Assembly: GCA_022572885.1 (NCBI GenBank)
Contig: JACZVC010000001.1
Coordinates: 74,638 to 138,637, forward strand
Source: Pseudomonadota bacterium
GTDB lineage: Bacteria > Pseudomonadota > Gammaproteobacteria > Steroidobacterales > MnTg04
Reading direction: 5' to 3'
Length of the DNA: 64,000 nt
Shown: piece by piece, positions 1 to 64,000 of the stretch
Layout of the letters: each line of letters opens with the position of its first letter
Position numbering within the stretch: the stretch's first letter is position 1
Made by a program: the position numbers and the translations under genes
Notes under the pieces: model-generated
What the model was told of the DNA's origin: nothing
What the model saw: only the letters and a program-made list of their open reading frames with translations
Database searches by the model: none

Positions 1-1264
1 AGAGCGCGCACACCGAGCGTACCAGCGGAAGGTCGACGCCTACGAGGTAGAGTTTACCGAGAACCTCGACTATAGCCTTCCACTCGCCGAATTCCGGCAG
101 ACCTGCGTCGCACCCATGTTTCAGATGTTCGGCGTTACAGGGGGAGCGCTCGGGGCCGGCTTACTCGCAATGGCGTCGGTCCATCGTGTGGTCGGCAAGA
201 AGTCAGCCGAGGTGAACGCTCTCGCCAAGAAGCTCCAGCTCGGCTTCACGGGCAACGTCGTCGTCGAGATGGGGATCGCGATGTTTCGTCTGGCCAAGCT
301 GTTGGAGCCATCCGACTTCGAGGACCTGGCCCGGTTGGCCGAACGTGTCGAGAATCGCCAGATGTCCGCGCAGTTCTTGAGCGCGTGGGACGCTTTCCTG
401 TCGACGTACGGCTGGCGCGGTCCTCTGGAGATGGACCAGGCGAGCCCGCGCTATGCAGACGACCCCGGTCTCGCACTGAGGCAGATGTCCTTCATGACCG
501 TCGACGACGAGGGCTTTGATCCGGAAGCCGCGCACCAACGCCACGTAGCCGAGCGACGACAAGCCTACCAAGAGTTGATGAGCCGGTTGAGCTGGCTGCG
601 GCGGGTATTATTGCGCCGGGTCCACCTTCTCATTGAATTGTTCGCCGGACACCGCGACACGCCCAAACACCAAATAGTCTTGTTCAACTACGCCCTGCGC
701 AAGCGCGCCCTGATCGAGGGCAAACGCCTGGTCCGAGAGGGGCGTCTCGATGCAGCCGAGGACGTCTTCGATCTGACGGTCCGCGACCTCGAATCGGCCA
801 ACTTGGATCCTTCGCTGGACCTGCGAAAGGTCCGTGAGGAGCGGACGCGTTTCCTCAAGATACTCGAAGCCCAGGTGACGGAGTTCCCTCAAGTGATCGA
901 CTCGCGAGGCCGGATCCTTCGGCCCGCTCCGCGCGAGGAGAAGCCCGGCGAGCTGAGCGGGATGGGTGTGTCGCCCGGTGTGGTGACGGGTCCGGTCAAG
1001 ATGCTCCGCGACCCCTACGAGAAGCCCATCAACAAGGGGGACGTATTGGTCGCGTACACGACGGATCCGGGCTGGACGCCGCTGTTCGTGAACGCCGCCG
1101 CGGTCGTGCTCGAGGTCGGCGGGATTCTGCAGCACGGTGCGGTGATCGCGCGCGAGTACGGAAAGCCGTGCGTTGTGGGCATCGACCGGGTGATGACGAA
1201 GCTCTACGACGGCCAGAGGGTCGAAGTCGATGGGACGGCGGGAGTGATCCGTTTTCTGTCGTAA
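1..1264 (+). CDS. PEP-utilising-enzyme family protein, rifampin-phosphotransferase (Rph)-like; 3' portion only (5' end left of window)
   Basis: The reading frame of track ORF 116..1264 stays open back to nt 2, so the gene is cut by the window edge. The C-terminus (GDVLVAYTTDPGWTPLFVNAAAVVLEVGGILQHGAVIAREYGKPCVVGI) is the swivelling phospho-histidine PEP-utilising mobile domain. It sits at the extreme C-terminus as in Rph/PpsA-like enzymes. Confidence 0.75.
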   Translation, partial: ERAHRAYQRKVDAYEVEFTENLDYSLPLAEFRQTCVAPMFQMFGVTGGALGAGLLAMASVHRVVGKKSAEVNALAKKLQLGFTGNVVVEMGIAMFRLAKLLEPSDFEDLARLAERVENRQMSAQFLSAWDAFLSTYGWRGPLEMDQASPRYADDPGLALRQMSFMTVDDEGFDPEAAHQRHVAERRQAYQELMSRLSWLRRVLLRRVHLLIELFAGHRDTPKHQIVLFNYALRKRALIEGKRLVREGRLDAAEDVFDLTVRDLESANLDPSLDLRKVREERTRFLKILEAQVTEFPQVIDSRGRILRPAPREEKPGELSGMGVSPGVVTGPVKMLRDPYEKPINKGDVLVAYTTDPGWTPLFVNAAAVVLEVGGILQHGAVIAREYGKPCVVGIDRVMTKLYDGQRVEVDGTAGVIRFLS

Positions 1265-1280
1265 CCAGGGAGGAATCGTG

Positions 1281-1400
1281 ATGAGCATTGAGGTAGAGCT
1301 TATCTCAGTATGTGAAGGTAAAGTGGTAGGGCATCTCGGAATTCTCTTAAATCATAATCCCAGGCGTAAGCATGTAGGTAGTTTTGAATCCGCAACATAA
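1281..1400 (+). CDS. hypothetical 39-aa peptide (MSIEVELISVCEGKVVGHLGILLNHNPRRKHVGSFESAT)
   Basis: ATG 1281 is preceded by a strong RBS, agggagg (1267-1273). The stop TAA lies inside the left core of attC 1395-1452. It is too short for the ORF track and no family was recognised. Confidence 0.2.
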   Translation: MSIEVELISVCEGKVVGHLGILLNHNPRRKHVGSFESAT

Positions 1401-1452
1401 CAATGGCATCCAGCCGACCGCCTACGGCGGCGGCTGATGCCAAGCGTTAGGC
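1395..1452 (+). repeat. integron attC recombination site (58 bp)
   Basis: ACATAAC (1395-1401, 6/7 to RYYYAAC) ... GTTAGGC (1446-1452, fits GTTRRRY). The arms tggcatcCagccgAccgcc and ggcggcggctgatgcca pair perfectly except for two unpaired bases on one arm, as expected for attC extrahelical bases. Confidence 0.7.
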
Positions 1453-1485
1453 TGCGGATTAACCAGGCACTTGGAGGGACCGCCA

Positions 1486-1932
1486 ATGCGCTGGAAAAAA
1501 TGGCTGCGGATCTTTGCCGGTGGGGCGGCGTGGGCTGCCGCTTACAACTCCGTCTGGGGTATCGCCTGGTTCGTGTTTATGCGTCGGGAGTGGCTGGAGG
1601 CGACGGTCGCAAGCGGCCGCCCCATGCCTTGGACTCCCGACTTCTTGGTCGTGTGGTTGCCACTGACTCTACTCTTTGGCGCGGCGATTACGGCCTACAT
1701 GACGAGCGGGTCTCGCCAGGCTGCGGCGCTGAGAGCTACTCTTGCTGCAACCCTCGTTCTTTGGGTCCCAGGGACGGTCGGAATGGCTGTGTGGGCCTGG
1801 CAGGAGGCCCTTTCACCGCGCGTCATTGCGATAGACTCGGCTGTGAACCTCTTCGCCGTGGTGGTAGCGTCACTGGTCCTAGGATTGGGCTTGGGTGTCC
1901 GTCAGCTTCGCTCGGCGTCTCCTGTCGGGTAG
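1486..1932 (+). CDS. hypothetical integral membrane protein (cassette-encoded)
   Basis: Track ORF 1471..1932 starts at TTG; ATG 1486 lies 6 nt after the ggaggga RBS. There are four hydrophobic helices, e.g. AAWAAAYNSVWGIAWFVF, FLVVWLPLTLLFGAAITAYM, LAATLVLWVPGTVGMAVWAW and LFAVVVASLVLGLGLGV. No family was recognised. Confidence 0.6.
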   Translation: MRWKKWLRIFAGGAAWAAAYNSVWGIAWFVFMRREWLEATVASGRPMPWTPDFLVVWLPLTLLFGAAITAYMTSGSRQAAALRATLAATLVLWVPGTVGMAVWAWQEALSPRVIAIDSAVNLFAVVVASLVLGLGLGVRQLRSASPVG

Positions 1933-1979
1933 CGCTTGTGGTTTGTCAGCGGGCGGGTGCGGCGGCAGAATTCCAATTC

Positions 1980-1986
1980 GTTAGGC
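1980..1986 (+). repeat. attC right-hand core GTTAGGC only (left arm not recognisable)
   Basis: GTTAGGC fits GTTRRRY. The 12-mer cgttaggctgcg (1979-1990) is identical to the junction of attC 1395-1452 (1445-1456). I could not find a convincing RYYYAAC core or palindromic arms upstream. Confidence 0.3.
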
Positions 1987-2000
1987 TGCGAACCGATCTC

Positions 2001-2294
2001 ATGAATGAATCGACAAATATTCAGGTCTCCGGACTAAGTGACCGCCTGACCGATCGCGAAATTGAGGCAATGGTTGGGTCGGTAGTAAATGTCCCGATTG
2101 GCGGAACGATTCCTCCAGAAGGCCTATCTTGGTACGAGTTGTTCCGCTTTGCGCGCGTTATCGCCGTTTCACCGAAAAGCCGCCGCAAATCTCTACGTTG
2201 TCCAATCTGCGAAGAAAGCCGCCCGCGATATAGTCTCGAAGTCCAATGGGAAGCTGGCTACAAGTCCAAATTCGGAAATTTATTGTGTGAATGA
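2001..2294 (+). CDS. hypothetical protein, 97 aa (cassette-encoded)
   Basis: This is an internal ATG of the 1437..2294 track ORF, 15 nt after the putative cassette junction at 1980-1986. Its translation is MNESTNIQVSGLSDRLTDREIEAMVG...CPICEESRPRYSLEVQWEAGYKSKFGNLLCE. The overlapping alternative ORF 2089..2361 (90 aa, other frame) cannot be excluded. Confidence 0.3.
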   Translation: MNESTNIQVSGLSDRLTDREIEAMVGSVVNVPIGGTIPPEGLSWYELFRFARVIAVSPKSRRKSLRCPICEESRPRYSLEVQWEAGYKSKFGNLLCE

Positions 2295-2411
2295 TGCATT
2301 GATGGACTTGTGGTTTCGGGTGGAGAGGATATCCTGTTTGGAGATTCAGATTGGGAGCTAAAGTTTATTCACATTTCGACGACATATGACATTAGGAAAT
2401 GAGCAAATGCA

Positions 2412-2510
2412 GCCTAACAAGCCACTGCAGCAGTCACTTGACCCTGCCGCGCCCTTTGCTGCCGCAAAGCCCACGTCAGCCTCAAGCGCTGCTGAGTTCT
2501 ATCGTTAGGT
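2412..2510 (+). repeat. integron attC recombination site (99 bp)
   Basis: GCCTAAC (2412-2418, perfect RYYYAAC) ... GTTAGGT (2504-2510, GTTRRRY). The arms are imperfectly complementary: ctgcagcagtcacttgacc versus the reverse complement ctcagcagcgcttgaggc. Confidence 0.7.
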
Positions 2511-2552
2511 TTATCAGAAAAATATCATTTAAATTGATGATTGGCGGGGATT

Positions 2553-2984
2553 ATGGATAGGCAATTACTTTCTAAGCTAGAAGGAACGAAATGGACAGGA
2601 AGAGGCGAGCTTTGGCTCGACCCTGAAGGAAATAAAGCTGATTCTTATGACTGTCAATTGCAAGTTAAGAGTGGTGCTATAAACTACACTTGGATTCACG
2701 AAGGCGAAACAAAAAAAGGTAATTTTACTATTAACGAAAGCGGTGGAAGTTGGGTTGATAGTTGGCATCAACCAGAGGCTGTTAAATGTACAGACGTTTC
2801 TGGTGCATGGGGGCTCTTCACTTTTAAACATACTTATGAAGTACCTTCAAGCCCAAGTTGGGGTTGGCAGAGTAAACTAACTGAGCGGCCAGACGGTTCT
2901 CTAATTCTTCAAATGACAAATATTGCACCTTGGGGAGAAGAAGGTAGAGCTGTTCGGATGATATTCACTAAAGAGAAAACATAG
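2553..2984 (+). CDS. hypothetical protein, 143 aa, DUF1579-like (tentative)
   Basis: Track ORF 2541..2984 starts at TTG and the first ATG is at 2553. The cassette is AT-rich (20 G/C in the 60 nt 2521-2580). The sequence is W/G-rich and looks beta-rich (WTGRGELWLDPEG...SWVDSWHQPE...SWGWQSKLTERPDGSLILQM). The family assignment is from memory only. Confidence 0.6.
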   Translation: MDRQLLSKLEGTKWTGRGELWLDPEGNKADSYDCQLQVKSGAINYTWIHEGETKKGNFTINESGGSWVDSWHQPEAVKCTDVSGAWGLFTFKHTYEVPSSPSWGWQSKLTERPDGSLILQMTNIAPWGEEGRAVRMIFTKEKT

Positions 2985-3021
2985 AACTTTTACTGTTTAC
3001 AATAGATGAATTCAAAAAAAA

Positions 3022-3118
3022 GCCTAACAAATAGCTCCAGCGGACAAATTAAAGCGTCACTTTTTTTGCATGCGCAAAAACGTGCCACTTTAAATTGCCG
3101 CTGAGCATGGCGTTAAAT
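3022..3118 (+). repeat. integron attC recombination site (97 bp)
   Basis: GCCTAAC (3022-3028) ... GTTAAAT (3112-3118). The left arm gctccagcggacaaattaaagcgtcac matches the reverse complement of the right arm, gctcagcggcaatttaaagtggcac. The central loop is tttttttgcatgcgcaaaaac. Confidence 0.75.
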
Positions 3119-3190
3119 GCCTTAGACACTGTGTGCCATTTTCAGGGGTTCACCCCTTGACCATAATATCAATAGTGATACTATTCGTGG

Positions 3191-3442
3191 GTGGCTTCTA
3201 CCGACGACATCCTGAAGCGAATGAGGCGAAATCCAAAGGGCGTAAGCTTCAAAGACCTTAGCAAGATTTGCGATCAGTACTTCGGGGAGCCCAGGCAGTC
3301 GGGAACCAGCCATCGGGTCTATAAGACACCGTGGCAGGGAAACCCACGGGTAAATATTCAAAGCGCAAAGGGTAAGGCCAAACCATACCAGGTGCGCCAA
3401 GTACTACAGGCAATTCAACGCCTGGAGGAAGAAAATGGCTAA
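3191..3442 (+). CDS. hicA: type II toxin HicA family
   Basis: 83 aa with a GTG start. TSHRVYKTPWQGNPRVNIQSAKGKAKPYQVRQVLQAI resembles the HicA (G)SH...KaKpYQVrQv signature. It overlaps the downstream antitoxin gene by 8 nt. Confidence 0.7.
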   Translation: MASTDDILKRMRRNPKGVSFKDLSKICDQYFGEPRQSGTSHRVYKTPWQGNPRVNIQSAKGKAKPYQVRQVLQAIQRLEEENG

Positions 3443-3761
3443 AGATATTGATCGTTACACGTATAGAGTTACCTGGTCGGAGGAAGATCAGGAGCACGTT
3501 GGGTTATGCGCTGAATTTCCAAGTTTAAGTTGGCTCGAAAAGCATCCGGAAAAAGCTTTGGCAGGTATTCGCAAGCTTGTGAAATCGTGCATCAAAGACA
3601 TGGCTGTAAACAAGGAAGTAGTGCCGGAGGCAATATCCGCCAGGAGTTTCAGTGGTAAGTTCATGGTTCGCGTACCACCGCAGACTCATCGAATGCTGGC
3701 AATTCAAGCAGCGGAGTCGGGGGTGAGTTTGAATCGTCTTGTGGCGAGCAAACTAACGTAG
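3435..3761 (+). CDS. hicB: type II antitoxin HicB family (C-terminal ribbon-helix-helix)
   Basis: 108 aa. The N-terminal HicB fold region is YTYRVTWSEEDQEHVGLCAEFPSLSWLE. The C-terminal FSGKFMVRVPPQTHRMLAIQAAESGVSLNRLVASKL is typical of HicB-like antitoxins. Confidence 0.8.
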   Translation: MAKDIDRYTYRVTWSEEDQEHVGLCAEFPSLSWLEKHPEKALAGIRKLVKSCIKDMAVNKEVVPEAISARSFSGKFMVRVPPQTHRMLAIQAAESGVSLNRLVASKLT

Positions 3762-3768
3762 CTATGGC

Positions 3769-3844
3769 ACGTAACCAGCGCATGCAGTTCGCGCCTGCGG
3801 CGCCGGACCGGCCTGCGGCCGGCCACTGATGCAGGTCGTTAAGT
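3769..3844 (+). repeat. integron attC recombination site (76 bp)
   Basis: ACGTAAC (3769-3775, 6/7) ... GTTAAGT (3838-3844, GTTRRRY). The arms are cagcgcatgcagt and the reverse complement gacctgcatcagt, with one extra base. The centre is GC-rich and palindromic (gcctgcggcgccgg/ccggcctgcggccggc). Confidence 0.6.
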
Positions 3845-3849
3845 GCACT

Positions 3850-4449
3850 ATGGGTTATCGATTAATCGTTTTGCTTGCTCTTACTATCGGTACTTGTGTC
3901 ACGACCGCAGAGAAGACCACGCCAAACTACAACTGGACCGATAGTCCAGATTACTCAGGGCTGAGGCAGCAAATCGGATGGGATGGCAACTACTACTCTC
4001 TTTGTGAGAGAAGCCGGCCGATGCAGTCAATGGTTGAGGCAATGAATAATGGACAATGGGAGGCGGCTGCCAACCAAGGACTCAATTGGCTGGATCGCTG
4101 TCCGGTCGACATTCGAGCCCACCACTACACCGGGATTGCGTTGACCAAACTCGGTCGTGAGCAGGAAGGCCAGGACCACTTTCGCTGGGCAGAAGGCCTC
4201 ATGGATTCGATTGTCGCCTCCGGCGATGGCAAGACGCCCGAAACAGCTTACGTAACAATTTCAGTTGCCGAGGAATATGACGCATTGTATTTTTTTGGTT
4301 TGGAACGAAAATCCCAGGCACTTGTTTCCGGCCCAATAATGTGTGATTTGATCACAGCGTTAAACGATAAGGGCGAGGAAGTATCGATTTATTTTAATCC
4401 CGCAGCTCATTTTGCGAGGTTAGCCAAAATGCTGAAAACGCTGGATTAG
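3850..4449 (+). CDS. secreted hypothetical protein, 199 aa, DUF4919-like (tentative)
   Basis: The track ORF starts at 3829, inside the attC. ATG 3850 gives the signal peptide MGYRLIVLLALTIGTCVTTAEK. The motif DSIVASGDGKTPETAYVTISVAEEYDALYFFGLE recalls DUF4919, from memory only. Confidence 0.6.
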   Translation: MGYRLIVLLALTIGTCVTTAEKTTPNYNWTDSPDYSGLRQQIGWDGNYYSLCERSRPMQSMVEAMNNGQWEAAANQGLNWLDRCPVDIRAHHYTGIALTKLGREQEGQDHFRWAEGLMDSIVASGDGKTPETAYVTISVAEEYDALYFFGLERKSQALVSGPIMCDLITALNDKGEEVSIYFNPAAHFARLAKMLKTLD

Positions 4450-4493
4450 CGATGTGCGAGCGAGAAAGCGCACTTAACCGGCAGTGGGCTAAA

Positions 4494-4550
4494 CGTTGGA
4501 TGCTTTCGTTAACATTTTGCCGATTTTTGCCATTGACTGAGCATCCAACG
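4494..4550 (+). repeat. hairpin / possible degenerate attC
   Basis: A perfect 10-bp inverted repeat, cgttggatgc (4494-4503) / gcatccaacg (4541-4550), is separated by 37 nt and preceded by GCTAAAC (4488-4494, 6/7 RYYYAAC). No good GTTRRRY core follows, so the call is uncertain. Confidence 0.3.
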
Positions 4551-4795
4551 CAGGCGTAGAGTTTCCCTGTGGCAAAGAGTCAGGCAGATATCGAATCCCA
4601 AGCGCGACGCCGCCGATAAAAGAAAGAGTACGGCTATTTCGGCGCCTCATTGTGACGCTTGAAAGACAAAATGACGGAGATGTCGAACAACAGTGGCTTG
4701 ATGAGGCCGAGAGACGCCTGGCAGCATACCGCAGCGGTCAGACAACCGCTCATTCGGGTGAAGAGATTTCTGAAGCAATTCTGAACCGGGGCTGA
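4541..4795 (+). pseudogene. putative addiction-module antitoxin (TIGR02574-like) lacking a usable start codon
   Basis: Manual translation of the open frame gives ...PPIKERVRLFRRLIVTLERQNDGDVEQQWLDEAERRLAAYRSGQTTAHSGEEISEAILNRG*. The D(V/I)E..W..EaeRR..e.r.G motif is typical of this antitoxin family. The frame opens after a TGA at 4538-4540. The only ATG/GTG/TTG in it is GTG 4652, which would remove the N-terminal half. Confidence 0.4.
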
Positions 4796-4797
4796 CG

Positions 4798-4905
4798 CCG
4801 AGATACCGCCTGCTTTCCGAGGCAAAAGCAGAGCAGGGAGACTTGGAGAAGAACCTGGAAGACTCTGGAATCACGAAAGAACAGGCGGAAACTGACGAAA
4901 ATTAG
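4798..4905 (+). pseudogene. possible truncated ParE/RelE-like toxin remnant
   Basis: It lies directly after the antitoxin-like frame. Its translation is PRYRLLSEAKAEQGDLEKNLEDSGITKEQAETDEN*. Only the first ~20 aa resemble the ParE N-terminus (yrl.ls..A..DL). It has no start codon and stops after 35 codons. Confidence 0.2.
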
Positions 4906-4952
4906 ACCCTATTGATTGCCAAACAAACTGTTGCAATCAACTACAGTTATAA
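4903..4952 (+). repeat. short attC-like hairpin
   Basis: The arms tattgattgc (4910-4919) and gcaatcaaCta (4933-4943) pair with one bulged base. The flanks are TTAGACC and GTTATAA (5/7 complementary; GTTATAA is a poor fit to GTTRRRY). It sits between the decayed TA cassette and the dioxygenase cassette. Confidence 0.25.
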
Positions 4953-5002
4953 TAAGAGAATCGATTTGCTTTAGCTGTTATGCAAAGACAATGGAGTCCA
5001 AA

Positions 5003-5644
5003 ATGAACAGGCGAAAATTTCTAAGGCACGGGGTAATCGGCGGAGCGGCAAGTCTGTTTGCAAGTTCTGCTTATGCGAGATATTTGCCAACCTTAGACCC
5101 CACTCCATCAGAAGGCGAAGGGCCTTTCTATCCCGTTTTAGCGCAGAAAGACAAGGACTTTGATCTAACACGGGTAGAGGGCAAACAGGGAGTGGCTAAG
5201 GGAAAGACCATCATCATCCAGGGGCAAGTTCTGGATACGGATGGCAACCCAGTTGAGGATGTCACGGTTGACTTGTGGCAAGCGAATGCAGCTGGAAGAT
5301 ATAGGCATCCGCATGATTCGAGCGAAGCTCCATTGGACCCTAACTTTCAAGGCTGGGCTATCGTGCCAAGTGGAAAAGAAGGAAAGTTTCGTTTCAAAAC
5401 TGTCAGCCCTGGCGCTTATCCGGCATCTGATAATTGGACAAGGCCTCCACATATACATTTCAAGGTCAGCAAGAGAGGATTTATTGAACTCACTACACAA
5501 ATGTATTTCCCGGGACATCAACTTAACGATTCAGATCTTTTGTTAAAACGAAAGAGCAATGAAGAAAGAAAACTGATGATTGCTTCAAGAATAGAAGAAC
5601 GACCAGGCGTTTATGCTTACACAATCGTTTTGCAAAAGGCATGA
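5003..5644 (+). CDS. intradiol ring-cleavage dioxygenase (protocatechuate 3,4-dioxygenase beta-subunit-like) with Tat signal
   Basis: The track ORF 4916..5644 is over-extended. ATG 5003 follows a ggag RBS and gives MNRRKFLRHGVIGGAASLFASSAYA, a twin-arginine signal. The motifs EGPFYP, DLWQANAAGRYRHPHD and RPPHIHFKV are hallmarks of the intradiol dioxygenase C-terminal domain. Confidence 0.75.
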   Translation: MNRRKFLRHGVIGGAASLFASSAYARYLPTLDPTPSEGEGPFYPVLAQKDKDFDLTRVEGKQGVAKGKTIIIQGQVLDTDGNPVEDVTVDLWQANAAGRYRHPHDSSEAPLDPNFQGWAIVPSGKEGKFRFKTVSPGAYPASDNWTRPPHIHFKVSKRGFIELTTQMYFPGHQLNDSDLLLKRKSNEERKLMIASRIEERPGVYAYTIVLQKA

Positions 5645-5687
5645 CTACCAACAGCACCGGAGGCTAAATGCGTCGGTGAATCGAGGC

Positions 5688-5694
5688 GTTAGGT
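5688..5694 (+). repeat. attC-like right core GTTAGGT (arms weak)
   Basis: GTTAGGT fits GTTRRRY and lies 44 nt after the dioxygenase stop. A possible left core ACCAAC (5649-5654) and a caccg/cggtg pairing exist, but the spacing is non-canonical. Confidence 0.3.
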
Positions 5695-5974
5695 ATTTTA
5701 CTTTGAGTTTCCCGGAGGAGAATCTATGCTGCCAATCGAACCTGGGAAAGAACTGAAGCGCCTGGCAAAAAAAACAGATATTGGCAGGAGCCGGAAAATC
5801 GATTCCCGCTAATACTTGGTCGTGTATCGACGATAAGCGACCCCGACCGGCAGGAACCATCGCCGGTCATTCAAAAAACGATCGCACGTATACTCGCGCA
5901 ATTCACGCCAGGCTAGCGCCAGTTGGACAGTAAATAAGCCTGTACGAAGCCGCTGCCCGCCAAGCGCCAGCCTC

Positions 5975-7675
5975 TCAATAACCTGCTGCGTGCCCGTCCT
6001 TTCTGGATTCGGACGCACCGATATAAGTGCCGTTTTCCTCATCGCGGCGGATCGCCTGGTAGCCGCCAAATTTGCCGGCCGACAGGCTCACAGTGTGACC
6101 TCTTTGGGTCAGTTCCATAATGACCTGATCGTCAATTCCGGATTCCAGAAAAAGCACGCCGCCATCGCGCATTTGCCCACCGGTCGGCTGGCTGCTGCTT
6201 TCGTGGCGCAGGCGTGGCGCGTCGCCCGCCTCCTGCAGGTTCATGCCGAAATCGATCAGGTTGACCAGGATCTGCACATGCGCCTGTGGCTGCATCGGCC
6301 CACCCATAATGCCAAAACTCAGCCAGGGCTTGCCGTCTTTGGTAACGAATGCCGGGATGATGGTATGGAAAGGGCGTTTGCCCGGCTCGAAGCTGTTGGC
6401 ATGGCCCTCTTCGAGGCTGAACAACTCACCGCGGTCCTGCAAGTTGAAGCCGAGGCCGGGCGGCACCATGCCCGAACCCATGCCGCGATAATTGCTCTGG
6501 ATCAGCGAGACCATGTTGCCGTATTTATCGGCCGTCGCAAGGTAAATGGTATCGCCGTTTTCCAGCTTCGGATCTCCCGGCGGAAATACCATCGCTGCTT
6601 TGTCCATGTTCAAAAGTTTTCGCCGCCGGTCTGCGTATTCCTTCGAAATCAATTCCTTGACCGGCACATCGGCGAAATCGGGATCGGCATAGAACTTCGC
6701 CCGATCCTCGAAAGCCAGTTTCTTTGCTTCGGTCAGCACGTGCAGGTAATCAGCGCTGCCAAAACCCATTGATCGAAGATCGTAGGCTTCGAGAATGTTC
6801 AGCATCTGCAGGGCCGCGATACCCTGTCCATTCGGCGGCAGCTCCCAGACATCGTAACCGCGATAACTCGTCGAGACCGGCTCAACCCATTCGGAATGGT
6901 GACTGAGCAGATCCTCGTAGCTGAGGAAGCCGCCGTTGGCCTGCACGTGGTTGGCGATGACATGCGCCATCTCACCCTTGTAGAACACATCACGCCCGCC
7001 CTCGGCGATTTTTTCCAGGGTATTTGCCAGTCGCGGGTTCTTGAAAATCTCGCCCTTGGCGGGCGCCCGGCCATTGGGCAAATAGGTCTCACGGAACGCA
7101 GGGTAATCGCCGAGTATGGTCTCGTATTTTTTCCACAGCCAGGCGATGGATTCGCTGACCGGGAAGCCATCGCGGGCGTAATCGATCGCGGGTTCGAGTA
7201 TTTCTTTCATCGGCAGCGAGCCAAAGCGCTGATGCATCTCGAACCAGCCATCGACCGTGCCCGGCACGCTGACCGGCAGTGCCCCACGCCGTGGGATCGA
7301 CTCGTAGCCGTTGTCGATGAACCATTCCCGGGTGAGGGAGCGCGGCGAGCGCCCGCTGGCATTCAGGCCATACAGTTTCTTCGTTTTGGCGTCCCAGATT
7401 ATCGCGAACAAATCGCCGCCGATGCCGTTACCGGTCGGCTCCATCAGGCCGAGTGCGGCGTTTGCCGCGATGGCTGCGTCGATCGCGTTGCCACCGGTCT
7501 TGAGAATATCGATCGCTATCTGGGTCGCCAGCGGCTGGCTGGTCGCCGCCATGCCATGAGTTGCAATGACTTCGGAGCGGCCGGCAAAGCTGTTGCCTGA
7601 TTCTCGGTCGTATCCATATGCCATCGGGGTCACCATAAACAACATCAGTCCACTCAAAATCCACTGGCTTCGCAT
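5975..7675 (-). CDS. ggt: gamma-glutamyltranspeptidase
   Basis: 566 aa with a signal peptide (MRSQWILSGLMLFMVTPMAYG). It carries GGT family motifs ATSQPLATQIAIDILKTGGNAIDAAIAA, EPTGNGIGGDLFA and the autoprocessing-Thr region GDTIYLATADKYGNMVSLIQSNY. Confidence 0.9.
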   Translation of the reverse strand: MRSQWILSGLMLFMVTPMAYGYDRESGNSFAGRSEVIATHGMAATSQPLATQIAIDILKTGGNAIDAAIAANAALGLMEPTGNGIGGDLFAIIWDAKTKKLYGLNASGRSPRSLTREWFIDNGYESIPRRGALPVSVPGTVDGWFEMHQRFGSLPMKEILEPAIDYARDGFPVSESIAWLWKKYETILGDYPAFRETYLPNGRAPAKGEIFKNPRLANTLEKIAEGGRDVFYKGEMAHVIANHVQANGGFLSYEDLLSHHSEWVEPVSTSYRGYDVWELPPNGQGIAALQMLNILEAYDLRSMGFGSADYLHVLTEAKKLAFEDRAKFYADPDFADVPVKELISKEYADRRRKLLNMDKAAMVFPPGDPKLENGDTIYLATADKYGNMVSLIQSNYRGMGSGMVPPGLGFNLQDRGELFSLEEGHANSFEPGKRPFHTIIPAFVTKDGKPWLSFGIMGGPMQPQAHVQILVNLIDFGMNLQEAGDAPRLRHESSSQPTGGQMRDGGVLFLESGIDDQVIMELTQRGHTVSLSAGKFGGYQAIRRDEENGTYIGASESRKDGHAAGY

Positions 7676-7771
7676 TCGGGGTCTCCATCGTCGGCGATCC
7701 CTGATTGTCCCACAAAATCGTAATGGCCAGCAGGGTTGTTATACACTGGATTCTTTTGCAGGGACCACACA

Positions 7772-9094
7772 ATGACTGAGTTGGCGACGCATTACCCGGC
7801 CCACCTGGAGCGGGTGAAGGGCTATACGGACCAGGCACTGGAGGCCACCGGCTACGACGGTCTACTCATCGCCGGTGGTGCGCTGAAGATCGTTTTCCAC
7901 GACGATAACAGCTATCCGTTCAAGGCGAATCCACACCTCAGATGGTGGGCGCCGGTAACCGATAACCCAAACTGCTGGCTGCATTACCGGCCGGGCGAGA
8001 AACCGCTGTTTATCTTTTTCCGGCCAATCGATTACTGGCACGATGCGGCGCTCGCGCCGACCGATTACTGGGTCGATCATTTCGCTGTGAAACTGATCGG
8101 TGATCCGGACGAGATTCGCGATCTGCTACCCAAAGACCTATCGAAAACCGCTTTCATCGGCGAGGACACTGACAGCGCTGGCAGTTGGGGCGTATCCGCG
8201 GTCAATCCGCAACCCCTGATCGATCATCTCGACCACCACCGCGCCGCGAAATCAGGATACGAGCTCGCCTGCATGCGCGCGGCATCGAAACTGGGGTGCC
8301 GTGGCCACCGTGCGGCCGAGCGTGCATTCCGGGATGGTGCGACCGAGTTCGAAATCCATCTCGCCTACCTGCAAGCCACCGGCCATATGGAGCACCAACT
8401 CCCCTACGGCAACATCATTGCGCTCAACAATCACGGCTCGGTCTTGCATTACCAGGCCCTGGAACGGGAAAACCCGGCTGAACGATTGTCGTTCCTGATC
8501 GATGCCGGCGCGCAATGCAATGGCTATGCCTCCGATATCACGCGAACCTACGCGGCGGAAGACGGTGATTTCCAGGCCATGATTGCGGCCATGGAGAAAA
8601 CCCAGCTGGAGATATGTTCACGGGTCAAACCCGGCCTGGATTACCGCGAATTGCATTTGCAGGCCCATCTGCTGCTGGCAGGCCTCCTCGCCGACTTCGA
8701 TGTGATCAATGTCAGCGCCGAAGAAGCTGTGTCCAGCGGGCTGAGCGGCGTGTTTTTCCCGCATGGCCTGGGTCACCTGATCGGTCTGCACGTGCATGAC
8801 AACGGCGGTTTCTCCGCCGGCGCCGGCGGCGGCAGGATAGCCCCGCCAGACGGTCACCCGTACCTGCGGCTGACGCGCGTACTCGAAGAGGACTGGGTCA
8901 TGACCATCGAACCGGGGATTTATTTTATCGAGCAACTGCTGCAACCGGTTCGCGATGGCAGCGACTCGGCCAGGATTAACTGGGCCGCGATCGATAAATT
9001 CAGCCCCTACGGCGGCATCAGGGTCGAGGACAATGTGCGGGCAAGCGATGGGGCTTGCGAAAACCTGACCCGGGACGCATTTTCCGCGCTCTAA
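7772..9094 (+). CDS. pepQ: Xaa-Pro dipeptidase (M24B)
   Basis: The track ORF 7736..9094 is trimmed to ATG 7772 (MTELATHYPAHLERVKGYTDQALE...). It has M24 metal-site motifs DAGAQCNGYASDITRTY, HGLGHLIGLHVHD and TIEPGIYF. Its length of 440 aa is as in PepQ. Confidence 0.85.
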   Translation: MTELATHYPAHLERVKGYTDQALEATGYDGLLIAGGALKIVFHDDNSYPFKANPHLRWWAPVTDNPNCWLHYRPGEKPLFIFFRPIDYWHDAALAPTDYWVDHFAVKLIGDPDEIRDLLPKDLSKTAFIGEDTDSAGSWGVSAVNPQPLIDHLDHHRAAKSGYELACMRAASKLGCRGHRAAERAFRDGATEFEIHLAYLQATGHMEHQLPYGNIIALNNHGSVLHYQALERENPAERLSFLIDAGAQCNGYASDITRTYAAEDGDFQAMIAAMEKTQLEICSRVKPGLDYRELHLQAHLLLAGLLADFDVINVSAEEAVSSGLSGVFFPHGLGHLIGLHVHDNGGFSAGAGGGRIAPPDGHPYLRLTRVLEEDWVMTIEPGIYFIEQLLQPVRDGSDSARINWAAIDKFSPYGGIRVEDNVRASDGACENLTRDAFSAL

Positions 9095-9096
9095 AC

Positions 9097-9126
9097 AAAA
9101 AACCGCGGGTGAACGCGGTTTTTTTG
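9097..9126. terminator. bidirectional intrinsic terminator between pepQ and rplQ
   Basis: The stem aaccgcg (9101-9107) / cgcggtt (9114-9120) is flanked by an A-run on the left and a T-run on the right, so it is followed by U-runs on both strands. Confidence 0.6.
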
Positions 9127-9175
9127 GTGCGGCTGACAGACTATCCAGCCTGCCTGGCCTTATTGTTGCTGTGGT

Positions 9176-9547
9176 TTATTCGCTGGCGGGCGTTTCCTCG
9201 ACCAGTTTGACCACCGCCATCGGGGCTGAATCGCCCGGTCGCAACCCTGCCTTCAGAATGCGCAGGTAACCGCCGGGACGGTTGACGTAGCGTGGACCGA
9301 TTTCGGTAAAAAGTTTGCCCACGGCTTCCTTGTCGCGCAGGCGATCGAAAGCGCGGCGGCGCTGTGCAACGCCATCGGTCTTGGCCAGCGTGATCAGCGG
9401 CTCGACAACCCGGCGCAGTTCCTTGGCCTTCGGCAGCGTGGTGCGGATGGTTTCATGACGCAGCAAGGACACCGCCATGTTCTTGAACATGGCTTTGCGG
9501 TGCGAGCTGTTGCGCCCGAGTCTGCGGCCGGATTTGCGATGATGCAT
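9176..9547 (-). CDS. rplQ: 50S ribosomal protein L17
   Basis: [25 protein letters not shown]...[19 protein letters not shown] is the conserved L17 sequence. It is the last gene of the alpha operon. Confidence 0.95.
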
Positions 9548-9588
9548 GTTATTGATTCCAATTCATGAAGAGAGCGGATCCGCGCGGA

Positions 9589-10593
9589 TCAGGCAATAAC
9601 CCGCTCTTCTTCAGGTTGCAGGCTGGGTGGCGGCCAGTTTTCCAGGCGCATGCCCAGCGACAGTTCATGGCTGAGCAAAACTTCCTTGATCTCTGTCAGC
9701 GACTTCTTGCCCAGGTTCGGCGTGCGCAGCAGTTCAACTTCGGTACACTGAACGAGGTCGCCGATGTAGTTAATGCTTTCCGCCTTCAGGCAGTTTGCCG
9801 AGCGAACCGTCAACTCAAGATCGTCAACCGGGCGCAGCAGGATCGGATCGATCTGCGCTTCTGCCGTGCTCGCCGCCATGTCATCCTGCCCTTGCAGGTC
9901 GACGAATACCGAGAGCTGATCCTTGAGAATGCTGCCGGCACGGCGTATCGCTTCCTCCGGATCGATCGCGCCGTTGGTTTCGATATCGATGATCAGCTTG
10001 TCGAGGTCGGTGCGCTGCTCGACACGGGCCGCCTCGACGCTGTACGTCACGCGGCGAATCGGGCTGAACGAGGCGTCGAGCTGCAGGACGCCGATCTCGC
10101 GCGAAGCCTCGTCAAAGCTGACCCGCTGCTTGGCCGGTAGATAGCCGCGGCCACGCCGGATTTTCAAAGTCATGCGAAGCTCACCTTTCTTGGTCAGGTT
10201 CGCAATGACAAAATCGGGGTTGACCACTTCGATATCGTGATCGACGGCTATATCGCCGGCGGTCACCGGGCCGGGGCCTTTCTTGACCAGGCTCAGCGTC
10301 GCTTCCTCGCGCGTGTGCATGCACAACGCAACTTGCTTGAGGTTGAGCAGGATATCGACGATGTCTTCCTGCACGCCTTCGATGCTGGTGTACTCGTGCA
10401 GCACACCCTCGATTTCCGCCTCGACAATGGCGCTACCGGGCATCGAAGACAAAAGGATACGACGCAGGGCGTTGCCCAGCGTGTGGCCAAAACCACGCTC
10501 GAACGGTTCGATAACCACTCGGGCCTGGTTTTCATCGCGGGAAATCAGCTTGACGACCCGTGGCTTGAGAAAATCTGTAGTGCTATCCAGCAT
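9589..10593 (-). CDS. rpoA: DNA-directed RNA polymerase alpha subunit
   Basis: 334 aa. [18 protein letters not shown] and the C-terminal domain [20 protein letters not shown] are diagnostic. Confidence 0.95.
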
Positions 10594-10611
10594 TGATCGA
10601 TACCTTCACAT

Positions 10612-11232
10612 TTACTTGGAGTACAACTCGACAATCAGGTTTTCATTGATATCCGGAAGAATCTCGTCTCTTTCCGGGACAGCCTTGAAAACACCGCTCA
10701 TTTTTTTCACATCTACCTCGACCCAGTCCGGCAAACCTACCTGGCCGGCAATATCGATCGAAGCCTTGATACGGTCCTGCTTGCGCGCTTTTTCGCGTAT
10801 GGAAATCTCATCGCCCGCTGCCACCTGGTAGGAAGGAATGTTGGCGACCTTGCCGTTGACCAGCACGGATTTGTGACTGACCAGCTGGCGAGCTTCGGCA
10901 CGGGTGCGGGCGAAACCCATGCGGTAAACCACGTTGTCCAGGCGACTTTCCAGCAGCTTGAGCAACAGTTCGCCGGTCGCGCCTTTGCGGCCGGCCGCAT
11001 TCTTGTAATAGTTGCGGAACTGGCGCTCCAGCACCCCATACATGCGGCGCAGTTTCTGTTTCTCGCGCAATTGCAGACCGTAATCCGACAACCGCGTACG
11101 GCGCTGACCCGGTCCGCCAGGGGGCACGTCCAGCTTGCACTTTGATTCCAGTGGCCGGACCCCGCTTTTGAGGAACAGATCGGTTCCCTCGCGGCGTGAC
11201 AGCTTACACTTTGGACCTGTATACCTTGCCAT
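10612..11232 (-). CDS. rpsD: 30S ribosomal protein S4
   Basis: 206 aa, [24 protein letters not shown]...; alpha-operon position. Confidence 0.95.
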
Positions 11233-11241
11233 CTTTATTCC

Positions 11242-11628
11242 TCAGACTCTGCGCTTTTTCGGCGGACGACAACCGTTGTGGGGTATCGGCGTCACGTCAG
11301 CGATACTGGTGATGCGGAAACCGACTGAATTCAGCGAACGAACGGCTGCTTCACGCCCCGGGCCTGGACCGTTGACGCGAACCTCCAGATTCTTGATACC
11401 GAATTCCAGCGCCGCGTTGCCCGCTTTCTCGGCAGCAACCTGGGCAGCAAAGGGCGTACTCTTGCGCGATCCACGAAAGCCACAGCCCCCCGCGGTCGCC
11501 CATGAAAGGGTATTGCCCTGGCGATCGGTTATGGTGATGATGGTGTTGTTAAAGGACGCATGGATGTGAGCGATGGCGTCTGCCACCTGTTTTTTCACTT
11601 TCTTGCGTGCCTTGGTCTGGGTTGCCAT
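11242..11628 (-). CDS. rpsK: 30S ribosomal protein S11
   Basis: 128 aa, ...[44 protein letters not shown]... Confidence 0.95.
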
Positions 11629-11681
11629 ATTTGTATCCTGAATATCTGCTGTGCGCCCTTAGCGGCGCCACTTCAAAAAAA

Positions 11682-12038
11682 CTATTTCCTGACCAAGCGC
11701 CGCGGTCCCTTGCGGGTGCGCGCGTTGGTACGGGTACGCTGGCCGTGCACTGGCAGGCCGCGTCGATGACGAATTCCGCGGTAGCACCCCAAATCCAATA
11801 GCCGCTTGATGTTGATCGCAACCTCGCGGCGCAAATCACCTTCGACCGTGTAGTTGGCAACCGCGCCACGAATACGCTCGACTTCGGGCTCGCTCAGTTC
11901 ACTGACCTGGGTCGCGGGATCAATATCCGCGGCCGAACAAATCTTACCAGCGCTGCTTCTCCCCACACCATAAATGTGCTGCAGACCAATGACGATGTGC
12001 TTGTTGGTCGGTATGTTTATTCCAGCAATTCGAGCCAT
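11682..12038 (-). CDS. rpsM: 30S ribosomal protein S13
   Basis: 118 aa, [26 protein letters not shown]... Confidence 0.95.
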
Positions 12039-12099
12039 TAAAGGCGCTCCTCAAAGCCAGCGCGAAGCCGGCCAGTATATGAAAACCAGTGCTTAAAAT

Positions 12100-12213
12100 C
12101 TATCCTTGCCGCTGCTTGTGGCGGGGGTCCGTACAAATCACCCTGACCACGCGATTGCGGCGAATGATTTTGCAATTCCGGCAAATCTTCTTCACCGATG
12201 CACGCACTTTCAT
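12100..12213 (-). CDS. rpmJ: 50S ribosomal protein L36
   Basis: Manual reverse translation from cat at 12211-12213 gives [37 protein letters not shown], the conserved L36 with CxxC...C...H ligands. It is too short for the ORF track. The coordinates assume the frame implied by + ORF 12089..12337 (see the rejected note). Confidence 0.8.
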
Positions 12214-12250
12214 GATCTATCTCCCATCAAAACCTGAGCCAGGCAGGACC

Positions 12251-13588
12251 TCAGGCCCTGGACCCACTACCATAACCGCGCAGACTCGATTTCTTCATCA
12301 AACCTTCGTACTGATGAGACATCATGTGCGCCTGTAGCTGGCCCATGAAGTCCATCACCACAACAACAATAATCAGCAAAGAAGTCCCACCGAAGTAGAA
12401 CGGCACCTGCCAGTACATAATCATGAATTCCGGCAACAGGCACACGGTGGCAACGTAAAACGCCCCCCACATCGTCAGCCGGGTCAGCACTTTGTCCAGG
12501 TACTCCGCCGTTTGGTGGCCGGGCCGCATGCCCGGAATAAAGGCACCGGATTTTTTCAGGTTGTCGGCGGTGTCCCTGGAGTTAACCGTCAGGGCAGTAT
12601 AAAAAAAGCAGAAAAAGATAATCAGCGAACCGTACAGCAGGATGTAAACCGGCTGACCGGGCGACAGGCTCGCAGCTATGGTCTGCAGCCAGCCGACGTT
12701 ATCGCTGGCACCGAACCAGCCCGCAATCGTCGCCGGGAACAGGATGATGCTGCTCGCGAAAATCGGCGGAATTACACCCGACATGTTGAGCTTGAATGGC
12801 AGATGCGAACTCTGGCCCTGCACCATCCTGCGGCCCTGCATGCGCCGTGCGTAATGCACCGGGATGCGGCGTTGGCCGCGCTCGACGAAGACCACGAAAG
12901 CGGTAACGCCCAGCACCAGGATAAAGAGGATCAGCGCCAGCGCCGGCAGCATCTGGCCGGTGCGCACCAGCTCGAAGGTACCGCCGATCGCCGATGGCAA
13001 ACCGGAAATAATACTGGCCAGGATGATCATCGAAATACCGTTGCCAATCCCGCGCTCGGTGACCTGCTCGCCCAGCCACATCAGGAACATGGTTCCGGTG
13101 ACCAGGCTGACTGCCGCCGTGAAAACAAAGGCGGTGCCAGGAGTGACCACCACGGCCTGGCTTTGCAGGGCGGTAGCAGCGGCAATTGATTGAAAGCCGG
13201 CCAGCCCAACCGTGGCAAAGCGCGTGTACTGCGTAATCTTGCGGCGTCCGGCCTCGCCTTCCTTGCGCATCTGCTGCAAGGTAGGGACGACGTGGCTCAT
13301 CATTTGCATGATGATGGACGCGGAAATATAGGGCATGATGCCCAGCGCGAGAATACTCATGCGCTCCAGCGCGCCGCCGGAAAACATGTTGAAAACGTCA
13401 AGCAAGGTACCGCTTTGTTGATCGAACAAGGCAGCCATCGCTACCGGATCGACGCCTGGCACCGGGATAAACGTACCCACGCGATAGACGATCAGTGCGC
13501 CGACCAGGAATATCAGGCGCGTGCGCAACTCGGAGAAACGCGAAGCTTCACCGAGAGCCGCTGCTGGATTTCTTATTCCCTTTGCCAC
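12251..13588 (-). CDS. secY: preprotein translocase subunit SecY
   Basis: 445 aa, multi-pass membrane protein, ...[26 protein letters not shown]...; located at the end of the spc operon. Confidence 0.95.
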
Positions 13589-13614
13589 GATATGCTTTTC
13601 GTCCGCTGTGCCTG

Positions 13615-14061
13615 TTACTCGATTTTTCCGCCGGCAGCCTCAATGGCTGCCCGAGCGCCTTTGGTCACCAGCAAACCCTTGACGGTAACCGCCTTGTCGA
13701 TTTTGCCCGAAGCAATGACCTTGATCCGGTCCGCGCGCGCAGGCACCAATCCCGCTTTTTTCAATGCGAGATCATCGACCACATCTTCAGTGGCCCCCTT
13801 TTCACAGGCAATGACCAACTCATGCAACCTGACCTCGGCTGCAAAACGGGCCTTGCGCGAGGCGAAGCCGACTTTGGGCAGACGCCGCTGCAACGGCATC
13901 TGGCCGCCTTCGAAGCCGACCTTGTGATAACCGCCGGATCGCGCATGCTGCCCCTTATGGCCACGGCCACAGGTCTTGCCCTGACCGGCGGAATGCCCGC
14001 GGCCCATGCGCTTACCGGCCTTCTTACTGCCCTCGGCGGGCTTTAAATCGTTGAGTCTCAT
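13615..14061 (-). CDS. rplO: 50S ribosomal protein L15
   Basis: 148 aa, [38 protein letters not shown]... Confidence 0.95.
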
Positions 14062-14062
14062 C

Positions 14063-14251
14063 TTAGACTTCCTCGACCTTGAGCAGGTACGAAATCTTGT
14101 TGATCATGCCGCGGTTTTGCGGCGTATCCAGAACCGTCACGCTGTGGTTCATGCGCCGCAGCCCCAGGCCACGCACACAATCACGGTGCTTGGGCAAGCG
14201 GCCAAAACGACTCTTCACCAGAGTGACTTTCAACTGTTTCTTATCTGCCAT
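14063..14251 (-). CDS. rpmD: 50S ribosomal protein L30
   Basis: The track ORF 14063..14299 is trimmed to ATG at 14251, giving [38 protein letters not shown]... (62 aa). Confidence 0.9.
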
Positions 14252-14255
14252 GGTT

Positions 14256-14759
14256 TTAACCCAGAATCTCTTCCACAGACTTGCCGCGCTTTGCGGCAAT
14301 GGTCTCTGGAGAATGCATCCCCAGCAGACCGTTGATAGTCGCGCGTACTACGTTGATCGGGTTCCGCGAACCATAACTCTTGGCCAGCACGTTGCGCACG
14401 CCGGCACACTCGAGTACGGCACGCATCGCGCCACCGGCAATCACACCGGTGCCTTCGGACGCAGGTTGCATGTACACCCGGGTCGCGCCATGACGACCGT
14501 TAAGGGCGTATTGCAAGGTGTCGTCCTTCAAGGCCACGGTCTGCAGGTTCTTGCGCGCGGCCTGCATGGCCTTTTGAATGGCGATCGGCACTTCGCGCGC
14601 CTTGCCATAACCAAAACCGACCCGGCCCTTGCCATCGCCGACCACGGTCAACGCGGTGAAACCGAACTGGCGGCCACCTTTGACAACCTTGGCGACGCGG
14701 TTAACGGTTACCAGCTTTTCAACCAGATCGTCGCTTGGACCTCTATCAAACTTAGCCAT
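14256..14759 (-). CDS. rpsE: 30S ribosomal protein S5
   Basis: ...[43 protein letters not shown]... The track start 14765 is a TTG; ATG at 14759 is preferred. Confidence 0.93.
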
Positions 14760-14806
14760 ATGCAAAAACTCTTCCTGCTAGAACCCTGTCCGACCCCACA
14801 ACGGGA

Positions 14807-15160
14807 TCAGAACTCCAGGCCGCCCTCGCGGGCGGCATCGGCCAGCGCCTTGACGCGGCCATGAAAACGAAATCCGGAACGATCGAAGGCGACGCGCTTG
14901 ACACCCGCTTTTTTCGCCTTCTCGGCAATTGCCTTGCCGACCACCGTTGCCGCTTCGACATTGCCGGTCTTCTTGACCGAAGCCCGCACATCTTTCTGCA
15001 CCGTCGAAGCCGCGACAACAACCTTGCCGCCGGTCTGATCGATAATCTGGGCATAGATGTGCCGCGGCGTGCGATGCACGGTCAGGCGGAACTCACCCAG
15101 ATCCATAATTCTGGCGCGGGTCTTGCGTGCCCGGCGCAAACGCGTTTTCTTGCTATCCAT
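14807..15160 (-). CDS. rplR: 50S ribosomal protein L18
   Basis: 117 aa, ...[17 protein letters not shown]...[22 protein letters not shown]. Confidence 0.95.
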
Positions 15161-15167
15161 TCCTCAC

Positions 15168-15701
15168 CTACTTCTTCTTCGCTTCCTTGATCCGGACCTG
15201 CTCATCGACATAGCGAACACCCTTACCCTTATAGGGCTCCGGTGGACGATAAGCGCGTATCTCGGCAGCGACCTGGCCGACTTTCTGCTTATCGACTCCC
15301 TTGACCACTACTTCCGTCTGGCTCGGGGTTTCGACCGTGACGCCTTCCGGCACCTGGTAATTGACCGGGTGCGAGAAGCCCAGCGTTAGTTTCAGCATAT
15401 TGCCCTGCACTACCGCACGGTAACCGACGCCACGCAGTTCCAGCTTGCGCTCGTAACCGACGGTCACGCCCTGAATCATGTTGGCCAGCAAGGCGCGGGT
15501 TGTTCCGGCGATCGCAATGACCGATTTTTCTTCACGACGAACCTTGACGCTCAGCGCACCGTCCACCTGCTCCACCTGTATATCCGCATGCAGGTTGAGG
15601 GTCAGGTTGCCCTTGCTGCCCTTAATGCTCACCTGGCTGCCGCTCAGATTCACTTCCACGCCACTCGGCAACTCAACCGGTTGTTTGGCAACTCTAGACA
15701 T
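15168..15701 (-). CDS. rplF: 50S ribosomal protein L6
   Basis: The track ORF is trimmed to ATG at 15701, giving MSRVAKQPVELPSGVEVNLSGSQVSIKGSKG... (177 aa). Confidence 0.93.
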   Translation of the reverse strand: MSRVAKQPVELPSGVEVNLSGSQVSIKGSKGNLTLNLHADIQVEQVDGALSVKVRREEKSVIAIAGTTRALLANMIQGVTVGYERKLELRGVGYRAVVQGNMLKLTLGFSHPVNYQVPEGVTVETPSQTEVVVKGVDKQKVGQVAAEIRAYRPPEPYKGKGVRYVDEQVRIKEAKKK

Positions 15702-15736
15702 CGTTAAACTCGCTATACGATATTCATTAAGGTGTC

Positions 15737-16132
15737 TTAAGACACCAAACACAAAATCTCACCGCCATGGCCCTGCTTGCGAGCTTCGCGGTCAGTCATC
15801 ACACCACGGGACGTAGACACGATCGCCACCCCGAGGCCACCCAAAACTCTGGGCAGATCATCCTTGCCAAGGTAACTGCGCAGACCCGGGCGGCTGGCGC
15901 GCTTAAGCGACTCGATCACGGGCTTGCCTTCAAAATATTTCAAATCCACATGCAGCGTGCTGTGGCTGCCATTGACCTCGGTCTGGAATTCGATGATATA
16001 GCCTTCATCCTTGAGAACTTTGGCAATCGCCTGTTTGATTTTCGAGCCGGGCATGCTGACGCGAACCATACCGGCCTTTTGGCCATTACGGATGCGGGTC
16101 AACATATCGGCAATTGGATCGCTCATGCTCAT
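15737..16132 (-). CDS. rpsH: 30S ribosomal protein S8
   Basis: 131 aa, [21 protein letters not shown]... Confidence 0.95.
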
Positions 16133-16159
16133 TTTCGTAATCCTGTTTAAATATTCCGC

Positions 16160-16465
16160 TTACCAACTGGCCTTGCGCAGACCTGGTATCTCGCCATTCA
16201 TCGTGGCTTCGCGAAGTTTGTTCCGGCCGAGACCGAACTTGCGATAAAAACCCTTGGGACGGCCGGTAATTGCGCACCGATTGCGCATCCGGGTCGGACT
16301 GGAATTGCGTGGCAAAGCCTGTATTTTCCTCATTGCCGCCATCCTCTCTTCGAGGCTGTTGTTAACGTTGCCGATAATCTCTTTGAGGAGCGCGCGTTTC
16401 GCCGCATAGCGCTGTACGCAACGGGCGCGCTTGACATCTCTTGCGATCATGGATTTTTTAGCCAT
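16160..16465 (-). CDS. rpsN: 30S ribosomal protein S14 (long, non-zinc form)
   Basis: 101 aa, [15 protein letters not shown]...[36 protein letters not shown]... Confidence 0.95.
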
Positions 16466-16479
16466 TCCAATCGTCCTTT

Positions 16480-17019
16480 TTATTTCTTGAACGGAAAGTT
16501 GAACGCTTCCAGAAGCGCCCTTCCCTGTTCGTCATTCTTTGCCGTCGTGGTAATCGTGATGTCCATGCCGCGAATCGAATCGATATGGTCGAATTCGATT
16601 TCCGGAAATATGATCTGCTCCTGCACGCCCATGCTGAAGTTGCCGCGGCCATCGAACGACTTCGCGCTGAGGCCACGAAAATCGCGGATTCGCGGGATCG
16701 CGATATTCACCAGGCGGTCCAGAAACTCGTACATGCGCTCACGCCGCAAGGTGACTTTCGCGCCGATCGGGTAGCCATCGCGAATCTTGAAGCTGGCCAC
16801 TGATTTGCGGGCACGCGTAACCAGCGCCTTCTGACCGGACAAACGGGCCAGGTCCGCAGTCGCCTTTTCCATCACCTTGCGGTCGGCGACCGCCTCTCCA
16901 ATACCCATGTTGACGGTTATCTTGCTGATCTTCGGAACCTCCATTGGGTTTTTCAGGTTCAGCTTTTTCATCAGCGCCGGGGCAACTGTTTTTTTGTAAT
17001 GTTCCTGTAATCTGGACAT
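16480..17019 (-). CDS. rplE: 50S ribosomal protein L5
   Basis: The track ORF is trimmed to ATG at 17019, giving [43 protein letters not shown]... (179 aa). Confidence 0.93.
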
Positions 17020-17032
17020 CGTCATTACTCTC

Positions 17033-17350
17033 TTAAACGTCCACAACTTCGTTGTTCGACTTGAAGTACCGTACCTTGCGGCCGTCTTCCAAAAAGCGGA
17101 TACCTATCCGGTCGCCTTTCTTGGTTTGCGGGTTGTATAGCATCAGGTTGCTTTGTTCTATCGGCATTTCCTTATCGATAATGCCGCCCTTAACGCCGGC
17201 CTGCGGATTGGGCTTCTGGTGTTTCTTCACCATGTTGATGCCTTCGACCAGCACTCGCTCGTCATCATAGACACGCAACACGGTACCCCGGCGGCCCTTG
17301 TCCTTGCCGGTGATCACGATGATGCCATCGCCTGTTTTGATCTTTCTCAT
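17033..17350 (-). CDS. rplX: 50S ribosomal protein L24
   Basis: 105 aa, [27 protein letters not shown]... Confidence 0.95.
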
Positions 17351-17371
17351 AACTCTTTGCTCCGCACCCGC

Positions 17372-17740
17372 TCAAAGCACTTCAGGTGCCAGCGAAATAA
17401 TTTTCATGAACCGGCTGGTGCGCAATTCCCGGGTCACCGGGCCAAAAATACGCGTGCCAATCGGTTCCATGCGTGCATTCAGCAGCACCGCCGCGTTGCC
17501 GTCGAAACGTATCACCGACCCGTCGGGACGCCGCACGCCCTTACGGGTACGCACAACCACCGCATTGTAGATCTCGCCCTTTTTGACCTTGCCGCGTGGA
17601 ATAGCGTCCTTGACGCTGACCTTGATAATGTCGCCCACGCCGGCATAGCGGCGCTTCGATCCGCCGAGCACCTTGATGCACTGCACGCGGCGAGCCCCAC
17701 TGTTGTCTGCCGCGGTTAGTACGGTCTGCATCTGTATCAT
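17372..17740 (-). CDS. rplN: 50S ribosomal protein L14
   Basis: 122 aa, [28 protein letters not shown]... Confidence 0.95.
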
Positions 17741-17783
17741 TGCTACGCTTCCAGTTTGCTCTGTTTAAATCCGGGTTCCCCGC

Positions 17784-18068
17784 TCAACGGCTGGGGGCCC
17801 GCTCCACGATGCTGTCCAGCCTCCAGCTCTTGTTCTTCGACAAGGGCCGGCATTCTGAAATAATTACTACATCGCCGGTATGGCACTCATTGTTTTCGTC
17901 GTGCGCCATCAGCTTGGATGTGCGCCGGATGTACTTGCCATACATCGGGTGCTTGACCAGCCGCTCCACCGAAACGGTAATTGACTTGTTCATCGCCCCG
18001 CTGACCACCTTGCCGGTTAGCGTGCGCTGCACTTTTCCCCTTTTTTCTGTGCTGTTCCCACTCATCAC
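17784..18068 (-). CDS. rpsQ: 30S ribosomal protein S17
   Basis: 94 aa, ...[54 protein letters not shown]... Confidence 0.93.
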
Positions 18069-18283
18069 GAATCATCCTTTGACTGGCTCGATACCCGCCG
18101 CTGCTCGCCCATCACAGTTTTCAGCCGCGCGATATCCTTACGAACCTTACGGAACTGATCAGGCTTCGCCAGTTGCCCGGACGCTCGCTGCATGCGCAGG
18201 TTGAACTGCTCGCGCCGCAGTTTGATCAGTTCTTCCTGTAACTCGGCAGCGTTCTTGCTGCGAAATTCGCCTGCCTTCATCAC
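18065..18283 (-). CDS. rpmC: 50S ribosomal protein L29
   Basis: 72 aa, ...[25 protein letters not shown]...; it overlaps rplP and rpsQ by 4 nt each. Confidence 0.93.
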
Positions 18284-18693
18284 ATCACCTGCCTAGTGAC
18301 GAAAGTCGTGGCAATCGGCAGCTTGGCTGCCGCCAGGCGAAATGCCTCGCGCGCCACATCTTCCGCCACCCCTTCCATTTCGTACAAAACCCGACCCGGC
18401 TGAATCTGGGCTACCCAGTATTCAACGTTACCCTTGCCCTTGCCCTGGCGAACCTCCAGCGGTTTCTTGGTAATCGGCTTATCCGGGAAAACCCGGATCC
18501 AGATCTTGCCGCCGCGTTTCACGTGGCGGGTCATCGCACGCCGCGCCGCCTCGATCTGCCGCGCGGTCAACCGCCCTCGTCCGATGGCCTTCAGGCCAAA
18601 CACACCAAAAGCGACCGTGTTGCCGCGCTGGGCGAGACCCCGGTTCTTACCTTTCATCTGTTTGCGGAATTTGGTCCGCTTCGGCTGTAACAT
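18280..18693 (-). CDS. rplP: 50S ribosomal protein L16
   Basis: 137 aa, [21 protein letters not shown]... Confidence 0.95.
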
Positions 18694-18724
18694 TTCTCAG
18701 CTGCTCCTCAAACCAGCGACGCCA

Positions 18725-19405
18725 TCAAGCGGCGTTGTCGGCGGCTTCGCTACCGGTATCAGCGGTATCGAAAATTTCGCCTTTAAAAATCCAGACCTTT
18801 ACACCGATAACTCCATAGGTCGTTTTGGCTTCGGCCAGGCCGTAATCGATATCGGCACGCAGTGTGTGCAGCGGCACACGACCTTCGCGGTACCACTCGC
18901 TGCGAGCGATCTCCGCGCCATTGAGGCGGCCGGCTACTTTCACCTTGATGCCCAGGGCGCCCAGGCGCATCGTATTGGTTACCGCGCGCTTCATCGCGCG
19001 GCGGAACATCACGCGGCGCACGAGTTGCTGTGCGATACCTTCGGCGACCAGCTTTGCGTCCAGCTCAGGTTTGCGAATTTCAGCAATCCTGATTTTTACG
19101 TCCTGAATCTTCAGGTCGAGCAACTTGGCGATATCGTTGCGCAGCTTCTCGATGTCTTCACCTTTCTTGCCAATCACGATGCCGGGACGGGCCGTGTGAA
19201 TGGTGATGTGCGTTACCTTGTTAGCCGGACGTTCGATCTGGATACGGCTGACCGACGCTTCCGCCAGGCGTTTGTTCAGAAACTCCCTGACCTTGTGATC
19301 TGCGGCGACATTCCCGGCGAAATGCGCGCTGTCTGCATACCAGGTGGACAACCAGTCCTTGGTAATGCCAAGTCGAATCCCGATCGGATGTACTTTTTGC
19401 CCCAT
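18725..19405 (-). CDS. rpsC: 30S ribosomal protein S3
   Basis: 226 aa, [18 protein letters not shown]... Confidence 0.95.
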
Positions 19406-19419
19406 TACGGCTTCTCTCT

Positions 19420-19752
19420 TTACTCGTCCGCAACCTGGACGGTGATGTGACTGTTGCGTTTGATAATTCTCGCGCCACGGCCCTTTGCCCGCGCCCGGAA
19501 TCGCTTGAGGGTCGGCGCTTCATCTACCATCACGCCCGAAATCCGCAATTCATCGATGTCGGCGCCGTGATTGTGCTCTGCATTTGCGATTGCCGATTCC
19601 AACACCTTTTTCAGGATCCGCGCGGCCTTCTTCGGCATAAAAGCCAAGGTCTGCAGCGCTGTTGCAACCGGTTGGCCGCGCACGGCATCGGCTACCAGAC
19701 GGCATTTCTGCGGTGAGATCCGCGCATGCCGTAATTTTGCTGCTACCCGCAT
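19420..19752 (-). CDS. rplV: 50S ribosomal protein L22
   Basis: 110 aa, ...[29 protein letters not shown]... Confidence 0.95.
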
Positions 19753-19768
19753 TCTCCCGACTCCTCGA

Positions 19769-20038
19769 TTAAGTCTTCTTGTCGCCCGAGTGACCCCTGA
19801 AAGTCCGGGTCATTGCGAATTCGCCAAGCTTGTGGCCGACCATGTTTTCGGAAATCAGCACCGGCACGTGTTGACGGCCGTTATGAACGGCGATCGTCAG
19901 GCCCACCATGTCAGGCAACACCATGGAACGACGCGACCAGGTCTTGATCGGCCGGCGGCTGTTGCTGGCTACTGCTGCCTCTACCTTTTTGGCGAGGTGC
20001 GCATCCACAAAAGGACCTTTTTTGACTGAGCGTGGCAC
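19769..20038 (-). CDS. rpsS: 30S ribosomal protein S19
   Basis: 89 aa, [20 protein letters not shown]... Confidence 0.95.
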
Positions 20039-20062
20039 AGTGACTTCCTCTGATTAAGCTGC

Positions 20063-20890
20063 TTATTTTTTCTTGCGGCGACGGACGATCATGCTGTCCG
20101 TACGCTTGTTACTACGTGTCTTGTAACCCTTGGTCGGCACGCCCCATGGCGAGACCGGGTGACGACCACCAGAGGTACGCCCTTCGCCGCCACCGTGTGG
20201 GTGATCGACCGGGTTCATCGCCACACCGCGGACGGTCGGGCGCACCCCGCGCCAGCGGCTGGCTCCCGCCTTGCCCAGCTTGCGCAGGTTGTGTTCGTAA
20301 TGGCCGACTTCGCCGATCGTCGCGCGGCAGTTGGCCAGCACCTTGCGCATTTCTCCAGAGCGCAGGCGCAGTGTTGCGTGGGCGCCTTCGCGGGCAACCA
20401 ACTGTGCCGATGAGCCAGCGCTGCGGGCAAGCTGGGCGCCCTTGCCCAGTTTGAGCTCCACGCAATGCACCAGCGAGCCGACCGGTATGTAGCGCAACGG
20501 CAGAGCGTTGCCCGTCTTGATCGGCGCCTCCCGGCCGGCCATGATCTGATCGCCTTGTTGCATGCCTTTCGCCGCAATGATGTAGCGCCGCTCACCGTCG
20601 GCGTACAGCACCAGCGCGATGTGCGCGGTGCGGTTCGGATCGTATTCGATCCTCTCGACCTTGCCGGGCACACCATCCTTGTCGCGCTTGAAATCGATAA
20701 TGCGATAGCGCTGCTTATGGCCACCACCCTGATGGCGAACCGTAATCCGCCCCTGGTTGTTGCGACCGCCCGTCTTGCTCTTGGGCGCCAGCAAAGGACC
20801 GTGAGGCTCGCCCTTATGCAGCCCGGTGTTCTTTACGCGAACAACGAAGCGGCGTCCGGCTGATGTTGGTTTTGCTTTTTGCAATGCCAT
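20063..20890 (-). CDS. rplB: 50S ribosomal protein L2
   Basis: 275 aa, ...[28 protein letters not shown]...[13 protein letters not shown]... Confidence 0.95.
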
Positions 20891-20932
20891 AACTTTAGCT
20901 CTGTATCGTTAACCTTTTGCCAGAACCCGTTT

Positions 20933-21229
20933 TTATTCCGGATTCAGAAAATCAATATCGTGGCCTTCGGCCAGCTTTACGTAGGCCTTCTTCCAATCCG
21001 ACCGGCGTCCCGGAGTCTGGCCAAACCGCTTGGCCTTACCCTTGACATTGACCACGGTGACGTTTTCAACCTTGACTTCGAACAGCAGTTCGACCGCCTT
21101 GCGAATTTCCGCCTTTTTGGCGTCGGTGCGCACCCGAAACGCGACCTGGTTATGCTTTTCCGCCACCCGGGTGGTCTTTTCGGAAACGTGCGGCCCGAGC
21201 AGGATTGTCATCAGTCTTTCCTGGCTCAT
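20933..21229 (-). CDS. rplW: 50S ribosomal protein L23
   Basis: 98 aa, ...[24 protein letters not shown]... Confidence 0.95.
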
Positions 21230-21843
21230 CGCAGGCGCTCCTCGATCATTTTGACCGCCGGAACGGTGATCAGCACCTTTTCGAAACGCACGAGGCTGAC
21301 CGGATCCAGTGCCGTCGCATCCAGCACATCGACGTTGTGAAGGTTGCGCGCGGCCAGAAACACATTTTCATCAAAGGCTTCAATAATGATCAGGACATTG
21401 TCCAGACCGAACTCCTTCAGCTTCTGCACCAGCAGTTTCGTTTTCGGCTCTGCAAGCTCCAGCGTGTCGATAACGACCAGCCGATCCTGACGGACCAGCT
21501 CGGACAGCATCGAACGAATCGCGCTGCGATACATCTTGCGGTTGACCTTCTGGCTGTGGTCACGTGTCTTGGCGGCAAATGTGCGCCCGCCGCCGACCCA
21601 GATCGGGCTGCGGATCGTGCCCGCGCGTGCCCGGCCCGTGCCTTTCTGGCGCCAGGGCTTGGCGCCGCCGCCGCGTGCGGAAGAGCGGTTTTTCTGCCCC
21701 TTGGTGCCGCTGCGCGCACCGGCCATGTACGCTGTGACCACCTGGTGGATCAGTGCTTCATTAAATTTGCTGCCAAAAGCCGTTTCGGAAACCTGGATAT
21801 CGGAACCGCCTGCAGCCTTGTGCAATTTCAGTTTCATAGCCAT
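21226..21843 (-). CDS. rplD: 50S ribosomal protein L4
   Basis: 205 aa, ...[40 protein letters not shown]... Confidence 0.95.
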
Positions 21844-21846
21844 GCC

Positions 21847-22491
21847 CTACTTCCCGCCTTTGACCGCCGGACGAATGATCACGTCGCCGCCGGCATTACC
21901 CGGGACAGCTCCCTTGACCAGCAGCAGGTTGCGCTCCACATCCACGCGAACCACTTCCAGGTTCTGCGAGGTGCGGCGCACGTTGCCCATGTGCCCAGCC
22001 ATTTTCTTGCCCTTGAATACGCGGCCCGGGGTCTGGTTCTGACCGATGGAGCCCGGGGCCCGGTGGGCCAGCGAGTTACCGTGGGTCGCGTCCTGCATTT
22101 GGAAATGATGCCGCTTGATAACGCCAGCGTAACCTTTACCGATGGAGGTACCCTCGACATCGACTTTCTGGCCATTTTCGAAAAAATCGACCTTTATTTC
22201 GGACCCGGCTGGAAAATCGGCTCCTTCGTCGTTTTGCAGGCGGAATTCCCACAGACCGCGGCCCAGCTCCTGCCCGGCCTTGGCGAAGTGTCCGGCAATG
22301 GCTTTACTGACATGCGAGAGCTTGCGCGTACCGGTGGTGACCTGGAGCGCGCGATAGCCGTCGTTTTCCACGGTCTTTACCTGGGTGACCCGATTCGGCA
22401 ACGCCTCAATGACGGTGACCGGAATCGATACTCCGGCGTCCGTAAACACGCGAGTCATACCGCATTTGCGGCCAACCAGACCAAGTGCCAT
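21847..22491 (-). CDS. rplC: 50S ribosomal protein L3
   Basis: 214 aa, [29 protein letters not shown]... Confidence 0.95.
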
Positions 22492-22658
22492 TGTCCTGTT
22501 CCTCTACACCGTGCCGACTTCGATTGGCCAGCACTGACTACAAAAAAAGCGCCCGCTCCAGGCGGCAAAACTCCGCCGGGCGGCCGTCAAATAGCTGGCC
22601 CGACGCAGATTTACCGCGCCGGGCCAAAAAGAGCCCGGTATTATAGCAGGAAAACCCG
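22492..22658 (-). promoter_or_regulatory. structured 167-nt spacer between rpsJ and rplC with a terminator/attenuator-like GC hairpin plus T7 run
   Basis: The minus strand reads ...ccgggctctttttggcccgg...gcccggcggagttttgccgcctggagcgggcgcTTTTTTTg. The hairpins are ccgggc/gcccgg and ggcgg/ccgcc (forward 22561-22565/22573-22577). The T-run is forward A-run 22542-22548. A tataat-like ctgctataat lies just after the rpsJ stop. Confidence 0.3.
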
Positions 22659-22973
22659 CTAGTTCAATTTAATCTGGACGTCCACACCCGCCGGCAATTC
22701 AAGCTTCATCAGTGCATCCACGGTCTTGTCGGTCGGGTCCACGATGTCCATCAGCCGCTTGTGGGTGCGCAGCTCGTACTGGTCCCTGGCGTCCTTGTTA
22801 ACATGGGGCGAAATCAGCACCGTAAAGCGCTCCATCTTGGTCGGCAAAGGCACCGGACCTTTCACGTGGGCGCCAGTCCGCTTCGCTGTTTCGACAATTT
22901 CCCTGGCCGAGGTATCGATCAGCCTGTGATCGAACGATTTCAGCCGTATACGGATATTCTGATTGCTTGCCAT
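22659..22973 (-). CDS. rpsJ: 30S ribosomal protein S10
   Basis: 104 aa, [35 protein letters not shown]... Confidence 0.95.
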
Positions 22974-22994
22974 GTCTGTCTCTCGTTTGCCTGT

Positions 22995-24185
22995 TTACTC
23001 GATGATCTTGGCGACGACGCCGGCGCCGACGGTCCGGCCACCCTCACGGATGGCAAAGCGCAGACCCTCTTCCATGGCGATCGGTGCAATCAACTCAACC
23101 GTGACCTGCACATTGTCGCCCGGCATCACCATCTCGGTGCCATCGGGCAGGTATACCGCGCCGGTGACATCGGTGGTCCGAAAATAAAACTGCGGCCTAT
23201 AGCCTTTGAAAAACGGCGTGTGACGACCGCCTTCTTCCTTGGTCAGCACATACACCTCGGCTTCAAACTTGGTGTGCGGGTGGATCGAACCCGGCTTCGC
23301 CAGCACCTGGCCGCGCTCCACTTCCTCGCGCTTGGTGCCGCGCAGCAAAACCCCCACGTTGTCGCCAGCCATCCCCTCGTCGAGCAGCTTGCGGAACATC
23401 TCTACACCGGTACAGGTGGTCTTGGTGGTCTCGTTGATCCCGACGATCTCCACCTCGTCGCCCACATGCACAACCCCGCGGTCGAGACGCCCGGTCTCCA
23501 CCGTGCCGCGACCGGAAATCGAAAACACATCCTCGACCGGCATCAGGAAATCACCGTCGATCGCACGCTCGGGCAAGGGAATATAGCGGTCCATTTCCTC
23601 AACCAGCTTCAATACGCTGGCTACGCCGATATCGCTGTCGTCGCCTTCCAGCGCCTTCAGCGCCGAACCCACCACGATCGGCGTGTCATCGCCCGGGAAC
23701 TCGTAAATCGACAGCAGCTCACGGATCTCCATCTCCACCAGCTCGATCAGCTCGGCGTCATCCACCATGTCCGCCTTATTCATATACACCAGGATGTACG
23801 GCACGCCCACCTGGCGGGCCAGCAGGATATGCTCGCGGGTCTGCGGCATCGGGCCATCGGCCGCCGAGACCACCAAAATCGCGCCATCCATCTGCGCCGC
23901 CCCGGTGATCATGTTCTTCACGTAATCGGCATGACCCGGGCAGTCAACGTGGGCGTAATGCCGATTTGCGCTCTCGTACTCCACGTGCGCCGTCGCGATC
24001 GTGATCCCCCGCGCCTTCTCTTCCGGTGCATTGTCAATCTGATCATACGCACGATACTCGCCGCCGTGCTTCTCAGCCATCAGCTTGGTCAATGCCGCCG
24101 TCAGCGTCGTCTTGCCATGATCCACATGACCAATCGTGCCTACGTTGATATGCGGCTTCGTACGTTCAAATTTTTCCTTGGACAC
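22995..24185 (-). CDS. tufA: elongation factor Tu (copy next to fusA)
   Basis: 396 aa, [32 protein letters not shown]... It lies 21 nt upstream of rpsJ and follows fusA. Confidence 0.95.
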
Positions 24186-24241
24186 GATGCACCTCTGCTT
24201 TGTCTGGTGTGTCTGTGTTTTGCTCTGTAAAACCGTCTTGC

Positions 24242-26335
24242 TCAGGACGCTTTTTTAATGACGTCGTCCGCCACGCTATGCGGCACCTGGGCGTACTTGG
24301 CGAACTCCATCGTGTAAGTCGCGCGGCCCTGTGACATGGAGCGCAGCGTAGTCGCGTAGCCGAACATCTCGGCCAGCGGCACCTCGGCACGGATCAGCTT
24401 GCCGGCGGGGCTGTCTTCCATGCCCGATGGCTGGCCACGACGGCGGTTAAGGTCGCCCATTACGTCGCCCATGTAGTCCTCCGGCGATACCACCTCTACC
24501 GCCATGATCGGCTCGAGCAACACCGGGTCGGCCTTGAGCGCGCCATCCCTGAACGCCATTGAACCGGCGATCTTGAACGCCATCTCACTCGAGTCGACGT
24601 CGTGATAGGAACCGTCGTAAAGGGTTACTTTGCAATCGACGACCGGATACCCGGCGATTACGCCATTACACATTTGTTCCTGGATGCCCTTGTCCACGGC
24701 ATTGATGTATTCCTTCGGAACCGAACCGCCGACGATGGCGTTCTCAAATTCATAACCGGAGCCGGGCTCGACTGGCTCGATCCGGATATACACGTGACCA
24801 TACTGACCGCGGCCGCCGGATTGCCGAATAAACTTGCCTTGCTGTTCGACCATCGTACGAATGGTTTCGCGATAGGCCACCTGGGGCCTGCCAACATTGG
24901 ATTCCACGTTAAATTCACGGCGCATGCGGTCAACGATGATATCGAGGTGCAGTTCGCCCATGCCCGAGATGATGGTCTGGCCCGATTCCTCATCGGTATG
25001 CACCCTGAACGACGGGTCTTCCTTGGCCAGTTTGCTAAGCGCCATACCCATCTTTTCCTGATCGGCCTTGGTTTTCGGTTCGACCGCAACGGCGATGACC
25101 GGCTCCGGGAATTCCATGCGTTCCAGCGTGATTATGTGCTTTGGATCGGACAGCGTATCGCCCGTGTTGACATCCTTCAGGCCGACCGCAGCAGCTATAT
25201 CGCCAGCAAATACTTCCTTGATTTCGGTACGATCGTTGGCGTGCATCTGCAAAATCCGGCCAATCCGCTCTTTGCGGCCCTTGACCGGGTTGTAAACCGT
25301 GTCGCCCGACTTGAGCACACCCGAATAAACGCGGAAAAAGGTCAGCGAACCGACGAACGGGTCGGTGGCAATCTTGAACGCCAGCGCCGCAAACGGCTGA
25401 TCGTCATCCGCTGGGCGCTCTTCTTTCTCACCGTTCTCCAACTCGCCCTGGATGGCCGCCACATCGATCGGCGAAGGCAGCAACTCGATAATTATGTCCA
25501 GCACCGCCTGTACGCCCTTGTTTTTGAACGCGGAACCACAGACAGTTGGTACGATTTCGTTGTTAATGGTGCGCCGGCGCAGGCCACGAACAATTTCTTC
25601 GCGGCTCAGGTCGCCCTCTTCGATGTATTTCTCGAGCAAAACCTCGTCGGCCTCGGCTGCGGCCTCGACCATGATCTCGCGCCATTTCTCGGCAGCCGCC
25701 CGCATTTCTTCGGGAATCTCGCGTGCCTCATAACTGGTGCCCTGGGTTGAATCGTCCCAGTAGATCGCCTTCATCTGCAGCAAGTCGATGACGCCTTCGA
25801 AATGCTCCTCGGCGCCGATCGGGATCTGCAAGGCAACCGGGTTGCCGCCAAGACGCTCCTTGATCTGCTGAAGGACACGAAAAAAGTCGGCGCCGGCCCG
25901 GTCCATCTTGTTGATAAAAGCCATGCGCGGCACGCCATACTTGTTGGCCTGACGCCAAACCGTTTCCGACTGGGGTTCGACCCCGCCGACCGAACAGAAC
26001 ACCGCGACAGCGCTGTCCAGCACGCGCAGTGAACGCTCGACCTCGATCGTAAAATCAACGTGTCCGGGTGTATCGATAATATTGATCCGGTGCTCCGGGA
26101 ACTGCTTGTTCATCCCGGACCAGAAACAGGTCGTCGCCGCCGAGGTAATGGTGATCCCCCGTTCCTGCTCCTGTTCCATCCAATCCATGACAGCAGCCCC
26201 ATCGTGCACTTCACCGATCTTGTGGGAGACACCGGTATAAAACAGGATGCGCTCGGTCGTCGTCGTCTTGCCCGCATCAATATGGGCCATGATGCCGATA
26301 TTGCGGTAGCGATCGATGGGCGTGGTCCGTGGCAC
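24242..26335 (-). CDS. fusA: elongation factor G
   Basis: 697 aa, ...[26 protein letters not shown]... Confidence 0.95.
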
Positions 26336-26366
26336 TATCCGTTCCTCTGTAAGCTAAAGCGCTGGT

Positions 26367-26849
<483 letters not shown>

Positions 26850-26893
26850 TCAATACTCTTTAACTGTTGGTGGGGACTGCTTTCTTGCCGCTG

Positions 26894-27268
26894 TCAGGAC
26901 TTGGGTTTCTTGGCGCCGTACTTGGAGCGGCCCTTGCGCCGGTCGGATACACCGGCGCAATCCAGGGTTCCCCGAATCGTGTGGTAACGGACACCCGGCA
27001 AATCCTTGACCCGGCCACCTCGAATCAGAACCACCGAGTGCTCCTGGAGGTTATGCCCTTCGCCACCGATGTAACTGGTCACTTCAAAACCATTGGTCAG
27101 GCGGACCCGGGCCACTTTCCGCAGAGCCGAGTTCGGCTTCTTCGGCGTTGTCGTGTAGACACGCGTACACACGCCACGCTTTTGCGGGCTGGCTTCGAGA
27201 GCCGGAACCGTGCTTTTCGCAACCCGCTTTTTGCGCGCCTTGCGGACCAATTGATTTACTGTCGCCAT
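26894..27268 (-). CDS. rpsL: 30S ribosomal protein S12
   Basis: 124 aa, [52 protein letters not shown]... Confidence 0.95.
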
Positions 27269-27447
27269 GCTCTTTACTCTTTATTTGACGCGCTTTCAGG
27301 CGCACCTGTAAAACGATCTCCGCCGGCATCCGAAACCGAAAATATCCAAGCGGAGACACAGCGAGCCGCCTAAATCGGCGGCTCGTGAAATCCCTTAAAC
27401 AAGCGCACAGATCGGCCCCAGCCGACCTGCCTGGTTAAGATGCGCGA

Positions 27448-27476
27448 ATTTTATGAACCGGCCCCCCGGGTGTCAA
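27448..27476 (-). promoter_or_regulatory. sigma70-type promoter of the rpsL (str) operon
   Basis: The minus strand reads TTGACA (27476-27471) - 17 nt - TAAAAT (27453-27448), about 180 nt upstream of the rpsL ATG. Confidence 0.5.
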
Positions 27477-27538
27477 GCAAAGTCGGGCGAAAAACCCCCA
27501 ACTCCACACTCGCCCCGGAACCGGTTTGCCAGCCGGCC

Positions 27539-30500
27539 TCAGGCCTGCTCGTCCGCTGCCTCTTTGGCCTCCTTGACAAGCACCGGCGCAGCCGTTTCCG
27601 CGGCCTGAGCCTGGACTGCTTCTTCGATAGCGCCCGGTGCCTCCACCGTGGCAGTTTCTGCCTCGGCTTCTTCAGCAGCGGGGATCTGAATCAACTGATC
27701 CGCCAGCGCTTCAGCCTTCGAACGGCGCCGTTTGCGGTGATACGACATGCCGGTACCGGCGGGTATCAGGCGTCCGACGATCACGTTCTCCTTCAGTCCC
27801 CTAAGATCGTCGCGCAAACCGCGAACGGCTGCCTCGGTCAGAACCCGGGTCGTTTCCTGGAAAGAGGCCGCCGAAATGAACGATTCGGTGGCCAGCGAGG
27901 CCTTGGTGATGCCCAGCAGCACCGGCGTGAGCTCGGCCTGCTTCTTGTTCATGCGTTCCATTTCCTGGTTCAACTCGATCAGCCTGGCGCGATCCAGCTG
28001 TTCGCCCTTCAACAGGCGGGTATCGCCCGGATCCTTGATCTCAACTTTGCGCAGCATCTGGCGAATGATCACCTCGATATGCTTGTCGTTGATTTTAACG
28101 CCCTGCAGCCGATAAACGTCCTGGATTTCGCGAACCAGGTAGTCAGCCAGCTGCTCTACTCCCTGCAAACGCAGAATGTCATGCGGATTGGGCTCGCCAT
28201 CGGCAATTTCTTCGCCGCGCTCGACCTGCTCGCCTTCGAACACGTTCAGGTGCCGCCATTTTGGGATCAACTCCTCGTGTGCCTCGCCGTTCTCATCGGT
28301 GATCACGAGGCGGCGCTTACCCTTGGTTTCCTTGCCATAACTAACCGTACCGGTATGTTCGGCCAGAATCGATGCTTCTTTCGGCTTGCGGGCCTCGAAA
28401 AGATCGGCCACGCGCGGCAGACCACCCGTGATATCACGGGTCTTCGAGGTTTCCTGCGGTATCCTCGCAAGCACATCACCGACAGACACCTTGGCGCCGT
28501 CTTCCTTGTTGACCAGCGCTCCCGCTGGCAAGGCGTAGACCGCGGGAATATCGGTATTGGCAAAACAAACCGGCTTGGCGTCCTTACCCTTTTTGTCCAT
28601 CAGCGTGACGGTCGGACGCAGATCGCGGCCCACAGCCGTGCGCTGCTTGGCATCCAGTACTTCGATGCTGGTCAGGCCGGTAAACTCATCGACCTGGCGG
28701 CTGACGGCCACGCCATCTTCAAAGTCCTCAAAGCGGATGTATCCGTCCACTTCGGTGACGACCGGGTGGGTGTGCGGGTCCCAGGTCGCGACCATTTGCC
28801 CTGGCTCGACTTTTGCCCCGTCGCGGATCGTAATCATCGCACCGTAGGGGATCTTGTAACGCTCGCGTTCGCGACCGTATTCGTCCATCACGCCAAGCTC
28901 GCCTGAACGCGATACCGCGACCAGATGCCCCTTGGCGTGCTGCACAGTCTTGATGTGGCGCAGGTGTGCCGTGCCTTTGCTCTTGATCTCAACGCTGTTG
29001 ACGGCTGCGGCACGCGATGCGGCGCCACCGATATGGAAGGTCCGCATCGTCAGCTGGGTACCGGGTTCACCGATCGATTGCGCGGCAATTACACCCACGG
29101 CTTCGCCGATGTTGATCCGATCGCCACGACCCAGATCGCGCCCATAACAGCTTGCGCAGACTCCATACAGGGTTTCACAAGCGATCGGCGAGCGGACCAT
29201 TACGGAGTCGATCTGGTTCTGCTCCAGCATATCCACCCAGTGCTCATCCAACAGCGTACCGGTCGTCGCGACCACCTCTTTTTTTCTTCCGGGTTTGACG
29301 ACGTCCCTGACCAGGACTCTGCCCAGCACACGCTCGCTCAGCGGTTCGACCACGTCACCGCCTTCGACCAACGGAGTCATTATCAGACCGGCCGTGGTGC
29401 CACAATCTTCCTCTGTGACGACCAGGTCCTGCGCAACATCGACCAGGCGTCGTGTCAGGTAACCCGAGTTCGCAGTTTTCAGTGCAGTGTCGGCCAGACC
29501 CTTGCGCGCGCCGTGAGTGGAGATAAAGTACTGCAGGACATCCAGGCCTTCCCGGAAATTCGCGGTAATCGGCGCCTCGATAATCGAGCCATCCGGTTTG
29601 GCCATCAGTCCACGCATCCCGGCCAGTTGCCTGATCTGTGCCGCCGAACCACGAGCCCCCGAATCAGCCATCATATAAATTGAGTTAAAGGATTCCTGGC
29701 TGACCTTCTCGCCTTTGGCGTTAACCACCACTTCGGTGCCTAACTCTTTCATCATCGCGTTGGCCACCTGATCATTGGTACGCGACCAGATATCCACGAC
29801 CTTGTTATAGCGCTCGCCATCGGTCAGCAATCCGGAGGAGTACTGATCCTGGATTTCCTTTACCTCGGCTTCGGCCGCCGTCAGGATCTCCGCCTTTTCA
29901 TCCGGCACAACCATGTCGTTAGCGCAGATGGATATACCGGCACGCGTTGCATAGTGAAATCCGGTGTACATCAGGCGATCGGCGAAAACGACCGTTTCTT
30001 TCAGACCGACGTCGCGGTAGCAAGCGTTGATGACTCGCGAAATCGCTTTCTTGTCCATGGTCTGATTAACCAGGTCGAATGACAGCCCCTCGGGCAATAT
30101 CTCGCTGAGCAGCGCGCGCCCCACGGTGGTGTCGTAAACCTTGCAGGTTGTGGTTTTCTCCCCTTGTTCATCGAACATCGTTAGCTTTATCCGGGCCTTG
30201 ACCAGGGCCTGCAGCTCAACGTGCCTGTTCTCGTAGGCACGATGTACTTCGGCGACGTCGGCAAACATACTGCCTTCACCGCGCGCATTAATGCGCTCCC
30301 GCGACATGTAATAAAGACCGAGCACCACATCCTGTGACGGCACGATAATCGGGTCACCATTGGCCGGCGAAAGAATATTGTTCGATGCCATCATCAGCGC
30401 GCGCGCTTCGAGTTGCGCCTCGATCGACAAGGGCACATGAACCGCCATCTGGTCGCCATCGAAGTCGGCATTAAACGCCGTACAGACCAGCGGGTGAAGC

Positions 30501-31843
30501 TGGATCGCTTTGCCTTCGATCAGCACCGGCTCGAATGCCTGGATGCCCAGGCGATGCAGCGTCGGCGCCCGATTGAGCATTACCGGGTGCTCGCGAATCA
30601 CCTCTTCGAGGATATCCCAGACTTCCGGGCCTTCGCGTTCAACCAGGCGTTTCGCGGATTTGATCGTCGCCGCTTCGCCACGCAATTGTAACTTGCTGAA
30701 AATAAAGGGTTTAAATAGCTCGAGCGCCATTTTCTTTGGCAACCCGCATTGGTGCAGTTTCAGCGTAGGACCGACCACGATGACCGAACGGCCGGAGTAG
30801 TCCACTCGCTTGCCGAGCAGGTTCTGGCGAAACCGCCCCTGCTTGCCCTTGATCATGTCAGCCAGCGACTTCAGCGGGCGTTTGTTGGTGCCGGTGATCG
30901 CACGGCCGCGCCTGCCGTTGTCGAGCAGCGCATCGACCGATTCCTGCAACATACGTTTTTCGTTGCGCACGATGATATCCGGTGCGTTCAACTCCAACAG
31001 CCGGCGCAGGCGGTTGTTGCGGTTAATAACGCGGCGGTATAAATCGTTCAGATCGGAAGTCGCAAAACGGCCGCCATCAAGCGGCACCAGCGGACGCAGG
31101 TCCGGTGGCAGCACCGGCAGGACGGTCAGCACCATCCACTTCGGGTGGTTGCCCGAGGAGATAAAAGATTCCAGCAGCTTCAGCCTCTTGGACAACCTTT
31201 TTAGCTTGGTCTCCGAACCGGTGGCATCCATGTCCTCGCGGACTTTCACGACTTCGGCGTTGAGGTCCAGGCTCCCCAGCAGTTGATAAACCGCCTCCGC
31301 GCCCATCCTGGCGTCAAAATCATCGCCATGTTGTTCGATGGTATCCAGATAGGCCTCGTCCGAAAGCAGTTGCCCACGCTCCAGCGGCGTCATGCCGGGG
31401 TCGATAACGACGAAGGCCTCGAAATAGAGGATGCGCTCGATTTCGCGCAGCGTCATATCCAGCATCAGGCCGATACGCGACGGCAATGATTTCAAAAACC
31501 AGATATGCGCAACCGGGCTGGCCAGTTCGATGTGGCCCATACGCTCGCGGCGCACCTTCGACTGAACGACCTCGACACCGCATTTCTCGCAGACCACGCC
31601 ACGATGCTTCAGGCGCTTGTACTTGCCGCAAAGACATTCGTAATCCTTGTTCGGGCCGAAAATCTTGGCGCAGAACAAGCCATCGCGTTCCGGCTTGAAG
31701 GTCCTGTAATTGATGGTCTCAGGTTTTTTGACTTCACCCCAGGACCACGAACGGATCATTTCCGGCGACGCCAGCCCGATGCGAATCGCATCGAAATCGT
31801 CGTTCGGAGTCAGCTGCTTTGCAAATTTCAGTAAATCTCTCAT
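27539..31843 (-). CDS. rpoC: DNA-directed RNA polymerase beta' subunit
   Basis: The track ORF starts at a TTG (31867) inside rpoB. ATG 31843 gives [10 protein letters not shown]...[33 protein letters not shown], the canonical N-terminus (1434 aa). NADFDGDQM is present. Confidence 0.95.
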
Positions 31844-31847
31844 TGGC

Positions 31848-34800
31848 TCAATCCTGCTCAAGTTCAATGTTGATGCCCAGCGAGCGAATTTCCTTCACCA
31901 GCACGTTGAAGGACTCGGGCATACCCGCATCCATCATGTGCGTGCCATCAACAATGTTTTTGTACATACGCGTGCGGCCTTGCACGTCATCCGACTTGAC
32001 CGTCAGCATTTCCTGCAGCGTATAGGCGGCGCCATAGGCTTCCAGCGCCCAGACCTCCATCTCACCGAAGCGCTGGCCGCCGAACTGTGCCTTACCTCCC
32101 AGCGGCTGCTGGGTAACCAGGCTATACGGCCCAGTTGAGCGCGCATGCATCTTGTCGTCAACGAGGTGGTTAAGCTTGAGCATGTACATATAACCCACGG
32201 TTACGGGTCGGTCGAACCGCTCACCGGTACGGCCGTCGTAAAGAATGCTCTGACCATCGGTGGCCAGACCGGCGAGTTCCAGCATGTTCTTGATCTCGCT
32301 CTCGTCCGCGCCATCGAATACCGGTGTCGCCATCGGCACGCCGTCGCGCAGATTACCCGCCAGTTCAATCAACTCCGCGTCGCTGAAGGACTTGAGGTCT
32401 TCCTGCTTGCCACCGGTGGTGTTGTAAATCTGGTGGAGGTATTTGCGCAGTTCGGCTATCGGCCGCTGCTGATCCAGCAGCGCGGCAATTTTTCGACCGA
32501 GTCCCTTGGCCGCCCAGCCCAGGTGCGTTTCCAGCACCTGGCCGACGTTCATGCGCGATGGCACACCCAGCGGGTTCAACACGATGTCGACCGGCGTGCC
32601 ATCTTCAAGATAAGGCATGTCTTCGACCGGTACGATGGTCGAGATGACGCCCTTGTTGCCATGCCGGCCAGCCATCTTGTCGCCCGGCTGGATGCGGCGC
32701 TTGACGGCAAGATACACTTTGACCATTTTGAGCACGCCCGGGGCGAGGTCGTCGCCTGCCGTAATTTTCTGCTTTTTCTCTTCGAAGCGGAGATCGAATT
32801 CCCGGCGTTGCTCCTCGAGGCGTTCCTTGGCGCGGGCGAGTTTGCCCGCCGCATTGTCGTTGTGCAATCGAATCTCAAACCACTGGTCTCGCGATAATTC
32901 CTCGATGTAGGCCTTGGTGATCTTGCTACCCTTTTTCAGCTTGTTCGGACCGCCGTCGGCGACCTTGGCGAGCAGCATTTTCTCGATCCGCTGGAAGATA
33001 TCTTCTTCGAGGATCCGCTGCTGATCGTTGAGGTCTTTCTTGACCTGCTTCAGCTCGCTACCTTCGATCGCCAGCGCACGCGCGTCCTTCTCGACGCCGT
33101 CACGGGTAAACACCCGGACATCGATAACGGTTCCATCCATCCCCGGCGGGACCCGTAAAGAAGTGTCTTTAACATCCGATGCTTTCTCGCCAAAAATGGC
33201 CCGCAACAGTTTTTCTTCCGGCGTGAGCTGAGTCTCGCCCTTTGGCGTAACCTTGCCCACCAGAATATCGCCGGCATTGACTTCTGCACCGATAAAGGCG
33301 ATTCCCGATTCGTCGAGATTGGCCAGCGCCGAATCGCCGACATTGGGAATATCCGCGCTGACTTCCTCGGAACCCAGCTTGGTATCGCGCGCCACGCAAG
33401 TCAGCTCTTCAATGTGGATGGTTGTAAAGCGATCCTCGTGGACCAGGCGCTCCGAGATCAGTATGGAATCTTCGAAGTTGTAGCCATTCCACGGCATGAA
33501 CGCGACCATCAGGTTCTGGCCCAGCGCCAGTTCACCCATATCGGTTGACGGCCCGTCGGCCAGCACATCGTTGCGCTCGATCTGGTCACCGGCTTTTACC
33601 AGCGGGCGCTGATTGATGCAGGTGTTCTGGTTGGAGCGCGTGTACTTGGTCAGATTATAAATGTCCACGCCCGATTCGTTGGCGCCAGTCTCTTTGTCAT
33701 TGACGCGCACCACGATTCTGGACGCATCGACCAAATCGACCACGCCGCCGCGACGCGCGAGCACGGTAACACCCGAGTCTATGGCGACGATGCGTTCCAT
33801 CCCGGTTCCCACCAACGGCTTTTCAGCACGCACCGTGGGCACAGCCTGACGTTGCATATTCGACCCCATCAGGGCGCGGTTGGCATCGTCATGCTCGAGG
33901 AACGGGATCAGCGATGAGGCGACCGATACGATCTGCCGCGGCGAAACATCCATATAGCTGATCTGATCCGGGTTGGCCATCGTGAACTCGTTACGGGAAC
34001 GGCAGGAAATCAGGTCTTCGGTAAAACGCCCGAGCTTGTCCAGTTTCGCGTTGGCCTGGGCAATCATGTACTGGCCTTCCTCGATCGCCGACAGGTACTC
34101 GATTTTGCCGCTGACCTTGCCCTTCTTCACTTTGCGGTACGGTGTCTCGAGGAAACCGTACTCGTTGGTGCGGGCATAAACCGCCAGCGAGTTGATCAGG
34201 CCGATATTCGGACCCTCGGGTGTTTCGATCGGGCACACCCGGCCATAGTGAGTCGGGTGAACGTCACGAACCTCGAAGCCGGCACGCTCACGAGTAAGAC
34301 CACCCGGCCCAAGCGCCGACACGCGCCGCTTGTGGGTAACCTCCGACAAAGGATTGTTCTGATCCATAAACTGGGACAACTGGCTGGAACCGAAAAATTC
34401 CTTGACCGCCGCTGCCACCGGTTTGGCGTTGATCATCTCCTGCGGCATCAGCCCTTCGGATTCGGCCAGACTCAGCCGTTCCTTGACCGCGCGCTCGACG
34501 CGAACCAGGCCGATACGGAATGCGTTTTCGGCCATTTCGCCAACGCTGCGGATACGGCGGTTACCCAGGTGGTCGATATCATCGACCGTGTCATTGGTGT
34601 CGCGGATATTGATCAGCGTACGCAGGGCGGCGATGATGTCTTCCTTGTTGAGTACACCCGAGCCCTCGGAATGGTCGCGACCAACCCTGCGGTTGAACTT
34701 CATGCGCCCAACAGCCGACAGGTCGTAACGCTCCGGATTGAAAAACAAATTGTTAAACAGGTTCTCCGCCGCATCTTTGGTCGGCGGCTCGCCAGGACGC

Positions 34801-35927
34801 ATCATGCGATAAATTTCGACCAGCGCCTCAAGGCGATTGGTGGCCGGATCGATACGCAGCGTATTGGAGATAAACGGGCCCTTGTCCAGCTCATTGATAT
34901 ACAGAGTCTGTATTTTCTTTTCGCCGGCCTCCCTCAACTGCTCGATCAGTTCCACGGTCAGCTCGTCGTTGGCCTTGGCCAGCAGCTCGCCGGTTTCCTT
35001 ATTGACGATGTTGTGCGCCAGGATCTTGCCTTCAAGATATTCCGGAGATATCTCCAGTTCCTTGATCTTGGCGTCCTCGATCTGCTTGACATGGCGGGCG
35101 CTGATGCGACGCCCCTCTTCGACGATGATCTTGCGCCCCACCTTGATATCGAACGGCGCCGGCTCTCCGCGCAACCGCGATGGCAACAGCTTCATTTTTA
35201 TCGCTGTCTTGCCCAGCGTAATGTTGTTGAATTCGAAAAACGTGGACAAAATCTCCTCGTCGTCCATCCCCAGGGCACGCAGAATAATCGTGACCGGCAG
35301 TTTGCGGCGGCGATCGATGCGGGCAAAAATGCAGTCTTTCGGATCGAACTCGAAATCAAGCCATGAACCGCGATACGGGATGACCCGCGCGTTGAACAGC
35401 AATTTTCCCGATGAATGGGTCTTGCCCTTGTCGTGGTCAAAAAACACGCCCGGCGAGCGATGCAACTGCGAGACTATGACGCGCTCCGTTCCGTTGATCA
35501 CAAAAGTACCGTTATCGGTCATCAGCGGCATCTCACCAAGATAGACTTCCTGCTGACGGATTTCCTTCACCGGCTTTACACTGCCCGGCGCTTCCTTGTC
35601 ACGAATTTCGAGATCGACAAGTACCCGCAACGGGGCCGAATAGGTCAGACCGCGGAGCTGGCATTCCTTGACATCGAATGCCGGCACACCGAGACGATAG
35701 CTCACATACTGTAGCGCGGCATTCCCGGAATAACTGACAATCGGAAACACCGATTTGAATGCTGCGTGCAAGCCCATGTCCTTGCGCTTTTTCGCCTCGA
35801 TATCGACCTGCAGAAATTTACGGTACGAATCGAGTTGTATGGACAAAAGATAAGGTATATCAAGAATACTCGGCTGTTTGCCAAAATCCTTGCGTATGCG
35901 CTTTTTCTCAGTGAACGAATATGCCAT
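31848..35927 (-). CDS. rpoB: DNA-directed RNA polymerase beta subunit
   Basis: 1359 aa, [40 protein letters not shown]... Confidence 0.95.
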
Positions 35928-36087
35928 CGTGTGCTACCTCGGTTCGGGCTGTTGCATCAGGCCGCTATACAGCGGCTTTCAGCCCGGCATAAAACAGAAA
36001 CGGGAAAAGGCCGGCGATCACAATCACCAGCCGATCCCGGTTGACGGGCAATGCCCGTACCCGCAAAACATAGCAAGCAGCTTCCGC

Positions 36088-36465
36088 TTACTTGATTTCA
36101 ACGCTTGCGCCAGCTTCCTCAAGCTGCTTTTTGACGTCCTCGGCTTCGTCCTTGTTTACCGCTTCCTTGATCGAGGCGGGAGAGGATTCCACCAGGTCTT
36201 TGGCTTCTTTCAGGCCGAGACCTGTCAATGCGCGAACGACCTTGATGACGGGCACCTTGGTGGCGCCAAACGAGGTCATGACGACCTCAAACTCGGTCTG
36301 TTCCACGGCTGCCTCCTCGCCACCGGCAGCCGGTGCTGCGGCAACCGCCACGGGGGCAGCAGCGGACACGCCGAACTTCTCTTCCATGTCGGAAATCAGT
36401 TCAACAACGTCCATCACGCTCATCTTGGAGATTGCTTCGAGAATCTCGTTTTTCGATACAGCCAT
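36088..36465 (-). CDS. rplL: 50S ribosomal protein L7/L12
   Basis: Trimmed to ATG 36465 (aggag RBS), giving [37 protein letters not shown]...[19 protein letters not shown]... Confidence 0.95.
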
Positions 36466-36528
36466 TTCTAAAACTCCTGTTGTGTTACCCACACAAATAT
36501 ATTGATTAGTCGTCAGGTCAGTAGCGGG

Positions 36529-37056
36529 TCATGCCGCCTGCTTATGATCGCGAACAGCCGCTAGCGTACGCACCAGTTTGGTGTGCGGTTCGGCAAGAGT
36601 GCGGACCAGCTTGGTGATCGGCGCCTGTATGACGCCTGCGAGCATGCCCAGTGCCTGCTCGAGATTTGGCAGTGATGCCAAACGATCCAGATCGGCGGCC
36701 GGCAGCAAATTGCCGCTAATGGCCAGACCGACTGTTACCAGCTTGTCGTTTTCCTTGGCGAACTTTTTCACCACACGGGCCGCTGCGCCCGGGTCCTCCT
36801 GAGAGAACGCCAGTAGCAACGGGCCATTCAGGATCTCGCCCAGGCACTCGAATTCAGTGCCTTCGATCGCCCTGCGCGCCAGCGTGTTCTTGACCACACG
36901 CAGGTAAACACCGGACTCGCGCGCTTGTTTGCGCAACTCCGTCATTTGCGTAACAGTCAGTCCACGATACTCAGCCGCCAAGGCTGAATAAGCATTGGCG
37001 GCCACTACATTGACCTCTGCGACAAGTGCTTTTTTGTCTTCCAGACGCAATGGCAT
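36529..37056 (-). CDS. rplJ: 50S ribosomal protein L10
   Basis: 175 aa, [47 protein letters not shown]... Confidence 0.95.
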
Positions 37057-37375
37057 GGTTACCTCCTGAAAAAAGGGTCCATCTATAAATAAGGAGGAAC
37101 TTCCTGTTCCACCCCCTCACGAATGCTCCGGCGTTTCCGCCATCGCAGCTTCGACAGTGGCCCTCCAGCACAGGATGCTGACGTGGGTAACACCGTCTGC
37201 GCAGGCCGATAGCCTCAATTAAAAGTTCCACAATCCGGCCGCGTCTTTACAGCCATGCGTCACTCACCTGCGGTCTTTGACGATTACCGGATTGCTCCGG
37301 CTCTCATGCACTCCCTTGCGGTTCCCGAACTCAGCCGACAAAAATCGCCGACCAACCCGACAACCACTCCGGTAC
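37057..37375 (-). promoter_or_regulatory. rplJ leader region (expected site of the L10 autoregulatory leader and an internal promoter)
   Basis: This is a 319-nt untranslated gap between the rplA stop and the rplJ start. It is the position where E. coli carries the PL10 promoter and the L10(L12)4-binding leader. It was not folded, so this is a positional inference only. Confidence 0.35.
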
Positions 37376-38065
37376 TCAAATCGTGGCCTGATCCACCGGT
37401 ATCCCCGGTCCCTGAGTCGACGACAGGGTCAGGCCTTTCATATATATGCCCTTGGCCGATGCCGGCTTTGCCTTGACCAGGTCGGACAGCAAGGCGTCGA
37501 GATTTTCCCGCAGCGCCTTGACTTCGAAGCCGCTGACCCCGATCGGGCAATGGATGATCCCGGCCTTGTCGGTTCGATAACGTACTTGCCCTGCCTTGGC
37601 ATTGGTTACGGCGGATGCCACATCGGCGGTCACCGTGCCAACTTTTGGATTGGGCATCAACCCGCGCGGACCCAGAATCTGCCCCAATGGACCGACTACC
37701 CGCATCGCATCCGGGGTCGCAATCAAAACGTCGAAGTCCAGTTCGCCAGCCTTGATTTTTTTGGCCAGGTCTTCAAAACCTACGATATCGGCGCCGGCTT
37801 TCGTCGCCTTTTCAGCGTTGTCGCCCTGGGCGAAAACCGCCACGCGCACCGTTTTCCCAAGACCATGCGGCAACACGGTCGAGCCACGAACGACCTGGTC
37901 GGACTTGCGAGGATCCACGCCCAGGTTGACCGACACATCGACCGACTCGGTAAATTTGGCCGTGGCCATTTCCTTGACCAACGCTATCGCCTCGTCAACG
38001 GCGTAAGCCTTGCCCGGCTCGATTTTGTCAGCCCAGGATTTTTTGCGTTTGCTGATCCGGGCCAT
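37376..38065 (-). CDS. rplA: 50S ribosomal protein L1
   Basis: 229 aa, [57 protein letters not shown]... Confidence 0.95.
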
Positions 38066-38066
38066 C

Positions 38067-38498
38067 TCAAACGCCCTCCGTTTCTATGCCCATGCTACGG
38101 GCCGTACCCGCGATCGTGCGAACGGCCGCATCCATATCGGCAGCGGTCAGGTCCGGCTCCTTGGCGGTGGCAATTTCCTCGAGTTGGGCGCGACTGACCC
38201 TGCCGACTTTCTCGGTATTCGGCGTGCCGCTGCCTTTCTTGATTTTCGCGGCTTTCCTCAGCAAGACCGCGGCGGGCGGTGTCTTGCTGATAAAGGTGAA
38301 GCTGCGATCGCTGTAAACCGTGATCACCACAGGAATCGGCAAGCCGGGCTCGACACCCTGGGTATGGGCATTGAAGGCTTTACAAAATTCCATGATGTTG
38401 ACGCCATGCTGGCCCAGCGCCGGTCCTACCGGTGGGCTGGGGTTAGCCTGGCCAGCCGGGATTTGCAATTTGATAAATCCCTGAACTTTCTTGGCCAT
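38067..38498 (-). CDS. rplK: 50S ribosomal protein L11
   Basis: 143 aa, [43 protein letters not shown]... Confidence 0.95.
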
Positions 38499-38619
38499 GA
38501 TTTAAATCCTCGTTTGGGTGCAAACGCCTTGCGGCTCCCCGCCTGCTTCCATTCCGACATGCCGGCAAACCGGCCTCGTCCTTGTAATTCCAGCCGCTGT
38601 TTTCATCCTGAAACCCGCC

Positions 38620-39153
38620 TCAGGCTTTTTCGACCTGGGAAAAATCCAACTCCACCGGTGTGGAGCGTCCGAGTATCTGCACAGCAACCTGCAGACGACT
38701 CTTTTCATAGTTGACCTGCTCGACGACTCCGTTGAAATCGTTGAATGGCCCGTCAACCACGCGCACCAACTCGCCGGGCTCGAACAGCACCTTGGGCCTC
38801 GGCTTGTCGACACCTTCCTGAACCCGCTGCACGATGCCCTCCGCTTCCTTCTCGGAAATTGGCGCTGGCTTGTCGCTGGTCCCGCCAATAAACCCCAAAA
38901 CCTTGGGTACTGACTTCACCAGGTGCCAGGTCTCCTCGTCCATATCCATCTGCACCAGCACATAGCCCGGGTAAAACTTTCTTTCGCTCCGCCGTTTCTG
39001 GCCATTCTTCATTTCCACCACTTCTTCGGTGGGGACGAGAATCTCGCCAAACTTATCCTGCATGCCATCGAGCTCGATACGCTCTTCCAGCGATTTTTTC
39101 ACCTTGTGCTCGAAATTCGAGTAGGCATGCACTACGTACCAGCGCAGGGCCAT
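38620..39153 (-). CDS. nusG: transcription termination/antitermination factor NusG
   Basis: 177 aa, [26 protein letters not shown]...; a KOW region is present near the C-terminus. Confidence 0.95.
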
Positions 39154-39154
39154 G

Positions 39155-39532
39155 TCAGCCTCCCTGCCCGGTCAAAGTCTTGGTTACCCACAACAGACCC
39201 ATATCCAGACCCCAGAAAAACACGCCCAGGATGATGACGAAAACAATTACCGCCAGCGTGGTCTGCGTCGTGTCCTGCCGATTCGGCCAGACCACTTTGC
39301 GTAACTCTACACGCGACCCCTGGATGAACTGCCACGCGTTCCGGCCCATTGCAGTCTGCATGACGATGGCGATGGCGATCACTACAGACGCCAGAACGCC
39401 GCCCGCCCTGATCAGGACCGACATATCCGGATAATAGTAATAGCCGCCGATCCCGCTGATCAGAACGGCGATCGCTAGCAAAAGCTTTACTTTATCCAGT
39501 GCGCTGGCACCGGTTTCGGTCTGGGCGTTCAT
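39155..39532 (-). CDS. secE: preprotein translocase subunit SecE
   Basis: 125 aa with three hydrophobic helices. The conserved C-terminal region is [37 protein letters not shown]. It lies directly upstream of nusG. Confidence 0.9.
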
Positions 39533-39584
39533 GGATGATCGCAGAATCAGTCGTCAATGCAGCCGCCGGGGCTCTCCGGAACCG

Positions 39585-39660
39585 TGGCAGGCCAGGAGGG
39601 AATCGAACCCCCAACCTGCGGTTTTGGAGACCGCCGCTCTGCCAATTGAGCTACTGGCCT
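39585..39660 (-). tRNA. tRNA-Trp (anticodon CCA)
   Basis: The reverse complement is AGGCCAGTAGCTCAATTGGCAGAGCGGCGGTCTCCAAAACCGCAGGTTGGGGGTTCGATTCCCTCCTGGCCTGCCA. The acceptor stem is aggccag/ctggcct and the anticodon loop is CTCCAAA. It is in the canonical position upstream of secE. Confidence 0.9.
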
Positions 39661-39729
39661 GTTGTACCTCTCGCGGATAAAGCGGACACACGACCGGAAA
39701 TCCACGGTCGCATACCTGTGTTAAAAAAA

Positions 39730-40920
39730 CTACTCGATGATCTTGGCGACGACGCCGGCGCCGACGGTCCGGCCACCCTCACGGATGGCAAAGCGCAGAC
39801 CCTCTTCCATGGCGATCGGTGCAATCAACTCAACCGTGACCTGCACATTGTCGCCCGGCATCACCATCTCGGTGCCATCGGGCAGGTATACCGCGCCGGT
39901 GACATCGGTGGTCCGAAAATAAAACTGCGGCCTATAGCCTTTGAAAAACGGCGTGTGACGACCGCCTTCTTCCTTGGTCAGCACATACACCTCGGCTTCA
40001 AACTTGGTGTGCGGGTGGATCGAACCCGGCTTCGCCAGCACCTGGCCGCGCTCCACTTCCTCGCGCTTGGTGCCGCGCAGCAAAACCCCCACGTTGTCGC
40101 CAGCCCTCCCCTCGTCGAGCCGCTTGCGGACCATCTCTACACCGGTACAGGTGGTCTTGGTGGTCTCGTTGATCCCGACGATCTCCACCTCGTCGCCCAC
40201 ATGCACAACCCCGCGGTCTATACGACCGGTCACCACCGTGCCGCGACCGGAAATCGAAAACACATCCTCGACCGGCATCAGGAAATCACCGTCGATCGCA
40301 CGCTCGGGCAAGGGAATATAGCGGTCCATTTCCTCAACCAGCTTCAATACGCTGGCTACGCCGATATCGCTGTCGTCGCCTTCCAGCGCCTTCAGCGCCG
40401 AACCCACCACGATCGGCGTGTCATCGCCCGGGAACTCGTAAATCGACAGCAGCTCACGGATCTCCATCTCCACCAGCTCGATCAGCTCGGCGTCATCCAC
40501 CATGTCCGCCTTATTCATATACACCAGGATGTACGGCACGCCCACCTGGCGGGCCAGCAGGATATGCTCGCGGGTCTGCGGCATCGGGCCATCGGCCGCC
40601 GAGACCACCAAAATCGCGCCATCCATCTGCGCCGCCCCGGTGATCATGTTCTTCACGTAATCGGCATGACCCGGGCAGTCAACGTGGGCGTAATGCCGAT
40701 TTGCGCTCTCGTACTCCACGTGCGCCGTCGCGATCGTGATCCCCCGCGCCTTCTCTTCCGGTGCATTGTCAATCTGATCATACGCACGATACTCGCCGCC
40801 GTGCTTCTCAGCCATCAGCTTGGTCAATGCCGCCGTCAGCGTCGTCTTGCCATGATCCACATGACCAATCGTGCCTACGTTGATATGCGGCTTCGTACGT
40901 TCAAATTTTTCCTTGGACAC
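39730..40920 (-). CDS. tufB: elongation factor Tu (copy downstream of the tRNA-Thr cluster)
   Basis: 396 aa, identical to tufA except for 5 residues in domain II. It is preceded by tRNA-Tyr/Gly/Thr as in the E. coli thrU-tyrU-glyT-thrT-tufB operon. Confidence 0.95.
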
Positions 40921-41019
40921 GATATTCTCCCCGTTCCAATACTGTTTACGCCAAATCCGGGCCCGGTTTCTGCCGATCCCCCGTTGTCAGTTCCGTTTGT
41001 GACGCGCCACCTCGGTGAG

Positions 41020-41094
<75 letters not shown>

Positions 41095-41121
41095 CATGTT
41101 CATTTCCAGCTTGTTGCCTGA

Positions 41122-41195
41122 TGGAGCGGGTGATGGGAATCGAACCCACATCATCAGCTTGGAAGGCTGAGGTTCTACCTTTGAACTACACCCGC
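41122..41195 (-). tRNA. tRNA-Gly (anticodon TCC)
   Basis: The reverse complement is GCGGGTGTAGTTCAAAGGTAGAACCTCAGCCTTCCAAGCTGATGATGTGGGTTCGATTCCCATCACCCGCTCCA. The anticodon stem-loop is tcagc-CTTCCAA-gctga. Confidence 0.9.
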
Positions 41196-41272
41196 CGCGA
41201 AAACCACCACCTTCACCGACAACATTCAGACAAATAAATCTTTGTTTTTAAAAGATTTTTTGTTTCATGCGT

Positions 41273-41357
41273 TGGTGGAGGGGGTAGGATTCGAACCTAC
41301 GAAGGCATAGCCAGCAGATTTACAGTCTGCCCCCGTTGACCGCTTGGGTACCCCTCC
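41273..41357 (-). tRNA. tRNA-Tyr (anticodon GTA), long variable arm
   Basis: The reverse complement is GGAGGGGTACCCAAGCGGTCAACGGGGGCAGACTGTAAATCTGCTGGCTATGCCTTCGTAGGTTCGAATCCTACCCCTCCACCA. The anticodon stem-loop is gcaga-CTGTAAA-tctgc. Confidence 0.9.
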
Positions 41358-41374
41358 GCGAATCCAAGCCGGCT

Positions 41375-41403
41375 ATTGTGCTTGGCAAGATAATGCGTGT
41401 CAA
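41375..41403 (-). promoter_or_regulatory. sigma70-type promoter of the tRNA-Tyr/Gly/Thr-tufB operon
   Basis: The minus strand reads TTGACA (41403-41398) - 17 nt - CACAAT (41380-41375). It is followed by a GC-rich discriminator, agccggc, and the tRNA-Tyr 5' end about 17 nt downstream. Confidence 0.45.
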
Positions 41404-41611
41404 CAAAAAGCGGGTAAAATGTCGTTTGCGCCGCATCACCGGCAAGCTATGCCACGAAAGGGCTCGACCACTCAGATGATACCCGCTGGCGGGGTCGGGG
41501 GCAGCCCTGGAAAAGAACATCCTGAATTCTCCCTTATTATGAAAACTGGCGCTTAACAAATGGCCAATCCCGTGCATAATATGCCTGCCGATCCGACGAA
41601 AATAATAAAGG

Positions 41612-41917
41612 ATGGACTGGGTGGCAAAAAAACCTGAGCGAAGAGTCAATCTGCGACACAAGGCAACGACCACGGTGTACTTGTCGATACCCGGAACCGG
41701 TGGCAGACGCTGCATTGCACGCAACGTCAGCTCCAGAGGCGTGTTTGTCGAAACCGACACCCTGGACCTGATGCGCGGCACCCAGGTCGAGCTGATATTC
41801 GCCGTCAACCTGGGCCAGGTAACCCGGATTCACAGACGCCCCGCGGAGATTGCGCATGTCAGCACGGTTGGCGCCGGGCTGCACATGACCCTGACCGGCA
41901 GCGACACCCTTTATTGA
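41612..41917 (+). CDS. PilZ domain protein (putative c-di-GMP receptor)
   Basis: 101 aa. It has both PilZ signature motifs: RRVNLR (RxxxR) near the N-terminus and NVSSRG (D/NxSxxG) about 25 aa later. Confidence 0.7.
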   Translation: MDWVAKKPERRVNLRHKATTTVYLSIPGTGGRRCIARNVSSRGVFVETDTLDLMRGTQVELIFAVNLGQVTRIHRRPAEIAHVSTVGAGLHMTLTGSDTLY

Positions 41918-41984
41918 ATCTGCGGTCATACCGCGGCTTTAGCCTGCCAGTCGTCAAGAATCGCAACAGGCGGTGGCTTGGCCG

Positions 41985-42563
41985 CTAAACGCCGACCGCG
42001 CAGGCAATGCCGGTCCCACCGAGACCGCAGTAACCATCAGGGGTTTTTGCCAGGTACTGCTGGTGGTATTCCTCAGCCAGGTAGAATTCACCGGCCGGCG
42101 TGATTTCCGTCGTTATTTTGCCGAAGCCGGCATGGTTCAGCGGCTGCTGATACGACTCACGGCTTGCCAGGGCCTGCTCCTTCTGCGCCCCGGTGCAGTA
42201 TGCGATCACCGAGCGGTACTGCCTGCCGATATCGTTGCCCTGGCGCATCCCCTGACTCGGGTCATGGCCTTCCCAAAAAACCTTCAATAAGTCCATGTAA
42301 GAAATCTGCGCTGGAAAATACACGATTCTGACGAGCTCGGCATGGCCGGTATCTCCCGAGCAAACATCTTGGTAGCTGGGGTTCTTCGTTTGTCCCCCGC
42401 CATAGCCCGCAGCGGTGGAAAATACGCCCGCCAGCGACCAGTACAATTTTTCGGCGCCCCAGAAACACCCCATACCGAACACCGCCGACTCACTGTCTTC
42501 CGGAAACGGTGGCTGCAATACGTTGCCATTGATGAAATGAATCCAGCGTTTGTCATCCGCCAT
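41985..42563 (-). CDS. msrA: peptide methionine (S)-sulfoxide reductase
   Basis: [13 protein letters not shown]...[31 protein letters not shown] is the MsrA signature. The track start 42572 is a GTG; ATG 42563 with a ggaagg RBS is preferred. Confidence 0.9.
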
Positions 42564-42568
42564 TTTTG

Positions 42569-43573
42569 TCACCCTTCCCGCGGTCGCAGCATGGTCAGTT
42601 GCTGGCCGATCAATACGCTACGGTCATGTTTCACCGGCTCAAGAACCAGGTCAACGAAACCTTGTTCCCGTGCCAGCGCCACGATGGCCTCGCTCTGCCC
42701 CGCCGGACCCGCCGCTTTGACAAGATCTTCATAGCGCAGCCTGGCGCCGGCAAGTTCCTTTCTGCCCCTGGCCGTTTGTTCGCGGGCCGATGCCATACCC
42801 TTTGGACCCAGGACCTCCAGCGCACGGCTGCCAAATCCCATTGCCAGGCGCAGAGATTCGGGTGAAAAAGACGACGCTGCCTCGGTGCTGAGGCGCGCAG
42901 CTTTTTCGTTGACCTGGTGACGCCTTTTTTCCGCCTCCTCATTACCGGCGGCCGCCCGGCCCTCGTTCATCAGGCTCATTTGCTCGATCAGCGCATCGAC
43001 TGCGTCATAAAATTTCAGCTTTTCGATCAGCTCGATCTGCCGCAACTGCTCGCCGCCCCTGCGCAGCACCTCCGATCCGTGATCGTGCATGATAAAGCAG
43101 GTTCGACCGCCCGGTTTGAGCACTCGCCACAGTTCCGCCAGCGCGTCCGCGTGCCGCGTGTATTCAAATGCATACTGACCGCTGACGCCATCAAACCACT
43201 GATCTACGAAGGGCAGATTTTCGGCCGACGCTGCCGAATGAAAGGTGATCGAGTCAACGAGTGCCGCCTTTTCCTTTAGCGACCGCCGCGGATCTATCGA
43301 GGCCCGGTCTGCCCCGTGAAGTTCAAAATCCCGCTGTTCACTACGCGAATATTCCGCCGCCAACATCGCGATCGCGCCATTGCCGGTGCCAATATCCAGC
43401 AGCCGCGAGCGGGCGGGGAAAACGGAGAAAAACTTCAGCCAGCGGTCGCGCAGTTCGCCCTGATAATTGGTCTCGAAACCATCGACCATCGAGGTCAACG
43501 GACCCGCCGCCCAGTATTCACCCCAAAAATCCTGTTTTTCGTTCAAGCTGCGACTCGTGTTTGCGGAAAACAC
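42569..43573 (-). CDS. class I SAM-dependent methyltransferase with a C-terminal extension
   Basis: 334 aa. Motif I is [17 protein letters not shown] and the post-I region is VSGQYAFEY...[13 protein letters not shown]. About 150 aa of unassigned C-terminal sequence follow. Confidence 0.7.
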
Positions 43574-43648
43574 CGATTGTCACCTGCCGCCCGGCTTTAA
43601 TAAAGTCCCACCTTTAGCTAACCTGCATTTCACCAAGACGGTGGCCCA

Positions 43649-45154
43649 ATGTACGATATCGAATCCATTCGCACACAACTGGATCGCGGCGAACTCGAGC
43701 TGGCCGACGCCGGGATCGAGAAAGCCTTGTCGAAAACCCCTGGCGACGAGGAGCTTCTTGCGCTACGCGGCAGCCTCCGGCATCTCCAGCGCCGCTTCCA
43801 GGCCGCGGCTGAGGATTTCGAGGCGGCTTTGTCAAAGCAACCGGACGAGGCGAACTGGCACAACGCGCTGGGCAAAAGCCTGAACAACCTGCAGCAGACG
43901 ACGGCCGCGGAAAGCGCTTTCCGCCGTTCGCTGGAAATCGAACCCGGTAATGCCGAGCCCTGGCACAACCTGGCCTTCGCGTTGCGTGCCCAGGGCAGGC
44001 ATCACGAGGCAGCAGACGCATTTTCAGAAGCGTTGCAGATCAAACCGGATTATGTGTCCGCGTGGCACAACGCGGGTCTGGTTTATCTGGCCATGGATGA
44101 GCCGGACCAGGCGCTCGCCGCATTTCTCAAGGCGCAGACCCTGGCTGCGGACAGGCCTCGGCTTGCCACCCACATCGGCGTGGCCTTGCACAACCTGGGT
44201 CGTTACGAGGATGCGGTTGCCAGCTACCGGAAAGCGCTGTCGGGGGAACCGGAAGCCGAGGCGCAAAACAACCTGGCCGTCAGTTTGCAGGAACTCGGTC
44301 GTGACGATGAGGCGCTGGCCGCATACCGGGAAGCGGCCGGTCTAGCACCCGATGACCAGGAAATTCAAATCAAGATTGCCAATCTTCTGATCGGCATGGG
44401 CCAGCCGGATCAGGCAATCGCTATCGCCAGGCAATGCCTGGCGCGCGCACCGGGACAAACCGGCGCCCTGGCAGTGGCCGCGGTCGCCGGCCAGGAGCCC
44501 GGTTGCGAACTCATGGACATCGAACTCCTTAATTTCGACAAATTGATTTTTCAGACCGAGCTGGCTGTTGCAAATCATCATGAGTCAACCGAAGAGTTCA
44601 ATCGGACGCTTGCTACCCATATACTCGAACACCCCACGCTGGTTTACGAGCCAGCGGGCCACGCTACACGCCACGGCAGTCACACCGGAGACCTGCTGGC
44701 CGGAGAAAAAGGCCCGGTCGCAATTGTCGAAAAGGAAATCACGGCAGGTGTCGGCCGTTTCCTGGCGACGCTGGACGAGGAGAAGGCAGGATTCCTGTTC
44801 GACGGCAAGCCCGATAGCTGGTGCCTCACGATGTGGGCGGTGGTCATGGATGCGCAGGGACACCAGTTGCCGCATATACACCCGGGGGCCTGGCTAAGCG
44901 GTGTTTATTACGTCCAGGTACCCGAAGAAATAAACGATCATGATGAAAGTAAAGCCGGCTGGATCGAGTTCGGCGCGCCACCGCAAACCATGAATTGCCG
45001 CGGCGAGCACCGTCTGAGAATCTTCCGCCCGGTTGCCGGCAGCTATTTCATCTTTCCCAGTTATTTCTATCATCGGACCATACCTTTCGAGAGCAAACAG
45101 AAAAGAATCTGTATCGCTTTCGATGCAATACCCTCGGAAAAACGCCGGGATTGA
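43649..45154 (+). CDS. TPR-repeat protein fused to a putative 2OG-Fe(II) oxygenase domain (2OG-FeII_Oxy_5-like)
   Basis: 501 aa. The N-terminal ~270 aa are repeated A..F..AL...P....A...LG TPR units. The C-terminus has HIHPGAWLSGVYYVQVP...GWIEFG...FIFPSYFYHRT, resembling the TIGR02466/PF13759 family. Confidence 0.65.
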   Translation: MYDIESIRTQLDRGELELADAGIEKALSKTPGDEELLALRGSLRHLQRRFQAAAEDFEAALSKQPDEANWHNALGKSLNNLQQTTAAESAFRRSLEIEPGNAEPWHNLAFALRAQGRHHEAADAFSEALQIKPDYVSAWHNAGLVYLAMDEPDQALAAFLKAQTLAADRPRLATHIGVALHNLGRYEDAVASYRKALSGEPEAEAQNNLAVSLQELGRDDEALAAYREAAGLAPDDQEIQIKIANLLIGMGQPDQAIAIARQCLARAPGQTGALAVAAVAGQEPGCELMDIELLNFDKLIFQTELAVANHHESTEEFNRTLATHILEHPTLVYEPAGHATRHGSHTGDLLAGEKGPVAIVEKEITAGVGRFLATLDEEKAGFLFDGKPDSWCLTMWAVVMDAQGHQLPHIHPGAWLSGVYYVQVPEEINDHDESKAGWIEFGAPPQTMNCRGEHRLRIFRPVAGSYFIFPSYFYHRTIPFESKQKRICIAFDAIPSEKRRD

Positions 45155-45268
45155 AAAACCACCGGCGACCATCTGGTATATTGGCCCTGGGCAGGAAGAA
45201 GGAACCCGTACGCCAATTAGCGGTCACTGTTTCAGTAGCGATGTTGCGGACATTCGTACAGGGAATAC

Positions 45269-45580
45269 ATGCGAGAAATCAGATCACACACCGGTAATCG
45301 CCGCAGAAATTCGATACGCGCCTTGCTGATTGTGCTGGCAATGGTGTGCGGCCACGCCGCCCTCGCATCACACCAGGCTTTGCACGAAACGTCGGTCGAC
45401 TTGTCAGCCTGCGTGACCTGCCTGGCCATTAACGCCTTTGACGAGTTGTTAGGCAACAACGATGACCGCCTCTCGCTGACAATTGTTCATATCACGGCCG
45501 AAACGGGCGACCGTCCGGCGTCGGCCAACCGAACCCTCTCCCACACCACGATACGCGCGCCGCCTCCGACGATCTCATGA
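45269..45580 (+). CDS. small secreted His/Cys-motif protein (DUF2946-like, tentative)
   Basis: 103 aa. The signal-like N-terminus is RRRNSIRALLIVLAMVCGHAALA|SHQ, followed by HQALHE...C-VT-C. It sits directly upstream of the outer-membrane barrel and metal transporter genes. Confidence 0.4.
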   Translation: MREIRSHTGNRRRNSIRALLIVLAMVCGHAALASHQALHETSVDLSACVTCLAINAFDELLGNNDDRLSLTIVHITAETGDRPASANRTLSHTTIRAPPPTIS

Positions 45581-45633
45581 TTTGCAGTCCATCGCCGCGT
45601 TAAGCGGCGATCATAATTATCGTGGAGTCCCTC

Positions 45634-46878
45634 ATGCACAACAACGCTTCGAAAGTGTTCCCCAGACGCTCGTCTCATCCAGGACCCGGACTGTTTTTTC
45701 AAATCAGCTTATTTCTGACCGCGGCTGGTCTGCTCAATGGCGCGGCTTCCGCACAATCGGTATCCGGAAACCAGTTTAACCCGTCGATCAGCCTGATCCT
45801 CAACGGACAGTATGCGGTATATTCGAATCGTGCCGAAGATTTTGAAATTTCCGGTTTCCTGATCGACGATGAAGCCGGGCCGATCGCCGAAGGATTTTCT
45901 CTTGATGAGTCAGAGCTGGTTATCAGCGCGAATATCGATGACCAGTATTATGGCTTTGTCGATGTGGCGTTTGTGGAGGAAGCCGGCGGCGGGACCGAGG
46001 TCGAGCTGGAAGAAGCCTATTTTCAGACCCTGAACCTGCCATCGGGGCTTACCGTCAAGGGCGGCAAGTTCTTTTCCAGCATCGGTTATCACAACGTCTT
46101 TCATGCGCACACCTGGCATTTTGCCGATGCCCCGCTCGCGTATCAGGCAATGCTCGGTACGACCTTTGCCGACACCGGCTTGCAGCTGCGCTGGCTGGCG
46201 CCGATGAACCGGTTTCTCGAACTGGGCGTCGAGTTTTTCCAGGGCAACAGTTTCCCGGCGGCAAACGATGGCGGCAGCGCCGGCGCATACTCTGTTTTTG
46301 TAAAAACAGGTGGCGACATCGGTATCAGCCACAGCTGGAAAGCGGGCTTGTCGTATCTCGATTACGATGCGCTCGATCGTGATGGTGGAGAGGCCCTGGC
46401 AGACTTGACGTTTGCCGGCGAGGGCGACCTGTTTATCGCCGACTTTGTCTGGAAATGGGCTGAGAACGGCAATCCGCGATCCAGGAATTTCATTATTCAA
46501 AGTGAATACCTGCAACGAGACGAACACGGGCAGGTCGATTTTTTTAACGGGGTTGCCAACGAAAGCGGTCCGTACGACCTGCGCCAGTCGGGATTCTATT
46601 TGCAGGGCATCTATCAATTCAGACCGCGTTGGCGGGTCGGCCTGCGTTATGACCGCCTGTCGTCCAGCAACCAGCTTCCCGCTTTGAGTGTGGTTACGCC
46701 GTTGAGCGACGACGGCAGGAATCCGCGGCGTTTGACCGCGATGGTCGATTTTTCGAATAGCGAATTCAGCCGCCTCAGACTGCAATTCTCCAGGGACGAA
46801 TCTTCGGCCGATAGCGACACGCGAGTGCTGCTGCAATATGTCATGAGCATCGGCGCCCATGGGGCACACCAGTTTTAG
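45634..46878 (+). CDS. outer-membrane beta-barrel protein (porin-like), unknown specificity
   Basis: The track ORF 45622 (GTG) is trimmed to ATG 45634 (ggag RBS). It has a signal peptide ending AASAQS. Alternating-residue beta-strand patterns run throughout, and the C-terminal ...LLQYVMSIGAHGAHQF ends in an aromatic residue as in OM barrels. Confidence 0.6.
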   Translation: MHNNASKVFPRRSSHPGPGLFFQISLFLTAAGLLNGAASAQSVSGNQFNPSISLILNGQYAVYSNRAEDFEISGFLIDDEAGPIAEGFSLDESELVISANIDDQYYGFVDVAFVEEAGGGTEVELEEAYFQTLNLPSGLTVKGGKFFSSIGYHNVFHAHTWHFADAPLAYQAMLGTTFADTGLQLRWLAPMNRFLELGVEFFQGNSFPAANDGGSAGAYSVFVKTGGDIGISHSWKAGLSYLDYDALDRDGGEALADLTFAGEGDLFIADFVWKWAENGNPRSRNFIIQSEYLQRDEHGQVDFFNGVANESGPYDLRQSGFYLQGIYQFRPRWRVGLRYDRLSSSNQLPALSVVTPLSDDGRNPRRLTAMVDFSNSEFSRLRLQFSRDESSADSDTRVLLQYVMSIGAHGAHQF

Positions 46879-46886
46879 GACCAAGC

Positions 46887-47801
46887 ATGGCCATGAAAAA
46901 AATCATTTTGAATATTTTGCTTTTGCCTGCCCTCTTCCTGGCCGGATTCCCGGCGCAAGCGGCGTTACGGGTGTTTACTTGTGAGCCCGAATGGGCGTCA
47001 CTGGCGGAGGAACTCGGCGGTGACAAACTGGATATTTTTTCCGCGACCCGCGCCCAGCAGGATGTCCATTATATCCAGGCCCGGCCCAGCCTGATCGCCC
47101 GGTTGCGGCGCGCTGACCTGATGATCTGCACCGGCGCCGATCTCGAAATCGGCTGGCTGCCGGTGCTGTTGCGCCAGTCGGCCAACCCGAAAGTGCGCCC
47201 CGGGCAGCCGGGTTTTTTCGAAGCGTCCGCGTACGCAAATATGCTGGAGGTTCCCGATTCCGTTGATCGGGCACAAGGCGATGTGCATCCCTTTGGTAAT
47301 CCGCACATTCAACTCGACCCGCGAAACATTAGCAGTGTCGCCGCGGAACTCGCGTTGCGGTTGCAAAGCCTCGACCCGGAAAATGGCGATTACTACAGCC
47401 AGCGTCATGCTGATTTTGAGCGGCGCTGGCAGGAAAAAATCAGCGAATGGAACGAGCGCGCGAAACCACTGGCCGGCATGGGCCTGATCGTTTATCACCG
47501 TAGCTGGGTATACCTCGTTGACTGGCTGGGCCTGCGCGAGGTCGGGGCGCTCGAACCCAAACCGGGTATCCCGCCGAGTACAGGTCATCTGTCCAGTCTT
47601 CTGCGGCAGATAGAAAATCAGGATGTCGCGCTGACCGTACGCTCGGTTTACCAGAGCGCGCGCGCCACAGAATGGCTCTCCAGGCGCAGCGGAGTCCCTG
47701 CGGTTGTCCTCCCGCATACGGTTGGCGCCACCGCTGGCGCGGACGATCTTTTCGGCCTGTTTGACTCGCTGCTCGATATTTTGCTGGAACACCGGCAATG
47801 A
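46887..47801 (+). CDS. metal ABC transporter substrate-binding protein (ZnuA/TroA family)
   Basis: 304 aa with signal peptide MAMKKIILNILLLPALFLAGFPAQA. Family-like blocks are QQDVHYIQARPSLIARLRRADLMI, GDVHPFGNPHIQLDP, VYHRSWVYL and EPKPGIPPSTGHL. Confidence 0.7.
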   Translation: MAMKKIILNILLLPALFLAGFPAQAALRVFTCEPEWASLAEELGGDKLDIFSATRAQQDVHYIQARPSLIARLRRADLMICTGADLEIGWLPVLLRQSANPKVRPGQPGFFEASAYANMLEVPDSVDRAQGDVHPFGNPHIQLDPRNISSVAAELALRLQSLDPENGDYYSQRHADFERRWQEKISEWNERAKPLAGMGLIVYHRSWVYLVDWLGLREVGALEPKPGIPPSTGHLSSLLRQIENQDVALTVRSVYQSARATEWLSRRSGVPAVVLPHTVGATAGADDLFGLFDSLLDILLEHRQ

Positions 47802-48562
47802 ACATGGACGCGCTGGATATCAGTATTCTCGGCCCCGGTTTCCTGGCGGGTCTGCTGGTGCTGGCAACCCACGTGCCGCTCGGCCGGCAGGTCCTCAAAC
47901 GCGGCATCATTTTCATCGATCTGGCGGTTGCCCAGATGGCCGGGCTGGGCGTCGTCGCCGCCAGCGTCCTCGGCTGGGATACGCACGGTGTGGCCGCGCA
48001 GTTTGCGGCCGTTTCGGCGGCGCTGATTGGCGCCGCTTTGCTGACCTGGACCGAGAAGCGCTGCGGCGATGTCCAGGAGGCGATAATCGGCGGCTTGTTC
48101 GTGCTGGCCGCCAGCGGAGGAATTCTGTTGTTGGCCAACAGCCCGCGCGGCGGCGAGGAATTGAAGGACCTGCTGGTGGGTCAGATTCTGTGGGCCGACT
48201 GGCATACGCTGGGCCCGGCCGCCATCGTCAGCGTCGCGGTCTTGCTGGCCTGGTATACGATCCGGGAAAAACTCGGTCGCACCGGTTTCTACCTGCTGTT
48301 CGCGGTCAGCGTGACGGTGTCCGTGCAACTGGTTGGTATTTACCTGGTGTTTGCCAGCCTGATATTGCCGGCGCTCGCCACCCGCAACCTGGGGCGGCGC
48401 GCCGGTCTGACCCAGGCCTACGCGCTGGGCGTGCTGGCCTATTTTTCCGGGCTTGTGTTGTCGGCGTTTTTTGATCTTCCCAGCGGGCCGGTCATCGTCT
48501 GGACGCTGGCCGGGCTGGCATTGATGCTCAGTTTCCGATACAGCAATTCCAGGGAAAGCTGA
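47798..48562 (+). CDS. metal ABC transporter permease (ABC-3 / ZnuB family)
   Basis: 254 aa with ~8 hydrophobic helices, starting FLAGLLVLATHVPLGRQVLKRGIIFIDLAVAQMAGLG. It overlaps the binding-protein gene by 4 nt (ATGA). Confidence 0.7.
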   Translation: MNMDALDISILGPGFLAGLLVLATHVPLGRQVLKRGIIFIDLAVAQMAGLGVVAASVLGWDTHGVAAQFAAVSAALIGAALLTWTEKRCGDVQEAIIGGLFVLAASGGILLLANSPRGGEELKDLLVGQILWADWHTLGPAAIVSVAVLLAWYTIREKLGRTGFYLLFAVSVTVSVQLVGIYLVFASLILPALATRNLGRRAGLTQAYALGVLAYFSGLVLSAFFDLPSGPVIVWTLAGLALMLSFRYSNSRES

Positions 48563-48590
48563 CAGCGCGGCCAGTACCGGGCGGGTGGAA

Positions 48591-50771
48591 TCAGCCACCA
48601 TTCGATTTTGGCAACAGACCATCCAGCGCCAGCACTTTCTCTCTCATTGCCGCCTGGTTGGCCCGCACTTGTACAAGGATCGCCTGGAAATCCGGGTTGG
48701 CTTTCAGGTCATCGAAAAATGGCGTCTCGAGATCGTGAGGAACCGAGTAACCTTTGTCTGCCGCCTGTTGCAGGGTGTACAAAGCGCGGATTCGTTCACC
48801 GGCAAGCGCATAATAGGCGGCGCGCCACTGCTGAAAACTCAGGACATAATAGCGCTGCTCGATGGCATTGCCGATCTGGATACCGACTTTTGCGAGCAGA
48901 TCGCCGGCCAGCGCATCATCACCCACAGCACGTGCAGCCAGAATCAACCAAAGTGCGCTCTCCGTGCTAAAACTCACGTTACCGGTTTCCGGATCGAACG
49001 GGTATTTGGCCAGCGATTCCTTGAGCACGTCGTAGGTCTTTGCGGGTTTGCCATCGAGCAACAACGCCGCCCCCAGCCCCAGGTAATTCGCTTCAGTTGC
49101 TTCCTGCATCCACGCCCCGCGCATGAAAGCGGTCAATTCCCCGTATTGCTTCAACACCAGGAGTCGTTGATAGCCTGCCATCAACAAGTACCGGCTATCC
49201 GGATTGACCTGACGGGTCTGTTCGAGCCATTGCTCGCCCGCATTGGCCACGCCCAGCGCAAACAAGACCGTGCCGATATGACCTGGCGCCCAGGCATCCG
49301 CCGGTCGCAGCACGCGGGTCCTCAGCATTTCCATGATCATGCGGTCGTAGTGGTGAGCGTTCCGATAGTAGGTTGCGGAAATGTCGAAATATCGCGGGTC
49401 ATTGTAGTAACGTTCTCGCAGCTGGCTCAAAGTTTCTTCGATGTGTTCGTTTTCGCCGAAATTGGCCAGATTCGTTTCCACCGCCCCGATACGATTGGGA
49501 TTTTGCGGGTCCAGGTTCGCCAATGTCCGGTTTATCTCCTGGTTCTTTCGAAATCTTCCCTGGGCTAGCAACACGGTCGTGTATTTGCCCAGCGCGCGAA
49601 TATGGCTGGGCGCCAGTTCGAGGGCTCGCTGTAAAGATTCACCGGCCAGCGCGGTCTGATCGAGGCGCAACTGGCGATACCCTTGCGCCGCCCACGCGTC
49701 CGCGTCATTCGGGTTCAATTCGAGCGCCTTCTCGATCAGCGGTCCGCTCAGACGCAGCGACTCGGTGATCGACAGCGAGCCAAACTCGTCCATGTCCAGG
49801 AAGGTACTGGCCAGCAAGGCCATCGCCGCCGCATAGTCCGGTTCCAGTTCGATCGCGCGTTTCAAATAATCGGCCGTCCTTTGCAGCGAACCGGCGACAT
49901 TTTCGTTGAGCTCGGCGCGGCCGCGGAGAAACAGGTCATAGGCCGCAGGATCGATCGCGACTCTTTCCGGGGCAATCTCTTCATCGAGCAACTCGATACG
50001 CAAGGCTTTGACCACCGCCGCCGCGATTTCGTCCTGCAACGCAAAAATATCGGTCAGTTCCCGGTCATAGGTCTCCGACCACAGGTGAAAACCATCCGCC
50101 ACGTTGATCAGCTGTGTGGTTATGCGCACCCGGTTACCGGCACGCCGCACGCTGCCTTCGAGTATATGACCCACCCCCAGTTCTGCGCCGATTTTCTGGA
50201 TATTCTGGTCTCCGCCCCTGTAGACGAAAGACGAAGTCCGCGCCGCCACCCGCAGAGCATCCACCTTGGACAACAGATTGAGCAATTCTTCCGCCAGGCC
50301 ATCGGAAAAATAGTCGGTCTCCGGGTCGGAGCTCATGTTGACTAGCGGTAACACGGCGATCGAATGAGTGCCGTCTTCGGCCGGTACAGGTACCGCTGTG
50401 TCGGATGGTGGTTCTGCATCCTTGAAATAAATGCTGTAGGCGAGCGCAAGCACAAGCGCACCGATGATGACAAAATCGATCTTGCGCCCGGTTTGGCTGG
50501 TAATCGACTGGCTGCGATCGACGTCTTTTTCTTTTTTCAGACCTTCGGGGGTAATCTCGAAAGCCCAGGCCAGGATCAGCGAAACCGGAAACCCCAGAAT
50601 CAGCAACAGAAAAATCAGTTTGGATGACCACTCAGGCACACCGAGTATCGGCACGATCAGATCGGCAACCTGGAGAATCAGCCAGGCGGCGACAAGGTAG
50701 ACGAAGCCGACGCGCAACACATTGCGCCGCCGTAGTTCTTTGAAAAAGCCATCGCCCATCATTATCGCCAT
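48591..50771 (-). CDS. membrane-anchored TolB-N-like / TPR repeat protein
   Basis: 726 aa. The N-terminal anchor is RRRNVLRVGFVYLVAAWLILQVADL...LILAWAFEITPEG. It is followed by IAVLPLVNMSSDPETDYFSDGLAEELLNLLSK (a TolB-N/FlgO-like module) and then long TPR-like repeats. Confidence 0.6.
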   Translation of the reverse strand: MAIMMGDGFFKELRRRNVLRVGFVYLVAAWLILQVADLIVPILGVPEWSSKLIFLLLILGFPVSLILAWAFEITPEGLKKEKDVDRSQSITSQTGRKIDFVIIGALVLALAYSIYFKDAEPPSDTAVPVPAEDGTHSIAVLPLVNMSSDPETDYFSDGLAEELLNLLSKVDALRVAARTSSFVYRGGDQNIQKIGAELGVGHILEGSVRRAGNRVRITTQLINVADGFHLWSETYDRELTDIFALQDEIAAAVVKALRIELLDEEIAPERVAIDPAAYDLFLRGRAELNENVAGSLQRTADYLKRAIELEPDYAAAMALLASTFLDMDEFGSLSITESLRLSGPLIEKALELNPNDADAWAAQGYRQLRLDQTALAGESLQRALELAPSHIRALGKYTTVLLAQGRFRKNQEINRTLANLDPQNPNRIGAVETNLANFGENEHIEETLSQLRERYYNDPRYFDISATYYRNAHHYDRMIMEMLRTRVLRPADAWAPGHIGTVLFALGVANAGEQWLEQTRQVNPDSRYLLMAGYQRLLVLKQYGELTAFMRGAWMQEATEANYLGLGAALLLDGKPAKTYDVLKESLAKYPFDPETGNVSFSTESALWLILAARAVGDDALAGDLLAKVGIQIGNAIEQRYYVLSFQQWRAAYYALAGERIRALYTLQQAADKGYSVPHDLETPFFDDLKANPDFQAILVQVRANQAAMREKVLALDGLLPKSNGG

Positions 50772-50837
50772 ACGCTTGGGTGGCGCTAAACCTAGCAGAA
50801 TTGGGCTATGGGCACAGTGTTTCCGCTAGATAACGGG

Positions 50838-51803
50838 TTACTGGACGAGCTCGGTCGATGGATTGAAGGTGTACCAGGCGAACCAGAAAAGCCGCCCCGT
50901 GCTCCATTTTTCACGACTGTCGCTATCGCCGATGGTTACCGTTCCATCTTCCGCCATCGACAGCGTCAGATCCCGGCCCGCCAAACTGGCTTCAATCCGG
51001 CTGGTGTTTTTGAATGCCGCCTCGGTAACTGCGACCGGCTGGCCGCCGATGCTGGTACCGAACACGACGGTTTTTGGATGTACGCGGTCATCCTCGTCAG
51101 AAACCGGCAGGTAAATCCTCGTCCCCGCTCGATACTCAGCGAAACGGTCCACCGAATAGTCTTCATCGAACCCGGTATCGGCCGACAATACTTTGCTGCC
51201 GGGATGTTTTTTTTGCCAGCGTGACCAGCGAGTCATCGTGACCGGCAAGGTTTGCAGTTTTTTACCGGTATTGGGCCCGACCACACCCGCGCCTTCGATC
51301 TGGCTCCAAAGCGTATTGCTGGCCCGGTCGTAAATAACCAGGTCACTGTTATAAAGGACACCTGAAACGCCAAACTCTGTAACGACACCCCCGATTACCC
51401 GGCTGACCGCCACGCCTGAACCGCACAAGGGGCAGTAGGTAATTGCGATCGGTTTGCCGCCGACGGTATCGTTGACGATTTCATGATGGTCCAGAATTTT
51501 CGCCGGATAGGCGCGCACATCGCCGCCGATAACCACGCCGAGTATCAGGTCGTCAGCGTTCAGGAAACCGGCCTGGTCTGATGTTACAAACCTGGGGTTG
51601 TCGATTGAGCGGATGCAGTCGCGCACCGGGCAAGCCTGCACCAGCTTGTCGAAATCCACGCTGCGAGGGGTGCTGTCATCGAAAGCAAAGGTATCTTTGA
51701 GAATATCGGTGTCGTATTGGCGTTGTGCAAGCACAGGCAACACCGGCAACATGACGAACACGAGCAAGGCTGCAGTCACGATCGGTTTAATTTTCTGGTT
51801 CAT
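50838..51803 (-). CDS. DUF3179 domain protein (secreted)
   Basis: The track ORF is trimmed to ATG 51803 (MNQKIKPIVTAALLVFVMLPVLPVLAQ). The blocks IRSIDNPRFV, AYPAKILDHHEIVND and TYCPLCGSG match the DUF3179 pattern as I recall it. Confidence 0.6.
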   Translation of the reverse strand: MNQKIKPIVTAALLVFVMLPVLPVLAQRQYDTDILKDTFAFDDSTPRSVDFDKLVQACPVRDCIRSIDNPRFVTSDQAGFLNADDLILGVVIGGDVRAYPAKILDHHEIVNDTVGGKPIAITYCPLCGSGVAVSRVIGGVVTEFGVSGVLYNSDLVIYDRASNTLWSQIEGAGVVGPNTGKKLQTLPVTMTRWSRWQKKHPGSKVLSADTGFDEDYSVDRFAEYRAGTRIYLPVSDEDDRVHPKTVVFGTSIGGQPVAVTEAAFKNTSRIEASLAGRDLTLSMAEDGTVTIGDSDSREKWSTGRLFWFAWYTFNPSTELVQ

Positions 51804-51961
51804 GGGCCCCCCGGCGGTCAGGTCCGGATAAATTGCCGGACTATCAGATAGAAAGTTGATTCGGCCAAGCATGCCGGAATAAACGACATTGACCGCTTCA
51901 TCAATAAGACCCGTAAGCCATGCTTTTTGTTACCGGAACGCCCAAATGGATTCTTTTTTGA

Positions 51962-52813
51962 TTATTTGTAACTGGGTTTGATGCCCTCGGCCCAGCTGAT
52001 GCCATACCAAAGCGCCGCATCCGGCCGTCGCGAAAAATCTCGCAGGGCATACAACGCGTCGATGTATTTCTTTTCGCTCATTAGCCTGGCCTGGATCACC
52101 TCCTCGGCCGCACCACCCAGTACTTCGTATAGATTATGCACGATGCCCTTGAACTCGCGCATGCCCGCGCAGCCGCCATAAAACACCAGCGTATTTTTTT
52201 GCGGCTCGGCACCGACCTGGTACAGCAACTGGACCAGCTTTCGCCCAACAAACGGGTCGTTGCCATTTTTCCGGTAAGTTTCAAAGTAGGCCCGCCACGC
52301 ATCCATGACACCCGGCGGCTCTGGCCACAAACGCAATGTGTCGTGATCGTCGTCGGCCAGCACGATACGGCCGCCTTTGCGTACCGCATCGAACATTGTT
52401 TCTACGACGCTCAGCGGATTGTTCACATGCTCAAGGAGAAAGCGCGTATGGGCCAGGTCGAAACGACCCATTTCATTTTGCCGTAACGGCAAAAATTCAG
52501 CTTCACCGACGCGAAAATCGACCAGATCAGCCTCATTGTCCGCCAGCGCCCGATCAACCGCCGTAGCCAGCTGTGCCGGATCCCGTTCGATGGCGATAAC
52601 CTTGGAACTGTCCGGCAGGCATCTTGCGATCGCGCGGGTGAATTCCCCCGTTCCGCAACCGACATCGAGCACGAGTTCCTCGCCGCCTGGATCAAGCGCG
52701 CGCAGACAGGCCTGGTTGATGAGTTTGTTCATCAAGGCCAGGCGGCGCTGCTCTTTTTCAGAGCTGCCGTGTACGTACCGGTCTTTCATTCCACTGAGCA
52801 CCATGCTAGCCAC
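51962..52813 (-). CDS. class I SAM-dependent methyltransferase
   Basis: 283 aa. Motif I is VLDVGCGTGEFTRAIA and the post-I region is VIAIERDP; it also has LKGGRIVLADDD-like motifs. Confidence 0.7.
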   Translation of the reverse strand: MASMVLSGMKDRYVHGSSEKEQRRLALMNKLINQACLRALDPGGEELVLDVGCGTGEFTRAIARCLPDSSKVIAIERDPAQLATAVDRALADNEADLVDFRVGEAEFLPLRQNEMGRFDLAHTRFLLEHVNNPLSVVETMFDAVRKGGRIVLADDDHDTLRLWPEPPGVMDAWRAYFETYRKNGNDPFVGRKLVQLLYQVGAEPQKNTLVFYGGCAGMREFKGIVHNLYEVLGGAAEEVIQARLMSEKKYIDALYALRDFSRRPDAALWYGISWAEGIKPSYK

Positions 52814-52929
52814 ACATCATTCTAATCCCTGCATGGATTACGGAAAAGCTGTGTCCTTTTAGCGACACTTTTGGCGAATCAACCTAAGTCCGGTGGTATA
52901 TTGCTACCAGAAACGATCCGGAGACAGAA

Positions 52930-53373
52930 ATGAACCGATTCATACTGGCATTCCTGATGCTTCTGGTATCCATGGGTGTGCAAGCCCAGGGTACGCGCCT
53001 GACGACGCCCGCAAGGACTGTGACGGTGGATTCGGTCAGCGATGAGCTTGCCGGCATAGTCGTGCTATGCGCGACCCGGCACGAGTCTGGTCAGTTGCAT
53101 GCGCAATGGGCAGACTACCTGAGGAAACATTACAACGGCGATATGGATATCGATGCGCTGGTCAGGGAAATCACCCGGCAAGCTACCGGTTACTGGCAGG
53201 TTCGGCTGATCAGCGCCAGCATGCTGGGTTCGAAAAGCCGGTCAGGCGCGCCCACCAGCCAGGCGGAAATCCGCGCCAAACAAAAACTGCAAGATTTTGT
53301 CCTGGCGGCTCCTGAAATCGAACAGGCCTTGCGCAACACCGCCAGGACGACCATTGCCAATATGAGCAATTAA
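52930..53373 (+). CDS. hypothetical secreted protein
   Basis: 147 aa with signal peptide MNRFILAFLMLLVSMGVQAQG. No family was recognised. Confidence 0.5.
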   Translation: MNRFILAFLMLLVSMGVQAQGTRLTTPARTVTVDSVSDELAGIVVLCATRHESGQLHAQWADYLRKHYNGDMDIDALVREITRQATGYWQVRLISASMLGSKSRSGAPTSQAEIRAKQKLQDFVLAAPEIEQALRNTARTTIANMSN

Positions 53374-53418
53374 GATGAAGGGGACAGATTTCAAATCTGC
53401 CCCCCTTTCCAATTCAAT

Positions 53419-53446
53419 GGGCAGACAAAATCTGCCCGTTTTTTTG
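53419..53446 (+). terminator. intrinsic terminator
   Basis: The stem gggcaga (53419-53425) / tctgccc (53431-53437) is followed by gTTTTTTT. A related hairpin lies just upstream at 53380-53404. Confidence 0.6.
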
Positions 53447-53487
53447 TTGGCCAGCACTTGCCAGTCATTTTTTGTTTTTGGCGTCTG

Positions 53488-53943
53488 CTACCAGCAGTCG
53501 GTGCTAACACCGGAGTTACTTTTGAAGCCCGCCTGGTCCAGCATCATGTTGCCGCAATCGCTATCATTGATCGCCTGGTTGAGCTGCGGCACGGCGAGTG
53601 CCAGGAACGCAGTCGGGGTCACGTTAACCACGCTGGCGGTGTAAATGCGATCGGCCGCCAGCGCGGGAATAGAGTTGCCCTGGTTGTCGATCGTGACAAA
53701 GGCGTTGCCATAGCCCAGCTCGTTCAGATCGATCGCGTAACGTTTGTTGTCAATAAAGAACTGTTCCTGCCGATCCGCCAGCATCACTAGGATTGACTTG
53801 GCAGTCGCACGCTTGCTGCGGGTCACGTAGTCCGTGTAACTCGGGTAAGCCACTGCGGCCAGCACGCCGACAATCGCGATTACGACCATCAACTCGATCA
53901 GCGTGAAGCCACGTTGGCTGTTTTGTCTGTGATCGTTGTCCAT
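53488..53943 (-). CDS. pilE: type IV pilin-like protein PilE
   Basis: Trimmed to ATG 53943, giving [12 protein letters not shown]|[24 protein letters not shown], a class III (prepilin) signal with the conserved Glu+5. It is the last gene of the minor-pilin operon. Confidence 0.75.
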
Positions 53944-54001
53944 TATTCCAGATTCCAAAATTGTCAAACCAATTGTCGCTGGTTGTTGTGAATATCAAGC
54001 G

Positions 54002-57000
54002 TTATAGATCGGTATCTTCCGCGTTGTACCAGAAGGTCTTCCATCGAGTCGACGAGGTCGCGTCTTCCGTCGTCAAGTCAGGCCGCAGCAGTTTGTTTGG
54101 CGGCAGGGACACGACTTCGGCCGGGATGCCTTCAGAATTCAGCAAAGTGCTGCGATCGCTGGCGGTACTGGCTACGCCGGAATTGTCCAGGCCATCATCG
54201 GTCGAATCGTAGTTCTTGACCGCGAATGCGTTTTGCAGATCAATGGCGTAAAGCAGACCATTTCCTTCCGATGGCGTACATTGATTTGCCTGTAGCCCGA
54301 TCGGAGGCAAATAGGTTGTAAAGAACACGGTTCCGCCGATGGTCAGCGGCGTCGACAAGTTCTTTTCGCCGGTCCCGGTCAGACCCATGCGCCAGCCATT
54401 ACTGAGATCCCGCGCACAAAGGCCTGCCTGCAGGCAATTATCGGTCACATCGGCAAGACCGGCATGCTTGAGCAAGCTGTCGGCTCCGCCACCGATCGCA
54501 ATATTGCGATCCTTGATCAGGTAAAAGAAATCGTCGGTCTGGCCGCCCTTGCCCAAAGGATCGGGACGATTGCCCGAGCCAATCAGCACGGCATCAAATG
54601 CGCCGATGCCATCACGACTGGGCACGAGATCCGGACGATGAAAGAATCGCCGGTCATCGGCCACACCCGGCGCCGCGGCCGAGTGCCGGCCCAGGTTGGC
54701 CAGCATTGTTATTTTCCAATTGCCAGGGCCGTTGCCAGCCAGGTCTGCACGCCAGACTTTACCACCCGAGTCGCCAACGATGACACGGTCGGTCAAGCCA
54801 TCGCCATCCATATCGGCAACAGCGACCGGCGATGGGAAACTGTCTACCATCTCATTGTGAACAAAGGTTTTCGCGGCAGGAACTCCGCTGCCTACCGCTT
54901 TCCAGATCAGTGCACCGGTTATTGCATCAACGACATACAATGCGTTGCCTTCCGCGTCGTTGGTGCCGACGCCTGATCGGTCATCCTTGTTGGCGTCATA
55001 GCCGCCTGCAAAAATTAATACCGCCTGCGGCCCAAAGCCGATATCGACTGTGCCGACTCGCGGCGTCGAGAATGTCATACCCAGTTCGCTAAAGTCGGGA
55101 TCGGAATTATCAATATCCCAGAGGTATTCGGGATTTTCCGGGTCGGTCACATCAAGCGCATGCAGGAATTTGCCGCCGCGACGGGCGCCAATATAAACAT
55201 AGGCCTTGTCGCCATCGATGGCTTCGATCGTACCGTCGCCATCAACATCGAGCATATAAGCAACCGGTGAACCGTCAACCGTATACGGGTGGCTGAAGGA
55301 AGACACGTTGGCGCGCAACTCGGGCAGCACATTCAACGTTTCTTTAGGCATATAGGCCCAGACTTCCTCGCCGCTTTCGCCACCCGAAGCCGTGGTGTTG
55401 CGAATCATATGCAGGTAACCGTCGTTTGACGCTAACGCCAGGAAAATGGCTGGATTGGTATCGCTGTAACTACCCCATGCACCATAGTTGAGCGGCAGCG
55501 GCCGCGAATGCAGGGGGTCGGCCATGATCCACGGACGCGCTTCGGCAAGGACTCCGTCATTATCCAGATCGTCAACGTCATATCCGCGTGCGTACATGGT
55601 CATCCAGGTGACCTCGGCGACCATGTCGACGAGCGGGACCGCAAGGTTAAAGTAAGGTGTGAGCTGGTTGACGACGTTGATGTCCACATCCAGGGGCTTG
55701 AGTAAGCCGCCCATCTCGTAAAAGACCTGGCGCGCACCAATATCGCTATTGAGCAGGCCGATTTGCCCGCTGATCATGCCCGGTATCTTTTGCCCGGCTC
55801 CGCCACGTGCAACCGACCGGCCGTCACGGCCGGCAAATTCGTCTTCATCCGGATCGGGTGGCGGCAACGCGTTGGGATCGGTCCAGAAGGTCAACGCATC
55901 GAAGCGGATTCGTCCATCGGCGGCGACTGCCGGCTGATCCAGCGCATCGGCGAGGAAGATGTTACCGGTACCACCGGTGAGCCCGGCCAGCCTGAGTTTC
56001 TTGACATTACCTGTCCAGTACGGGCGACCGCGCGAATCGGGCTGGAACAGCGCCAGGAACACGTTATCCACGACTTGCGCCCGGTTGAACACGTTGACCG
56101 GGATAGACGCCGCGACCAGGGTCGTACTGACGCTGAGAATCTGACTGAAAATATCTCTGATGGTATTGACCAATTCCTCTGGATTTTCCGACAGCGGCAG
56201 TGGCTGGCCGGTATTTCCTGCCCTGGCGTAGCTCACCGTCGTGGTATTGGCTTTCGGCGTCAGGAAGTAAGAAGTAACGTTTTGCCTGCCGTCAAGATTC
56301 GGCGCGGCGCCAACGATTCCATTGGCCATATCCTGGTCATTCATAAACTGCAGCATATCGACAAATTTAGCGCGCGGCGATCCTGTCCCCCCATTGGCAA
56401 TAACCTGGGCTATCGCTGCATCGGAATCATTTTCCTGGTTGGCGACAAAGAACATGGGGTTGATCGTAAAAATCTTTGTGCACTCGCTGGCGGCATCCAG
56501 GGGGGTCAGGTAAAGTCCGCTGTTACCCGGCCTCTCGATACCAGTGTCCCAGGAGATGGCCGGGAAGTTGGAATCAAGATTGATCGTGGGATCGCCGGCA
56601 TAATCGAGATAACCGACGTGGCCGTTATAGATGCCCTGGCCGGTCAGATAACGGAACAACTCGAAAAACAGCTCCTTGCCCTGGTAGGGGTGAGACAGGT
56701 TGCCTTGCGGCACGGGAATAGCGGAGAGGAGTTGATGAAAGCGGGCCTTGGCGCCGTTGCTATCGCCCATCTCGAACATTTCAAAGCCCATCGCGATATA
56801 GCCACCATTTGAGCATCCTTTGGTCGCTGCTTTACTCGGGCCCGCGCAATTGTTCTTGTTGTCGTGGTTGAGCATCAGACCGACTTTGATGTTCTCCAGC
56901 GGATCCATGACCATCCTCAGCACGCCGCGCAGCATGTCGAAAAATGTGTATGAGGCCTGGGCCGGTAGATAACCGGCATCCACCAGGAATTGGCATTCGC

Positions 57001-57196
57001 CTTTCTGGCAGACCGTGGACCCAAGGTTCGGACGATAATCCAGGCTGAACATGACCAGGGGCTCGCTGCCCGCAGGAAGATTTCCGCCAAAGTAAATATC
57101 GATATCGTCGGCCACGGCCGGCGCACTGGCGCCGAGAGTCAGCCCGGTTGCTAACAGCAGACTGAAAAGCCGGTTTTTGAATTTAGGTCCAAACAT
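54002..57196 (-). CDS. pilY1: type IV pilus tip adhesin/biogenesis factor PilY1
   Basis: About 1064 aa (ATG 57196 with a gggggag RBS; the track start 57211 is a GTG). It has a signal peptide, a large size and a C-terminal beta-propeller region with the calcium-site-like DMDGDGLTDRVIVGDSGGKVWRADL. It sits between pilX and pilE. Confidence 0.8.
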   Translation of the reverse strand: MFGPKFKNRLFSLLLATGLTLGASAPAVADDIDIYFGGNLPAGSEPLVMFSLDYRPNLGSTVCQKGECQFLVDAGYLPAQASYTFFDMLRGVLRMVMDPLENIKVGLMLNHDNKNNCAGPSKAATKGCSNGGYIAMGFEMFEMGDSNGAKARFHQLLSAIPVPQGNLSHPYQGKELFFELFRYLTGQGIYNGHVGYLDYAGDPTINLDSNFPAISWDTGIERPGNSGLYLTPLDAASECTKIFTINPMFFVANQENDSDAAIAQVIANGGTGSPRAKFVDMLQFMNDQDMANGIVGAAPNLDGRQNVTSYFLTPKANTTTVSYARAGNTGQPLPLSENPEELVNTIRDIFSQILSVSTTLVAASIPVNVFNRAQVVDNVFLALFQPDSRGRPYWTGNVKKLRLAGLTGGTGNIFLADALDQPAVAADGRIRFDALTFWTDPNALPPPDPDEDEFAGRDGRSVARGGAGQKIPGMISGQIGLLNSDIGARQVFYEMGGLLKPLDVDINVVNQLTPYFNLAVPLVDMVAEVTWMTMYARGYDVDDLDNDGVLAEARPWIMADPLHSRPLPLNYGAWGSYSDTNPAIFLALASNDGYLHMIRNTTASGGESGEEVWAYMPKETLNVLPELRANVSSFSHPYTVDGSPVAYMLDVDGDGTIEAIDGDKAYVYIGARRGGKFLHALDVTDPENPEYLWDIDNSDPDFSELGMTFSTPRVGTVDIGFGPQAVLIFAGGYDANKDDRSGVGTNDAEGNALYVVDAITGALIWKAVGSGVPAAKTFVHNEMVDSFPSPVAVADMDGDGLTDRVIVGDSGGKVWRADLAGNGPGNWKITMLANLGRHSAAAPGVADDRRFFHRPDLVPSRDGIGAFDAVLIGSGNRPDPLGKGGQTDDFFYLIKDRNIAIGGGADSLLKHAGLADVTDNCLQAGLCARDLSNGWRMGLTGTGEKNLSTPLTIGGTVFFTTYLPPIGLQANQCTPSEGNGLLYAIDLQNAFAVKNYDSTDDGLDNSGVASTASDRSTLLNSEGIPAEVVSLPPNKLLRPDLTTEDATSSTRWKTFWYNAEDTDL

Positions 57197-57215
57197 TTTT
57201 GACTCCCCCACCTTC

Positions 57216-57731
57216 CTAGTTGGTAGGCACTAAAATCAATACGCCTTCGACCACGGTGTCCCTACCGAGGCCTTGATCGGCCATGTCGAAAGTGCTGGTG
57301 ATTGAAAAAGCCGCGGCACTGAACTTATCCGCGCTTGAACCGATACCGCGCGGCGGCGGGCGCAGCGCCGGCGCCAGTCTGACGATCACGCTGTTCATGA
57401 CACCTGCATTCATCTGGTCGGTGAACATGCCGTTCGGCAGGCGCCAATTTTCCCTATCGCAATTGACCCCGGTACCGGTGCAGATCGTATAACCCGGGTC
57501 ACCGATCACCGGTGTCGACGCTGTGGCATCGATAATGGCATCGGACAGAGCTTGTGTGGCCTGGAACGCGGTGACCGCGGTCTCCTGGTTACCCGCCATG
57601 CGCAGCTCGGTAATGCTGACTCGCATTGCGGACATACTCAGCAAAGTAATAATCACCAGCAGGATCAGCGAGCTGACCAGGATTACGCCCCGCTGTCCGG
57701 ATTTGCCGATAGGCTGATTCATCCTGCTCAT
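57216..57731 (-). CDS. pilX: minor pilin PilX
   Basis: 171 aa. QRGVILVSSLILLVIITLLSMSAMRVSITELRMAGNQ is the PilX N-terminal domain pattern. It overlaps pilW by 4 nt. Confidence 0.7.
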   Translation of the reverse strand: MSRMNQPIGKSGQRGVILVSSLILLVIITLLSMSAMRVSITELRMAGNQETAVTAFQATQALSDAIIDATASTPVIGDPGYTICTGTGVNCDRENWRLPNGMFTDQMNAGVMNSVIVRLAPALRPPPRGIGSSADKFSAAAFSITSTFDMADQGLGRDTVVEGVLILVPTN

Positions 57732-58720
57732 AGCCCCAGCCTGTTCAGGTTCCTCAGGTTGCGAATGCCGACGGTCGTGCTGAAAGCCCGGCGATAAAAA
57801 TTGTCATTCGGCGTAAACGGCGCAGCATTGCTCAGCGTATAGACCTTGTCATTGACATAGGAGATGTCCGCGTCCTCGCTGCGCACCAATAAAAAAATCT
57901 TCGCGGTTACTACCTGGCTAATCTGGCTGGCCAGCGGCGCGGCCAGGTAAACATTGGCTGAACCGTCATTGTCGGTGTCTATGCCAAATTCGATCTGCAG
58001 ATCCTCGACGCCGCGCGCCAGGCATTCGGTGGTCATGCTGCTGGCGGCGCCCACCGGCGACAGTATTTTACGGCACAGCGTCGGGATGCCGTCGCCGGGC
58101 GCAAATGCATAATTCTGCACGTAATAAATGACCGGCAGGTATTCCCAATCCTGGAACGGAATCGGCACATTAACCGGTGGCGCGCCTGACACGGGTTCGG
58201 TAAATAGCAATCCGGCAGTCCCGTTGGTGCGCAAATAAACCCGGCCCACCTCCGGGGCTGGTTCCGCCCGACCCGCAACACGCTTGATGGTCAGGATGTC
58301 CGTCCCCGGCTTGACATCGCCCGCCGCCAGGCAGGAGTGTGCCGCGCCCGCGCTTCCATCGGTCGCGTTATCGACCGATCCGATCGGGGCGTAGTCGCCC
58401 GCGAGATTGATCATGGAGAACGCCCAGTTGGGAAAGCCGCCGGGACCACAATCCACGCCCAGCGCAAGCGTCGTATCAAAACCCATGCCTTGCGGTGTCA
58501 GCAAATCGGCCAGCAATCCGGCCATGCTCAGATCGGTCACGATCGTATCGAGCGCAAAGCGTGCATCTTCCTGCATGCGCGCAATGCTTTCGTTCTGGTT
58601 GAAACTGCGTTTGCTTTGCAAGAATAGATTGACCAGTCCGGTCATGATCAACAGACCCAGCAACATGGCGATCATCAGTTCAATCAGCGAGAAACCCGAT
58701 TGTTTGGCCTGGCATTTCAT
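57728..58720 (-). CDS. pilW: minor pilin PilW
   Basis: Trimmed to ATG 58720, giving the prepilin signal MKCQAKQSG|FSLIELMIAMLLGLLIMTGLVNLF. About 330 aa, as for PilW. Confidence 0.7.
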   Translation of the reverse strand: MKCQAKQSGFSLIELMIAMLLGLLIMTGLVNLFLQSKRSFNQNESIARMQEDARFALDTIVTDLSMAGLLADLLTPQGMGFDTTLALGVDCGPGGFPNWAFSMINLAGDYAPIGSVDNATDGSAGAAHSCLAAGDVKPGTDILTIKRVAGRAEPAPEVGRVYLRTNGTAGLLFTEPVSGAPPVNVPIPFQDWEYLPVIYYVQNYAFAPGDGIPTLCRKILSPVGAASSMTTECLARGVEDLQIEFGIDTDNDGSANVYLAAPLASQISQVVTAKIFLLVRSEDADISYVNDKVYTLSNAAPFTPNDNFYRRAFSTTVGIRNLRNLNRLGL

Positions 58721-58736
58721 CAGGTCGGTATCCTTG

Positions 58737-59327
58737 CTAAATCCCAATAAATGTTGGCACGACGATCACCCGGCGCAGTTCGTCGTTGTCGCCATAACGT
58801 CCCAGGCCCACTCCACAAGGATCAGCCGGCGGAGTCGTCATTGCGGTGACACCGCGCCATGCGATGGTCACGGTGTAGCCACCCGAACCACCCAATACAG
58901 GGCCGTTGATACAAGCGGTCGCACCAACCAGCCCACCGGTCGCTTCATTGCCACGCGTTTCCATGTTGCCATCGAGAATTCTTTCCCATTCCCAAAGGTC
59001 AAAGGCGGCAATCTGCTGTGTGCTACATGGCCCGTTGATATTGTTGCAGGCTAGAGCCGGCTGCGGACCAAGCGTTCCGCCACCGAGGTCAGCAGCGTTG
59101 ACGTAGCTGGCCAGCGCCTGGTTGTTGCTCCTCATACGCTCGAGCAGATCGTAGGCCATCAGCGATGCGTTGGTTCTTTGCAGGGCGTCGAAATTTGCTT
59201 TCTTGGCAACACCCTGCAAAGCGGCAACAGACAGCATTCCCAGCGAGAAAACGACCAGCGTGACCAGGACTTCAATCAATCCGACGCCGGCCATGCGGTG
59301 CATGGCCGGCGTAGTCGATTTCATCAT
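58737..59327 (-). CDS. pilV: minor pilin PilV
   Basis: ...MHRMAG|VGLIEVLVTLVVFSLGMLSVAALQ is a prepilin-type N-terminus. The start is ambiguous (ATGs at 59345, 59327, 59324 and 59303). Confidence 0.65.
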   Translation of the reverse strand: MMKSTTPAMHRMAGVGLIEVLVTLVVFSLGMLSVAALQGVAKKANFDALQRTNASLMAYDLLERMRSNNQALASYVNAADLGGGTLGPQPALACNNINGPCSTQQIAAFDLWEWERILDGNMETRGNEATGGLVGATACINGPVLGGSGGYTVTIAWRGVTAMTTPPADPCGVGLGRYGDNDELRRVIVVPTFIGI

Positions 59328-59338
59328 TGCGGAAACTT

Positions 59339-59881
59339 TCAACATACGGGAGCGGTACCATCGATGTTGTATTTGGATGCCCGAGGCCGGCCGCTGGAAT
59401 CAACCACGATCGTTCGGGCATGTTCAGCACCGCGAATATCGCATAGCGTGAATTGTCCGGTGTTGGAGCGGATGTTGTTGCCGGTCATCATGCGGCCATT
59501 CGGACGATACATCAGGTTATTGCCGATTCCGCCAGGCGTGATCCCCAGCCTGGATATGTCATTGACGGAACGCAGAACCACTTCCGTGCCGTTGACCTGA
59601 CCATCACCATTGTTATCGACAAAAACGACCCAGCCGTTACTCCAGCTATTACCGCAGGTCTGGCCGTCGTTGCTGCCGCACAAGGATACTCGTCTGTTTT
59701 GTACAATTGCTTCGGAGCGTGCCAACTGCATGCTGCCGACCAGTACGTTCAACGAGCTGACTTGGCGATTATTGAGCAGCGTCTGATTGAAGCTGGGTAC
59801 GCCAACCGTAGCCAGTATCGAAAAGACCGCCAGGGTGACCAGCAGTTCGGCCAGCGTGAATCCGTTTTGTTTCATGTCCAT
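59339..59881 (-). CDS. fimU: minor pilin FimU (GspH/FimT family)
   Basis: MDMKQNG|FTLAELLVTLAVFSILATVGVPSF...ARSEAI is a prepilin signal plus a GspH-like pattern. It is the first gene of the operon. ATG 59881 or 59875 is possible. Confidence 0.65.
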   Translation of the reverse strand: MDMKQNGFTLAELLVTLAVFSILATVGVPSFNQTLLNNRQVSSLNVLVGSMQLARSEAIVQNRRVSLCGSNDGQTCGNSWSNGWVVFVDNNGDGQVNGTEVVLRSVNDISRLGITPGGIGNNLMYRPNGRMMTGNNIRSNTGQFTLCDIRGAEHARTIVVDSSGRPRASKYNIDGTAPVC

Positions 59882-60268
59882 AAAAAGTCCCGCCAATGGT
59901 TTGTTCGTGTTTCCGTGTATGCATCAAACCACCAGTGCACTTGTCATTCCGTGAACTGGTTCACACCGGATTCTTGGCTCCCCGTCAGCGCTTTGGGATA
60001 CTTGTCCCGAGCCACGATTTTCGCGCCGAATTAGGTCAAATCGGGAATTTTAAGTACTTGTTTTTTAAGTTCTTTTTTTTCAGCCATTGACGATGTTTTT
60101 TGCCGATTCGGGCGCTATAGGCTTAACGTGGAACCGTCAACCCCGATAAGCGGTCATGGACTTCCGATAAGTGGAAAATCCCGGTTTTTGGATGCTCATT
60201 GAGACCTGAGTCACAGCTATTGCAAGGGCTGAGGACATACAATCGGCCAGTCTGAAAAGGGAAAGATT

Positions 60269-60790
60269 ATGCAAAACAACGCCGAAGCCAGGCCGATTAC
60301 GCTAACCGGAGAGCGGAATCTGGGAGTAGCTGTAGACATTTCGGCAACCGGCGCAGCGCGGGAAATGACCGACAGGCGTCGTTTTAGCTTCAAGACCATC
60401 CTTTATGGCCTCATCAAGCCACGACGCCGCGGCCCGCGCAGAGGCGAAGACAGCGACAGCTATCACGCCGATTTCTTCGATCGCAGCCTGATGTTTCCTG
60501 CAGTGGGCACGGTCCTGCTCAGTGCAATGGATGCGATGCTGACGCTGATCGCGATCGACAATGGCCTGGCAACCGAAGCAAACGCCGCCATGGCTACGTT
60601 GATGGAGAACGGCAGCGCAAGCTTCGCCGGCTGGAAGCTTTTCGGCACCATCATAGGCGTAGTACTGATGATATCCATGGCGAATATGCGGGTCCTGGCT
60701 GGCCTCAGGGCAAAAACCATTCTGTATTTCCTGTTCTGTGGCTATACCCTGCTGATCACGTACCAGTTACTGAACATCTACACCGCTTGA
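60269..60790 (+). CDS. membrane protein with Arg-rich cytoplasmic N-terminus and DUF5658-like C-terminal domain (tentative)
   Basis: 173 aa. The N-terminal ~75 aa are hydrophilic (DRRRFSFKTILYGLIKPRRRGPRRGED). The C-terminus has three hydrophobic helices with LSAMDAMLTLIAIDNGLATEANAAM, resembling the DUF5658 D..LT...G..E.N motif. Confidence 0.5.
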   Translation: MQNNAEARPITLTGERNLGVAVDISATGAAREMTDRRRFSFKTILYGLIKPRRRGPRRGEDSDSYHADFFDRSLMFPAVGTVLLSAMDAMLTLIAIDNGLATEANAAMATLMENGSASFAGWKLFGTIIGVVLMISMANMRVLAGLRAKTILYFLFCGYTLLITYQLLNIYTA

Positions 60791-60896
60791 AAAACAGGTG
60801 GTTTGCCCAATTTTGCGCACTGCAAAATGACCCGCCACGCCAATTGCAATACTGTCTCCCGAACCTAATTCAAACCCAAAGAAGCAGGGGATCACG

Positions 60897-62219
60897 ATGT
60901 CCGGGAGATCTGTCTGGCTGAATGCGTTCAGTATCGCATTACTGATGCTGCTAATCGGCAGCCCGCTGTGGGCGCAAGAATCACCGGTTAGCCTCGATAT
61001 ACCGCCAGGCGCATTGGCCGGCACAGATTTTAATGTCGATCGGGCGACAGATGCCTATGTCGCGTTGCTAAGCGAGGAACAACGGGCAAAATCGGACGCC
61101 TATATGGAAGGCGGTTACTGGCTCGAGCTGTGGGGATTTCTGTATGGCCTGGCCGCCGCGTGGCTGCTGCTGCATTTTCGAATTTCCGCCGCAATGCGGG
61201 ATCTTGCCGAGCGAATCGGCAAATGGGACTGGCTGCATACGCTCGCCTACGCCGTGCAGTACATCCTGGTCACGACGATCCTGGTTTTCCCACTGACTCT
61301 CTATCAGGGGTTCTTCCGCGAACATCACTATGAATTGGCGAACCAGAATTTTGCTGGCTGGTTTGCCGACCAAATGACCGGTCTGATGGTCGGCGCAATC
61401 CTAGGCAGCCTGGCAATATTGCTAATCTACGCGGTAATCCGAAAAGCGGGTCAGCTATGGTGGATATGGGCCAGCGTTGCCTCGGTTGCTTTCATATTCT
61501 TCACTTCGTTTATCGCGCCAGTCTATTTCGCACCGTTATTCAATGATTACCAAACCCTGGAAGACGGGCCGATTCGTGACCAGATCATGTCCATGGCGCG
61601 GGCCAATGACATTCCGGTCGATGATGTTTACTGGTTTGACGCCTCCCGCCAAACCAAGCGCATTAGCGCCAACGTCAGCGGTTTTCTGAACACGACACGC
61701 ATCAGCCTTAACGACAACTTGCTCGAGCGCACCTCACCCGAAGAAATCCAGGCGGTCATGGGTCACGAGATGGGGCATTACATCCTCAACCATGGCGTCA
61801 AGCTGGTCATGCAGTTTGGACTGGTCCTAGTCGGGGGATTTGCCTTCGTCAACTGGGGATTTGGCAGAGCGCTGGCACGCTGGGGGGAAAACTGGGGTGT
61901 CCGCGATATCGGTGATACTGCGGGCTTGCCGTTGCTTGGCGCCGTGTTGTCGGTTTATTTTCTGATCATGACGCCGTTGACCAATTCGATCATCCGCGTG
62001 GCTGAGGTGGAAGCGGACAATTATGGCCTGAATGTCGCCGGACAACCGGATGGCTTCGCCCGTGTCGCGATGCGTTTGAGCGAGTATCGCAAGATCAGCC
62101 CGGGCGCCTTTGAAGAGTTCCTTTTTTATGACCATCCCAGCGGGCGCAACCGCGTGCATATGGCCATGCTGTGGAAAGCAGAACATCAGGAATCCGAGCC
62201 TGAAACAAAACGAGAATAA
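60897..62219 (+). CDS. M48 family (Ste24-like) zinc metallopeptidase
   Basis: 440 aa, multi-pass membrane protein. It has the HEMGHYILNH zinc motif (HExxH) and a downstream E (VEADNYG). Confidence 0.8.
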   Translation: MSGRSVWLNAFSIALLMLLIGSPLWAQESPVSLDIPPGALAGTDFNVDRATDAYVALLSEEQRAKSDAYMEGGYWLELWGFLYGLAAAWLLLHFRISAAMRDLAERIGKWDWLHTLAYAVQYILVTTILVFPLTLYQGFFREHHYELANQNFAGWFADQMTGLMVGAILGSLAILLIYAVIRKAGQLWWIWASVASVAFIFFTSFIAPVYFAPLFNDYQTLEDGPIRDQIMSMARANDIPVDDVYWFDASRQTKRISANVSGFLNTTRISLNDNLLERTSPEEIQAVMGHEMGHYILNHGVKLVMQFGLVLVGGFAFVNWGFGRALARWGENWGVRDIGDTAGLPLLGAVLSVYFLIMTPLTNSIIRVAEVEADNYGLNVAGQPDGFARVAMRLSEYRKISPGAFEEFLFYDHPSGRNRVHMAMLWKAEHQESEPETKRE

Positions 62220-62375
62220 TCACCCGCCAGGAAGCGCTACAAAAACACGCATCATGCGTCGGCTGCTGAACAGCAGGTGACCAGCCCAGAAAGTGTTTTT
62301 ACACCGCTGAGTCTGGTCTTGTTTTTCGGCGTCGTTTTGGCCCGGCCGAACCAACCCTGAATCCGCTTGGCTAAA

Positions 62376-63455
62376 TCAGCTATCGCGGTAATCGTCACCA
62401 TAGTATTTGCTCGTGATACGCGTATGAAAATCCTCGGCCCTGATCGGCTGGTAACGAGGTTGACCGAGCCCCGGCAACACATCAAGGATTTCGTCCTCCC
62501 AGACATAAACAGCCATCGGTAAGGAAACTCTTGGCTTGGTCATTACACCGGGGTCTTGCGGCTGACTCACACGGTGAGTCGTCGATGGCAACCGGTCATT
62601 GCTGATTCGCTGCATATAGTCGCCGGTATTGAGAATAATACTGCCCGGTGGCGCATCGAGTTTTATCCATTTCATGTTACGGCGATTCAAAACCTGTAAC
62701 CCTTCCTGGTTTGGCGCCGGCAGAAAGGTAAACAGATCGACATCTTCATGGCCCAACATCCGCCCGCCACCGGCTTCCCCACCCGCTACCGTCACCGCCG
62801 GGTAATAGTTGAGCCTGAATCCAAAATTGGTTTTGTGAAGTTTCTGGTCATAGATATGGGGGTCGCAGCCGAGATAGTAAAGAATTGCCTGCATGACCGG
62901 CAAGATCAGTTTTTCATGCTCAATAACCAACCGACGGAACTCGGGTTCGAATTCCGGGCGTGGCCAGAAATCACTCTCCCGGTAATCGGCCTTGCCATCC
63001 AGATCGAATGCGCGCCGGCAAAACACCCAGCCTTCGACAAGGTCGGGGTGGATGATGGTTGTTTCCTTTACCGGGAAATACCCCTGGTTCACCGATCCGT
63101 GCCGGTGGGCGATGTAGGGCTTTCTTTCGGATGCGGGAATGGTTTCAAAAAATTCAATGGTTTTTTGAGTTAAATGTTCGTACAAGTCCGGGTCCACGCC
63201 ATGTCCGGTCAGGATGGCAAAGCCAATGCTTTCCATCGCAGCGCCCAGTTGTTGCGAAAATTTCCGCCGGCTCTTTTCATCGCCTACCAGCCACAAAGAC
63301 ATATCGCAGGTCTGAATCTCGAATTCTGCATCGAACTGCTCACCAGCGCCCTGCTCGGACAGGTAATAGGATTGCTCCTTACGAACCTGTTCGTACCGGC
63401 GGAACTCCTGGTTTTTCGCCAGCACGCCCGTTTCCTGTTTTCGCTTGTCGCCCAT
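62376..63455 (-). CDS. 2OG-Fe(II) oxygenase (isopenicillin N synthase-like family)
   Basis: 359 aa. The N-terminal non-haem dioxygenase region is FSQQLGAAMESIGFAILTGHGV. The facial triad context is LGHEDVDLFTFL ... PSTTHRV. Confidence 0.75.
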   Translation of the reverse strand: MGDKRKQETGVLAKNQEFRRYEQVRKEQSYYLSEQGAGEQFDAEFEIQTCDMSLWLVGDEKSRRKFSQQLGAAMESIGFAILTGHGVDPDLYEHLTQKTIEFFETIPASERKPYIAHRHGSVNQGYFPVKETTIIHPDLVEGWVFCRRAFDLDGKADYRESDFWPRPEFEPEFRRLVIEHEKLILPVMQAILYYLGCDPHIYDQKLHKTNFGFRLNYYPAVTVAGGEAGGGRMLGHEDVDLFTFLPAPNQEGLQVLNRRNMKWIKLDAPPGSIILNTGDYMQRISNDRLPSTTHRVSQPQDPGVMTKPRVSLPMAVYVWEDEILDVLPGLGQPRYQPIRAEDFHTRITSKYYGDDYRDS

Positions 63456-64000
63456 CAGACTTCTGTGCCGCTTATCAATGAAAAAAGGTAAGTACCCAGC
63501 ACCACGACAAGTGCCAGTGGAATCACCCAGCGCAGCCAGAATAAACTGACTAAGGCAAAAAATCCGGCCTGTCGTGGAAAAATTTGCTGCGCCGTGGTTA
63601 TCCGGCCAAGCCCACGGGTCAGCGCGATGATGGCAATCAGCCCGCCGCTAACCAGCATACCCGAACCAAAAACCATATCTGCCCAGCCTATGAACGGTGG
63701 ATACAATGCGCTTGGAATCATCATCAGCGCCAGCAATACAAAAGTAACCACTACAAGTTGCCGTCGCGACCATCGATATTGACGCGGGTCGCTGAGGCCG
63801 GAAACAAAGACCTCGATTGCCGCGATCGCCGAAAGAAAGGCGACCAGCGCCAATACCAGCAGGAACAAAGAACCTGCGAGCCGGCCGCCGGGCATCGCGG
63901 AAAACAATTCGGGCATGGTGCTAAAGATCAGACCGGGCCCCGAACTCATGTCGAGCCCGAAAACCAGCACCGTCGGCACAATGAACAACGAAGCCATTAG
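63455..64000 (-). CDS. sodium-dependent (NSS/SNF family) transporter, C-terminal part only (5' end right of window)
   Basis: The ORF is open to the window end. Hydrophobic helices such as GPGLIFSTMPELFSAMPGG..AGSLFLLVLALVAFLSAIAAIEV are typical of NSS-family C-terminal halves. Its stop TGA shares one base with the ATG of the oxygenase gene. Confidence 0.6.
   Translation of the reverse strand, partial: LMASLFIVPTVLVFGLDMSSGPGLIFSTMPELFSAMPGGRLAGSLFLLVLALVAFLSAIAAIEVFVSGLSDPRQYRWSRRQLVVVTFVLLALMMIPSALYPPFIGWADMVFGSGMLVSGGLIAIIALTRGLGRITTAQQIFPRQAGFFALVSLFWLRWVIPLALVVVLGTYLFSLISGTEV

Follow-up and report, generated by a model that had tools for sequence, protein, structure and literature searches.

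The left end of the DNA analysed here, a stretch of 64,000 nt that we call the window, carries four attC sites and lacks an integrase, which raises the question of what kind of element these sites belong to. From inside the window alone the locus resembles a CALIN, an attC cluster that has lost its integrase and whose cassettes move only with an IntI from elsewhere. We conclude, with a probability of about 0.93, that a complete chromosomal integron of an uncultured gammaproteobacterial host occupies this locus and that window positions 1-5694 are its distal half. It is an integron of the regular type, and nothing sets it categorically apart from known complete integrons. The parent contig is ENA ERZ27267519 k141_1638385 (our locus L001), in which window nucleotide N corresponds to N+8515. 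The whole element spans ~12.7 kb; it begins with intI (window -7023 to -6040) and ends with the terminal attC relic at 5694. With its flanks, the order is osmC, intI, attI, ~10 cassette units and ggt; all units read away from intI, and intact attC sites bound nine of them.

The bottom strand of an attC, once folded, is recognised by IntI through its R box, unpaired spacer, L box and extrahelical bases. The four strong sites of the window, all on the forward strand, lie at 1395-1452 (58 nt; R'' ACATAAC, R' GTTAGGC), 2412-2510 (99 nt; GCCTAAC, GTTAGGT), 3022-3118 (97 nt; GCCTAAC, GTTAAAT) and 3769-3844 (76 nt; ACGTAAC, GTTAAGT). On the bottom strand each of them folds into an imperfect hairpin with R and L boxes and extrahelical bases (z against shuffles -6.7, -4.6, -4.8 and -1.7, respectively). 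The two unpaired bases reported earlier on one arm of 1395-1452 are single-base bulges on the 3' arm of the bottom strand, a T and, five pairs on, a G. A common geometry unites nine of nine strong sites of the array: a 7-nt R box, a spacer of ~5 nt, 3 bp, an extra base, 6 bp, another extra base and a stem of variable length.

The attC covariance models were seeded from this array with the window's own sites excluded, R2 being built solely from the five attC sites between intI and the window and R3 from 115 attC sites of other genomes. Both recovered the four sites with exactly the ends assigned to them in the preliminary description, and both also matched the five upstream sites. The R2 matches have E-values of 3e-9 to 1e-6, with the next match in the 64 kb at 14.5 bits; those of R3 range from 4e-12 to 9e-7, with no further match under E 0.5 in the 64-kb window. 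In order of position, R2 scored the sites at 41.6, 44.0, 34.0 and 40.6 bits and R3 at 55.3, 56.3, 51.2 and 35.6 bits; model R1 gave 45.7 bits for 1395-1452. The array's last intact attC, 3769-3844, is 95% identical to the upstream attC U4 (L001 6316-6391), and locus L169 holds a further member of this family (88% identity, and 89% to U4).

These results bear on the notion that the hairpins are REP-like or terminator palindromes whose RYYYAAC/GTTRRRY ends are coincidental. Such ends do arise by chance in the strict pattern, at 3413, 34706, 38644 and 62751, and 3769-3844 folds only marginally better than its shuffles. The chance matches, however, fold poorly and receive no model score, whereas the four sites all point the same way, have R/L boxes and bulges in a common geometry and are matched by a model derived from the arrays of other genomes; moreover, the GTT cores are exactly where homology to other genomes is lost. 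Neither are attC-model matches equally frequent away from integrases: attC scans gave 123 matches over the first 40 IntI loci, those outside this contig all lying upstream and on the strand opposite to intI, and 0.93 Mb of control loci around ggt homologues yielded none (E <= 0.1). When more than 40 IntI loci were scanned, one same-strand match was met (L080). We consider the probability of coincidental palindromes to be close to nil.

The preliminary description had predicted intI and attI to the left of nucleotide 1, and both are there. The intI gene (L001 1492-2475, minus strand, divergent from the cassettes) lies ~6 kb to the left and encodes a tyrosine recombinase of 327 aa that matches the NCBIfam "integron integrase" model TIGR02249 at 377.8 bits (cutoff 265) and scores far under the cutoffs of the XerC and XerD models. 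It aligns end to end (residues 19-325 of 327, E 1.7e-76) with the structurally characterised but clearly diverged VchIntIA of Vibrio cholerae (PDB 2A3V), and the alignment covers the integron-integrase-specific segment and the conserved motifs of the catalytic region. IntI exchanges strands at the G|TT step of GTTRRRY. Three relatives align with the contig from intI up to ...AACTG|TTA and diverge at once thereafter, which defines attI with its G|TT crossover at L001 2822 (window -5693).

[quoted passage not shown] The CALIN alternative advanced in the preliminary description could draw on the integrase-free window and on relative L166, in which osmC abuts the dioxygenase unit described below with no intI between. 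Because the contig itself carries a full-length intI close enough for clustering with the attC sites, we exclude this alternative as extremely improbable. Six independent assemblies argue against a chimera that joined intI to an unrelated array: the same array was recovered from six samples, at 98.7-99.97% identity. From the arrangement in L166, the dioxygenase unit could predate the integron at the osmC locus.

The genes of the array's window part all lie on the plus strand. Positions 1-1264 hold the 3' part (Pfam PEP-utilizers) of an Rph/PEP-synthase-like gene, which in full encodes 881 aa with PPDK_N, Rph_4th and PEP-utilizers domains (best solved relatives 5FBS/5HV1, E 1e-83). Cassette 6 (L001 7039-9961), bordered by attC U5 (L001 6961-7044) and attC 1395-1452, has this gene as its one large ORF and, at 2.9 kb, is unusually long compared with the ~2 kb quoted for the largest known cassettes (Cury et al, 2016; PMC4889954). 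A 39-aa ORF at 1281-1400, between this gene and its attC and overlapping R'', was called by the assemblies' gene finder and belongs to no Pfam family; its status as a gene is doubtful.

The following unit, 1447-2504, is double. Its first entry in the ORF list is a predicted membrane protein of 148 aa (1486-1932; GC 0.63) with an exact copy in public assemblies and a weak DUF1761 match (E 0.028), and its second is a 97-aa ORF (2001-2294) that contains CPIC, has no Pfam or PADLOC family and was passed over by the gene finder of the assemblies. Between them stands a lone GTTAGGC core (1980-1986) with no partner arm, no hairpin (z +1.2) and no match by the attC covariance models. GC shifts from 0.63 to 0.50 across this core, which is probably the last trace of an attC that once divided two cassettes. 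Cassette 2505-3112 contains a single gene (2553-2984) for a 143-aa DUF1579/lipocalin-like protein with 366 homologues at 57-97% identity in several phyla. Cassette 3113-3838 is a toxin-antitoxin (TA) unit, in which a HicA-like putative toxin of 83 aa (3191-3442; HicA_toxin match below threshold, E 0.095) precedes, with an 8-nt overlap, a HicB antitoxin of 108 aa (3435-3761; Pfam HicB E 7e-13); a homologous pair occurs in L031 (65% and 72% identity). The array contains two HicAB pairs and one TA relic in all, and both pairs may act as addiction modules that stabilise it.

Beyond 3844 the picture changes. The distal 1.85 kb of the region (3845-5694) is decayed rather than well formed and probably consists of fused, decaying cassettes. 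The DUF4919 gene (3850-4449; Pfam E 9e-15) encodes 199 aa from the first ATG, or 142 aa in the assemblies' annotation, and in L177 a 70% homologue is the sole gene of a cassette flanked by two strong attCs. Alignment with the L177 attC places the decayed attC of this cassette at 4471-4564 (+), where the R''/L'' half (ACTTAAC, 4472-4478) is still alignable and the 3' half is unrecognisable; the relic has no attC-model match, and its fold is not attC-like. Next comes a TA cassette relic (4613-4795) with a complete Unstab_antitox domain (PF09720; 48.5 bits). Profile positions 3-54 of 54 can be read from upstream and only 18-54 from the GTG at 4652; frame translations show no ATG, GTG or TTG start upstream of the domain, and the short ORF tail after it lacks a family match. 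The last unit has a leader (4841-5002) shared with L166 and a gene (5003-5644) for an intradiol-dioxygenase-like protein of 213 aa (Pfam Dioxygenase_C E 1e-33), with a twin-arginine motif, RRKFLRHG, read from the sequence at its N-terminus. This protein has more than 7,900 homologues and matches the beta-chain structures of protocatechuate 3,4-dioxygenase (E 2e-29). It is followed by a 56-nt site at 5639-5694 (+) with R'' GCATGAC (AAC changed to GAC) and R' GTTAGGT, which is marginal with the models (16.3, 14.5 and 8.9 bits). Its homologues score 22.9 bits in L166 and 29.3 bits in L167/L168; it is the decayed counterpart of a genuine attC of 56 nt, and no recombination site can be recognised in the array beyond it. 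The three units, namely DUF4919, the antitoxin relic and the secreted dioxygenase-like protein, would be former cassettes that, because their attCs have decayed, may be fixed at the array's far end beside ggt.

Of the weaker attC candidates proposed earlier, the terminal one is therefore a former site and that at 1980 a lone core. The candidate at 4494-4550 is a perfect 11-bp inverted repeat (4494-4504/4540-4550) inside the DUF4919 relic and was rejected as an attC in itself, with its ends in the wrong order (GTT...AAC); 4903-4952 was likewise rejected, its hairpin (4914-4942) lying in the leader conserved with L166. The earlier rule of one ORF or TA pair per interval holds only if weak sites are counted, as 1453-2411 holds two ORFs and the interval after 3844 two genes and a TA relic. 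The reported jumps in base composition are real: along the array, unit GC runs 0.63, 0.63, 0.50, 0.40, 0.51, 0.49, 0.55 and 0.45 against 0.57-0.60 in the host, and 2521-2580 contains 20 G+C.

Recombination between two attCs excises cassettes, and insertion takes place at attI. Comparison with other loci, which had been proposed as a check on variability, showed that close relatives differ at this locus. Cassette 2505-3112 recurs at 97.7% identity (window 2503-3115) in the unrelated array of L162, between different neighbours, and the homology breaks at both of its GTT cores. The dioxygenase unit was found in four different contexts, with homology stopping at the GTT core; L166 3447-4297 aligns with window 4841-5691 at 86% identity (blastn), and the homology with both L166 and L167 stops at 5691, within that core. 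In L176, a sister strain 1.3% diverged, the sequence reads ...CTTATCTAAACG|TTAAATGCCTTAG, in which the array's first attC (U1) is joined at G|TT to the start of the second HicAB cassette, the crossover being R' of attC 3022-3118. The missing 8.1 kb correspond to seven cassettes, and the two attCs that meet are only 65% identical. Excision of seven cassettes by attC x attC recombination would leave precisely this sequence. The junction is carried by one 5.4-kb contig at ~2.9x coverage that starts inside the attC, so that an assembly artefact retains some small probability; contig L174 begins at the same point.

This variation has to be weighed against the idea of a fossil integron, with recognisable attC sites and platform, an inactive IntI and vertically inherited ballast that decays from its distal end. 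In keeping with it, cassette order is identical in five of the six samples, two to three distal attC sites have decayed, an internal one is reduced to a lone core, one TA cassette is a pseudogene and one sample has an interrupted Rph-like gene. Moreover, no cassette promoter (Pc) was found in the intI-attI region, the sole sigma-70-like site lying within the first cassette upstream of hicA. However, intI is intact over its full length with conserved motifs, relatives whose IntI is 87-88% identical have different first cassettes, and the deletion in L176 has its junction exactly at G|TT of two dissimilar attCs. A fossil is consequently unlikely, though it retains an appreciable share of the probability, and the IntI of this complete integron is probably still active.

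The element could also be a mobile integron of the class 1-5 type that a transposon or plasmid placed beside ggt by chance. The attC sites do differ in length and sequence, as noted in the preliminary description and as in mobile integrons: the nine span 58-99 nt with a mean pairwise identity of 0.59, compared with 0.84 in the array of L009, an IntI relative at 63%. The array is also short, with resistance-gene-like cassettes (beta-lactamase fold, Rph-like protein). Against this, no transposase, Tn402-type or plasmid genes occur within 20 kb around the array, and on either side lie core genes of the chromosome (osmC; ggt, pepQ and the ribosomal superoperon). Relatives retain the osmC-intI-attI junction: osmC adjoins intI in L002 and L003, and the platform lies at the same osmC side in relatives with 87-88% IntI identity. 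The integrase does not reach the second NCBIfam integron-integrase model, the equivalog NF011946 (276 bits, cutoff 435), and its closest relatives all come from environmental gammaproteobacterial MAGs (87-88% identity in uncultured Gammaproteobacteria, then 65% in a Woeseiaceae MAG). A mobile integron is thus very improbable. The host is an uncultured marine-type gammaproteobacterium.

The chromosomal integron shares with known complete integrons an IntI-type recombinase divergent from the array, an attI with a GTT crossover, co-oriented cassettes of mostly one gene, each closed by an attC that has R''/R' cores and folds on the bottom strand into a hairpin with extrahelical bases, and a host in Gammaproteobacteria, the integron-richest clade (Cury et al, 2016; PMC4889954). 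It differs in that no Pc was found, in its decayed distal sites and in one overlong cassette. Like sedentary chromosomal integrons of the Vibrio superintegron type, it is chromosomal, unlinked to transposition genes and conserved in platform position among relatives, and carries TA cassettes and mostly genes of unknown function; unlike them, it is small, with nine intact attCs rather than tens to hundreds, and these are heterogeneous rather than a near-uniform repeat family. The integrase already carries an automatic annotation in a public MAG.

On the distal side, a junction segment (5695-5962, +; GC 0.52) ends at a blastn break, and conserved chromosome starts at 5963. Its first conserved gene is ggt (gamma-glutamyltransferase; 5975-7675, minus strand; Pfam G_glu_transpept), a flank outside the integron, followed by pepQ and the ribosomal genes. 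The ggt-proximal DNA of the closest relatives contains no model-grade attC, and an array on the ggt side is therefore not demonstrated in those relatives. The ggt-pepQ region is 94% identical at the nucleotide level to L082/L083, and local alignment shows 5821-5866, within the junction segment, to be common to the ggt-proximal DNA of both.

The parent ENA contig of the window (ERZ27267519 k141_1638385, 78.9 kb; locus L001, in which window nucleotide N is L001 N+8515) encodes a tyrosine recombinase of 327 residues on the minus strand at L001 1492-2475 (window -7023 to -6040). This protein scored 377.8 bits against the NCBIfam model TIGR02249 ("integron integrase", cutoff 265) over profile positions 3-313 of 315, and failed the XerC/XerD models (about 110 bits against cutoffs of about 330). 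Its residues 19-325 align with VchIntIA (PDB 2A3V) at E 1.7e-76, and this alignment is gap-poor over the additional segment specific to integron integrases. The equivalog NF011946 is not reached (276 bits, cutoff 435), and the nearest relatives of this IntI are found in environmental metagenome-assembled genomes (MAGs). The integrase sequence itself is already publicly annotated, as an identical protein is present in GenBank (MCH9025546.1, "MAG: integron integrase [Proteobacteria bacterium]"). The preliminary description, working from the sequence alone, had correctly predicted an integrase to the left of nucleotide 1: it lies about 6 kb from that end, in one array with nine attC sites on the plus strand, and both the IntI and the attC models identify this array as a real integron.

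The intI-attI regions of L001 and of two MAG loci, L002 and L003 (IntI 88% and 87% identical), align as far as ...AGAATTAACTG|TTA. Past AACTG|TTA the three loci diverge at once into three different first cassettes, and this break in homology places the attI crossover at L001 2822. Defined by comparison only, attI would therefore adjoin intI, with insertion at G|TT. The osmC gene adjoins intI in all three loci; in L001 (1013-1486) it extends 15 codons beyond the stop of its L002 and L003 counterparts (...ASFG*), leaving 6 nt between its end and the intI stop. We identified no LexA box or Pc promoter by eye or by consensus scan of the intI/attI region, where the scan for Pc returned a single sigma-70-like site (L001 2859-2887), located within the first cassette and 5' of hicA.

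Four strong attC sites had been proposed in the window, at 1395-1452, 2412-2510, 3022-3118 and 3769-3844, and the ends described for them are present in the sequence. Their bottom strands form long, imperfect hairpins with greater stability than shuffled sequences (z = -6.7, -4.6, -4.8 and -1.7), and the R and L boxes and extrahelical bases, which the same description had suggested checking, are seen in both folds and model alignments, together with an unpaired spacer and pairing between the inverse core RYYYAAC and the core GTTRRRY. The four sites and the five upstream of the window (U1-U5) follow a common plan: an R box of 7 nt leads across a spacer of about 5 nt to 3 bp, followed by an extra base, 6 bp, a second extra base and a variable terminal stem. 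At 1395-1452, as had been observed, two single-base bulges on the bottom-strand 3' arm are the sole breaks in the main stem. The identity of the bulged bases differs between sites (G/T, C/A, C/T), and two of the window sites have an R'' that does not fit the strict consensus (ACATAAC, ACGTAAC). The pattern RYYYAAC-N-GTTRRRY was rejected as a detector, being neither sensitive nor specific: besides two of the four sites, it picked up four poorly folding chance matches.

A covariance model seeded with the five upstream sites only, the window's own sites being excluded (R2), was run on the window with filters off and recovered the four proposed coordinates exactly, with scores of 44.0, 41.6, 40.6 and 34.0 bits (E 3e-9 to 1e-6) on the plus strand. 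The next match was 5639-5694 (14.5 bits, E 0.17), with noise beyond. A second model, R3, was seeded with 115 sites from other genomes among those found by scanning IntI loci; it scored the window sites at 56.3, 55.3, 51.2 and 35.6 bits (E 4e-12 to 9e-7), gave no match below E 0.5 in the rest of the window, and recovered all five upstream sites in a sister assembly. A further model, R1 (58 positions), missed two long sites, probably owing to maximum hit length, and R2 was used instead. Trimmed or N-padded sites were used for alignment because MAFFT misaligned the 3' arms of full-length attC. Rfam contains no attC model, and its matches in the window are four tRNAs, all outside the array region. 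A tRNA-Trp (39585-39660) and a tRNA-Thr/Gly/Tyr cluster (41020-41357), both on the minus strand, are ordinary near the ribosomal/tuf region.

On 40 loci fetched via IntI homologues, R2 identified 123 sites, and those outside L001 were all on the strand opposite to intI and upstream of it. The sole same-strand exception among the IntI loci searched surfaced only on scanning further loci beyond the first 40: at L080 12639-12749, in a Saccharibacteria MAG, an attC match of 31.9 bits shares the strand of intI and is located downstream of it, an inverted platform arrangement.

Under the clustering rule of Cury et al (2016; PMC4889954), attC sites are grouped into an integron when they share a strand and lie no more than 4 kb from intI or from a further attC. 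The nine plus-strand sites span L001 3417 to 12359, with a biggest gap of about 2.9 kb. Because IntI is present in the same contig, the array is not a CALIN, a cluster of two or more attC that lacks an integron integrase; as Cury et al (2016) define the term, it is a complete integron. The initial observation is thereby confirmed, and the interpretation attached to it is supported. The array resembles sedentary chromosomal integrons in its location, its TA cassettes and its cargo of mostly unassigned function, and it occupies a stable, shared position without transposition genes (osmC-intI-attI in L002 and L003; six samples). It differs from them in size and in the uniformity of its attC: rather than a long array with highly similar sites, it has nine intact sites of 58-99 nt with a mean pairwise identity of 0.59, whereas the array of L009, a relative with 63% IntI identity, gives 0.84. 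This heterogeneity is a likeness to mobile integrons. However, the array is unlike those of classes 1-5 in that core genes lie on both of its flanks and L001 contains no transposition or plasmid genes, in its NF011946 score and in the environmental relatives of its IntI. Sedentary and mobile integrons are viewed as a continuum (Cury et al, 2016; PMC4889954), and this array, whose place in the chromosome is fixed while its attC are heterogeneous like those of mobile integrons, fits that view. The array is a regular integron, small, chromosomal and well resolved, from an uncultured sediment-type gammaproteobacterium; it is a clean and instructive example and no surprise.

Five cassettes upstream of the window carry HicA/HicB, a beta-lactamase-fold protein (L001 3557-4816, window -4958 to -3699), a DUF4386 protein, a 155-aa protein with no assigned function and a DUF1697 protein, each with a strong attC at its end. 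The sixth contains the Rph-like gene, of which window 1-1264 is the 3' end, and has its attC at 1395-1452. These are followed by a 148-aa membrane protein (within 1447-2504), a 97-aa CPIC protein (2001-2294), a lipocalin-like DUF1579 relative of 143 aa (2553-2984), a putative HicAB pair (cassette 3113-3838), a DUF4919 protein in the distal part of the array and, in the terminal dioxygenase unit (4841-5694; gene 5003-5644, plus strand), an intradiol-dioxygenase-like protein predicted to be secreted. As had been expected, the window proteins are largely without assigned function, and PADLOC recognised no known defence family among ten cassette proteins. The GC contents of successive units are 0.63, 0.63, 0.50, 0.40, 0.51, 0.49, 0.55 and 0.45, against 0.57-0.60 for the host. 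In cassette 3113-3838, HicB is recognised at E 7e-13 and the 83-aa partner encoded 5' of hicB matches HicA_toxin weakly (E 0.095); in the array's first cassette, HicA is clear (E 6e-10) and is accompanied by HicB. A DNA-level comparison of these two HicAB cassettes was uninformative, and they are not close paralogues. None of the ORFs 2001-2294, 2553-2984 and 3191-3442 was called by the gene finder of the public assemblies. As 2553-2984 has 366 homologues (57-97% identity), AT-rich cassette genes are being missed in routine annotation.

The whole Rph-like gene (L001 7134-9779) encodes 881 residues with PPDK_N, Rph_4th and PEP-utilizers domains and fills a cassette of 2.9 kb. Its ORF at the left edge of the window is GC-rich, and the best solved relatives of its product are 5FBS and 5HV1 (E 1e-83), which we take to be structures of the Listeria rifampin phosphotransferase, deposited as "phosphoenolpyruvate synthase". 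The protein misses all the NCBIfam Rph and PEP-synthase equivalog cutoffs, both Rph cutoffs by a wide margin; as the evidence consists of domain architecture and nearest solved structures, the function is putative. The second cassette encodes a serine hydrolase of 419 aa with the beta-lactamase fold (PF00144), whose similarity to class C beta-lactamases and to AmpH is weak (E 1e-14 to 1e-20) and falls far short of the cutoffs. A bolder reading, unlikely at roughly one chance in eight, starts from an active environmental integron whose cargo includes a rifamycin-phosphotransferase relative, in an exceptionally long single-gene cassette, and a beta-lactamase-fold hydrolase cassette: were the Rph-like protein to phosphorylate and inactivate rifamycins or another antibiotic, rph-type genes would already be packaged as cassettes and could pass into clinical integrons. 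Both cassettes, and those of unassigned function, are reasonable if unexceptional targets for functional screens. In one sister assembly, L172, the Rph-like gene is split into 421 and 490 aa through a substitution.

Three stages of cassette life are represented in this one array: intact cassettes common to unrelated arrays, a natural excision variant lacking seven cassettes, and fixed distal cassettes with eroding attC. For the first, a contig of another assembly (L162) matches window 2503-3115 over 613 nt at 97.7%; the match begins at the GTT of one attC and ends at the GTT of the next, with a different attC upstream and unrelated DNA downstream. Homology of the dioxygenase unit with the loci L166 and L167 likewise stops at window 5691, inside the GTT core. 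These boundaries, and the L176 junction described next, show that the cassettes are discrete mobile units bounded at GTT cores. Six samples yielded assemblies of the array, 98.7-99.97% identical, the most divergent (1.3%) being L176. This low-coverage contig starts in the 3' part of the array's first attC, U1 (junction ...CTTATCTAAACG|TTAAATGCC, L176 1-66), and passes at ...CTAAACG|TTAAATGCC... straight into the HicAB cassette of window 3113. The junction joins L001 3512 to window 3111 at G|TT, with seven cassettes (8.1 kb) gone, and appears to be exactly the product expected of their attC x attC excision. Homologous recombination between the parental attC would be an unlikely cause, as these are only 65% identical. 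L174, a contig from another sample, starts at the same CGTTAAATGCC as the L176 junction. The attC at 3769-3844 is 95% identical to L001 6316-6391, another attC of the array, although the two belong to unrelated cassettes; the family has a third member (L169 1021-1098, 88-89% identity), which comes from another metagenome and lies 3' of an alpha/beta-hydrolase gene and 5' of Cdd1 and a dioxygenase.

The weaker attC candidates of the preliminary description fared unevenly. That at 1980 stands only as a core: the GTTAGGC there lacks a complementary arm (z = +1.2) and drew no match from the models. GC content changes across it from 0.63 to 0.50, and 1447-2504 can be read as two cassettes fused through loss of the intervening attC. 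At 4494-4550 the proposed repeat is not the site, its arms being in the wrong order for attC, but an attC relic is present there. In the homologous locus L177 the DUF4919 gene alone makes up a normal cassette flanked by two strong attCs, and window 4440-4490 (ACTTAAC at 4472-4478) can be aligned with the L177 attC in its R''/L'' half, the 3' half being unrecognisable; this half-alignment places the relic after the DUF4919 gene. The inverted repeat (4494-4504/4540-4550) is a perfect one of 11 bp, AC-GTTGGATGCT ... AGCATCCAAC-GC, with a 35-nt AT-rich stretch between its arms and no other copy in the window. At 4613-4795 the PF09720 antitoxin domain is complete with no start codon upstream of it, and the unit is a TA-cassette relic. 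A ParE-like toxin stub at 4798-4905 was withdrawn, as it has no family match and its 3' half is part of the leader common to L166. The candidate at 4903-4952 is discarded as an attC; it corresponds to a hairpin within that leader (4841-5002), which is conserved with L166. A short ORF tail at window 4841-4905 (...DLEKNLEDSGITKEQAETDEN*) is conserved at the peptide level with L166 3447-3511 (...HLKKNQEDSGVLKAEADPDNN*), the upstream halves differing; the dioxygenase unit may thus have a small leader peptide here.

The remaining candidate, 5639-5694, is weak now (16.3, 14.5 and 8.9 bits), and the window copy has AAC changed to GAC in R''. Its homologues score 22.9 bits (E 9e-4) in L166 and 29.3 bits (E 2e-5) in L167/L168, and the dioxygenase genes preceding them are 91% and 84% identical to that of the window, respectively. 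Given these higher-scoring homologous sites, and given that homology ends in the GTT core, 5639-5694 is a decayed but genuine former attC, the last of the array. In L166 (2970-4348), 48 nt separate osmC from the dioxygenase unit downstream of it, and neither intI nor attI nor any other cassette lies between the two; identity to the counterparts on the present contig is 91% for the dioxygenase and 82% at the nucleotide level for the osmC region. This arrangement had suggested that the dioxygenase gene is an ordinary part of the chromosome and lies outside the array, a view that we rejected as the main one because a model-grade attC follows the gene in L167/L168 and homology stops at the GTT core in three contexts. 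L166 could alternatively preserve a pre-integron state in which the dioxygenase unit was there first; this fits less well, as the unit has an attC and occurs in four different genomic contexts. The simplest reading is that the L166 lineage has lost the platform, and the proximal array with it, by deletion.

R2 gave no match at E <= 0.1 on 80 ggt-homologue loci (0.93 Mb). Putative attC beside ggt in the closest relatives, L082, L083 and L153, look plausible by eye, with no model score and no fold, and are not claimed. Conserved chromosome begins at 5963, 12 nt past the ggt stop. The comparison with related genomes that had been proposed for the ggt-proximal locus indicates that it is variable: the two closest relatives (94% nucleotide identity over ggt-pepQ) differ beyond 5963.
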